64,000 nucleotides of DNA, taken from NCBI RefSeq assembly GCF_988243305.1, contig NZ_OZ547136.1; one strand, given 5' to 3'. The number at the start of each line of letters is the position of its first letter. Position 1 is the first letter of the stretch. The notes under the pieces were generated by a model. The model saw nothing but the letters and a program-made list of their open reading frames with translations, made no database searches and was not told where the DNA came from. Below are positions 1-64,000 of the stretch, one piece after another. Both the position numbers and the translations under genes were made by a program.

Positions 1-39
1 GATACAGAGCGTGGAGTCAGCAATTACAAAACGATTCAC
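1..39 (-). CDS. hycB: Formate hydrogenlyase subunit HycB, N-terminal 13 codons (partial, runs off window start)
   Basis: Reverse complement of 1-39 reads GTG AAT CGT TTT GTA ATT GCT GAC TCC ACG CTC TGT ATC = (M)NRFVIADSTLCI, matching the HycB N-terminus; lies directly downstream of hycA on the same strand. Confidence 0.55.
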   Translation of the reverse strand, partial: MNRFVIADSTLCI

Positions 40-163
40 CAGGCATTCCTCAGGTGATTGTCATTTTTGACGAAAACATGCCGATGAAATGTCATTTTCG
101 ACACTCATCGACACGCCCATCCCCAAACAGGCGTAACGCCTGCAAAACGGGCAAAGCCTCAGC

Positions 164-625
164 TCATGCTGCCGGGCTTTGTCCCTTTACCAGTTGGCTT
201 AAATTCACCGGCACATTGTTTTCAATGGCGGTGTATAAGCTGTCGTAAACGCCAGCGATTTTTTCGAGATAGTGTTCCAGAACCTGTTCGCGATCGCGGA
301 TGTTGACCTTGCCATCAATCATGCCGTCAATGCTCAGTTGCGCCTGCGCAATCCGCTGTTTGTCTTCACCATCTTTTGTTTCGACGTAATACTCGATGGT
401 GTGGCTGTTAAAGCCATCCGCCAGGGTGACGTAAATGCGAAAATGTTCAAAAAGGACGAAACAGAGTTCTTTGTCCGGCGCGCAGCTCATGGCGTGATGC
501 AGGCGCGCTTTCGATAACGTGATCCCCTGAACCAGCGAATTGCAGTAGATGTGCCACTGGTCCTGTAGGCGACGATGCCGCTGTGCGATGTAATCGGCTT
601 TCTCGCTTATTTCCCAAATAGTCAT
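164..625 (-). CDS. hycA: Formate hydrogenlyase regulatory protein HycA
   Basis: 153-aa ORF MTIWEISEKADYIAQRHRRLQDQWH...; divergent from hypA as in the hyc/hyp locus. Confidence 0.9.
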   Translation of the reverse strand: MTIWEISEKADYIAQRHRRLQDQWHIYCNSLVQGITLSKARLHHAMSCAPDKELCFVLFEHFRIYVTLADGFNSHTIEYYVETKDGEDKQRIAQAQLSIDGMIDGKVNIRDREQVLEHYLEKIAGVYDSLYTAIENNVPVNLSQLVKGQSPAA

Positions 626-662
626 TGTCAGGTTACCCGTTTAACAGAGATGCCAGCTTTAA

Positions 663-678
663 GCATTTTTTGTGCCAA
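663..678 (-). promoter_or_regulatory. Candidate sigma54 (-24/-12) promoter for the hyc operon
   Basis: Reverse complement reads TTGGCACaaaaaaTGC, i.e. GG-N10-GC spacing typical of sigma54 promoters, about 40 bp upstream of the hycA start; hyc is known to be FhlA/sigma54 dependent. Confidence 0.5.
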
Positions 679-790
679 CTTTTAATTTATTGTTATTAAA
701 GCGATTTTTAAGCTAAAGATGAATTTCGTCGCCGTGTCGACGTGTCATTTCGACATCATCGACATTATTCACCGCAGGGATAATCAACAC

Positions 791-806
791 TGGCACAATT
801 ATTGCT
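791..806 (+). promoter_or_regulatory. Candidate sigma54 (-24/-12) promoter for the hyp operon
   Basis: TGGCACaattatTGCT with GG-N10-GC spacing, about 30 bp upstream of the hypA ATG. Confidence 0.5.
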
Positions 807-836
807 TGTAGCTGGCAATAGTTAATGGGAGGCGAT

Positions 837-1187
837 ATGCACGAAATAACCCTCTGCCAACGGGCACTGGAATTGATCGAACAGCAGGCCGCAAAACACG
901 GCGCAAAACGCGTAACTGGGGTCTGGCTCAAAATTGGCGCATTTTCTTGTGTCGAAACCAGCTCTCTTGCCTTTTGTTTTGATCTGGTTTGCCGCGGCAG
1001 CGTGGCGGAAGGTTGTAAACTGCACCTCGAAGAACAAGAGGCCGAATGCTGGTGTGAAACATGCCAACAGTATGTGACGCTACTGACCCAGCGCGTCCGC
1101 CGCTGTCCACAGTGTCATGGTGACATGCTACAGATTGTGGCAGACGACGGTTTACAGATTCGGCGGATAGAAATAGACCAGGAGTGA
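837..1187 (+). CDS. hypA: Hydrogenase maturation nickel-insertion protein HypA
   Basis: ORF reads MHEITLCQRALELIEQQAAKHGAKRV... with C-terminal CxxC...CxxC zinc motif; start placed at the ATG 4 codons inside the track ORF. Confidence 0.92.
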   Translation: MHEITLCQRALELIEQQAAKHGAKRVTGVWLKIGAFSCVETSSLAFCFDLVCRGSVAEGCKLHLEEQEAECWCETCQQYVTLLTQRVRRCPQCHGDMLQIVADDGLQIRRIEIDQE

Positions 1188-1190
1188 GCG

Positions 1191-2063
1191 ATGTGTACAA
1201 CATGCGGTTGCGGTGAAGGCAACCTGTATATCGAGGGTGATGAACATAACCCTCATTCCGCGTTTCGTAGCGCGCCATTTGCCCCGGCGGCACGCCCGAA
1301 GATGAAAATCACCGGCATTAAAACGCCTGAATTTACCCCCAGCCAGACTGAAGAAGGCGACCTGCATTACGGTCATGGCGAAGCGGGCACTCACGCGCCG
1401 GGCATGAGCCAGCGTCGGATGCTGGAAGTCGAAATTGACGTGCTGGACAAAAATAACCGTCTGGCTGAACGCAACCGCGCGCGCTTTGCTGCCCGCAAGC
1501 AACTAGTGCTCAACCTGGTTTCCAGCCCTGGTTCCGGTAAAACCACCCTGCTGACGGAAACCTTAATGCGCCTGAAAGACAGCGTTCCGTGCGCGGTTAT
1601 TGAAGGCGACCAGCAAACCGTGAACGATGCCGCGCGCATTCGCGCTACCGGCACACCAGCGATTCAGGTGAATACCGGTAAAGGCTGCCATCTTGACGCA
1701 CAGATGATTGCCGACGCCGCGCCGCGCCTGCCACTGGACGATAACGGTATTCTGTTTATCGAAAACGTCGGCAACCTCGTGTGCCCGGCCAGCTTCGATC
1801 TCGGTGAAAAACACAAAGTGGCGGTGCTTTCCGTTACCGAAGGTGAAGACAAACCGCTGAAATATCCGCATATGTTTGCCGCAGCTTCGCTGATGCTGCT
1901 CAACAAAGTTGACTTGCTGCCGTATCTCAACTTTGACGTTGAGAAGTGCATCGCCTGCGCCCGCGAAGTCAATCCAGAAATTGAAATCATCCTTATTTCC
2001 GCCACCAGCGGCGAAGGGATGGACCAGTGGCTGAACTGGCTGGAGACACAGCGATGTGCATAG
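1191..2063 (+). CDS. hypB: Hydrogenase maturation GTPase HypB
   Basis: 290-aa [13 protein letters not shown]... with GSGKTT P-loop. Confidence 0.93.
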
Positions 2064-2326
2064 GCGTTCCCGGCCAGATCCGCACCATTGACGGCAACCA
2101 GGCGAAAGTCGACGTCTGCGGCATTCAGCGCGATGTCGATTTAACGTTAGTCGGCAGCTGCGATGAAAACGGTCAGCCACGCGTAGGCCAGTGGGTACTG
2201 GTTCACGTTGGCTTTGCCATGAGCGTAATTAATGAAGCCGAAGCGCGCGACACTCTCGACGCCTTACAAAACATGTTTGACGTTGAGCCGGATGTCGGTG
2301 CGCTGTTGTATGGCGAGGAAAAATAA
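2054..2326 (+). CDS. hypC: Hydrogenase maturation chaperone HypC
   Basis: ORF reads [28 protein letters not shown]...; start taken at the internal ATG encoding the conserved MC(I/L)G N-terminus. Confidence 0.9.
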
Positions 2327-3447
2327 TGCGTTTTGTTGATGAATATCGCGCGCCGGAACAGGTGATGCAGTTAATTGAGCATCTGCGCGAACGTGCTTCA
2401 CATCTCTCTTACACCGCCGAACGCCCTCTGCGGATTATGGAAGTGTGTGGCGGTCATACCCACGCCATTTTTAAATTCGGCCTCGACCAGTTGCTGCCGG
2501 AAAACGTTGAGTTTATCCACGGTCCCGGTTGCCCGGTGTGCGTACTGCCGATGGGCAGAATCGACACCTGCGTGGAGATTGCCAGCCATCCGGAAGTCAT
2601 CTTCTGTACCTTTGGCGACGCCATGCGCGTACCAGGGAAACAGGGTTCGCTGTTACAGGCAAAGGCACGCGGTGCCGATGTGCGCATCGTTTACTCGCCG
2701 ATGGATGCGTTGAAACTGGCGCAGGAGAATCCAACCCGCAAAGTGGTGTTCTTCGGCTTAGGTTTTGAAACTACCATGCCGACCACCGCCATCACGTTGC
2801 AACAGGCAAAAGCCCGCGATGTGCAGAATTTTTACTTCTTCTGCCAGCACATTACGCTTATCCCGACGCTGCGCAGTTTGCTGGAACAGCCAGATAACGG
2901 TATCGACGCGTTCCTCGCGCCGGGCCACGTCAGTATGGTGATCGGCACTGATGCCTATAATTTTATCGCCAGCGATTTTCATCGTCCGCTGGTGGTCGCT
3001 GGTTTCGAACCGCTTGATCTACTGCAAGGCGTGGTCATGCTGGTGGAGCAGAAAATAGCGGCCCACAGCAAGGTAGAGAATCAGTATCGCCGGGTAGTGC
3101 CGGATGCCGGTAACCTGCTGGCGCAACAGGCAATTGCCGATGTGTTCTGTGTCAACGGCGACAGCGAATGGCGCGGCTTAGGCGTGATTGAATCTTCCGG
3201 GGTGCACCTGACGCCGGATTATCAGCGATTCGATGCCGAAGCACATTTCCGCCCGGCACCGCAGCAGGTCTGCGATGACCCGCGTGCGCGTTGTGGCGAA
3301 GTATTAACGGGCAAATGTAAGCCGCATCAATGCCCGCTATTTGGTAACACCTGTAATCCTCAAACCGCGTTTGGTGCGCTGATGGTTTCCTCCGAAGGAG
3401 CGTGCGCCGCGTGGTATCAGTATCGTCAGCAGGAGAGTGAAGCGTGA
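2326..3447 (+). CDS. hypD: Hydrogenase maturation protein HypD
   Basis: 373-aa [23 protein letters not shown]... with CGxH and CPVC motifs; overlaps hypC stop. Confidence 0.93.
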   Translation: MRFVDEYRAPEQVMQLIEHLRERASHLSYTAERPLRIMEVCGGHTHAIFKFGLDQLLPENVEFIHGPGCPVCVLPMGRIDTCVEIASHPEVIFCTFGDAMRVPGKQGSLLQAKARGADVRIVYSPMDALKLAQENPTRKVVFFGLGFETTMPTTAITLQQAKARDVQNFYFFCQHITLIPTLRSLLEQPDNGIDAFLAPGHVSMVIGTDAYNFIASDFHRPLVVAGFEPLDLLQGVVMLVEQKIAAHSKVENQYRRVVPDAGNLLAQQAIADVFCVNGDSEWRGLGVIESSGVHLTPDYQRFDAEAHFRPAPQQVCDDPRARCGEVLTGKCKPHQCPLFGNTCNPQTAFGALMVSSEGACAAWYQYRQQESEA

Positions 3448-4454
3448 ATAATATCCAACTCGCCCACGGCAGCGGCGGCCAGGCGATGCAGCAATTAATC
3501 AACAGCCTGTTTATGGAAGCCTTTGCCAACCCGTGGCTGGCAGAGCAGGAAGATCAGGCCCGTCTTGATCTGGCGCAGCTGGTAGCGGAAGGCGACCGTC
3601 TGGCGTTCTCCACCGACAGTTACGTCATTGACCCGCTGTTCTTTCCTGGCGGTAATATCGGCAAGCTGGCGATTTGCGGCACCGCGAACGACGTTGCGGT
3701 CAGTGGCGCAATTCCGCGCTATCTCTCCTGTGGCTTTATCCTCGAAGAAGGATTGCCGATGGAGACACTGAAAGCCGTAGTGACCAGCATGGCAGAAACC
3801 GCCCGCGCGGCAGGCATTGCCATCGTTACTGGCGACACCAAAGTGGTGCAGCGCGGCGCGGCAGATAAACTGTTTATCAACACCGCTGGCATGGGCGCAA
3901 TTCCGGCGAATATTCACTGGGGCGCACAGACGCTAACCGCAGGCGATGTATTGCTGGTTAGCGGTACACTCGGCGACCACGGGGCGACTATCCTTAACCT
4001 GCGTGAGCAACTGGGGCTGGACGGCGAACTGGTCAGCGACTGCGCGGTACTAACGCCGCTTATTCAGACGCTGCGTGACATTCCCGGCGTGAAAGCGCTG
4101 CGTGATGCCACCCGTGGTGGTGTGAACGCGGTAGTTCATGAGTTCGCGGCAGCCTGCGGTTGCGGTATTGAAATTTCAGAAGCGGCACTGCCGGTTAAAC
4201 CTGCTGTGCGCGGCGTTTGCGAACTGCTGGGACTGGACGCCCTTAACTTTGCCAACGAAGGCAAACTGGTGATCGCCGTTGAACGCAACGCGGCAGAGCA
4301 AGTGCTGGCGGCGTTACATTCCCATCCACTGGGAAAAGACGCGGCGCTGATTGGTGAAGTGGTGGAACGTAAAGGTGTTCGTCTTGCCGGTCTGTATGGC
4401 GTGAAACGAACCCTCGATTTACCACACGCCGAACCGTTACCGCGTATATGCTAA
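3444..4454 (+). CDS. hypE: Hydrogenase maturation protein HypE
   Basis: 336-aa ORF MNNIQLAHGSGGQAMQQLIN... ending ...PRIC; overlaps hypD stop. Confidence 0.93.
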   Translation: MNNIQLAHGSGGQAMQQLINSLFMEAFANPWLAEQEDQARLDLAQLVAEGDRLAFSTDSYVIDPLFFPGGNIGKLAICGTANDVAVSGAIPRYLSCGFILEEGLPMETLKAVVTSMAETARAAGIAIVTGDTKVVQRGAADKLFINTAGMGAIPANIHWGAQTLTAGDVLLVSGTLGDHGATILNLREQLGLDGELVSDCAVLTPLIQTLRDIPGVKALRDATRGGVNAVVHEFAAACGCGIEISEAALPVKPAVRGVCELLGLDALNFANEGKLVIAVERNAAEQVLAALHSHPLGKDAALIGEVVERKGVRLAGLYGVKRTLDLPHAEPLPRIC

Positions 4455-4527
4455 TAAAATTCTAAATCTCCTATAGTTAGTCAATGACCTTTTGCACCGC
4501 TTTGCGGTGCTTTCCTGGAAGAACAAA

Positions 4528-6606
4528 ATGTCATATACACCGATGAGTGATCTCGGACAACAAGGGTTGTTCGACATCACTCGGACACTATTGCAGCAGC
4601 CCGATCTGGCCTCGCTGTGTGAGGCTCTTTCGCAACTGGTAAAGCGTTCTGCGCTCGCCGACAACGCGGCTATTGTGTTGTGGCAAGCGCAGACTCAACG
4701 TGCGTCTTATTACGCATCGCGTGAAAAAGACACCCCCATTAAATATGAAGACGAAACTGTTCTGGCACACGGTCCGGTACGCAGCATTTTGTCGCGCCCT
4801 GATACGCTGCATTGCAGTTACGAAGAATTTTGTGAAACCTGGCCGCAGCTGGCCGCAGGTGGGCTATACCCAAAATTTGGTCACTATTGCCTGATGCCAC
4901 TGGCGGCAGAAGGGCATATTTTTGGTGGCTGTGAATTTATTCGTTATGACGATCGCCCCTGGAGCGAAAAAGAGTTCAATCGTCTGCAAACATTTACGCA
5001 GATCGTTTCTGTCGTCACCGAACAAATCCAGAGTCGAGTCGTTAACAATGTTGACTATGAGTTGTTATGCCGGGAACGCGATAACTTCCGCATCCTGGTC
5101 GCCATCACCAACGCGGTGCTTTCCCGCCTGGATATGGACGAACTGGTCAGCGAAGTCGCCAAAGAAATCCATTACTATTTCGACATTGACGATATCAGCA
5201 TTGTCTTACGCAGCCACCGTAAAAACAAACTCAACATCTACTCCACTCACTATCTTGATAAACAACATCCCGCCCACGAACAGAGCGAAGTCGATGAAGC
5301 CGGAACCCTCACCGAACGCGTGTTCAAAAGCAAAGAGATGCTGCTGATTAATCTCCACGAGCGGGACGATTTAGCCCCCTATGAACGCATGTTGTTCGAC
5401 ACCTGGGGCAACCAGATTCAAACCTTGTGCCTGTTACCGCTGATGTCTGGCGATACCATGCTGGGCGTGCTGAAACTGGCGCAATGCGAAGAGAAAGTGT
5501 TTACCACTACCAATTTGAATTTACTGCGCCAGATTGCCGAACGTGTGGCAATCGCTGTCGATAACGCCCTCGCCTATCAGGAAATCCATCGTCTGAAAGA
5601 ACGGCTGGTTGATGAAAACCTCGCCCTGACCGAGCAGCTCAACAATGTTGATAGTGAATTTGGCGAGATTATTGGCCGCAGCGAAGCCATGTACAGCGTA
5701 CTTAAACAAGTTGAAATGGTGGCGCAAAGTGACAGTACTGTTCTGATCCTCGGTGAAACTGGTACAGGTAAAGAGCTGATTGCCCGCGCGATCCATAATC
5801 TCAGTGGGCGTAATAATCGCCGCATGGTCAAAATGAACTGCGCGGCGATGCCTGCCGGATTGCTGGAGAGCGATCTGTTTGGTCATGAGCGTGGGGCTTT
5901 TACCGGTGCCAGCGCCCAGCGTATCGGTCGTTTTGAACTGGCGGATAAAAGCTCCCTGTTCCTCGACGAAGTGGGCGATATGCCACTGGAGTTACAGCCG
6001 AAGTTGCTGCGTGTATTACAGGAACAGGAGTTTGAACGTCTCGGCAGCAACAAAATCATTCAGACGGACGTGCGTCTAATCGCCGCAACTAACCGCGATC
6101 TGAAAAAAATGGTCGCCGACCGAGAGTTCCGTAGCGATCTCTATTACCGCCTGAACGTATTCCCGATCCACCTGCCGCCACTACGCGAGCGTCCGGAAGA
6201 TATTCCGCTGCTGGCGAAAGCCTTTACCTTCAAAATTGCCCGTCGTCTGGGGCGTAATATCGACAGCATTCCTGCCGAGACGCTGCGCACCTTGAGCAAC
6301 ATGGAGTGGCCGGGTAACGTACGCGAACTGGAAAACGTCATTGAGCGCGCAGTATTGCTGACACGCGGCAACGTGCTGCAGCTGTCATTGCCAGATATTG
6401 TTTTACCGGAACCAGAAACGCCGCCTGCCGCAACAGTTGTCGCTCAGGAGGGCGAAGATGAATATCAGTTGATTGTTCGCGTGCTGAAAGAAACTAACGG
6501 CGTGGTTGCCGGGCCTAAAGGCGCTGCGCAACGTCTGGGGCTGAAACGCACGACCCTGCTGTCACGGATGAAGCGGCTTGGAATTGATAAATCGGCATTG
6601 ATTTAA
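4528..6606 (+). CDS. fhlA: Formate hydrogenlyase transcriptional activator FhlA (sigma54-dependent)
   Basis: ORF contains MSYTPMSDLGQQGLFDITRTLL..., GAF region, sigma54 AAA+ motifs (GETGTGKE, GAFTGA) and C-terminal HTH; start placed at internal ATG giving MSYTP. Confidence 0.92.
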   Translation: MSYTPMSDLGQQGLFDITRTLLQQPDLASLCEALSQLVKRSALADNAAIVLWQAQTQRASYYASREKDTPIKYEDETVLAHGPVRSILSRPDTLHCSYEEFCETWPQLAAGGLYPKFGHYCLMPLAAEGHIFGGCEFIRYDDRPWSEKEFNRLQTFTQIVSVVTEQIQSRVVNNVDYELLCRERDNFRILVAITNAVLSRLDMDELVSEVAKEIHYYFDIDDISIVLRSHRKNKLNIYSTHYLDKQHPAHEQSEVDEAGTLTERVFKSKEMLLINLHERDDLAPYERMLFDTWGNQIQTLCLLPLMSGDTMLGVLKLAQCEEKVFTTTNLNLLRQIAERVAIAVDNALAYQEIHRLKERLVDENLALTEQLNNVDSEFGEIIGRSEAMYSVLKQVEMVAQSDSTVLILGETGTGKELIARAIHNLSGRNNRRMVKMNCAAMPAGLLESDLFGHERGAFTGASAQRIGRFELADKSSLFLDEVGDMPLELQPKLLRVLQEQEFERLGSNKIIQTDVRLIAATNRDLKKMVADREFRSDLYYRLNVFPIHLPPLRERPEDIPLLAKAFTFKIARRLGRNIDSIPAETLRTLSNMEWPGNVRELENVIERAVLLTRGNVLQLSLPDIVLPEPETPPAATVVAQEGEDEYQLIVRVLKETNGVVAGPKGAAQRLGLKRTTLLSRMKRLGIDKSALI

Positions 6607-6650
6607 CAGATGTGGTTATACTCGATCAACATTCAATGAAAGGAGGCAGT

Positions 6651-7079
6651 ATGGCAGTTTCAGCAAGAAATCAATTAACCGGAACGGTTAGCGCAGTAGC
6701 AATGGGCGCTGTGAATGATGAAGTAGAACTGACGCTGGCAGGTGGTGCAAAACTGGTGGCAATTGTGACTCACAGCAGCCAGCAGGCTCTTGGTCTGGCA
6801 AAAGGGAAAGAAGCGATTGCCCTGATTAAAGCCCCGTGGGTCACGCTGGCAACGGAAGACTGTGGACTGAAATTCTCTGCTCGCAACCAATTTGCTGGCA
6901 GCGTGTCGACAATCACCGAAGGCGCAGTGAACGCCACTGTCCATATCAAAACGGATGCGGGTTTTGAAATTGTGGCAGTGGTAACAAATGAAAGTCAGGA
7001 TGAAATGAAACTCACCACTGGCTCGCGCGTTATTGCATTGATCAAAGCATCAGCCATCCTGATTGCCACCAAAGCGTAA
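6651..7079 (+). CDS. Tandem TOBE/Mop-domain (molbindin-like) small cytoplasmic protein, putative molybdate-binding
   Basis: 142 aa from MAVSARNQLTG...; two internally repeated halves (SARNQLTGTVSAV... and SARNQFAGSVSTI...); strong SD AAAGGAGG 6 bp upstream of the ATG. Confidence 0.75.
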   Translation: MAVSARNQLTGTVSAVAMGAVNDEVELTLAGGAKLVAIVTHSSQQALGLAKGKEAIALIKAPWVTLATEDCGLKFSARNQFAGSVSTITEGAVNATVHIKTDAGFEIVAVVTNESQDEMKLTTGSRVIALIKASAILIATKA

Positions 7080-7090
7080 GCGCCTTATTT

Positions 7091-7116
7091 GCCGGAGAGT
7101 ATGGCTCTCCGGCAGA
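7091..7116. terminator. Hairpin between convergent Mop-like gene and ygbA, candidate bidirectional terminator
   Basis: GCCGGAGAG-tatg-GCTCTCCGGC perfect 9-bp stem followed by T-rich tract. Confidence 0.5.
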
Positions 7117-7117
7117 T

Positions 7118-7462
7118 TTATTTCTTTGGACGATATTTTTCTGGCAACTCCGGCACCGGACGCTTGTCATCGATGAGATGACGCACGGTTAAGATCGGAT
7201 GACGCCACAGCATTCGCGGCCCAGCCCAACGCATAATCTGTTTCATCTCTTCACGCTTTGCAGGCTGGTAACAGTGCACCGGACACTGCTTACAGGCTGG
7301 TTTCTCTTCGCCGAACACACATTTATCCAGCCGCTTTTGCGCGTAAGTAAACAACGCCTCATAATGCTCCGGCTCCGCTGACGCCTGCGGGCATTTCGCT
7401 TGATAAAGATCGATCATTTTTTTAATCGTCAGTTTTTCACGAGAGATACGCTTGCCGGACAT
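7118..7462 (-). CDS. ygbA: YgbA, small NsrR-regulon protein of unknown function
   Basis: 114-aa ORF MSGKRISREKLTIKKMIDLYQAKCPQ...; position between fhlA and mutS. Confidence 0.85.
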   Translation of the reverse strand: MSGKRISREKLTIKKMIDLYQAKCPQASAEPEHYEALFTYAQKRLDKCVFGEEKPACKQCPVHCYQPAKREEMKQIMRWAGPRMLWRHPILTVRHLIDDKRPVPELPEKYRPKK

Positions 7463-7480
7463 GCTGCCTCCATACTCTTA

Positions 7481-7503
7481 AGGTGTATTTATATTACAAC
7501 TTA
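7481..7503 (-). promoter_or_regulatory. Candidate NsrR operator upstream of ygbA
   Basis: AAGGTGTATTTATATTACAACTT resembles the 11-1-11 NsrR inverted repeat (AAGATGCATTT-N-AAATGCATCTT), about 17/22 matches, 20 bp upstream of the ygbA start. Confidence 0.4.
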
Positions 7504-7748
7504 ATTTGAAAGGGGACTATGGCTCTGAAGGAGGAGGTTTATTCAACCGACGCAATTTTGCGTACCTGCTTCATAAGCATCACGCAAAAGCTGCAAAACA
7601 GCATCTTTCCCGGAATCACCATCAAGAACTCGCCGTTCGCTTCTTCCCCTGAAATGATTAACTCCGGTATCATGTGCGCCTTATGTGATTACAACGAAAA
7701 TAAAAACCATCACACCCCATTTAATATCAGGGAACCGGACATAACCCC

Positions 7749-10310
7749 ATGAGTGCAATAGAAAATTTCGATGCCCATACGCCCATGATGCAGCAGTATC
7801 TCAAGCTGAAAGCCCAGCATCCCGAGATCCTGCTGTTTTACCGGATGGGTGATTTTTATGAACTGTTTTATGACGACGCAAAACGCGCGTCGCAACTGCT
7901 GGATATTTCACTGACCAAACGCGGTGCTTCGGCGGGAGAGCCGATCCCGATGGCGGGGATCCCCTACCATGCGGTGGAAAACTACCTCGCCAAACTGGTG
8001 AATCAGGGCGAGTCCGTTGCCATCTGCGAACAAATTGGCGATCCGGCGACCAGCAAAGGTCCGGTTGAGCGCAAAGTTGTGCGTATCGTTACGCCGGGCA
8101 CCATCAGCGATGAAGCCCTGTTACAAGAGCGCCAGGACAATCTGCTGGCGGCTATCTGGCAGGACAGCAAAGGTTTCGGCTACGCGACGCTGGATATCAG
8201 TTCCGGTCGTTTTCGCCTGAGCGAACCGGCTGACCGGGAAACGATGGCGGCAGAACTGCAACGCACTAATCCGGCGGAACTGCTATATGCAGAAGATTTT
8301 GCTGAAATGTCGTTAATTGAAGGTCGTCGCGGTCTGCGCCGTCGTCCGCTGTGGGAGTTTGAAATCGACACCGCGCGCCAGCAGTTGAATCTGCAATTTG
8401 GCACCCGCGATCTGGTCGGTTTTGGCGTCGAGAACGCGCCGCGCGGACTTTGTGCTGCCGGTTGTCTGTTGCAGTATGCGAAAGATACTCAACGCACGAC
8501 CCTGCCGCATATTCGTTCTATCACCATGGAACGTGAGCAGGACAGCATCATTATGGATGCCGCGACACGTCGTAACCTGGAAATTACTCAGAACCTGGCG
8601 GGCGGTGCGGAAAACACGCTGGCTTCAGTGCTCGACTGCACTGTAACGCCAATGGGTAGTCGTATGCTGAAACGCTGGCTGCATATGCCAGTGCGCGATA
8701 CCCGCGTGTTGCTTGAGCGCCAGCAAACTATTGGCGCATTGCAGGATTTCACCGCCGAGCTACAGCCGGTGCTGCGTCAGGTCGGCGACCTGGAACGTAT
8801 TCTGGCACGTCTGGCTTTACGAACTGCTCGCCCACGCGATCTGGCCCGTATGCGTCACGCTTTCCAGCAACTGCCGGAGCTGCGTGCGCAGTTAGAAAAT
8901 GTCGATAGCGCTCCGGTACAGGCGCTGCGTGAGAAGATGGGTGAGTTTGCCGAACTGCGCGATCTGCTGGAGCGGGCCATTATCGACACACCGCCGGTAC
9001 TGGTGCGCGACGGTGGTGTTATCGCATCGGGCTATAACGAAGAGCTGGATGAGTGGCGCGCGCTGGCTGACGGCGCGACCGATTATCTGGAGCGTCTGGA
9101 AGTCCGCGAGCGTGAACGTACCGGCCTGGACACGCTGAAAGTTGGCTTTAATGCGGTGCACGGCTACTACATTCAGATCAGCCGTGGACAAAGCCATCTG
9201 GCCCCCATCAATTACATGCGTCGCCAGACGCTGAAAAACGCCGAGCGCTACATTATTCCAGAGCTAAAAGAGTACGAAGACAAAGTTCTCACCTCAAAAG
9301 GCAAAGCACTGGCACTGGAAAAACAACTTTATGAAGAGCTGTTCGACCTGCTGTTGCCGCATCTGGAAGCGTTGCAACAGAGCGCGAGCGCGCTGGCGGA
9401 ACTTGATGTGCTGGTTAACCTGGCGGAACGGGCCTATACCCTGAACTACACCTGCCCGACCTTCATTGATAAACCGGGTATTCGCATCACCGAAGGTCGC
9501 CATCCGGTGGTTGAACAGGTACTGAACGAGCCATTTATCGCCAACCCGCTGAACCTGTCGCCGCAGCGTCGCATGTTGATCATTACCGGTCCGAATATGG
9601 GCGGTAAAAGTACCTATATGCGCCAGACCGCACTGATTGCGCTGATGGCCTACATCGGCAGCTATGTACCGGCACAAAAAGTCGAGATTGGACCTATCGA
9701 CCGTATCTTCACCCGCGTAGGGGCAGCGGATGATCTGGCATCCGGGCGTTCAACCTTTATGGTGGAGATGACCGAAACCGCCAATATTCTGCATAACGCC
9801 ACCGAGTACAGTCTGGTACTGATGGATGAGATTGGGCGCGGGACGTCCACTTACGATGGTCTGTCGCTGGCGTGGGCGTGCGCGGAAAATCTGGCGAATA
9901 AGATTAAAGCGTTGACGTTGTTTGCCACCCACTATTTCGAGCTGACCCAGTTACCGGAGAAAATGGAAGGCGTCGCCAACGTGCATCTCGATGCACTGGA
10001 GCACGGCGACACCATTGCCTTTATGCACAGCGTGCAGGATGGCGCGGCGAGCAAAAGCTACGGCCTGGCGGTTGCAGCTCTGGCGGGCGTGCCAAAAGAG
10101 GTTATTAAGCGCGCACGGCAAAAACTGCGTGAGCTGGAAAGCATTTCGCCGAACGCCGCCGCGACACAGGTCGATGGCACGCAGATGTCGCTGCTTTCAG
10201 TGCCGGAAGAAACCTCGCCCGCGGTGGAAGCGCTGGAAAATCTCGACCCGGATTCACTCACTCCGCGCCAGGCGCTGGAGTGGATTTATCGGTTGAAGAG
10301 TCTGGTATAA
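7749..10310 (+). CDS. mutS: DNA mismatch repair protein MutS
   Basis: 853-aa [43 protein letters not shown]... with Walker [10 protein letters not shown]. Confidence 0.97.
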
Positions 10311-10317
10311 TATTAAT

Positions 10318-10353
10318 GAGCCCCGATTAAACTTCGGGGCTCATATATCTCTT
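10318..10353 (+). terminator. Rho-independent terminator downstream of mutS
   Basis: GAGCCCCG-attaaactt-CGGGGCTC stem-loop followed by a T-rich tract. Confidence 0.6.
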
Positions 10354-10414
10354 ATCCGATAGATAAAAAAGGAGTAAAATAAACACTATTAAGAACAAAA
10401 CATTCAAGAAAAAA

Positions 10415-21755: not shown

Positions 21756-22361
21756 TCAGGATCTGATAATATCGTTCTGTCTCAACAGATCTAATAATTG
21801 CTGTACCAAATTTGTTACTAATTGTTCACCATTGAGATGAATTTCTGCCGATTCAGGCGCTTCGTAAACGGAATCTATTCCCGTAAAGTTGCGCAGTTCA
21901 CCGGCACGCGCTTTCTTATATAAGCCTTTTGGATCGCGGGCTTCGCAAATCGCCAGCGGCGTATCGACAAATACTTCGATAAAGCGCCCTTCTCCTACGC
22001 GTTCACGAACCATCTGGCGTTCGGCGCGGTGTGGCGAGATGAATGCGGTCAGCACCACCAGTCCGGCTTCAACCATCAAATTCGCCACTTCACCGACGCG
22101 ACGGATATTCTCTTTACGATCGGCATCGCTAAAACCGAGATCGCTGCATAATCCGTGGCGAACATTGTCGCCATCCAGCAGATACGTACTGACGCCGAGT
22201 TTATGTAACGCCTCCTCCAGCGCCCCGGCGACCGTTGATTTACCGGACCCGGAGAGGCCGGTAAACCACAGCACTACACCACGATGACCGTGGTGTAGCT
22301 CGCGTTGTTGTACAGTGACTGGATGGCTATGCCAGACGACGTTTTCGTCATGCAGCGCCAT
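21756..22361 (-). CDS. cysC: Adenylylsulfate (APS) kinase
   Basis: 201-aa ORF with P-loop GLSGSGKST. Confidence 0.95.
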
Positions 22362-23788
22362 TATTTATCCCCCAGCAAATCGCGTGCGCCCCAGTGCGGA
22401 AAGTGGCGACGAACCAGGGCATTCAATTCCAGTTCAAATGCACTGAATTCAGATGGCGCAGCAGTTGCCTGGCTAACTGGCTCGTGCACCATACCGGCAC
22501 CCACGGTCACATTGCTCAGGCGATCGATAAAAATCAGCCCACCGGTAACCGGATTTTGCTGATAACGATCTAACACCAGTGGCTCGTCAAAAGTGAGATC
22601 CACCAGGCCGATGCCGTTCAGCGGCAGGTTTTCAACTTCGCGTTGGGTAAGGTTATTAATATCAACCTGATAACGAATACCATCAACACGAGCACGCGTC
22701 TTCTTACCGGCAATTTTGATGTCATAACTCTGGCCCGCGGAAAGCGGCTGTTCCGCCATCCATACCACATCCACCGACGCGCTCTGCACAGCCGGTAACG
22801 CTTCGTCTGCCGCCAGCAGCAGATCGCCACGGCTGATGTCGATCTCATCCGTCAGCACCAGGGTGATCGCTTCTCCGGCAAAGGCTTCTTCGCGATCGCC
22901 ATCAAAAGTCACGATCCGCGCGACGTTTGATTCCACACCAGAGGGCAGCACTTTGACACGTTGCCCGACTTCCACTCGACCGGATGCCAGCGTTCCGGCG
23001 TAGCCACGAAAATCGAGATTCGGGCGATTAACGTACTGCACCGGGAAGCGCATTGGCTGGGCATCCACCACTCGCTGGATCTCCACGGTTTCCAGCACTT
23101 CGAGCAGTGTCGGACCGCTGTACCACGGCATACTTTCACTTTGCGAAGCCACGTTGTCACCTTCCAGTGCGGAGAGCGGCACAAAGCGGATATCCAGATT
23201 ACCCGGCAGCTGCCCGGCAAAGGTCAGATAATCTTCACGAATACGGGTGAACGTCTCTTCACTGTAATCCACCAGATCCATTTTGTTGATCGCCACGACC
23301 AGATGTTTGATCCCCAACAGTGTGGAGATAAAACTGTGACGACGGGTTTGATCGAGCACGCCTTTACGGGCATCGATCAGTAAGATCGCCAGTTCACATG
23401 TCGATGCGCCAGTCGCCATATTGCGAGTGTACTGCTCGTGCCCTGGGGTATCGGCGATAATAAATTTACGCTTCTCGGTAGAGAAATAACGGTAAGCCAC
23501 GTCAATGGTGATGCCCTGTTCGCGCTCAGCTTGCAGGCCGTCCACCAGCAGTGCCAGATCCAGTTTTTCGCCCTGGGTGCCGTGACGTTTACTGTCGTTA
23601 TGCAGCGATGAGAGCTGATCTTCGTAGATTTGGCGGGTATCGTGCAGCAGGCGACCAATCAGGGTACTTTTGCCGTCATCGACGCTACCACAGGTCAGAA
23701 AACGCAGCAGGCTTTTATGTTGTTGCGCAATCATCCAGGCTTCGACGCCGCCTTCATTGGCGATTTGTTGTGCAAGTGCGGTGTTCAT
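22361..23788 (-). CDS. cysN: Sulfate adenylyltransferase subunit 1 (GTPase)
   Basis: 475-aa ORF with GTPase motif [15 protein letters not shown]. Confidence 0.95.
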
Positions 23789-23789
23789 C

Positions 23790-24698
23790 TTAAAAATACC
23801 CCTGACGTTTTTTCAACTCCATGGATCCCGCCTGGTCGCGGTCAATCACGCGACCCTGACGTTCACTGGTGGTGGAAACCAGCATCTCTTCGATGATTTC
23901 CGGCAGTGTTTGTGCATTTGACTCCACCGCACCGGTCAGCGGCCAGCAGCCCAGCGTACGGAAACGCACCATCCGTTTTTTAATCACTTCTCCCGGTTGC
24001 AGGTCGATACGGTTGTCATCAATCATCATCAACATACCGTCGCGTTCCAGAACCGGTCGTTCCGCAGCGAGATACAGTGGAACAATGTCAATATTTTCCA
24101 GCCAGATGTATTGCCAGATATCCTGCTCGGTCCAGTTAGAGAGCGGGAAGACGCGGATGCTTTCGCCTTTGTTAATTTGCCCGTTGTAGTTGTGCCACAG
24201 CTCCGGGCGCTGATTTTTCGGATCCCAGCGATGGAAGCGGTCACGGAAAGAGTAGATTCGCTCTTTAGCGCGGGATTTCTCTTCGTCGCGGCGCGCACCA
24301 CCGAAGGCGGCATCAAAACCGTATTTATTCAGCGCCTGTTTCAGGCCTTCAGTTTTCATAATATCGGTATGTTTCGCGCTGCCATGAACGAATGGATTAA
24401 TCCCCATCGCCACGCCTTCCGGGTTTTTATGCACCAGCAGCTCGCAGCCGTAGGCTTTAGCCGTACGATCGCGGAACTCATACATCTCGCGGAATTTCCA
24501 GCCGGTATCGACATGCAGCAACGGGAAAGGCAGCGTACCTGGATAAAACGCCTTGCGCGCCAGATGCAGCATGACGCTGGAATCTTTACCGATAGAGTAG
24601 AGCATCACCGGATTTGAGAATTCTGCCGCCACCTCGCGAATAATGTGGATGCTTTCCGCCTCCAGTTGCCGCAGGTGAGTAAGTCGTTTTTGATCCAT
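23790..24698 (-). CDS. cysD: Sulfate adenylyltransferase subunit 2
   Basis: 302-aa [30 protein letters not shown]... Confidence 0.95.
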
Positions 24699-24949
24699 AA
24701 CCGTTCCTTTGCAATACCGCTATTTTCTTGCCATCAGATGTTTCGACTATAGGGAGCGTAAGAGAACGAATGAAATTACCAATTAGAATGAGTAGTTCCT
24801 TAACGGAATAACGATTTGGCAAAGCTAATATCAAAAAGTGCTTAAGGCACCGGATTTCGGGCGTTTAGGAAGATTTGAAATTGTTTTAGCGCAGCGGCAG
24901 TTTCATACTATGGCGGTAAAAAAATTTGCATGGTATTTAAGGACTCACT

Positions 24950-25987
24950 ATGTTTTCCGCATTGCGCCACCGTACCGCTGCCCTGGCGCTCGGCGTATGC
25001 TTTATTCTCCCCGTACACGCCTCGTCACCTAAACCTGGCGATTTTGCTAATACCCAGGCACGACATATTGCTACTTTCTTTCCGGGACGCATGACCGGAA
25101 CTCCTGCAGAAATGTTATCTGCCGATTATATTCGCCAGCAGTTTCAGCAAATGGGTTATCGCAGTGATATTCGGACATTTAATAGTCGGTATATTTATAC
25201 CGCCCGCGATAATCGCAAGAGCTGGCATAACGTGACGGGAAGTACGGTGATTGCCGCTCATGAAGGCAAAGCGCCGCAGCAGATCATCATTATGGCGCAT
25301 CTGGATACTTACGCCCCGCTGAGCGATGCTGACGCCGATGCCAATCTCGGCGGGCTGACGTTACAAGGAATGGATGATAACGCCGCAGGTTTAGGTGTCA
25401 TGCTGGAACTGGCAGAACGCCTGAAAAATACGCCTACCGAGTATGGTATTCGATTTGTGGCGACCAGTGGTGAAGAGGAAGGGAAATTAGGTGCTGAGAA
25501 TTTACTCAAGCGGATGAGTGACACCGAAAAGAAAAATACGCTGCTGGTGATTAATCTCGATAACTTAATTGTTGGCGATAAATTGTATTTCAACAGCGGC
25601 GTAAAAACCCCTGAAGCAGTAAGGAAATTAACGCGCGACAGGGCGCTGGCAATTGCGCGTAGTCATGGAATTGCCGCAACGACCAATCCGGGTTTGAATA
25701 AAAATTATCCGAAGGGTACTGGCTGTTGTAATGACGCCGAAGTTTTCGACAAAGCCGGTATTGCCGTACTTTCGGTAGAAGCAACAAATTGGAATCTTGG
25801 GAATAAGGATGGTTATCAGCAACGCGCAAAAACAGCTGCATTCCCTGCGGGAAATAGCTGGCATGACGTAAGACTGGATAATCAACAACATATTGATAAG
25901 GCACTTCCAGGAAGAATAGAACGTCGCTGCCGTGATGTTATGCGGATAATGCTACCGCTGGTGAAGGAGCTGGCGAAGGCGTCTTGA
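24950..25987 (+). CDS. iap: Alkaline phosphatase isozyme conversion aminopeptidase Iap
   Basis: 345-aa ORF with signal peptide and M28 peptidase-like body; sits immediately before the CRISPR array as in the classic iap locus. Confidence 0.9.
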   Translation: MFSALRHRTAALALGVCFILPVHASSPKPGDFANTQARHIATFFPGRMTGTPAEMLSADYIRQQFQQMGYRSDIRTFNSRYIYTARDNRKSWHNVTGSTVIAAHEGKAPQQIIIMAHLDTYAPLSDADADANLGGLTLQGMDDNAAGLGVMLELAERLKNTPTEYGIRFVATSGEEEGKLGAENLLKRMSDTEKKNTLLVINLDNLIVGDKLYFNSGVKTPEAVRKLTRDRALAIARSHGIAATTNPGLNKNYPKGTGCCNDAEVFDKAGIAVLSVEATNWNLGNKDGYQQRAKTAAFPAGNSWHDVRLDNQQHIDKALPGRIERRCRDVMRIMLPLVKELAKAS

Positions 25988-26007
25988 TGGGTTTGAAAAT
26001 AGGAGCT

Positions 26008-28414
26008 GGGAGTTCTACCGCAGGGGCGGGGAACTCCAAGTGATATCCATCATCGCATCCAGTGCGTCCGGTTTATCCCCGCTGACGCGGGGAACTCCGT
26101 GTGGGAACTACGAGTAGGCCGTTTTCTCTCGGTTTATCCCCGCTGGCGCGGGGAACTCCAATATCCGCGCCGTACCCAGCAAATGCTGACGGTTTATCCC
26201 CGCTGGCGCGGGGAACTCTACCGCATATTCACCAAAGTCCTCTATTTTGTCGGTTTATCCCCGCTGACGCGGGGAACTCGAGCGGACGCTCGACGATAAC
26301 ACCGATTTGCAAGGTTTATCCCCGCTGGCGCGGGGAACTCCAATATCCGCGCCGTACCCAGCAAATGCTGACGGTTTATCCCCGCTGGCGCGGGGAACTC
26401 TACCGCATATTCACCAAAGTCCTCTATTTTGTCGGTTTATCCCCGCTGACGCGGGGAACTCGAGCGGACGCTCGACGATAACACCGATTTGCAAGGTTTA
26501 TCCCCGCTGACGCGGGGAACTCCCGTCAGGCCGCGTCAATCGTTTAGCCCACGGCGGTTTATCCCCGCTGACGCGGGGAACTCACATGGAGTACATCATG
26601 AACAGACCACTGACCCGGTTTATCCCCGCTGACGCGGGGAACTCAGATTTTAGATGAGATGAAGTTGAATAGTTTACGGTTTATCCCCGCTGACGCGGGG
26701 AACTCATAAATCATTCTTTTCTTTCATCACCTACGACCGGTTTATCCCCGCTGACGCGGGAAACTCCTGTAGACGTTCTTTGGTAATGGTTTTCATCACG
26801 GTTTATCCCCGCTGACGCGGGGAACTCAATACTACAAACATCAAATGCGTTATTTACTGCGGTTTATCCCCGCTGACGCGGGGAACTCTAAGCCGTGACG
26901 AGGGTCGCCGCTGGCGTCAACGGTTTATCCCCGCTGACGCGGGGAACTCTTACAGATGTAATAAATCACACATGTAATAGCCGGTTTATCCCCGCTGACG
27001 CGGGGAACTCGATCGGGAGGATTTTAAACGCTGGTCAATGGCCGGTTTATCCCCGCTGACGCGGGGAACTCAATTACCGGGTGTCTAGTGCTCATACGCA
27101 GCCCGGTTTATCCCCGCTGACGCGGGGAACTCAATTACTGGGTGTCTCGTGCTCATATGCAGCCCGGTTTATCCCCGCTGACGCGGGGAACTCTTTCCCC
27201 CATGCGGGAAGCGCGTGCGATTTCGCGGTTTATCCCCGCTGACGCGGGGAACTCTTTTAGGTGTGCTGAGATTATTTGTCGCGGCGCGGTTTATCCCCGC
27301 TGACGCGGGGAACTCTTATCAGCAGCCAGACCAGCATTCGGGGAATACGGTTTATCCCCGCTGACGCGGGGAACTCATGATCAAATCAGTGCCGAGCTGG
27401 TGCAGATGCGGTTTATCCCCGCTGACGCGGGGAACTCAAAACAGGTTTGCCTGTCGCCCTCCGGTCCACCGGTTTATCCCCGCTGACGCGGGGAACTCCA
27501 ATCCGTTTATTACTTTATTTCTGCCGCCTTCGGTTTATCCCCGCTGACGCGGGGAACTCCAACGTTTTGGTAATCAACGGAAGGAGCTTCGCGGTTTATC
27601 CCCGCTGACGCGGGGAACTCAATAAATTCAGGAGCGGTAACGATATATTTAACGGTTTATCCCCGCTGACGCGGGGAACTCGTAAAGGCGTTGCCCTGTT
27701 CCGTCGCTGTTGTCGGTTTATCCCCGCTGACGCGGGGAACTCATCCGTTAATTATTGAGAGAGCTATCAGCTATCGGTTTATCCCCGCTGACGCGGGGAA
27801 CTCACCATCAGTCCTTGAGCCGAGAAAATCGCCGCCGGTTTATCCCCGCTGACGCGGGGAACTCAGCTATATACGGGAGCAAGATTATAATATCTGCGGT
27901 TTATCCCCGCTGACGCGGGGAACTCTTTCGCCCAATCTTGCGCGCTCTGACCTATCTGGGTTTATCCCCGCTGACGCGGGGAACTCGTGGGTGGCTGCCG
28001 TCGCGGCTGGTGCTGCGGCGGTTTATCCCCGCTGACGCGGGGAACTCACTGAGTATTTGCCTCAAGTGATGTACTGGTCCGGTTTATCCCCGCTGACGCG
28101 GGGAACTCAATATCGCCGTCAATGCCAATATTTTTCCGCGCGGTTTATCCCCGCTGACGCGGGGAACTCGTGAAAATAGAGGAAGGGCGCATTATTGGCG
28201 GCGGTTTATCCCCGCTGACGCGGGGAACTCGCGTCAGAAGCGATTGAATCAATAGCGGATCACGGTTTATCCCCGCTGACGCGGGGAACTCGTCCATTTT
28301 CCCCCTGGAGGCTGTAATTCACCGCGGTTTATCCCCGCTGACGCGGGGAACTCTTATTCAGCCAACGCGGCGCGGGGCTTGTTTGCGGTTTATCCCCGCT
28401 GACGCGGGGAACTC
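26008..28414 (-). CRISPR. Type I-E CRISPR array: 39 full 29-bp repeats plus one degenerate terminal repeat, 39 spacers (36 unique)
   Basis: Repeat CGGTTTATCCCCGCTG(G/A)CGCGGGGAACTC on the plus strand at about 61-bp period from 26069 to 28386; degenerate repeat 26008-26036 at the iap end; leader at the cas2 end, so the array is transcribed on the minus strand. Confidence 0.97.
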
Positions 28415-28519
28415 TCTAAAAGTATACATTTGTTCTTAAAGCATTTTTTCCCATAAAAACAACCCACCAACCTTAATGTAACATTTCCTTATTATTAAAG
28501 ATCAGCTAATTCTTTGTTT
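28415..28519 (-). promoter_or_regulatory. CRISPR leader
   Basis: AT-rich about 105-bp segment between the last repeat and the cas2 stop. Confidence 0.7.
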
Positions 28520-29723
<1,204 letters not shown>

Positions 29724-29738
29724 TTTATTACACCTAAA

Positions 29739-30338
29739 TCACAGTGGAGCCAAAGATAGCAAGCCACATCCCATCGATTTAGCTGGCCCAATACCTTGCT
29801 GTACAAGATCTATTAACGCTGGCGCGTCGTTGATGGTGATCACCCCTTCAAAGCAAACCGTTTGAATCTTTCCACTTTTACCATCACCAGAAAAATACTG
29901 TGGCCGTTCCGATATGGGATGCACATCTTCAACGCGCGCCGCATTGCCCAATTTACGTTGCAACCACGCGATTTGTTCTGCTTCTTTTATTAACGGAACC
30001 CGACAGCGTTTAATATTCCCTTTACTATCCAGGCGCTTTTGATTGTCGAGAATAGTTTTGATCGGATTTGCCCGAAGCCGAAAATAGAGTGGAACACCAA
30101 CCTGAAGTTGAAATTCAACCTGTTTAGTTTTAATGACTGTCGCAACAGCAGTTGAAACAGGCATTTGCGCTGACTGCAATAAAACATGACAGCCTTCTGG
30201 TGTGTTTCGCTTCTCAACATGAAAAAGAAAATCACGAGCAGCATCCGGTCTGTTTGGAAATAAATGCCATAATCCCTGGTGAAGTTGGTAAAGATCCCTG
30301 CTCCAGGCCCTGGCAATGATGACTTTACTGAGATACAT
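29739..30338 (-). CDS. casE: crRNA endoribonuclease Cas6e (CasE)
   Basis: 199-aa ORF MYLSKVIIARAWSRDLYQLHQGLWHLFPNRPDAARDFLFHVEKR... Confidence 0.95.
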   Translation of the reverse strand: MYLSKVIIARAWSRDLYQLHQGLWHLFPNRPDAARDFLFHVEKRNTPEGCHVLLQSAQMPVSTAVATVIKTKQVEFQLQVGVPLYFRLRANPIKTILDNQKRLDSKGNIKRCRVPLIKEAEQIAWLQRKLGNAARVEDVHPISERPQYFSGDGKSGKIQTVCFEGVITINDAPALIDLVQQGIGPAKSMGCGLLSLAPL

Positions 30339-30999
30339 CCATACCTCCTTTAATCACATACCATTCTCGGGAAGCAAATTGTCGAGGTAAGGTGATCATC
30401 GGTTCGTCGCGCGCCGTAAATTTTAAATGATGCCCTGTAACTGATTCCTCACTATAAATATCGCCGCCAACGGGCTCATAATTTAATAGCGCCTTCTGAG
30501 GATCCGATGCCTGACATGTCCCCAAAAAAAGCGGGTGTGTTAGTGGGCAACTTCTCCGCCCCAGGTAGGGTGTATACCGAGGCTTTAATACTGCTTTTTC
30601 AAGTTCTGAGATAACCATCGTTGCATGGGGTGTTAACCAGAGAGCGACGGTAAAGGAGGCATCACATAAATATTCGCGCCATGTTTGAATCGTTTCATGA
30701 CTTTTCAAACCACGGTAATCTTCTCGCGCTCCAAGGACTGTATGGTAATCACGCAACCCCGTTACAGACACACGACGATCGTCAAGAATGAGTTCATCGC
30801 AGCGCACTGCAAATTGCACACTCTCTGATAACACCTGTAATGAAGAAGTATCATCACGTTGGATCCCAAGACAAGCCCCGAGTAGCCCTAATAACCCGCT
30901 TCGGGTCGGAAAACTTCCGGTAGGTCGCGTTCCTTCAAAGGTCGGCAGCCCCCAGGCTTGCATTGGCCCAGCAAGCCGCAAGATCAAATAAGATCTCAT
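30325..30999 (-). CDS. casD: Cascade subunit Cas5e (CasD)
   Basis: ORF contains MRSYLILRLAGPMQAWGLPTFEGTRPTG...; start placed at the second ATG. Confidence 0.93.
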   Translation of the reverse strand: MRSYLILRLAGPMQAWGLPTFEGTRPTGSFPTRSGLLGLLGACLGIQRDDTSSLQVLSESVQFAVRCDELILDDRRVSVTGLRDYHTVLGAREDYRGLKSHETIQTWREYLCDASFTVALWLTPHATMVISELEKAVLKPRYTPYLGRRSCPLTHPLFLGTCQASDPQKALLNYEPVGGDIYSEESVTGHHLKFTARDEPMITLPRQFASREWYVIKGGMDVSQ

Positions 31000-31001
31000 G
31001 T

Positions 31002-32093
31002 TCATGCCTCGCCATTATTACGAACCCAGGATTTTAACTGTTCTAAAGTAGGCATTTGTTTAACTTGAGCAGTAATTGGGTCTACATCAGATAAGCTGAA
31101 TTGCGCAGCAGCTCCGTTCAGACCATATCCATTGGCAACGCGATCCCAATATTGATTAAACGCCTGTATAGACGGTTGCAAAAAGCCATCTTTCGCTTTA
31201 ACAGCTTTTTCAAAAGCATTTGCCATAGAAAGTGGCATATCGGAGAAATTAACCATTACCATATCCGCAGGGTTAAAAGCGGCATAAGTACGCTGTTTTG
31301 CTCCAGGGACCTCTGTTGCCAGCATATGAACAACATTGGTTGCAATTTCCAGAGCCTGCTCCCTGGAGGCACCACCTAAATTTTCCTGAAGTTGAGCGAG
31401 GTTAATGTTGGCGTAACGATAAAAAACACCCGATGAAAATTCCTGAGTTCCCAGATGTGCAGAACCTTGTTCCTGTAAATCATCTACAGCGGTGAACCAG
31501 TCAATATCTGAATCAACCTGATGAGTAGTGATCGCATGCGCAATGGACATTGCACCATCAACTTTTCCCAACTCACTCATCATGCCGCTGGTTGCCATTC
31601 TTCCGCTAAGCGCAATATCAACACCCTGCTGTAAATTCACACGTATGGCGGCAATATCTTCCTTAAGAACTTTGAGCAGCTTTTTATCATCCAGATTATC
31701 AGCCTCTGCTTTTGCAACCTGCTCACAGAACCAGGCTATTTCTCCCACAACCCAGGGAGTAACCGCATCGGCAGAAATCTTTTCGGCTTCATCAACTAAT
31801 TTACCGGAGAGCAGCGCTAATGTCTTATCGATGATTTTTTGGTCAAAACGTTCACCAAGTTTTTGCCGAAGAACATCACGTAATTGTGCAAGATGAATTG
31901 TTCTGAGACTGGATTCACCAATATTTTGTGCGTAATAATCACTTTTACGCATCGCACGTTTAAGGCTTTGACTTGAAATTCTTACTCGTCTTTTCCCGCC
32001 GAAAATAGCGTCTTTCTGCATGTTCATATCGTCGCGGTTCAGACATGAAGGGCTGTGAGAGATCAGAACATGAATATTGATAAAGTTAGACAT
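31002..32093 (-). CDS. casC: Cascade backbone subunit Cas7e (CasC)
   Basis: 363-aa [52 protein letters not shown]... Confidence 0.95.
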
Positions 32094-32105
32094 AGAAAGG
32101 TTTCC

Positions 32106-32588
32106 TTACGCATTTTTGTTTGTGGTCAATACAAAATCTTCCAGAAGTTGCTGGCGTTCGCGCTTTCCCCACCAGGTCAACATCCTGGCCATTAATGGCC
32201 AGTCAAGTACGGGTTCGGCGTGAGTAAGTAATCGACGTAACTGGACCATATCGGCTGTTCTGTCAGCCCGAATTAATTGAAAGATACGGCGCTCGTTAAT
32301 TCTTCCACTATTGGCTAAAGCTCTTCCCAACGAGATACCTGTTGTTTGCTCCGGTTTTTTGTCCTGATGTCGGATGACATTCTTTCCTGCGCTCAGGCAA
32401 AACACCATGCGCAAAAGAGCCTGCTGGTGACGTGGGTTTTCCCAACCAAAAGGTTGCACCAACCGATAAAACGCAGGGATATCGCGTAATTCATCAGGTT
32501 CTGAAACACGTCTAATTTGCGCACATGCTCCATTATCCAGTTGTTGCCAGGCTCGATATAAAGCCATTGCATCAATTTCATCAGCCAT
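32106..32588 (-). CDS. casB: Cascade small subunit Cse2 (CasB)
   Basis: 160-aa ORF MADEIDAMALYRAWQQLDNGACAQIRRVSEPDELRDIPAFYRLVQPFG... Confidence 0.95.
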   Translation of the reverse strand: MADEIDAMALYRAWQQLDNGACAQIRRVSEPDELRDIPAFYRLVQPFGWENPRHQQALLRMVFCLSAGKNVIRHQDKKPEQTTGISLGRALANSGRINERRIFQLIRADRTADMVQLRRLLTHAEPVLDWPLMARMLTWWGKRERQQLLEDFVLTTNKNA

Positions 32589-34089
32589 TTGATGGCCCTC
32601 CTTGCGGTTTTAACTCCCGTAAATGTTTGTATAGCGTGGCGCGGGCAAGCGCTAATGTGCTTATTAATTTAGGATGATGTGCATAGGGAGCTACAGATTG
32701 ATTAAATAGCATTTCACACAATTGATGAAGTTTGTCTCGTAAATCAGCTATTACCTCATCAGCCTGGGAAAAATTAATTTTCGCCAATACATCTGGAATT
32801 AATAATTCACTCTGTCGATAGAAATGCCTTTCTGCAGTCTCATGAACAGAGACTCCGGCCCCTTTGAAGTCTTTATTTTTAAACCCTTCTGCAAAGGTAT
32901 ATAACGCCTTGCGTAAGGCTGTTTTATACCCCAAACCAACAGTCACTATTTCGTTTATAACATTGCCGTATTGTTGCCACCCCTGATTAAACATCAGCAC
33001 ATCATGACGTCGTTCAAGAATAGATGCTTGATTATTACGATATCCCCCCATAATCAATTCAAGAGGACTTTGCGGCGCAATATTTCTGAATTGATTCACA
33101 ACCGCCGCCACGCGATTTCCATTTTCATTTTGAATAATCTTATCTACCACAACTCGGCTGATTTGCGTCCATGATGGTGCGGAGGTGGTGAAAGCAAGAA
33201 ATTTTTCCTCAACCTTCCCTTTCTTGACTGTTACCAGACAAGGGGAATGCGGATGGGGCCATAGTCCATTAACTGTAAAGGTAAATTTTTCCTTAAGAAA
33301 ACCGGTATAACGCAAATTGCTTTCCTGTCCACAGCAAGAACATTTACCAATCCCAATGGGATCGCATAGTTCAATATGCGCTGGTTGCCAGAATAAACCA
33401 CGGACAAACCCAATTGACGAAGCTGGCACAGATTCATTGGGCTTGATAGGCTTAATCCAGGTAGGTTGGTTTTCCGTATGTAATTCATTGGGAAATTGTT
33501 TTTGAAGACGAGGTATTGTGAGGACATTGAGTAATACCGTCGAGCGAAGATCGATCCCACATACGAAGGTGGTTATAGGTGTTCCTCCACGTAAACCGCT
33601 TTTAAAGCCACCACCAAAACCAGGTGCCTGATTCGCCTGGTTGAATAACGCAATCGCAGTGCATCCACCACATAATGCTTCACCCTGCCCCGGTTGATTG
33701 ACAAATGCACAATTCGTCGCGCCGCTTACCCCAGCCAACAGTTTTTCCATTGGAGTCACATCATTTGCTTTGACACCTTTGGTCTGCATAAAGGGATGTT
33801 CTGCGTGATTAAGGTAGAACATATCTATCCACGGCGCGATGAGTTGTTGAAACTCATCTTCAGTGAGCGGATTCATTATGCGATGTCGAAATTCAACGTC
33901 ATCTTTTGCCGGGGCGATAATTTGTCCAATGCAAACCAGCAGTGCTAAAGCGGCCAGTTCCATATCGTCACGGGGCAAACTTAATCGCCACTGATCTCTA
34001 CTGCAGTATAGCGATTGCAGATTTAGGATTTGGACTTTCCCCCCGTTTCGCGGGCGTACAGGGATCCAGTTATCAATAAGCAAATTCAT
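32581..34089 (-). CDS. casA: Cascade large subunit Cse1 (CasA)
   Basis: 502-aa ORF MNLLIDNWIPVRPRNGGKVQILNLQSLYCSRDQWRLSLPRDDMELAA... Confidence 0.95.
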   Translation of the reverse strand: MNLLIDNWIPVRPRNGGKVQILNLQSLYCSRDQWRLSLPRDDMELAALALLVCIGQIIAPAKDDVEFRHRIMNPLTEDEFQQLIAPWIDMFYLNHAEHPFMQTKGVKANDVTPMEKLLAGVSGATNCAFVNQPGQGEALCGGCTAIALFNQANQAPGFGGGFKSGLRGGTPITTFVCGIDLRSTVLLNVLTIPRLQKQFPNELHTENQPTWIKPIKPNESVPASSIGFVRGLFWQPAHIELCDPIGIGKCSCCGQESNLRYTGFLKEKFTFTVNGLWPHPHSPCLVTVKKGKVEEKFLAFTTSAPSWTQISRVVVDKIIQNENGNRVAAVVNQFRNIAPQSPLELIMGGYRNNQASILERRHDVLMFNQGWQQYGNVINEIVTVGLGYKTALRKALYTFAEGFKNKDFKGAGVSVHETAERHFYRQSELLIPDVLAKINFSQADEVIADLRDKLHQLCEMLFNQSVAPYAHHPKLISTLALARATLYKHLRELKPQGGPSNG

Positions 34090-34504
34090 TTGTTCTCCTT
34101 CATATGCTCCGACATTTCTCCTGCATTTCTATACGTCGGAACACTTCCGTTATCGGTAAAAACAAAGAAAAAATACGGCGTAATTAATTCAATAATCACA
34201 TTCACTGCAAAAATATATTCATTGGTTTAATACAATTAACCTATGCATATATTAAGATGTGTTGAATTGTTTAAAGACAATAATGCATGCATTTCAAATC
34301 TGCAAGTTATTCGTTTTATTATCAAAGAAATTTTTTAGTTATAATAATTACCATAAATTTTATTACATAAAATATTCATACTGTGAATATAAAATCTCAT
34401 ACCGGGAAATTAAAAGAAGATGTACATTGTGCACCTTCCCTACTTAAGTAGGGATAAACCGTTATTGGTCTTGTTATCGTCATTGATACCAATCATTCCC
34501 GAAG
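34090..34504 (-). promoter_or_regulatory. AT-rich casA-cas3 intergenic region; expected site of the Cascade operon promoter and divergent antisense promoter
   Basis: 415-bp strongly AT-rich non-coding segment directly upstream of casA; in E. coli type I-E loci this region carries the H-NS-repressed, LeuO-activated promoter (established knowledge; exact -10/-35 elements not pinned down here). Confidence 0.45.
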
Positions 34505-37171
34505 TTATTTGGGATTTGCAGGGATGACTCTGGTCATCCCTTCATCCCGAGTGTAGGTAATAACAATATTATTACCCTGCCAGATCCATCCATCCTGATT
34601 CTGTTTCCCTTCCAGCCAAAGTAACCCATCTTCATCTACTACTTCAGAAAAACTACGTTTCCAGGTGAAGGGTACATTGACGCGATTAAGTGCTAACGCC
34701 TCATACTGCTGTTCATGACTTAGGTCCTCGTAGACCTGGCCATCGAGCAGTTGTTTACCTGAAGACGTTTGTACATAAGGCAATAATGGCAGGCTCATTT
34801 CCCCATCCCTCGTTACCGCAAGAATGGTTTCATCGTTATCCTGCAAGCTATATTCTTCAGCCCACTGCAGAACCTTACGAGCCTTGAACCTTTTTTCACA
34901 CTCGGCGCTTTCAAACTTATCCATGCCTTTGATGACCCATTCTGGCTCATCCATTTCCGCATCATCGTAAATGCTATCCAGCCATTGCCGGTAGGCATCA
35001 GGGAAAAATAAGGATGCTCCATTAAGTTCCTCAATATGTTGCTGCGTCCGCCACATGACTCTAACGTTGCTATAAATATGCTCATGTCGTCCGTAACCTT
35101 CGCCATCAGGCAGCAAAATGGTGGCAAGAGGAATCTCAAAACCAACGGGGCGATATTTACGATGATGGCGATGTAAACGGCCCAATCGTTGGAAAAGCAA
35201 ATCTGCGGGACAATGCTGAGTAATTAACCAATCAAAATCAACGTCGAGTGATTGTTCCACGACCTGTGTGGCAACAAGTATTCTTCCAACATTTCGCTCC
35301 CCATTTTTCCCAAAATTACTAATAACACGATTCTCTTTTTCACGGCGATCGTTCAGCGTAAAGCGCGCATGAAACAAATCTATATCTACTTGCGTGTTAT
35401 TTAGTTCCTTTAACCGTTGGTGGCATAGTTGTGCAACATCAACCAAATTGCAGATAAGACAGACTTGTGCACCCGCATTTGCCGCTGCGATCATTCGCTC
35501 TAACATCGTAAGGTCAGGTAACATGTCAGCTAAATAAATAGGTTCTGGCTGAATCGAAAAGCGGGGCGGGAGTTGTTCTGGATGAGCTAACAGATCAAAA
35601 CGTTGCGCACCATTCACACCTCGCCAGTTAATGAGTGGATATGCGGAGTTATTTTCCTCTGGATCTGTATGCAGACCATAAGTATCCAGAAGTTTCTGTT
35701 TTTGTTTCATTGGTAGAGTTGCGGAAAGAAGAATAACACTCCCCCCCACATCAGCCTGAGCCTTGAGCACAGCCTCCAGCAAGCCGTTCATATACGTGTC
35801 GTAAGCATGAACTTCATCAACAATTAAAACACTTCGACCAATTCCCAAACCACGGATAAAGCGGTGTTTAACTGGCAATACCGATATCAACACCTGATCA
35901 ATCGTGCAAACGCCTATTTGCCCAAGAAACACTTTCTTATTGCTTTGTGACAACCATTGGCAACACTGAACCCACGCTTCTTCTTGCCCCTGCTCAGTAA
36001 ATGCGCGTGATTTTATTGATTGAAAAAGGTGGTTAAAACGTGAATTACCATGAGCAAGAATAAGATTTGGGGAGGTAAATAAACGGCTCGCGTTCGCTTC
36101 CATTCTGCTGAGCATTGCATTTGCAGTAGCTTGTGTAGGGAGGGCAAAAATAACACTATCCGCAAGTTGTTGGTCAATAAGTTTCCAGGCATAGGCCAGC
36201 GCTGTTTCGGTTTTACCTGATCCCGTAGGTGCCTCAATCACCGTCAGCCCGGGAGCTGTAGGAAGAGCATCAACCAACACCTGTAATTGTCTTGGTTGAT
36301 AGCCATTGTCCAGTAAGGCATGTACGCCGTCATAACTACGCTTATTTGATACAAGGCCACTCAACTCAAGTACCCGACACGCATCCTGTTGTCTATCCTG
36401 AAAATATTTTCTTAGCGCTTGTATGCCTGAAGGTGCATCTTCTTTGAATAGAAAGGTATCCGTTGTGGTCCAGGAACCTAACCAGTCAGCAAGCGAGCAA
36501 AAACCTGCTAACAATGATGAACAATCAGGTGGTATATCGTTTATAGATAACCCGGCTGGTGTTAAAAATAATGCTTCGAGTACAGATATCCACTCCTCAC
36601 GAGCCTGTTTATCTTGCGCAGCATAAGATGCCAGAGAAGCTGGCATTTCCCAACGCGACTTATCTTGATCCTGGGAATGTAATATAAAACCATGATGTCC
36701 TGTAACGGCCTCTACCCAAGGAAACCAGGACTCATAAGGATGAGGAGCGGCATCAAAAAAACTGAAAAAATCCCCGGGAGATTGCTCTGAAAGTGAATCC
36801 TGGTTAAACCAATACAGACCGGCTGCACCATGATTAAATTTACGGCACATTTGTGTTGATGGACCATTAAGTGATGGCGTTGCAGGATTTAATTTCAGCC
36901 AACTTTCTGCTGATTTATATTGGAATCGTATATCAAACTTTCCGATATCATGAAGGGCAATGAAAAATAACAGCCAGGCTTTCACCTTCTGTTTTGATAG
37001 CATTTCATTTCGGCAAAAAGCATTTTGTAGTACGACTGATTGATCCCACCAGCAATCTGCAACAGCTGCAACATCCAGGCAATGATAAATCAACAGATGA
37101 ATATCATTTCCTTTCGTCAGGCTTTTTGAGGATTTCCCCCAGTAATGACATATATATTTAAAAGGTTCCAT
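34505..37171 (-). CDS. cas3: CRISPR-associated nuclease/helicase Cas3 (type I-E)
   Basis: 888-aa ORF MEPFKYICHYWGKSSKSLTKGNDIHLLIYHCLDVAAV... with HD domain followed by DEAD/DEAH helicase motifs (APTGSGKT, DEVH). Confidence 0.95.
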   Translation of the reverse strand: MEPFKYICHYWGKSSKSLTKGNDIHLLIYHCLDVAAVADCWWDQSVVLQNAFCRNEMLSKQKVKAWLLFFIALHDIGKFDIRFQYKSAESWLKLNPATPSLNGPSTQMCRKFNHGAAGLYWFNQDSLSEQSPGDFFSFFDAAPHPYESWFPWVEAVTGHHGFILHSQDQDKSRWEMPASLASYAAQDKQAREEWISVLEALFLTPAGLSINDIPPDCSSLLAGFCSLADWLGSWTTTDTFLFKEDAPSGIQALRKYFQDRQQDACRVLELSGLVSNKRSYDGVHALLDNGYQPRQLQVLVDALPTAPGLTVIEAPTGSGKTETALAYAWKLIDQQLADSVIFALPTQATANAMLSRMEANASRLFTSPNLILAHGNSRFNHLFQSIKSRAFTEQGQEEAWVQCCQWLSQSNKKVFLGQIGVCTIDQVLISVLPVKHRFIRGLGIGRSVLIVDEVHAYDTYMNGLLEAVLKAQADVGGSVILLSATLPMKQKQKLLDTYGLHTDPEENNSAYPLINWRGVNGAQRFDLLAHPEQLPPRFSIQPEPIYLADMLPDLTMLERMIAAANAGAQVCLICNLVDVAQLCHQRLKELNNTQVDIDLFHARFTLNDRREKENRVISNFGKNGERNVGRILVATQVVEQSLDVDFDWLITQHCPADLLFQRLGRLHRHHRKYRPVGFEIPLATILLPDGEGYGRHEHIYSNVRVMWRTQQHIEELNGASLFFPDAYRQWLDSIYDDAEMDEPEWVIKGMDKFESAECEKRFKARKVLQWAEEYSLQDNDETILAVTRDGEMSLPLLPYVQTSSGKQLLDGQVYEDLSHEQQYEALALNRVNVPFTWKRSFSEVVDEDGLLWLEGKQNQDGWIWQGNNIVITYTRDEGMTRVIPANPK

Positions 37172-37477
37172 TAATAGCCTCCCTGTTTTTTTAGTATTAT
37201 CGATGATATCAGTGGACTATTTTTCGATGCTGCTCATAAATATCGAATTACAGTGATATACACATGTCTTGCCTCCCTGCAAAGAAGAGACTAACATTCG
37301 AATTGCTTAGGTTCGAACGCTGGCCTCAGGTTGATAGAAATATCGCCTGGGGCTTTTGTCCATCTGGAACCTCGCGAATGCTTAACGCCAGACAGCCTCA
37401 AGCACCCAACGCCATTCTATACCTGATAATTCTTCCAGCGGCGTTCACGTTTAAAATCAGGAATGCTGCTCGCAAAA

Positions 37478-37512
37478 TAAAAACGCCCCCATCATTTCTG
37501 ACAGAGGCGTTT
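37478..37512 (-). terminator. Candidate terminator downstream of cysH
   Basis: AACGCC...GGCGTT inverted repeat followed on the minus strand by TTTATTTTG; the loop is long so this is weak. Confidence 0.3.
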
Positions 37513-37529
37513 AATTTATCCGGCAATAT

Positions 37530-38264
37530 TTACCCTTCGTGTAACCCACATTCTCTTTTTAAGCCAAAGAAACGCGTTTCTTCTTCCGCCATGCCGGGTT
37601 CCCATTTACGGGTTGTATGGGTATCACCGACCGATAAATATCCTTCATCCCATAATGGGTGATATTTCAGGCCATGTTTTTGCAGGTACTGATAAATAGT
37701 TCGGTTATCCCAGTCGATAATCGGCAGCACTTTAAATACGCCACGCTGAATTGCCAGCACCGGTAAATTGGCGCGGCTGCCGGATTGTTCACGGCGCAGG
37801 CCAGCAAACCAGGTTTGCGCATTCAGTTCTTTCAGCGCCCGGTTCATCGGTTCGACTTTGTTGATGTCATTGTACTTTTCAATGCCTTCAACGCCCTGCT
37901 CCCATAGTTTACCGTAGCGTGCTTCCTGCCAGGCGGCGCTTTCGGTAGCGCGGTACACTTTCAGGTTGAGCTTGAGTTTGTCCGTTAACTCGTCAATAAA
38001 GCGGTAGGTTTCCGGGAACAAGTAACCCGTATCGGTGAGGATCACTGGAATATCCGGGCGAATCTGATTCACCAGATGCAGGCTCACCGCCGCCTGAATG
38101 CCAAAGCTGGAAGAAAGTACATATTCACCGGGCAGATTATCCAGCGCCCAGGCAACGCGGCCTTCAGCGTCCAGTTTTTCCAGTTCGGCGTTAGTTTCCG
38201 CCAGCGCCAGAATGCGATCTACCTTCGGCAGTTCGTTCAGGGCGTTTAGATCGAGTTTGGACAT
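37530..38264 (-). CDS. cysH: Phosphoadenosine phosphosulfate (PAPS) reductase
   Basis: ORF contains [44 protein letters not shown]...; start placed at the ATG giving MSKLD (the track ORF extends upstream through the REP element). Confidence 0.93.
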
Positions 38265-38279
38265 AAGTTCCTCACAGTT

Positions 38280-38330
38280 TGCCTTGCCTGATGCGACGCT
38301 CACGCGTCTTATCAGGCCTACAAGACCGGG
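38280..38330. repeat. REP (repetitive extragenic palindromic) element between cysI and cysH
   Basis: GCCTGATGCGACGCTCACGCGTCTTATCAGGCCTACAAG, the classic E. coli REP signature. Confidence 0.75.
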
Positions 38331-38337
38331 CTGATGG

Positions 38338-40050
38338 TTAATCCCACAAATCGCGCGCCGGATCGAGCACCGGGCGAATGATGCCCGCACGCACCGTAAA
38401 GTCGCCGAAGCCTTCACCCGCTTCGCGCTCTTTCGCCCACCGCCCTATCAGTTCATCAAGCGACGCCAGGATTTCCGACTCGGTGATGTTTTCTTTATAC
38501 ATCCGTGGGATACGTGTCCCAATGCGGTTGCCGCCAAGATGCAGGTTGTAGCGACCCGGCGCTTTACCCACCAGGCCCACTTCCGCCAGCATCGCGCGAC
38601 CACAACCGTTCGGGCAGCCTGTTACACGCATCACGATATGCTCATCGCTGACACTATGTTTCGCCATTAAATTATCGATGTTGTCGATAAAAGACGGCAG
38701 GAAACGCTCCGCTTCCGCCATCGCCAGCGGGCAAGTCGGGAATGACACGCAGGCCATTGAGTTTTCACGCTGTGGCGTGACGGCATTCATTAACCCGCTC
38801 TCTTTGGCGATCTTCTCGATCTTCGCTTTCTCGCTTTCCGGTACACCCGCGATGATAAGATTCTGGTTCGCCGTAATGCGGAAATCACCTTTGTGGATCT
38901 TCGCGATCTCCAGCAGGCCAGTTTTCAGCGGACGCCCCGGATAATCAAGGATGCGTCCATTTTCGATAAACAGCGTCAGGTGCCAGTTATCATCAATACC
39001 TTTAACCCAGCCAATACGATCGCCGCGTCCGGTAAACTCATACGGACGAATCGGTTCAAATTTGATCCCCGCGCGACGCTCCACTTCCGCTTTAAACGTC
39101 TCAACCCCCACGCGCTCCAGCGTGTATTTGGTTTTGGCATTTTTACGATCGGTTCGGTTACCCCAGTCACGCTGAGTTGTCACGACGGCTTCCGCCACCG
39201 CCAGCGTATGCTCCAGCGGCAGATAACCAAACTCACTCGCCGTGCGGGCGTAGGTTTTCTTGTTGCCGTGTTCGATGGAAAGCCCACCGCCCACCAGCAG
39301 GTTAAAGCCAACCAGCTTGCCGTTTTCGGCGATTGCCACGAAGTTCATGTCGTTGGCATGCAGATCGATATCGTTCTGCGGCGGGATCACTACCGTGGTT
39401 TTGAATTTACGCGGCAAATAAGTCTGACCGAGGATCGGTTCTTCATCGGTGGTGGCGACTTTTTCCTGATCGAGCCAGATCTCCGCATACGCGCGGGTAC
39501 GTGGCAGCAGATGTTCAGAGATTTTCTTCGCCCATTCATATGCTTCCGCGTGCAACTGCGACTCGTAAGGGTTCGAGGTGCAGAGTACGTTACGGTTCAT
39601 GTCGTTAGCAGTCGCCAGCGCATCAAGACCGACCGAGTGCAGCATCTGGTGCACCGGTTTGACGTTCTTTTTCAGAATGCCGTGGAACTGGAACGTCTGG
39701 CGGTTGGTCAGGCGAATGCTGCCATAAATGGTGTTTTCACCGGCAAATTTATCGATCGCCTGCCACTGTTTGGTGGTGATCACGCCACCCGGCAGACGGC
39801 AGCGCAACAGCATCGCGTGGCGCGGCTCCAGCTTCTGTTCAGCACGTCCGGCGCGAATGTCGCGGTCATCCTGTTGATACATGCCGTGGAAGCGGATCAG
39901 CAGAAAGTTATCGCCCTTAAAGCCGCCGGTCAGACCGTCGTTTAAATCTTCCGCAATGGTGCCGCGCAGGTAGTTGCTTTCAAGCTTCATGCGCTCGGCG
40001 TCTGTCAGTTTTCCTTCGACCACTAAAGGCCCTGGATGTTTTTCGCTCAT
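38338..40050 (-). CDS. cysI: Sulfite reductase hemoprotein beta subunit
   Basis: 570-aa [47 protein letters not shown]... Confidence 0.95.
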
Positions 40051-41849
40051 TAGTAGACATCTCGCTGATAACGGCGCTCTACGCGCAGCTCACTTAAAAA
40101 TTCATCCGCCGCTTCGGTGTCCATGCCACCAAATTCGGCAATCACTTCCAGAAGTGCCTGCTCAACATCTTTCGCCATGCGATTAGCGTCGCCGCAGACA
40201 TAAATGTGGGCACCGTCATTGATCCAGCGCCACAGCTCCGCGCCCTGTTCGCGCAGTTTGTCTTGTACATAAACTTTTTCTTTTTGGTCGCGCGACCAGG
40301 CAAGATCGATGCGGCTCAATACGCCTTCTTTCACGTAGCGCTGCCACTCCACCTGGTAGAGGAAATCTTCCGTAAAGTGCGGGTTGCCAAAGAACAACCA
40401 GTTTTTACCCGGCGCTTCGTCAGCGGCGCGCTGCTGCATAAAGGCGCGGAACGGCGCGATGCCGGTGCCTGGGCCAATCATAATCACCGGGGTTTCTGGG
40501 TTGGCTGGCAGGCGGAAGTTGTCGTTATGTTCGATAAATACGCGGACTTCGCCCTCTTCTTCCACGCGGTCCGCGAGGAAGCTGGAGGCACCACCGGCAC
40601 GGGCGCGGCCTTCCACGTCGTAACGCACCACACCAACGGTAACGTGCACTTCGTTCTCGACTTCCGCCTGCGAGGAGGCGATGGAATACAGGCGCGGGGT
40701 CAGCGGGCGCAACAGGTTAATCAGCGCTTCGGCATCCAGTTGCGCCGGAGAGAAACGCACCATGTCGACAATCGGCGTGGTCGCGGCGTAATGCTGTAAC
40801 TTCGCTTTATCGCCCACCAGCGGCAGCAGCGTTTCGCTGCGGGTAAGCGTGGCATAGTTCTCAACAATGTTGGCGGTGTTGACGGTCAGTTCGAAGTGCC
40901 ACTGTAGCGCTTCGTTCAGAGGCAACGTTTTGCCCTCGACGGTGACAGGTTCATCACCTTTCAGCCACAGCAGTTCGACAAGTTCTTTCACCAGTGCCGG
41001 ATCGTTCTGATACCAGACGCCCAGCGCGTCACCCGGCTGGTAACGCAGGCCCGAGTCACCTAAGTCAATTTCGATATGGCGAACGTCTTTTTCAGAGTTA
41101 CGCCCGGTAATTTTCTGGTTAACAGAGAGGCTCGCCACCAGCGGCGCGTCTTTGCTGTACGGGCTGGTGTGGATTTCATTTACCGCGCCAGTAGCGACGG
41201 ATTGCGAAGGTGCCGCGACAGGCGCACGCGATTTAAGCGCATCAACCACGCGGGCGCGCCACTCGATGGCAGCAGCCTGGTATTCAACGTCGGCATCGAC
41301 ACGGTCGAGCAGGCGTTCACCGCCCAGTTCCGCCAGCTTGCTGTCAAAATCTTTCCCGGACTGGCAGAAAAATTCATAAGAGCTATCGCCGAGGCTAAAC
41401 ACGGCAAATGCGGTGTTTTCCAGCTTCGGCGCTTTTTTGGAGAACAGGAACTTATGCAGCGCGACGGCTTCTTCCGGCGGTTCCCCTTCTCCTTGCGTTG
41501 ACGTCACCACGATAAGCAGTTTTTCGCTGGCGATTTGTTTGAATTTATAGTCGCCCGCGTTCACCAGCTTAACGTTCAGTTTTGCCGCCAATAAATCATC
41601 GCGTAACGCTTCAGCAACCCGGCGCGCATTGCCGGTTTGTGAAGCGGAGATAATAGTTATACCCGGCATTTCTGCGGCGGGCGCTGGCGTCGCTGCAAGC
41701 GCAGCTGGCTGCTGGTTGAGCACGCCCCAGAAATAGCCAGAAACCCAGGCAAGCTGGGTGGGAGTTAAATCGGTCGTGGCCGCCTGAAGGCGTGCCAGTT
41801 GCTCCGGGTTCAACGGAAGCAACGCGGAAGGTGGGACCTGTGTCGTCAT
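40050..41849 (-). CDS. cysJ: Sulfite reductase flavoprotein alpha subunit
   Basis: 599-aa [45 protein letters not shown]... Confidence 0.95.
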
Positions 41850-42164
41850 GCGTCGTTATGTTCCAGTAAGCAAAGCTGTTTCTGCGCCCTGTCAGCGCCC
41901 ATAAAACAGAAGAGAAGGTAAGGTTAACGGGGTGAACGGTGTGGATTAAAGACGGGATAGCGATAACTAATAACCAAATCGACTAACCTGTTTTAGCAAT
42001 AGTCTTTAACAACAAAATAGATTAACCAACCCAATGAAAAACAAATGAATTTAGCCAATCATTAAGATAAATCAGCGATTTTGCGCAACAAAGTCGTTTT
42101 AGATAATGCGAAAAAACAGCCTTTCCGGTACTCTACGGCGGTTTTATCGTCCTGTAGAGAAATT

Positions 42165-42530
42165 ATGATGTCCACCACGTTATTTAAAGATTTCACCTTC
42201 GAAGCCGCTCACCGCTTACCACACGTCCCGGAAGGACATAAATGTGGTCGCCTGCACGGGCATTCCTTTATGGTGCGACTGGAAATTACCGGGGAAGTCG
42301 ATCCGCATACGGGCTGGATTATCGATTTCGCTGAACTGAAAGCGGCGTTTAAGCCAACTTATGAGCGCCTCGATCACCATTATCTCAATGATATTCCAGG
42401 TCTGGAAAACCCAACCAGCGAAGTTTTAGCAAAATGGATTTGGGATCAGGTTAAACCCGTTGTGCCGCTGTTAAGTGCGGTGATGGTAAAAGAAACCTGT
42501 ACTGCAGGCTGTATCTATCGCGGCGAATGA
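42165..42530 (+). CDS. queD: 6-carboxy-5,6,7,8-tetrahydropterin synthase QueD
   Basis: ORF contains [35 protein letters not shown]...; start placed at the internal ATG. Confidence 0.9.
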
Positions 42531-42607
42531 TAAGAGTGTGTCGGCGGTCAATTTCCCTTAAGTAACGCTATGTTAGGGTGTTGTGTTCTGGATATCTGAG
42601 GCATGAC

Positions 42608-43879
42608 ATGGAAGACGACTGCGACATTATTATTATTGGTGCCGGTATTGCAGGCACCGCTTGCGCGTTACGCTGCGCGCGAGCGGGTTTATCCGTTTTG
42701 TTACTCGAACGCGCTGAAATCCCCGGCAGCAAAAATCTTTCCGGCGGGCGGTTATATACCCATGCACTCGCGGAACTCCTCCCGCAGTTTCACCTGACCG
42801 CGCCTCTTGAACGACGCATCACTCACGAAATCCTTTCCCTGTTAACGCCGGATGGCGCAACGACGTTTTCCAGCTTACAGCCCAGCGGTGAATCCTGGAG
42901 TGTATTACGTGCACGCTTCGATCCGTGGCTGGTTGCCGAAGCTGAAAAAGAAGGTGTCGAATGCATCCCTGGTGCGACGGTGGATGCGCTGTATGAAGAA
43001 AACGGCAGGGTGTGTGGTGTCATTTGTGGTGACGATATTCTCCGCGCCCGTTATGTGGTGCTGGCAGAAGGTGCCAACAGCGTCCTGGCTGAGCGTCACG
43101 GGTTAGTGACTCGTCCTGCTGGCGAAGCGATGGCGTTGGGGATCAAAGAAGTGCTGTCGCTGGAAACATCCGCTATTGAAGAACGTTTTCATCTGGAGAA
43201 TAACGAAGGCGCAGCGTTGCTGTTCAGCGGCGGGATCTGTGATGACTTACCCGGCGGCGCATTTCTTTATACTAATCAACAAACGCTCTCGTTAGGGATT
43301 GTTTGCCCGCTCTCTTCACTTACGCAAAGTCGTGTTCCGGCAAGCGAGCTGCTGGCTCGCTTTAAAACGCATCCGGCAGTGCGCCCGCTTATCAAAAACA
43401 CGGAATCACTGGAGTATGGTGCGCATCTGGTGCCAGAAGGTGGCTTACACAGTATGCCGATGCAATACGCCGGTAACGGCTGGCTGCTGGTGGGCGATGC
43501 GTTGCGCAGTTGCGTCAATACCGGAATTTCCGTGCGCGGCATGGATATGGCGCTAACTGGCGCGCAGGCGGCGGCACAAACGCTGATAAGCGCCTGCCAG
43601 CACCGCGAGCCGCAAAATCTGTTTGCGCTTTATCATCACAACGTCGAGCGCAGCCTGCTATGGGATGTTCTACAACGTTATCAGCATGTTCCGGCGCTTT
43701 TGCAACGCCCTGGATGGTACCGTGCGTGGCCTGCGTTAATGCAGGATATTTCCCGCGATTTATGGGATCAGGGTGATAAACCTGTTCCACCGCTGCGCCA
43801 GTTATTCTGGCGTCATTTACGTCGTCACGGCCTGTGGCATCTGGCGGGCGATGTTATCAGGAGTCTGCGATGTCTGTAG
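42608..43879 (+). CDS. ygcN: FAD-dependent oxidoreductase, FixC/ETF-QO-like
   Basis: ORF contains MEDDCDIIIIGAGIAGTACALRCARAGLSVLLLER (Rossmann GxGxxG); symbol assigned from K-12-like gene order. Confidence 0.8.
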   Translation: MEDDCDIIIIGAGIAGTACALRCARAGLSVLLLERAEIPGSKNLSGGRLYTHALAELLPQFHLTAPLERRITHEILSLLTPDGATTFSSLQPSGESWSVLRARFDPWLVAEAEKEGVECIPGATVDALYEENGRVCGVICGDDILRARYVVLAEGANSVLAERHGLVTRPAGEAMALGIKEVLSLETSAIEERFHLENNEGAALLFSGGICDDLPGGAFLYTNQQTLSLGIVCPLSSLTQSRVPASELLARFKTHPAVRPLIKNTESLEYGAHLVPEGGLHSMPMQYAGNGWLLVGDALRSCVNTGISVRGMDMALTGAQAAAQTLISACQHREPQNLFALYHHNVERSLLWDVLQRYQHVPALLQRPGWYRAWPALMQDISRDLWDQGDKPVPPLRQLFWRHLRRHGLWHLAGDVIRSLRCL

Positions 43880-44130
43880 CCCGTAATCTCTGGCGCGTTG
43901 CCGATGCGCCGCACATTGTTCCGGCTGACTCCGTTGAGCGTCAGACGGTACAACGGTTGATTAACGCTTGTCCGGCTGGTCTTTTTTCGCTCACACCGGA
44001 AGGTGACTTACGCGTTGATTATCGCGGCTGCCTGGAGTGTGGCACCTGCCGTTTGCTGTGCGACGAATCAACACTACAACAGTGGCGCTATCCGCCTTCC
44101 GGATTCGGCATCACCTACCGTTTTGGATAA
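43870..44130 (+). CDS. ygcO: Ferredoxin-like protein, FixX-like
   Basis: Small ORF MSVARNLWRVADAPHIVPADSVERQTVQRLINACPAGLFSL... with Cys cluster CLECGTCRLLC. Confidence 0.75.
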   Translation: MSVARNLWRVADAPHIVPADSVERQTVQRLINACPAGLFSLTPEGDLRVDYRGCLECGTCRLLCDESTLQQWRYPPSGFGITYRFG

Positions 44131-44146
44131 ATAATAAGGATAATTT

Positions 44147-44722
44147 ATGCCCCTCTTACACCTGCTCCGCCAGAATCCGGTGATTGCTGCCGTTAAAGAT
44201 AATGCCAGCCTGCAACTGGCAATCGACTCTGAATGCCAGTTTATTTCCGTGTTGTACGGCAATATCTGCACCATCAGTAATATCGTTAAAAAGATTAAGA
44301 ACGCCGGAAAATATGCTTTTATTCATGTTGATTTGCTGGAAGGCGCGTCAAATAAAGAAGTGGTGATTCAGTTTTTGAAACTGGTGACTGAGGCGGACGG
44401 CATTATCAGTACCAAAGCCTCAATGCTGAAAGCAGCAAGAGCGGAAGGTTTTTTCTGTATTCATCGCCTGTTTATTGTTGATTCAATTTCGTTTCACAAC
44501 ATTGATAAGCAAGTTGCGCAATCGAATCCGGATTGTATTGAGATCCTGCCTGGCTGTATGCCCAAAGTGCTGGGCTGGGTGACGGAGAAAATCCGCCAAC
44601 CGCTGATTGCTGGCGGGCTGGTGTGCGATGAAGAAGATGCGCGTAATGCGATTAACGCAGGTGTCGTGGCGCTTTCCACCACGAATACCGGGGTCTGGAC
44701 GCTAGCGAAAAAATTGCTTTGA
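44147..44722 (+). CDS. ygcP: GlpP-like glycerol-3-phosphate responsive antiterminator family protein
   Basis: 191-aa ORF MPLLHLLRQNPVIAAVKDNASLQLAIDSECQFISVLYGNICT... Confidence 0.75.
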   Translation: MPLLHLLRQNPVIAAVKDNASLQLAIDSECQFISVLYGNICTISNIVKKIKNAGKYAFIHVDLLEGASNKEVVIQFLKLVTEADGIISTKASMLKAARAEGFFCIHRLFIVDSISFHNIDKQVAQSNPDCIEILPGCMPKVLGWVTEKIRQPLIAGGLVCDEEDARNAINAGVVALSTTNTGVWTLAKKLL

Positions 44723-44756
44723 CGGGATAATCGTAACGAATTGAATTTGTGTGATT

Positions 44757-44868
44757 TGTAGGCTGCACGCCACATCCGACATTCAGCGTCTGATGCGACG
44801 CTTGACGCGTCTTATCAGGCCTACAAGTCCCCAGGCCAGAACCGTAGGCAGGATCATCCGGCTGCACG
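44757..44868. repeat. BIME/REP cluster between ygcP and ygcQ
   Basis: GTAGGCTGCACGCC...GCGTCTGATGCGACGCTTGACGCGTCTTATCAGGCCTACAAG...GTAGGCAGGATCATCCGGCTGCACG: several REP-type palindromes in alternating orientation. Confidence 0.7.
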
Positions 44869-45729
44869 TTATTGGCAATCTGCGTGAATGTTTGTCACCA
44901 GTGCCTCCAGCACCACTTTCCAGTCATCAACCACGCCAACATCTGCCTGTGAAAATACCGCTGCACTGGCGTCATGATTAATCGCCACCACAAACTTGCT
45001 ATTGCGTACGCCCGCCATTAACGCTGCTGCGCCGGAAGCGCCAACAACAATACACACCTCAGGTGCCAGCAGATGTCCAGAAATACCAATCACTTTTTCG
45101 GCATCAACGCCACCGTTCATCACTCGTGCCCGACTGTAGCCCACTTCGGCTCCCAGCTTTTCTGCCAGCATAGCGATTTCCTGGTTATCTGCCTCTCCGC
45201 CCTGCCCCACCACCAGCACCCGTCTGGCCTCAGCTAATGGGTCGCGGGTAACATTTTTCAGGTTTTCTATGCTAACCAGCCAGTCGGGAAGCGCACCTGG
45301 GACAATTTTCAGTTGCTGCATACCAGAGGGCAACGTGGCGTTTTTCGCTGCTCCCGCCTGACGCGCCAGGGAAAGGCATAGCGGGCGTTTTTCTGTTTGC
45401 AGCGTCGCCGTTAGCGCATTTCCCCAGTGGGATTTGCGCACGCTTACGGTTGAAATATCTAACGAAGTCACCTGGCAGATGCTTGCACCATGTAAACGCC
45501 AGGCCAGCCGGGTCGACAGTTCATCACCAAACGTTCCCGGCGGAAAGAGAACAACGTCCGCTGGCGTTCGCTGCCACTGTTCCACCAGCGCATCCAGCAC
45601 CTGTTCCGCCACTACGGGCTGAGGTTCAATCTGCCAGTGTGCCAGGGTACAACCGCTGAAATCCTGTTCTGCCAGCCAGCTCGCTATTGCGGCATTCTCC
45701 TGATTTATTGTCACAATTGCGAGATTCAT
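44869..45729 (-). CDS. ygcQ: Electron transfer flavoprotein alpha-subunit-like (FixB-like)
   Basis: ORF contains MNLAIVTINQENAAIASWLAEQDFSGCTLAHWQIEPQ... Confidence 0.8.
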   Translation of the reverse strand: MNLAIVTINQENAAIASWLAEQDFSGCTLAHWQIEPQPVVAEQVLDALVEQWQRTPADVVLFPPGTFGDELSTRLAWRLHGASICQVTSLDISTVSVRKSHWGNALTATLQTEKRPLCLSLARQAGAAKNATLPSGMQQLKIVPGALPDWLVSIENLKNVTRDPLAEARRVLVVGQGGEADNQEIAMLAEKLGAEVGYSRARVMNGGVDAEKVIGISGHLLAPEVCIVVGASGAAALMAGVRNSKFVVAINHDASAAVFSQADVGVVDDWKVVLEALVTNIHADCQ

Positions 45730-46505
45730 GGCTGCATCCTTTGGCGTAAATAGTCCTGCCATAGCTTTTGCGCTTTTTCTGCTACCGTTTGCCCATCAAT
45801 CAGCGTCGCTCCGCGTTGTTGCTCTGCTCTTGCCAGTTGCCGACACTGCATCGCTGGCGATTCGGCAGCAACAGTTTTACGGATAATTTCTGCTTTCCCC
45901 GCCGCCATTCGCTGACGCATTCCCGGTACTGGCAAGGCCACTTCACCGCACTGACGCACGGCAATCACCGCAGGCAAGCGAACCCGGCAACAGCGCAGCC
46001 CGTTTTCAGTACGCTGTTCAAGGGTGATAAACGGCGCGTCGAGAGTAAAACGCTCCACCTGGGTGAAGCAGGGCCAGCCCAGCATTTCCGCCAGCAAAAA
46101 TGGCGTTTGCCCATTCTGCCCTTCGCTGCTTTGGCAGCCGGTAATTATCAGATCCAGCGGATTCTGGTACTGCCATTCGGCAATATGGCGAGCGACAAAT
46201 TCCGGCGCAAAGCGCAGATCTGCCGCCGTCTCCAGCAATACAGCTTCCTCAAACCCATGAGCCATGAGATAGCGCAGCCAGTGCAACGCCCGTTCATCCC
46301 CCATGCTCAACGCGGTTAAAGACATCGACGTACCGTTTTTTCTCTGCGTCAACAGCAGCGCGGCGGCAGCCTGTTCATCAGCACCGAGTAAACTTCGCAG
46401 AAGCGAAACATCCGGTCCGCTATTACCCTGAGCCGCCGCCTGCCACTCTTTTTCCGCCAGCATTCCGGCATCCGGTTCGGCTTTAAACGCTAACAGAATG
46501 TTCAT
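45726..46505 (-). CDS. ygcR: Electron transfer flavoprotein beta-subunit-like (FixA-like)
   Basis: ORF contains MNILLAFKAEPDAGMLAEKEWQAAAQGNSGPDVSLL... Confidence 0.8.
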   Translation of the reverse strand: MNILLAFKAEPDAGMLAEKEWQAAAQGNSGPDVSLLRSLLGADEQAAAALLLTQRKNGTSMSLTALSMGDERALHWLRYLMAHGFEEAVLLETAADLRFAPEFVARHIAEWQYQNPLDLIITGCQSSEGQNGQTPFLLAEMLGWPCFTQVERFTLDAPFITLEQRTENGLRCCRVRLPAVIAVRQCGEVALPVPGMRQRMAAGKAEIIRKTVAAESPAMQCRQLARAEQQRGATLIDGQTVAEKAQKLWQDYLRQRMQP

Positions 46506-47820
46506 TCGCACCTCCAACATTTCCCGCCGCCACCAGCGGGAGTGCTTTGGTTTCTGGTGCCCATAGCCAGGTCACGACAAAACCAACCAACAACACAGCC
46601 GCCAGGAGCAATAAGGTGACTTGCATTCCCCACTGCGCCAGCACCCACGGCAGCAGGCCAGTACTTACTGCCGCGCCCAACCGACTCATGGCGGTGGCAA
46701 AACCGACGCCCAGCGAGCGAATGTCAGTAGGAAAACTTTCCGCAGGCAAAATGCCCACCAGATTACTGACTGCCGAAATGGTGGTGCTGAAGAGAACAAA
46801 AAGCAGCAGCGTTAATGAACTGCCGGAAGGCAAACAAGCCATCACTACCAGCGTTGCCGCCAGCAGCAAAAAACTTCCCAGCAAAAATTTGCGATGTGCC
46901 AGCAGGTGCGTCAGAACTAATCCCAGCAGCGCACCCACAATTAACAACGCATTAAGCATCAGGCTAGCGGTCAACGCATCTTCCAGACCAATAGTCTGGG
47001 CGATAGTTGGCAGCCAGGTATAAATCACAAACCATGGGATTACGAGGCAGACAAAGAAGACGCTGTTAAACGCCGTGCGCCGCCAGTAGCGCGAAGAGAA
47101 CAAGGTTTTGATGTGTTTATGGGTCGCCGTTGCCACTTCATCGCCCAGTAAAACATGGGGACCAAAATAGCGATGCACGATAGCGTGAGCTTCTGCAAAA
47201 CGCCCCTGGCGCAGTAGCCAGCGTGGCGATTCTGGCGTTCCCCAGCGTAATAACGTAATCAACAATGCGGGCAGAGCTGCCGATGCCAGCAGCCAGCGCC
47301 AGGCCTCCGGGCTTTCGCTAATAAAGTGATATCCGGCAATACTTGCCAGCACATAGCCTACGGTCCACACCACGCTGAATGCGCCCAGCAAAATACCGCG
47401 ATGGCGGCGCGGAGAAAATTCAGCCAGCAAGGTGTGGCCTACTGAGTAATCGCCTCCCAGACCAATGCCGATCAAAATGCGCAGTCCAATAAGATGCTCT
47501 GGCGTGGTGGCAAAAAATTGTAAGAACGAAGCGAGCGTAATCAGCAAAAAGCTGAAGGTGAAGATTTTTTGCCGACCAATATGGTCGGAGATCCACCCCA
47601 AAACCAGGCTACCGATAAACAGGCCAAGTAGCGCCGAGCCGCCAATCATTCCCGCCATAAACGGCGTCAGTTGCATGGCGGGTGTAAGCTGAATAATGGC
47701 GTAACCAATGACGCCGAGAACATAACCGTCGGTCAGGTGCGCCCCGAAAGTGAGCGCAGCAATTCGACAGTGAAAACGGTTAAGCGGTAAATCATCCATT
47801 CGCACCGGTGAAGTGTTCAT
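46483..47820 (-). CDS. ygcS: MFS transporter
   Basis: ORF contains MNTSPVRMDDLPLNRFHCRIAALTFGAHLTDGYVLG...; 12-TM hydrophobic pattern. Confidence 0.8.
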   Translation of the reverse strand: MNTSPVRMDDLPLNRFHCRIAALTFGAHLTDGYVLGVIGYAIIQLTPAMQLTPFMAGMIGGSALLGLFIGSLVLGWISDHIGRQKIFTFSFLLITLASFLQFFATTPEHLIGLRILIGIGLGGDYSVGHTLLAEFSPRRHRGILLGAFSVVWTVGYVLASIAGYHFISESPEAWRWLLASAALPALLITLLRWGTPESPRWLLRQGRFAEAHAIVHRYFGPHVLLGDEVATATHKHIKTLFSSRYWRRTAFNSVFFVCLVIPWFVIYTWLPTIAQTIGLEDALTASLMLNALLIVGALLGLVLTHLLAHRKFLLGSFLLLAATLVVMACLPSGSSLTLLLFVLFSTTISAVSNLVGILPAESFPTDIRSLGVGFATAMSRLGAAVSTGLLPWVLAQWGMQVTLLLLAAVLLVGFVVTWLWAPETKALPLVAAGNVGGANEHSVSV

Positions 47821-47913
47821 CTTTACCCCTTCATTGTCCGGTAATAAGAACGGCTTCTCGCCTGAGAAGCCGAAAAGGCAACGCTCCGTCATCGCGGAAC
47901 GCTGCCTGACACA

Positions 47914-49368
47914 TTATTTTTCAATCGGATAGATAGTACCCGTATTCATAATGCCGTTAGGATCGAACTGCTTTTTCAGCCCTTCCAGCAACGCCCACGC
48001 GCTGCCGTGTTCCAGCTTGCTCCAGTGAACGCGATGTTTACCAATACCGTGGTGGTGCACCATCGAACCGCCGAGGCGAATGGTTTCTTCGCAGATGATT
48101 TTGTTGAGCGGATTGTGGTACTTGTCGATTTCCTCTTCCGGCTTACAGTCAACAACGTTGTAGTCGTAAACGAAGTACATGTTGGTGCCGTTCTGGTAGC
48201 TGTGAGAGGAGTGACCGCCCAGCATGGTGATGTCGTCGGCGTGCGGGAACTCGGTACGAATACGGTTAATAACGCTTTCGTAGATTTCGTGAATGCAGCT
48301 CCAGCAGCCGGACACTTCGGTGGTAAAGCCCATGTTGCCGGTTTTGAGGATCTGCACACGTTCGGCAGCTACTTTATCCGGTCCCCAGTTCAGGTTGTTA
48401 AACCAGGTTTCGATCAGCTTGCTGTCCACTCGCTGGCATTGCGGGTAACGTGCCACGATTTCAGCAATCCCTTCGCCCGTCGCCTTCGCAATGCGAGGGT
48501 TACCTTCAGCCATAAAGATCAGCACGCATTTTCCGTCAGCAAAATGGGTGAAGTGTTGGGTGCCATCTTCAGCGTCATACAAACGAGCGATCGACGGACG
48601 ATACCCTTCCACCATGATTTCACGCAGGATGTTGAAGCCGGTTTTCATGTCTTCCAGGATATAGCCGTAGAAGAGGTTGTTTTCCGGGATGAACTTAAAG
48701 ATTTTCACAGTTACTTCAGTGATATAGCACAATGCACCTTCGTTGCCGATGATGATGTGACGAATGTCCGGGCCTGCCGCGCGGCGTGGTACGTTTTTAA
48801 TGCGTGTTACGGTGCCATCAGCCAATACTGCTTCCAGACCAACGACCATATCTTCGATTGCGCCGTAGAGTGTGGAGAACTGCCCGATACTGCGGGTTGC
48901 TACCAGGCCGCCCATCTGCGCCAGCGGCTTTGACTGCGGAGAATGCCCCGTGGTGTAACCTTTTTCACGCAACGCGTTTTCCAGCACTTCCAGCGGAACT
49001 CCGCATTGCGCCGTGGCCTGCATATTCTCAATATCAATATTAATGATTTGATTCATGGCAGAGCCGTCGAGCACCACCGAGTTTTCCACAACGGTTTCCA
49101 GCCCACCTTCGGTAGCGGAAGCACCGGTACGCGGCACACCGTTAATTTTGTGCGCATTCATAAAATTCAGCACACGGGATACTTGTTCTGTGGAACCGAG
49201 TTTTACGACCGCTGCCGGAATCGGCAAAGTATAAATGCCATGAATATCCGGAAATTTGCGAAAACGGTCAATACTGTTCTTCTTTAATACTGTTTCATCG
49301 GTAATTACGCGATCTGCACCAACAATTTCCTTTAGCTGGTCGACAATCGCTGCGCGAGATAAAGACAT
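47914..49368 (-). CDS. ygcU: FAD-linked oxidase (alkyldihydroxyacetonephosphate synthase / D-lactate dehydrogenase-like)
   Basis: 484-aa ORF MSLSRAAIVDQLKEIVGADRVITDETVLKKNSIDRFRKFPDIHG... Confidence 0.8.
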   Translation of the reverse strand: MSLSRAAIVDQLKEIVGADRVITDETVLKKNSIDRFRKFPDIHGIYTLPIPAAVVKLGSTEQVSRVLNFMNAHKINGVPRTGASATEGGLETVVENSVVLDGSAMNQIINIDIENMQATAQCGVPLEVLENALREKGYTTGHSPQSKPLAQMGGLVATRSIGQFSTLYGAIEDMVVGLEAVLADGTVTRIKNVPRRAAGPDIRHIIIGNEGALCYITEVTVKIFKFIPENNLFYGYILEDMKTGFNILREIMVEGYRPSIARLYDAEDGTQHFTHFADGKCVLIFMAEGNPRIAKATGEGIAEIVARYPQCQRVDSKLIETWFNNLNWGPDKVAAERVQILKTGNMGFTTEVSGCWSCIHEIYESVINRIRTEFPHADDITMLGGHSSHSYQNGTNMYFVYDYNVVDCKPEEEIDKYHNPLNKIICEETIRLGGSMVHHHGIGKHRVHWSKLEHGSAWALLEGLKKQFDPNGIMNTGTIYPIEK

Positions 49369-49437
49369 AGTAATTCCTTCCTGATAATAAAAATGGAATA
49401 ATCATTAATAAGAGAAAACAGAAACCACCGTTATGGA

Positions 49438-50223
49438 TTAGCGCACTAAATAACCGCCATCAACCACTAATAAATGTCCGTTGACATAATTCGATGCCGG
49501 ACTTGCGAGGAATACGGCTGCGCCCATTAAATCCTGAGTATCGCCCCAACGGTTTGCCGGAATATGATCAAGAACGCGCTGGTTAGTTTCTGGATTACTA
49601 CGGGTCGCCAGAGTGATATCGGTAGCGTAATATCCCGGAGCAATACCATTTACCTGAATATTATATTGACCTAGTTCATCACAATAAGCTTTGGTGAACC
49701 CGGCAAGAGCATGTTTAGTGGCAGAATATGCAGGTGACCATTGTCCACCTAAGTAAGAGAATAATGAACAGATATTAATGATTTTACCGCTTTTCTGCGG
49801 GATCATAATTTTTGCAGCTTCATAGCTTAACTCGAATGCGGCGGTCAGGTTCACATCAATCATCGGGTCCCAGTCGGCACGACCGAAGTCCAGCACCTTA
49901 TTCAGCTTACAAATACCGGCATTGTTAATCAGAATATCGACGGTACCGAAACGTTCGCAACAGGCGGCGATTATCTTCTGCGGCGCGCCTTCTGCGGTGA
50001 TATCCACCTGCATGAAGTCCACCTCAACACCCTGTTTTTCAATCATTTCCTTTGTTTCGCCGTTATCTTTAACGAAGCTTGGAATAAAGATATTTGCGCC
50101 TGCTTTGGCCAGCGCCATGGCAAATGCCTGGCCTAAACCGCTATTCCCGCCGGTAACAATTGCGGTTTTACCTTTCAGGGAGAAAAAATCCATTGAGAAC
50201 GCATTGAGAGATTCGATTGACAT
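49438..50223 (-). CDS. ygcW: Short-chain dehydrogenase/reductase (SDR)
   Basis: ORF contains MSIESLNAFSMDFFSLKGKTAIVTGGNSGLGQAFA (TGxxxGxG) and a YxxxK active-site pattern. Confidence 0.8.
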   Translation of the reverse strand: MSIESLNAFSMDFFSLKGKTAIVTGGNSGLGQAFAMALAKAGANIFIPSFVKDNGETKEMIEKQGVEVDFMQVDITAEGAPQKIIAACCERFGTVDILINNAGICKLNKVLDFGRADWDPMIDVNLTAAFELSYEAAKIMIPQKSGKIINICSLFSYLGGQWSPAYSATKHALAGFTKAYCDELGQYNIQVNGIAPGYYATDITLATRSNPETNQRVLDHIPANRWGDTQDLMGAAVFLASPASNYVNGHLLVVDGGYLVR

Positions 50224-50541
50224 AGTTAGCTCCAATTTCCGTAAGGCAAAAAAAAAGAAAGGTAACTTCCCCCGCGAGAGGGAAGTTACCTTTCTCATTA
50301 TCTCTGGTAACTGGAGATAATTTTTATCATAAGGGCATAATCGCTAATGTGATCGTAATCACAGTGTGATATTCGAATTGTCAAATAATTTTAAAAAGCA
50401 GAAGCGTGATTACTCTCACACAACACCACTACTTTCCATGTTATTTCTTATTGCAATTACTAGAGACCTGAGAAAAGTAATCCACCTGAAAGGGCGGCTT
50501 ACTTTTCTCTTTTTTTTGTCTATTACAAATGGGAATACGAT

Positions 50542-51819
50542 ATGCAACACAACTCATATCGCCGTTGGATAACCCTCGCGATAATTAGTTTTAGCGGCGG
50601 CGTTAGTTTCGACCTGGCTTATTTACGTTATATTTATCAAATTCCCATGGCGAAATTTATGGGATTCAGCAATACCGAGATAGGTTTAATAATGAGTACC
50701 TTTGGTATTGCGGCTATTATTCTTTATGCCCCCAGCGGCGTTATTGCCGATAAATTTTCACACCGCAAAATGATTACTTCCGCGATGATCATTACCGGAT
50801 TACTGGGTCTGTTAATGGCAACATATCCACCGCTGTGGGTAATGCTCTGTATTCAGGTCGCCTTTGCGATAACGACGATTTTAATGCTGTGGTCGGTGTC
50901 GATTAAAGCCGCCTCGTTGCTGGGCGATCATAGCGAGCAAGGGAAAATTATGGGCTGGATGGAAGGGCTGCGCGGCGTCGGTGTAATGTCGCTGGCGGTG
51001 TTTACCATGTGGGTCTTTTCTCGCTTTGCACCGGATGACAGCGCCAGCCTGAAAACGGTCATTATTATCTATAGTGTGGTTTACATTCTGCTGGGCATTT
51101 TGTGTTGGTTTTTTGTTAGCGATAACAACAACCTGCGCAATACCAATAACGAAGAAAAACAGTCATTCCAGCTTAGCGACATCCTGGCTGTTTTGCGCAT
51201 CAGCACCACCTGGTATTGCAGCATGGTGATTTTTGGTGTCTTCACCATCTACGCCATTCTGAGTTACTCCACCAACTATCTGACCGAAATGTACGGCATG
51301 TCGCTGGTGGCGGCGAGCTACATGGGGATTGTGATCAACAAAATCTTCCGCGCACTGTGCGGCCCACTTGGTGGCATTATCACCACCTACAGCAAAGTGA
51401 AATCCCCTACCCGCGTGATCCAAATCCTTTCCGTACTCGGCTTGCTGGCGTTAACTGCCCTGCTCGTCACGAACTCTAACCCGCAATCGGTCGCGATGGG
51501 GATTGGCCTGATTTTACTGCTGGGATTCACCTGTTACGCCTCACGCGGGCTGTACTGGGCCTGCCCTGGCGAAGCGAGAACACCGTCTTACATTATGGGC
51601 ACCACGGTAGGTATTTGTTCGGTGATTGGATTCCTGCCGGATGTCTTCGTTTACCCGATTATCGGCTACTGGCAAGACACCCTGCCCGCTGCAGAAGCCT
51701 ACCGCAATATGTGGCTGATGGGCATGGCGGCGCTTGCCATGGTGATCGTCTTTACCTTTTTGCTGTTCCAAAAAATTCGTACTGCTGATAGCGCCCCTGC
51801 TATGGCTAGCAGCAAGTAA
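50542..51819 (+). CDS. yqcE: MFS transporter
   Basis: 425-aa hydrophobic ORF MQHNSYRRWITLAIISFSGGVSFDLAYLRYIYQIPMAKFMGF... Confidence 0.8.
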   Translation: MQHNSYRRWITLAIISFSGGVSFDLAYLRYIYQIPMAKFMGFSNTEIGLIMSTFGIAAIILYAPSGVIADKFSHRKMITSAMIITGLLGLLMATYPPLWVMLCIQVAFAITTILMLWSVSIKAASLLGDHSEQGKIMGWMEGLRGVGVMSLAVFTMWVFSRFAPDDSASLKTVIIIYSVVYILLGILCWFFVSDNNNLRNTNNEEKQSFQLSDILAVLRISTTWYCSMVIFGVFTIYAILSYSTNYLTEMYGMSLVAASYMGIVINKIFRALCGPLGGIITTYSKVKSPTRVIQILSVLGLLALTALLVTNSNPQSVAMGIGLILLLGFTCYASRGLYWACPGEARTPSYIMGTTVGICSVIGFLPDVFVYPIIGYWQDTLPAAEAYRNMWLMGMAALAMVIVFTFLLFQKIRTADSAPAMASSK

Positions 51820-51845
51820 GTCCAGAAAATTACAGGAGAAAAATC

Positions 51846-53324
51846 ATGTCGAAAAAATACATCATAGGGATTGATGGCGGAAGTCAGAGCACAAAAGTGG
51901 TGATGTATGATCTGGAAGGTAATGTGGTTTGCGAAGGCAAAGGCTTATTGCAGCCGATGCACACGCCAGATGCCGATACCGCAGAACATCCTGACGACGA
52001 TTTATGGGCATCATTATGTTTTGCCGGTCACGATTTGATGAGTCAGTTTGCCGGGAATAAAGAAGATATTGTCGGTATTGGTCTGGGATCCATCCGTTGC
52101 TGCCGTGCGTTATTGAAAGCCGATGGCACGCCAGCTGCGCCGTTGATTAGCTGGCAGGATGCACGCGTTACACGCCCTTACGAACATACGAATCCTGACG
52201 TGGCATATGTCACCTCTTTTTCAGGTTATCTGACGCATCGCTTAACCGGCGAGTTTAAAGACAATATCGCCAACTATTTTGGTCAGTGGCCGGTGGATTA
52301 TAAGACCTGGGCATGGAGTGAAGATGCCGCAGTCATGGAGAAGTTTAATATCCCCCGTCATATGCTGTTTGATGTGCAAATGCCGGGCACTGTTCTTGGG
52401 CATATCACTCCTCAAGCCGCGCTGGCGACACATTTCCCAGCTGGGCTGCCGGTTGTTTGTACCACCAGTGATAAACCGGTAGAAGCACTGGGAGCCGGGT
52501 TACTGGATGATGAAACTGCGGTAATTTCTCTTGGCACTTACATCGCGTTGATGATGAACGGCAAAGCACTGCCGAAAGATCCGGTGGCGTACTGGCCGAT
52601 TATGTCTTCTATTCCGCAAACATTGCTGTATGAAGGTTACGGTATTCGCAAAGGCATGTGGACGGTGAGCTGGCTACGCGACATGTTAGGCGAGTCGTTA
52701 ATTCAGGATGCCAAAGCACAGGATCTTTCACCGGAAGATTTGCTCAACAAAAAAGCGTCTTGTGTGCCGCCAGGCTGTAATGGTCTGATGACGGTGCTGG
52801 ACTGGCTGACCAATCCGTGGGAACCGTACAAACGCGGGATTATGATTGGCTTTGATTCCAGCATGGATTACGCATGGATATATCGTTCGATACTGGAAAG
52901 CGTGGCGCTGACGCTGAAGAACAATTACGACAATATGTGTAATGAAATGAATCACTTTGCAAAGCATGTGATCATTACTGGCGGCGGTTCGAACAGCGAT
53001 CTGTTTATGCAGATTTTTGCCGACGTGTTCAACCTTCCGGCACGCCGTAACGCCATTAATGGTTGTGCAAGCCTGGGGGCAGCGATTAATACGGCGGTAG
53101 GTCTGGGGCTATACCCGGATTACGCAACGGCTGTCGACAAAATGGTTCGCGTGAAAGATATCTTTATGCCTGTTGAGAACAATGCCAAACGCTACGACGC
53201 GATGAATAAAGGCATTTTCAAGGAGTTAACCAAACATACTGATGTAATCCTGAAAAAATCGTATGAAGTGATGCATGGGGAATTGGGGAATGCGGATTCG
53301 ATCCAGAGCTGGTCGAATGCGTAA
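51846..53324 (+). CDS. ygcE: FGGY-family carbohydrate kinase
   Basis: 492-aa ORF MSKKYIIGIDGGSQSTKVVMYDLEGNVVCEGKG... Confidence 0.85.
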   Translation: MSKKYIIGIDGGSQSTKVVMYDLEGNVVCEGKGLLQPMHTPDADTAEHPDDDLWASLCFAGHDLMSQFAGNKEDIVGIGLGSIRCCRALLKADGTPAAPLISWQDARVTRPYEHTNPDVAYVTSFSGYLTHRLTGEFKDNIANYFGQWPVDYKTWAWSEDAAVMEKFNIPRHMLFDVQMPGTVLGHITPQAALATHFPAGLPVVCTTSDKPVEALGAGLLDDETAVISLGTYIALMMNGKALPKDPVAYWPIMSSIPQTLLYEGYGIRKGMWTVSWLRDMLGESLIQDAKAQDLSPEDLLNKKASCVPPGCNGLMTVLDWLTNPWEPYKRGIMIGFDSSMDYAWIYRSILESVALTLKNNYDNMCNEMNHFAKHVIITGGGSNSDLFMQIFADVFNLPARRNAINGCASLGAAINTAVGLGLYPDYATAVDKMVRVKDIFMPVENNAKRYDAMNKGIFKELTKHTDVILKKSYEVMHGELGNADSIQSWSNA

Positions 53325-53370
53325 GTGAGGAAGGCCGGGCGGGAAACTGCCCGGCCTGAACATACCTGAA

Positions 53371-53508
53371 TGGTTATCCCCGCTGACGTGGGGAACATAA
53401 GTTCGACAACTTAAAAAATGATAACAAGTCCGGTTTATCCCCGCTGATGCAGGGAACATAATAAAAACTTTAACTAGTTCGGTTTATCCCTGTTGTTACA
53501 AGGAATAT
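53371..53508 (-). CRISPR. Degenerate CRISPR remnant (three decayed repeat-like units)
   Basis: TGGTTATCCCCGCTGACGTGGGGAACAT / CGGTTTATCCCCGCTGATGCAGGGAACAT / CGGTTTATCCCTGTTGTTACAAGGAATAT separated by 32-nt and about 20-nt spacers. Confidence 0.7.
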
Positions 53509-53962
53509 TAACTACACTCGATGTCCTTAGAATAAAAGACAACGCAAACCGTACTTTATCAATTTTCATTTAAAGTATGAACTGGATATCTTTATTCATA
53601 AGAACTATTCATCAACAGCCTATAGAGACGGTTATGTAAAACCACTCATTAGCCTCAAAACAAAGACAAATTTCCAGATTTATTACTTAATCAATGAATA
53701 ATAAGCTTAAAAAACAATCTATTATCCTAAAGAAAAAATTAACAAACATCAATTCAATATTAAAAAAATAATATATGATAATTTCTTAATGATTTAAGTA
53801 TCATACAACTAACACTTTAATTAAATTTGATTTTTTGTATCGATAATTGTGAACTTATCATATATGGAGAGCTATTTTGAACATGAGGTGTTACGTGGAT
53901 ATATTGCTTAATACGAGTACTGCTAATATAAAAACTTGAGAAAGAGATAACGGGTTATATGG

Positions 53963-54418
53963 TGGTTTATCCCCGCTGGCGCGGGGAACTCCGTCAGTGT
54001 GCCAGTTGCTACTGTTTCCCATACGGTTTATCCCCGCTGACGCGGGGAACTCATCAGTGATATCCAACATTGCGGAGCTAAACGCGGTTTATCCCCGCTG
54101 GCGCGGGGAACTCTATAAATGTGCCATATACGGCGTTTGTTGCCTCGGTTTATCCCCGCTGGCGCGGGGAACTCCTCCCGGTGATGCGGGTTATGTGGCC
54201 TGCCGCCGGTTTATCCCCGCTGGCGCGGGGAACTCTTCGCCGCGTCAACAATTCGGACCTGTAAATCCGGTTTATCCCCGCTGGCGCGGGGAACTCATCC
54301 GGCGAACGCGCTACAGAGTACAGTTCACCGGTTTATCCCCGCTGGCGCGGGGAACTCGGAAACCGCCCCGGCGGTGGTTAGCTGTTTGCCGGTTTATCCC
54401 CGCTGGCGCGGGGAACTC
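53963..54418 (-). CRISPR. Second type I-E CRISPR array: 8 repeats, 7 spacers
   Basis: Same 29-bp repeat at 61-bp period (53963, 54024, 54085, 54146, 54207, 54268, 54329, 54390); AT-rich leader-like sequence beginning TCTCTAAA at the high-coordinate end, as in array 1. Confidence 0.93.
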
Positions 54419-54750
54419 TCTAAACATAACCTATTATTAATTAATAATTTTTTAAGCCAGTCACAATCTACCAACTTTATAGTATCACACAAACAACACA
54501 TCCATTATGTTAAAGAGCACTTAATCCATTGATTGAAAAGCTAAATATTTAAAGTAATCCTATACCGACTAAAATCTACCAAACTTTACCGCAATAATTT
54601 TCACTCCAGCGAAAAATTAATGCCGCAGAATTTGTAGAGAATGCTAATGATTAGCCCTGGATGGGTAAAATGGAGGAGTTTTCAGAGGCGACAAACAATA
54701 TAAATGAGTAGAAATCTTTACAGGTTCCACCCATTTATAACGCTTATAAA
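54419..54750 (-). promoter_or_regulatory. Leader of the second CRISPR array
   Basis: AT-rich non-coding region adjoining the first repeat on the transcription-proximal side; starts with the same TCTCTAAA junction seen at the array-1 leader. Confidence 0.55.
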
Positions 54751-54757
54751 TGTTTAA

Positions 54758-55429
54758 TCAGGCAATATTTAGATATTTATGTGTTTGCATCGACAAACGC
54801 CAATTACGAGCAATGCAGGTTTCAATGCACAATCGTGTGGCATCATCCTTTTGGCTAATCGGCTGCAGTGCAATGACTCGCGGTTTATCATCGGTCAGCG
54901 TCGCCAAAAGTTCATCCAGTGCTTCAATATCACGTACGCGTCCCACTGGATGCTTGATTTCGTTGGCTCGCTCCAGTGCCTGTGACAACACTTCATAGCC
55001 GCCGCGCATGTTCAGCTTTGGCGATACGGTAACCCAGGTATTCGGTGTGCAGCGTACCTCATGAGTACCACTGGTTTCGATCTGGCAGCTAAAACCGTTC
55101 TTTTCGAGCAGGTCAGTCAGTGGCAGCAAATCATGAATGCAAGGCTCACCACCCGTAATCACCACATGCCGCGCGGTGTATCCCTGGCGACCAATGACAG
55201 CCAGCAAGTCTTCACTGCTCGCCGCCCCCCACTTATCACTCTCTTTGGTCTTCGCCAGAATGCTGAAAAGGGAGACTTCCCGATCCTCAAGCTTTTCCCA
55301 GGTGTGTTTGGTGTCGCACCAGGCACAGCCAACCGGGCATCCCTGTAAACGAATAAAAATGGCGGGGACGCCGGTAAAGTAACCCTCACCTTGCAGGGTC
55401 TGGAACATCTCGTTAATCGGGTACTGCAT
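54758..55429 (-). CDS. queE: 7-carboxy-7-deazaguanine synthase QueE (radical SAM)
   Basis: 223-aa ORF MQYPINEMFQTLQGEGYFTGVPAIFIRLQGCPVGCAWCDTKHTW... Confidence 0.93.
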   Translation of the reverse strand: MQYPINEMFQTLQGEGYFTGVPAIFIRLQGCPVGCAWCDTKHTWEKLEDREVSLFSILAKTKESDKWGAASSEDLLAVIGRQGYTARHVVITGGEPCIHDLLPLTDLLEKNGFSCQIETSGTHEVRCTPNTWVTVSPKLNMRGGYEVLSQALERANEIKHPVGRVRDIEALDELLATLTDDKPRVIALQPISQKDDATRLCIETCIARNWRLSMQTHKYLNIA

Positions 55430-55601
55430 AGCATTCTCTGTGAAGTGGATAATTGTTAATTATTGCAGATCCTGCCACAACAATCATGTCTTATTAACAT
55501 TCTGTTACAGGCAGTTTTAAGGCAAAAAGTGGATTAGATCATAAAGAATAAAATGAAGCAGAGTATTATGTTTTAAGGAATTAATTAAAAGGGATTTAAA
55601 C

Positions 55602-56204
55602 ATGCTCAGAATATTCATCGTAATTATATTTATTTTCAATTTATCAGGCTGTGGATATAACGATATTCAAACCTATGATGAGCAGGTTAACGCCTCCTGG
55701 TCTGAGGTATTGAATCAATATCAACGTCGCGCCGATCTTATTCCTAATCTTGTCGCCAGCATTAAAGGTTATTCCAGCCATGAACGAGATGTACTGGAAG
55801 CCGTAACATTGGCTCGTAGCCAGGCTAATCGCGCCAGTAGCGATCTTCAGCAAACTCCGGGCGATGAACAAAAATTACAAGCCTGGCAACAGGCTCAAGC
55901 GCAGGTGACTCGCACTCTCGGTCAGTTAACGATAATTAGTGAGCGTTACCCTGAGTTAAAATCTCAGGAACTCTATCAAAATTTAATGGTACAGCTTGAA
56001 GGAAGTGAAAATCGGATTGCCGTTGCGCGAGGAAGATATATTAAAGCCATTGAACAATATAATGTCACTATCCGCAAATTCCCCGCTGTGTTAACCGCAA
56101 AGGTCATGGATTACACACCAAAGAAAAATTATTTGCCGGATGATGTCGCCGCAGTAAGTAAAGCCCCAACAATAGATTTTAGCCAGAATGCTAATGCTCA
56201 TTAA
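55602..56204 (+). CDS. LemA-family lipoprotein
   Basis: 200-aa ORF with lipoprotein signal/lipobox (FNLSGCG) and a LemA-like helical body; AT-rich. Confidence 0.8.
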   Translation: MLRIFIVIIFIFNLSGCGYNDIQTYDEQVNASWSEVLNQYQRRADLIPNLVASIKGYSSHERDVLEAVTLARSQANRASSDLQQTPGDEQKLQAWQQAQAQVTRTLGQLTIISERYPELKSQELYQNLMVQLEGSENRIAVARGRYIKAIEQYNVTIRKFPAVLTAKVMDYTPKKNYLPDDVAAVSKAPTIDFSQNANAH

Positions 56205-56217
56205 GCGGGGAAGTTCT

Positions 56218-57111
56218 ATGCGAAATTTTATCTTCCTTATGGCTTTCTTCTGTTCATCTGTGTTTGCCACACAAATTCCAGTACCTGAATCACCCAAGTA
56301 TGTGAATGACTTAACCGGCACATTAACAAACAGCGAAGTAAACACCCTGACCAACCAGATTAAAGCCCTGACGCAAAAAAACTACGCACAGTTGGTCGTG
56401 TTAGTGGTTGAAACAACTGGCGATGAAACCATCGAGCAGTACGCAACGCGGGTATTCGATAGCTGGAAACCGGGTGATAAAGACCACGATGATGGCGTTC
56501 TACTGTTAGTCGCCTGGCAGGATCATACCGTGCGTATTGAAATCGGTTACGGACTGGAAGGTATTATTACGGATGCACAGTCCGGGAAAATTATTCGCAA
56601 CAGTATTATTCCGGCATTTAAAAAAGGGGACCTGGCTGGTGGTTTGCAAAAGGGAATCAGCGATATTGAAAGTCGTCTGACGGGGAATAATTTAGCAACG
56701 ATAACACCGACCGATCACCCTTTGCCTTTTAGCGGTTGGTGGGCTTTGTTAGTCTGGGCGATAGTACTGACGTTTATTTCTGCCAGAGGATATATCAAAA
56801 CGCTGGGAGTAATTTGCTTCGCAGCTATTGTACTGGCCTTTGTTTTACCTATAGCAGGCTTCAGCGGAAGCTGGGGAGTACTCGCAACATTACTCTGCTT
56901 CGCCACACCGTTCCTGGCTGTCGCCATCGCTTTTACCCCCTTCGGCAAAAAGGTTCGGGATTCGATGCGTGATGCCAACCAGCCATCACGCCATACAAGA
57001 AGCAATTCTTCCTCCCACTATTCATCATCGTCATCCTCTTCATTCAACAATGACAATTTCAGCGGTGGTGGCGGTTCATCTGGTGGCGGTGGCGCTTCCG
57101 GGCGCTGGTAA
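56218..57111 (+). CDS. TPM-domain (YgcG-like) membrane protein, paralog 1
   Basis: Signal peptide MRNFIFLMAFFCSSVFA, TPM-like block (VNDLTGTLT...LVVLVVETTGDETIEQYATRVFDSWKPGDKDHDDGVLLLVAWQDHTVRIEIGYGLEG), two or three TM helices, Gly/Ser-rich tail ending GGGGSSGGGGASGRW. Confidence 0.8.
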   Translation: MRNFIFLMAFFCSSVFATQIPVPESPKYVNDLTGTLTNSEVNTLTNQIKALTQKNYAQLVVLVVETTGDETIEQYATRVFDSWKPGDKDHDDGVLLLVAWQDHTVRIEIGYGLEGIITDAQSGKIIRNSIIPAFKKGDLAGGLQKGISDIESRLTGNNLATITPTDHPLPFSGWWALLVWAIVLTFISARGYIKTLGVICFAAIVLAFVLPIAGFSGSWGVLATLLCFATPFLAVAIAFTPFGKKVRDSMRDANQPSRHTRSNSSSHYSSSSSSSFNNDNFSGGGGSSGGGGASGRW

Positions 57112-57125
57112 CAAAAGGAATTGAT

Positions 57126-58274
57126 ATGCGTATTTTTCTCTTACTTCTGATGCTATGCGGTTTTCAGGTATTCGCTGAACAATTGCCTTCAGTAACTGAC
57201 TTAACCGGGACATTAACGACAGAAGAACAAACTGCTTTAACTCAACAATTACAGACTCTCGAGCAGCAAAACCACTTCCAGGTGGCCGTGTTGGTCACGC
57301 CGACCACAGGGGGCAAAAACATTAAACTTGCAGCCTCGCAGAGATACGGGGTATATCACTGGAAACCCGTTGGAGAGAAGCGATATGGCGAAGGTATCTT
57401 AATTCTCGTCGTATGGCCGGAAGGGCTGGCGTCAATGAAGATTGGACATGGACTGGAACAGATGTTGCCGCCGGAACAAGCTTCGCAAATTGTTCGTTAC
57501 CATATGCAGCCAGAATTCGAAAAAAACAATCTCTTTGCTGGATTAACGGGCGGAATTGAAAGCATCGCACAGTTTACCCATATCAAAGCGAACCTTAGCC
57601 CTTTGGATGCTTTAGCCAATCATCTGTTTGCTAATCCGCAACGTTCGCTGCCTTGTCTTGCCTGGACACTGCTGATGATCGTTGCCATCGTTGTCCTCTG
57701 GCGATTTGCCAGCCGCCCAGGGCGTGGCATATGGATGATATCGATGATTACCCCTATGGTCTGGTTTTTCTCCTTTCAGGACGATGTCATCATTCGGCGG
57801 GTATCGGTCGTTTGTTTTAGTTTATTGTTAGCAACAACCTGCAAGCAGCGTCTCGCGGTAGTTTTTAATATGTGCCGCGTATTTCCTATGATGCTGACCC
57901 CAAAAAATAAAAACGCTAAAGTGAAAAAACAAAAGAAGACTCCGCAGGTTCGTGAATCAGGACGAAATTCATTGTTTGTCGTGATGCTGATAATTATTGT
58001 GGGATGGTGCCTGGTGTTCGCCAGTAATAAAGATATTGCATTCATCTCAACAATTATTGGGTTAATTGATCATTTTATCGGCCCAATAACCATTGCTGGC
58101 ATCGTTCTGCTGATCATTGTGGCCAAATTTACTGGCAATCTTAAGCTGGGATCAGGAGAAAAAAGCAACAGGAAAACGGGGAATCGTAATGCTCATTCTC
58201 GCTCTTCGTCGAGAAATTCTTTCCGCGGTGGTGGCGGTTCTTCAGGAGGCGGCGGTTCATCCGGCCGTTGGTGA
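57126..58274 (+). CDS. TPM-domain membrane protein, paralog 2 (diverged, extended membrane region)
   Basis: Signal peptide MRIFLLLLMLCGFQVFA, diverged TPM block, extra TM segments and a lysine-rich loop, tail ending GGGGSSGGGGSSGRW. Confidence 0.75.
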   Translation: MRIFLLLLMLCGFQVFAEQLPSVTDLTGTLTTEEQTALTQQLQTLEQQNHFQVAVLVTPTTGGKNIKLAASQRYGVYHWKPVGEKRYGEGILILVVWPEGLASMKIGHGLEQMLPPEQASQIVRYHMQPEFEKNNLFAGLTGGIESIAQFTHIKANLSPLDALANHLFANPQRSLPCLAWTLLMIVAIVVLWRFASRPGRGIWMISMITPMVWFFSFQDDVIIRRVSVVCFSLLLATTCKQRLAVVFNMCRVFPMMLTPKNKNAKVKKQKKTPQVRESGRNSLFVVMLIIIVGWCLVFASNKDIAFISTIIGLIDHFIGPITIAGIVLLIIVAKFTGNLKLGSGEKSNRKTGNRNAHSRSSSRNSFRGGGGSSGGGGSSGRW

Positions 58275-58279
58275 TCGTA

Positions 58280-59185
58280 ATGCGCTTAATCTTTATTCTA
58301 CTTGCTTTGTGGAGCCTTCCCGGGCTTGCCCAGCAAATTGCTGTGCCGGAGCTGCGCCAACAAGTGACTGATATTACTGGTACGTTAAGCACGTCTGAAC
58401 AGCAATCGCTAACGCAGCAGCTGCAGGATATTACACATAAAACACGGGCGCAGGTCGCTGTATTAGTAGTGCCGTCCACCGGAGACGATTCCATTGAACA
58501 ATATGCAGCACGCGTTTTTGATAGCTGGAAACTGGGAGATAAGCAGAGAAACGATGGTATTTTACTTCTGGTTGCCTGGGAGGAGCATGCTGTTCGTATT
58601 GAGGTTGGCTACGGGCTGGAAGGGGTGGTTACCGACCTGCAAGCGGCGAAGATTATCAGAGATATTTTGATCCCTGCCTTCAAAAGTGATGACCTGATGG
58701 GTGGATTAACACTGGCAAGCGAAAATATCGGCGCGCTTCTGTTGAATGGTGAATTATCGGAAGACAGGGGGGATTATTACAGTATCAATCCCTTTATTCC
58801 ATTATCGCTTGCTGTAATTATATTGCTGGCGGTACTTTCATATTTTATTGTTTTTACCGATCCGTCGAATTTACCCTGGATCACTCTCACTGGCGCCATT
58901 TACGGGATGGTATTCCTCTATGTTGCCGAGCCAGGACCATGGACCAATTTAATCGTTGCCTGCGGTATGCTCACGCCTTTTGCCATCGTACCACTGCTTA
59001 TTTTTTGGCTTATCGTTAATAAAAAGCTACGCGCTAAATACAAGAAGCTCGGTAAAGAAAGAGCTTCAAGAAAAGGTTCTTCTTCATCCTCTTCCGGTGG
59101 CGGCTCAAGTGGCGGAGGCTCAGGCGGTGGCTTTAGCGGCGGGGGCGGTTCTTCTGGCGGTGGCGGCGCGTCCGGTCGCTGGTAA
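58280..59185 (+). CDS. ygcG: TPM-domain membrane protein, paralog 3 (most likely the ygcG ortholog by position next to eno)
   Basis: Signal peptide MRLIFILLALWSLPGLA, TPM block highly similar to paralog 1, TM helices, long Ser/Gly tail ending GGGGSSGGGGASGRW; symbol tentative. Confidence 0.7.
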   Translation: MRLIFILLALWSLPGLAQQIAVPELRQQVTDITGTLSTSEQQSLTQQLQDITHKTRAQVAVLVVPSTGDDSIEQYAARVFDSWKLGDKQRNDGILLLVAWEEHAVRIEVGYGLEGVVTDLQAAKIIRDILIPAFKSDDLMGGLTLASENIGALLLNGELSEDRGDYYSINPFIPLSLAVIILLAVLSYFIVFTDPSNLPWITLTGAIYGMVFLYVAEPGPWTNLIVACGMLTPFAIVPLLIFWLIVNKKLRAKYKKLGKERASRKGSSSSSSGGGSSGGGSGGGFSGGGGSSGGGGASGRW

Positions 59186-59217
59186 CTCAACCATAAAAAA
59201 TGCCAGCCCGAAGGCTG

Positions 59218-60643
59218 TAATGCCGATCAGTTAAGGATCAGTTGACCGATCCAGTGGCTGTGTAAGAATCCGGAAACGCTCACTTGTTTCCGGATTTTTT
59301 TATGCACATTGGACAGGCTCTTGATCTGGTATCCCGTTACGATTCTCTGCGTAACCCACTGACTTCTCTGGGGGATTACCTCGACCCCGAACTCATCTCT
59401 CGTTGCCTTGCCGAATCAGGTACTGTAACGCTACGCAAGCGCCGTCTTCCCCTCGAAATGATGGTCTGGTGTATTGTTGGCATGGCGCTTGAGCGTAAAG
59501 AACCTCTTCACCAGATTGTGAATCGCCTGGACATCATGCTGCCGGGCAATCGCCCCTTCGTTGCCCCCAGTGCCGTTATTCAGGCCCGCCAGCGCCTGGG
59601 AAGTGAGGCTGTCCGCCGCGTGTTCACGAAAACAGCGCAGCTCTGGCATAACGCCACGCCGCATCCGCACTGGTGCGGCCTGACCCTGCTGGCCATCGAT
59701 GGTGTGTTCTGGCGCACACCGGATACACCAGAGAACGATGCAGCCTTCCCCCGCCAGACACATGCCGGGAACCCGGCGCTCTACCCGCAGGTCAAAATGG
59801 TCTGCCAGATGGAACTGACCAGCCATCTGCTGACGGCTGCAGCCTTCGGCACGATGAAGAACAGCGAAAATGAGCTTGCTGAGCAACTTATAGAACAAAC
59901 CGGCGATAACACTCTGACGTTAATGGATAAAGGTTATTACTCACTGGGACTGTTAAATGCCTGGAGCCTGGCGGGAGAACACCGCCACTGGATGATACCT
60001 CTCAGAAAGGGAGCGCAATATGAAGAGATCAGAAAACTGGGTAAAGGCGATCATCTGGTGAAGCTGAAAACCAGCCCGCAGGCACGAAAAAAGTGGCCGG
60101 GACTGGGAAATGAAGTGACAGCCCGCCTGCTGACCGTGACGCGCAAAGGAAAAGTCTGCCATCTGCTGACGTCGATGACGGACGCCATGCGCTTCCCCGG
60201 AGGAGAAATGGCGGATCTGTACAGTCATCGCTGGGAAATCGAACTGGGATACAGGGAGATAAAACAGACGATGCAACTGAGCAGGCTGACGCTGAGAAGT
60301 AAAAAACCGGAGCTTGTGGAGCAAGAGCTGTGGGGTGTCTTACTGGCTTATAATCTGGTGAGATATCAGATGATTAAAATGGCGGAACATCTGAAAGGTT
60401 ACTGGCCGAATCAACTGAGTTTCTCAGAATCATGTGGAATGGTGATGAGAATGCTGATGACATTGCAGGGCGCTTCACCGGGACGTATACCGGAGCTGAT
60501 GCGCGATCTTGCAAGTATGGGACAACTTGTGAAATTACCGACAAGAAGGGAAAGGGCCTTCCCGAGAGTGGTAAAGGAGAGGCCCTGGAAATACCCCACA
60601 GCCCCGAAAAAGAGCCAGTCAGTTGCTTAACTGACTGGCATTA
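59218..60643 (+). mobile_element. IS4 insertion sequence (1426 bp) with imperfect terminal inverted repeats and a flanking direct repeat
   Basis: Left end TAATGCCGATCAGTTAAGGATCAG, right end reverse complement TAATGCCAGTCAGTTAAGCAACTG; CAGCCCGAAGGCTG present immediately outside both ends (59204-59217 and 60644-60657); length equals the canonical IS4 length. Confidence 0.9.
59302..60630 (+). CDS. insG: IS4 transposase
   Basis: 442 aa from [40 protein letters not shown]..., recognised as the IS4 transposase. Confidence 0.9.
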
Positions 60644-60684
60644 CAGCCCGAAGGCTGGCATTTTTAAATCAGATAAAGTCAGAC

Positions 60685-61998
<1,314 letters not shown>

Positions 61999-62069
61999 TC
62001 ACTAGTTAAACTGAAACTCCAGACAAACAACGCGTACCCAGGGTACGCGTTGCCGTTCTAACTTTTTTC

Positions 62070-63722
<1,653 letters not shown>

Positions 63723-63935
63723 TTAGGTTGAAAAGACGATGGAATAACCAGGACGGGAAAGCAGTATACCCGAACATGACCTGTGCCACAAACTTTCATT
63801 ATCCCTCCTCTTCGCCAGCGCACTATTGAAATCAGGAGTGAGAAAATAGCCCCTTTGGGGTAAATGTTTTTGACGCAAATCAAGCGCTTGTCATTTAAAA
63901 AATGACACAAATCGCGCTTGACCACGTAATTCCCT

Positions 63936-64000
63936 TAGAGATCAATTTCCTGCCGTTTTACCTGTTGCCAGACTTCTTCCATTGTTTCGAGGTCAACACC
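63936..64000 (-). CDS. mazG: Nucleoside triphosphate pyrophosphohydrolase MazG, C-terminal 21 codons (partial, runs off window end)
   Basis: Reverse complement reads ...GVDLETMEEVWQQVKRQEIDL-stop; position upstream of pyrG matches the mazG-pyrG-eno order. Confidence 0.55.

Follow-up and report, generated by a model that had tools for sequence, protein, structure and literature searches.

A conserved sense-strand RNA hairpin between pyrG and eno of Escherichia coli, a probable site of RNase III-dependent processing of the eno mRNA

The pyrG–eno Locus

The window (the whole 64-kb stretch of DNA that was analyzed) is from Escherichia coli. The 301 bases round the palindrome studied here were 100% identical to many complete genomes of this species and were matched in 5425 of 5426. 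The matching genomes, K-12 among them, annotate the flanking genes in RefSeq as pyrG (CTP synthase) and eno (enolase). The gap between the two genes, 61984–62069, is 86 nt long in the window and 87 nt long in K-12. The main features of the locus are as follows.

60685–61983, minus strand: eno open reading frame, 432 aa (RefSeq annotation of identical E. coli sequence)
61981–61983, minus strand: eno start codon ATG (open reading frame and annotation)
62028–62052, minus strand: core perfect palindrome (inverted-repeat search and sequence; the same in K-12)
62070–62072, minus strand: pyrG stop codon TAA (open reading frame and annotation)
62070–63707, minus strand: pyrG open reading frame, 545 aa (RefSeq annotation of identical E. 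coli sequence)

The preliminary description of this DNA reported a perfect palindrome at 62028–62052 between the pyrG stop and the eno start, and the search bore out both the palindrome and its place in the 86-nt gap. The arms, 62028–62039 (CAACGCGTACCC) and 62041–62052 (GGGTACGCGTTG), are 12 nt each, 100% complementary and separated by a 1-nt spacer. The string given earlier, AACGCGTACCC-aggg-GTACGCGTT, contained one surplus G and under-reported the arms as 9–11 nt. The palindrome starts 17 nt past the pyrG stop and ends 44 nt ahead of the eno ATG. Its sense RNA, CAACGCGUACC-CUG-GGUACGCGUUG, forms an 11-bp stem with a 3-nt loop (62039–62041). RefSeq feature annotation was absent beneath the palindrome in the 5425 E. 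coli genomes.

The palindrome was essentially invariant within E. coli. Six genomes departed from this, with a 49-nt hairpin region only 90–95% identical to the window; one of them, strain E1739, has three extra nucleotides (ACC) inserted in the 5′ arm beside the loop. Each arm contains a MluI site (ACGCGT; 62030–62035 and 62045–62050). A Dcm site (CCWGG) lies in the loop at 62037–62043; it is absent as a conserved site from Enterobacter, Citrobacter and Kluyvera, and is probably incidental.

Predicted Fold of the Intergenic RNA

When the window was dinucleotide-shuffled 200 times, a shuffle held on average 0.095 perfect repeats with 12-nt arms and a spacer of at most 12 nt; only 8% held any such repeat. 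The fold-energy calculation proposed in the preliminary description gave a stable structure at every length: −17.0 kcal/mol for the 25-mer palindrome (z = −4.6), −22.2 kcal/mol for the 41-nt sense segment (z = −5.1) and −28.7 kcal/mol for the 86-nt intergenic RNA (z = −3.7; equaled in 0/200 shuffles). A chance palindrome was rejected on the shuffle results. The predicted RNA has the following parts.

62026–62054, minus strand: upper stem, 13 bp including two basal G·U pairs (GG...UU); fold, the part supported by covariation
62019–62061, minus strand: extended hairpin, with a lower stem UUAGA/UCUGG (62057–62061 with 62019–62023) under a 2 × 2 internal loop; predicted, with weak comparative support
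62020–62027, minus strand: U-rich tail UUUGUCUG, adjoining the core stem on its 3′ side; 5 T in 8, invariant in Enterobacteriaceae
61984–62012, minus strand: AU-rich single-stranded eno leader with the Shine-Dalgarno sequence GAGGAA at 61990–61995; near-invariant across Enterobacterales

The minimum-energy fold of this strain contains an additional 4-bp helix (GAAA/UUUC), which brings the hairpin to a total of 13 + 5 + 4 = 22 bp across internal loops. The 22-bp predicted hairpin covers nearly all of the 5′ part of the gap and leaves the Shine-Dalgarno sequence unpaired in the predicted folds. The sole difference between K-12 and the window in the extended hairpin is A/G at 62056, within the internal loop.

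One other perfect inverted repeat with arms of at least 12 nt was found in the window, at 50251–50295 (AAAGAAAGGUAACUUCCC...GGGAAGUUACCUUUCU; 14-nt arms, 8-nt spacer). It is preceded by an A-run and followed by a T-rich segment, and looks like a two-way terminator.

Conservation and Covariation of the Hairpin

The comparative set comprised 80 eno loci, one genome per species. The upstream neighbor of eno is pyrG in Enterobacterales, Vibrionales, Aeromonas, Shewanella and Alteromonadales, and almost all pyrG–eno-adjacent loci of these groups have a strong hairpin 0–20 nt past the pyrG stop. The stem sequences differ, as the following examples show.

Citrobacter stem: GGCAAUGCACCC/GGGUGCAUUGUU
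Kluyvera stem: GGCAGCGCCCC/GGGGCGUUGUU
Edwardsiella stem: GGCAGGCGCGGGAC/GUUCCGCGUCUGUC
Photorhabdus stem: GUAAGUGGCGG/CCGCCACUUAC

With plain MAFFT, the pairs next to the loop fell out of register across the 30 intergenic regions aligned, and a covariance-model alignment was used instead. The pairing results were as follows.

16 Enterobacteriaceae: 15 pairs tested; 98.7% of cells paired; 4 compensatory pairs
35 sequences, upper stem (covariance-model alignment, biased towards the structure of the model itself): 12 pairs tested; 96% of cells paired; 11 compensatory pairs
35 sequences, lower stem (same alignment, same bias): 5 pairs tested; 85% of cells paired; 2 compensatory pairs
15 Vibrionaceae, aligned separately on their own hairpin: 11 pairs tested; 6 compensatory pairs

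The pairing seen in Enterobacteriaceae was reached in 0/500 shuffles, and slid controls were 28–55% paired. The lower stem showed zero covariation among the 16 Enterobacteriaceae and was broken in three of them; one of its pairs was broken in eight sequences of the 35-sequence covariance-model alignment with no compensating change. The loop ranges from 3 to 11 nt among the hairpins at this position. In the fold output of three genera, the arms appear to be parted by an insertion of ~100–140 nt.

The gap is usually ~80 nt long and reaches 159–193 nt in Erwinia endophytica (locus L011, 1008–1200), Mangrovibacter (L013, 1014–1200) and Budvicia (L019, 1042–1200). In the first two, the insertion that appears to part the arms is ~110–140 nt long and strongly structured, and the whole gap folds at −68 and −76 kcal/mol, respectively. 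The center of the Erwinia endophytica insert may resemble an ERIC element. The covariance model of the hairpin also gave a weak match in the window at 50438–50519 on the minus strand (22.6 bits, E = 0.13), a hairpin with A-rich and U-rich flanks that was most likely matched by chance.

The eno leader UUUAACUUGUACUGAGGAAAACCUA (61984–62012 in the window, ~1172–1200 in loci L004–L033) varied hardly at all across Enterobacterales, Photorhabdus, Providencia and Arsenophonus among them, and the variant UUUAACUAGUGACUUGAGG was confined to E. coli and E. albertii. Both the Shine-Dalgarno sequence and the RNase G site known from the literature lie in this segment. Two conserved GGA motifs lie 26 nt apart on the minus strand, at 62018–62020 (in UCUGGAG) and at 61991–61993 (in the Shine-Dalgarno sequence GAGGAA). 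The first is in the 3′ strand of the lower stem, where the sequence is conserved and covariation is lacking. Binding of CsrA at the two motifs is a possibility; a literature search on CsrA and GGA motifs at this site found nothing specific. Most Vibrio loci examined (L026, L031, L034, L038, L041, L043, L044 and L046) have a conserved TTGACA after the hairpin tail (UUUGACAUU), ~10 nt downstream of the hairpin. It could be the −35 element of an eno promoter or just conserved leader sequence.

Strand and Nature of the Selected Structure

The ratio of G·U to A·C cells in the paired columns was 64:0, 96:7 and 30:3 in the three alignments. The sense fold (−22.2 kcal/mol) was 3.4 kcal/mol more stable than the antisense fold (−18.8 kcal/mol). 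Since a G·U pair is an A·C mismatch on the other strand, the large excess of G·U over A·C identifies the selected structure as an RNA hairpin of the sense pyrG–eno transcript. The structure exists, is under selection for pairing and is sense-strand specific. The substitution pattern indicates that what is selected is not a DNA operator, a cruciform or an antisense-RNA hairpin.

Published Processing of the eno Leader

The 5′ ends of eno mRNA in this region have been mapped in several studies. Three positions fall in the gap.

62060, minus strand: published 5′ end −77 ("enoP6"), in the 5′ strand of the lower stem (coordinate derived from the eno ATG at 61983)
62010, minus strand: published 5′ end −27 (Olvera 2009, PMC2759082)
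62001, minus strand: published end −18 of the RNase G product (Clarke 2014, PMC4191395)

Olvera 2009 (PMC2759082) reported eno 5′ ends at −27, −77 and −212 and assigned them as promoters, with "no predictions" of a promoter listed for these, and reported further starts at −731, −760 and −903. A Cra-regulated promoter has been reported upstream of eno. The enoP3 sequence at −903 in the Olvera list contains a putative Cra-like box, which would place the Cra-regulated promoter far from the palindrome. Lee 2019 (PMC6872547) found four RNase III-dependent 5′ ends in a "large hairpin" of the 87-nt eno 5′ UTR, upstream of the Shine-Dalgarno sequence. Two of the four coincide with the former "enoP4" and "enoP6" starts; the "starts" at −27 and −77 are RNase III-dependent, and the −77 end was reassigned to RNase III cleavage site 1. 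The same study showed that the 87-nt eno UTR alone makes a reporter responsive to RNase III as well as RNase G, and that an eno product (band 3) accumulates in an rng deletion, i.e., without RNase G. Romero 2014, citing Ow 2003, likewise gives RNase III-dependent 5′ ends in the eno leader. According to Clarke 2014 (PMC4191395), cleavage at an RNase G-dependent site cuts the eno leader down to 18 nt; an RNase E site in the pyrG–eno intergenic region is also in the list of that study. Eno and pyrG are not mentioned in the text of the RNase III map of Altuvia 2018, eno appears in Gordon 2017 in the discussion only, and the SMRT-Cappable-seq paper does not mention the hairpin locus.

The preliminary description suggested a processing site that separates pyrG–eno co-transcripts from eno transcripts, and this is supported by the RNase III-dependent ends published within the hairpin (PMC6872547). 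It also held that a lack of transcript ends near the palindrome would speak against such a role; such ends exist, with 5′ ends mapped at −77 and −27 (PMC2759082) and four ends that are RNase III-dependent (PMC6872547). The hairpin as an RNase III-cut site that controls enolase is already known and will not surprise a specialist.

Proposed Role of the Hairpin

We consider the palindrome to be, with moderate confidence, a conserved stem-loop of the sense mRNA at which an RNase III-dependent cut frees the eno mRNA for RNase G. Every mapped eno start outside the gap (−212, −731, −760, −903 and the pyrG promoter; positions from PMC2759082) lies upstream of the hairpin, so that every eno mRNA is made carrying it. 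The RNase III-dependent cut in the hairpin region removes the pyrG part together with the structure, and the eno mRNA that is left has a 5′ monophosphate and only a short, AU-rich leader. Trimming by RNase G then brings this leader down to 18 nt; the shortening is believed to lower translation, and faster decay goes along with it. The structure, its conservation and its strand come from the present analysis; the nuclease dependence and the positions of the 5′ ends come from the literature on E. coli K-12 only.

Some features of the predicted hairpin speak against this role. E. coli RNase III substrates usually have about two helical turns (20 bp or more, with internal loops tolerated). The contiguous helix supported by covariation is just 13 bp, below this length; 22 bp is reached only with lower stems that lack covariation and are broken in some genera. 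Lee 2019 (PMC6872547), working from an M-fold structure, described sites 1 and 3 as paired cuts that leave a 2-nt 3′ overhang; in the fold predicted here, −77 and −27 do not face each other with such a stagger.

Alternative Explanations

Lee 2019 (PMC6872547) also bears on what RNase III acts on. The cuts that purified RNase III made in a model hairpin RNA did not coincide with the in vivo ends, and for this reason a cis-antisense RNA was proposed, which was needed in vitro to reproduce in vivo product 1. When −45 to −28 was replaced on the chromosome, a plasmid reporter no longer responded to RNase III; the response came back with a fragment encoding the antisense RNA (PMC6872547). A promoter-like site on the plus strand at 61499–61527 (TTGTCA-17-GATGAT), inside eno, would start an antisense RNA at ~eno +450; this predicted start nearly coincides with TIS1 (+451), the antisense start inferred from RNA-seq (Lee 2019, PMC6872547). 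Because the in vitro cuts do not match the in vivo ends and only the duplex gave product 1, the direct substrate of RNase III may be either the hairpin or the duplex. A stronger form of this model, in which RNase III acts on the eno mRNA/antisense duplex, the hairpin has no role of its own and the palindrome is incidental, seems improbable. The G·U pairs of the hairpin work on the sense strand only, and a sense–antisense duplex requires no internal symmetry, yet intramolecular pairing has been kept by compensatory changes in two bacterial orders. From this we infer that the hairpin itself, and not just the duplex, is what selection keeps for processing. An element acting as DNA, i.e., the operator of a dimeric regulator, a part of a promoter (enoP4-P5) or a palindrome of a repeated or mobile kind such as REP, is more doubtful still and very improbable. 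The dyad symmetry is perfect, and a 105-bp fragment with the palindrome drove a cat reporter (Olvera 2009, PMC2759082). However, the bases change while complementarity is kept, the loop varies in length and the arms appear to be split in three genera, as described above, and the G·U:A·C asymmetry is that of an RNA. A sigma-70 promoter (enoP4-P5/enoP6) was rejected, as no −35/−10-like site was found on the minus strand in 61984–62069 and the ends are RNase III-dependent (PMC6872547). A REP/BIME-type repeat was rejected on copy number: the palindrome occurs at one site in the 64-kb window and at a median of one place, with a maximum of two, in the 5425 genomes. A permissive Rfam search of 60400–64000 gave nothing relevant; its best hit was 17.5 bits to the nrdJ RNA on the plus strand (gathering threshold 40.3, E = 7.5). 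A "pyrG motif" is described in a Breaker-lab study.

The hairpin might instead be mainly a leaky intrinsic terminator and/or a 3′-end stabilizer of the pyrG mRNA, with the RNase III cut secondary, which we judge rather unlikely as the main role. Part of the polymerases would then stop at UUUGUCU; the pyrG mRNA so formed would be protected by the hairpin, and the transcript ratio of pyrG to eno would be set in this way. The stem of 11–13 bp, the 3-nt loop and the energy of −17.0 kcal/mol are those of a terminator hairpin (GC-rich, at least 5 bp, loop of 3–8 nt); UUU and 5 U in 8 nt follow, and across Enterobacteriaceae this tail stays the same where the stem covaries. At the corresponding position, the hairpin tail is T-rich in Vibrio and Photobacterium, and in Aeromonas, Grimontia, Shewanella and Pseudoalteromonas it is a full T-run. 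The terminator-like hairpin of eno itself served as a comparator.

60614–60639, minus strand: eno's own terminator-like hairpin, tail TCTTTTTCGG (scan, fold and score)

A crude hairpin-plus-T-tract score was 5.3 for the pyrG–eno hairpin and 0.9 for this comparator, i.e., no worse, as a rough comparison only, the formula being an approximate one of the d'Aubenton-Carafa type, used with modern energies and prone to mis-score hairpins with pairing A/U tracts. Against termination, the tail UUUGUCUGG is weak and U-poor, with a U-tract broken by G and C. At least 5 U in the 8 nt right after the stem are expected of a terminator; the count is 5 of 8 when the stem is taken to finish at the last Watson–Crick pair and 3 of 8 with the two G·U pairs included. 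The hairpin was passed over by the consensus terminator scan, probably because the scan runs the stem on through the G·U pairs and so shortens the tail. Efficient termination would also starve the very highly expressed eno, all of whose starts lie upstream. The Term-seq tables of Adams 2021 list no 3′ end here and none between K-12 positions 2904326 and 2908331, but they are uninformative on this point because eno's own terminator is likewise absent. The TERMITe supplement gave spurious number matches only, and no report of termination at the pyrG–eno hairpin was found in the literature. Termination or 3′-end stabilization could be a secondary role of the hairpin beside the preferred one as a processing site. 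Adams 2021 also lists strong RNA 3′ ends 36 nt into the pyrG open reading frame (window ~63669–63671; K-12 2909628/2909630, minus strand), flagged "uORF" and with Rho-dependent read-through, and another 3′ end inside pyrG (window ~62372; K-12 2908331, minus strand). These are unrelated to the palindrome and are part of the regulation of the same operon.

Comparison with Known Systems

The nearest parallel to the proposed pathway is the adhE 5′ leader of E. coli, in which RNase III cuts a leader hairpin and RNase G then cuts the monophosphorylated product to leave an 18-nt leader; the adhE and eno pathways are described side by side in the same papers (including PMC4191395). The adhE hairpin belongs to the 5′ UTR of a monocistronic mRNA and occludes the ribosome-binding site, whereas the pyrG–eno hairpin is intercistronic, 17 nt past the pyrG stop, and is not paired with the Shine-Dalgarno sequence in the predicted folds. 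The rpsO–pnp operon of E. coli is alike in having an RNase III site pair in a hairpin between co-transcribed genes, which starts the control of the downstream mRNA. In rpsO–pnp, the hairpin cut by RNase III is distinct from the Rho-independent terminator, and control works via PNPase autoregulation. By contrast, one hairpin would have to do both jobs at pyrG–eno, and the downstream nuclease is RNase G.

REP/BIME and ERIC elements are also GC-rich intergenic palindromes in enterobacterial operons. The pyrG–eno palindrome is set apart from them by copy number and covariation, being single copy, vertically conserved at one locus and covarying. Rho-independent terminators and leaky attenuators share its GC-rich stem, its short loop soon past a stop codon and its U residues, and the same-position hairpins of other gammaproteobacteria are textbook-like. 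The pyrG–eno hairpin differs in its interrupted U-tract (UUUGUCUGG) and in having been passed over by the scan. One tentative and rather doubtful account would join the two roles. An ancient pyrG terminator common to Vibrionales, Enterobacterales and their neighbors may have lost most of its U-tract in Enterobacteriaceae and become an RNase III/RNase G gate for enolase, and it may still terminate a tunable fraction of transcripts. With the pyrG stop just 17 nt upstream, the ribosome terminating there could influence how large this fraction is, as happens at the rph–pyrE attenuator. If this were true, the hairpin would also be a conserved cis-RNA structure without an Rfam family.

Significance

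Enolase belongs both to core glycolysis and to the RNA degradosome. The hairpin sits where the eno mRNA is parted from pyrG and passed to RNase G, by a mechanism that has been published. The present analysis adds that the hairpin has been kept by compensatory evolution in two bacterial orders, that it is sense-strand specific, and that the hairpins in the same place outside Enterobacteriaceae resemble ordinary terminators. These comparative results add modestly to what is known and leave the overall picture unchanged; they bear on the question raised by Lee 2019, whether the hairpin or a sense–antisense duplex underlies the processing of eno mRNA.
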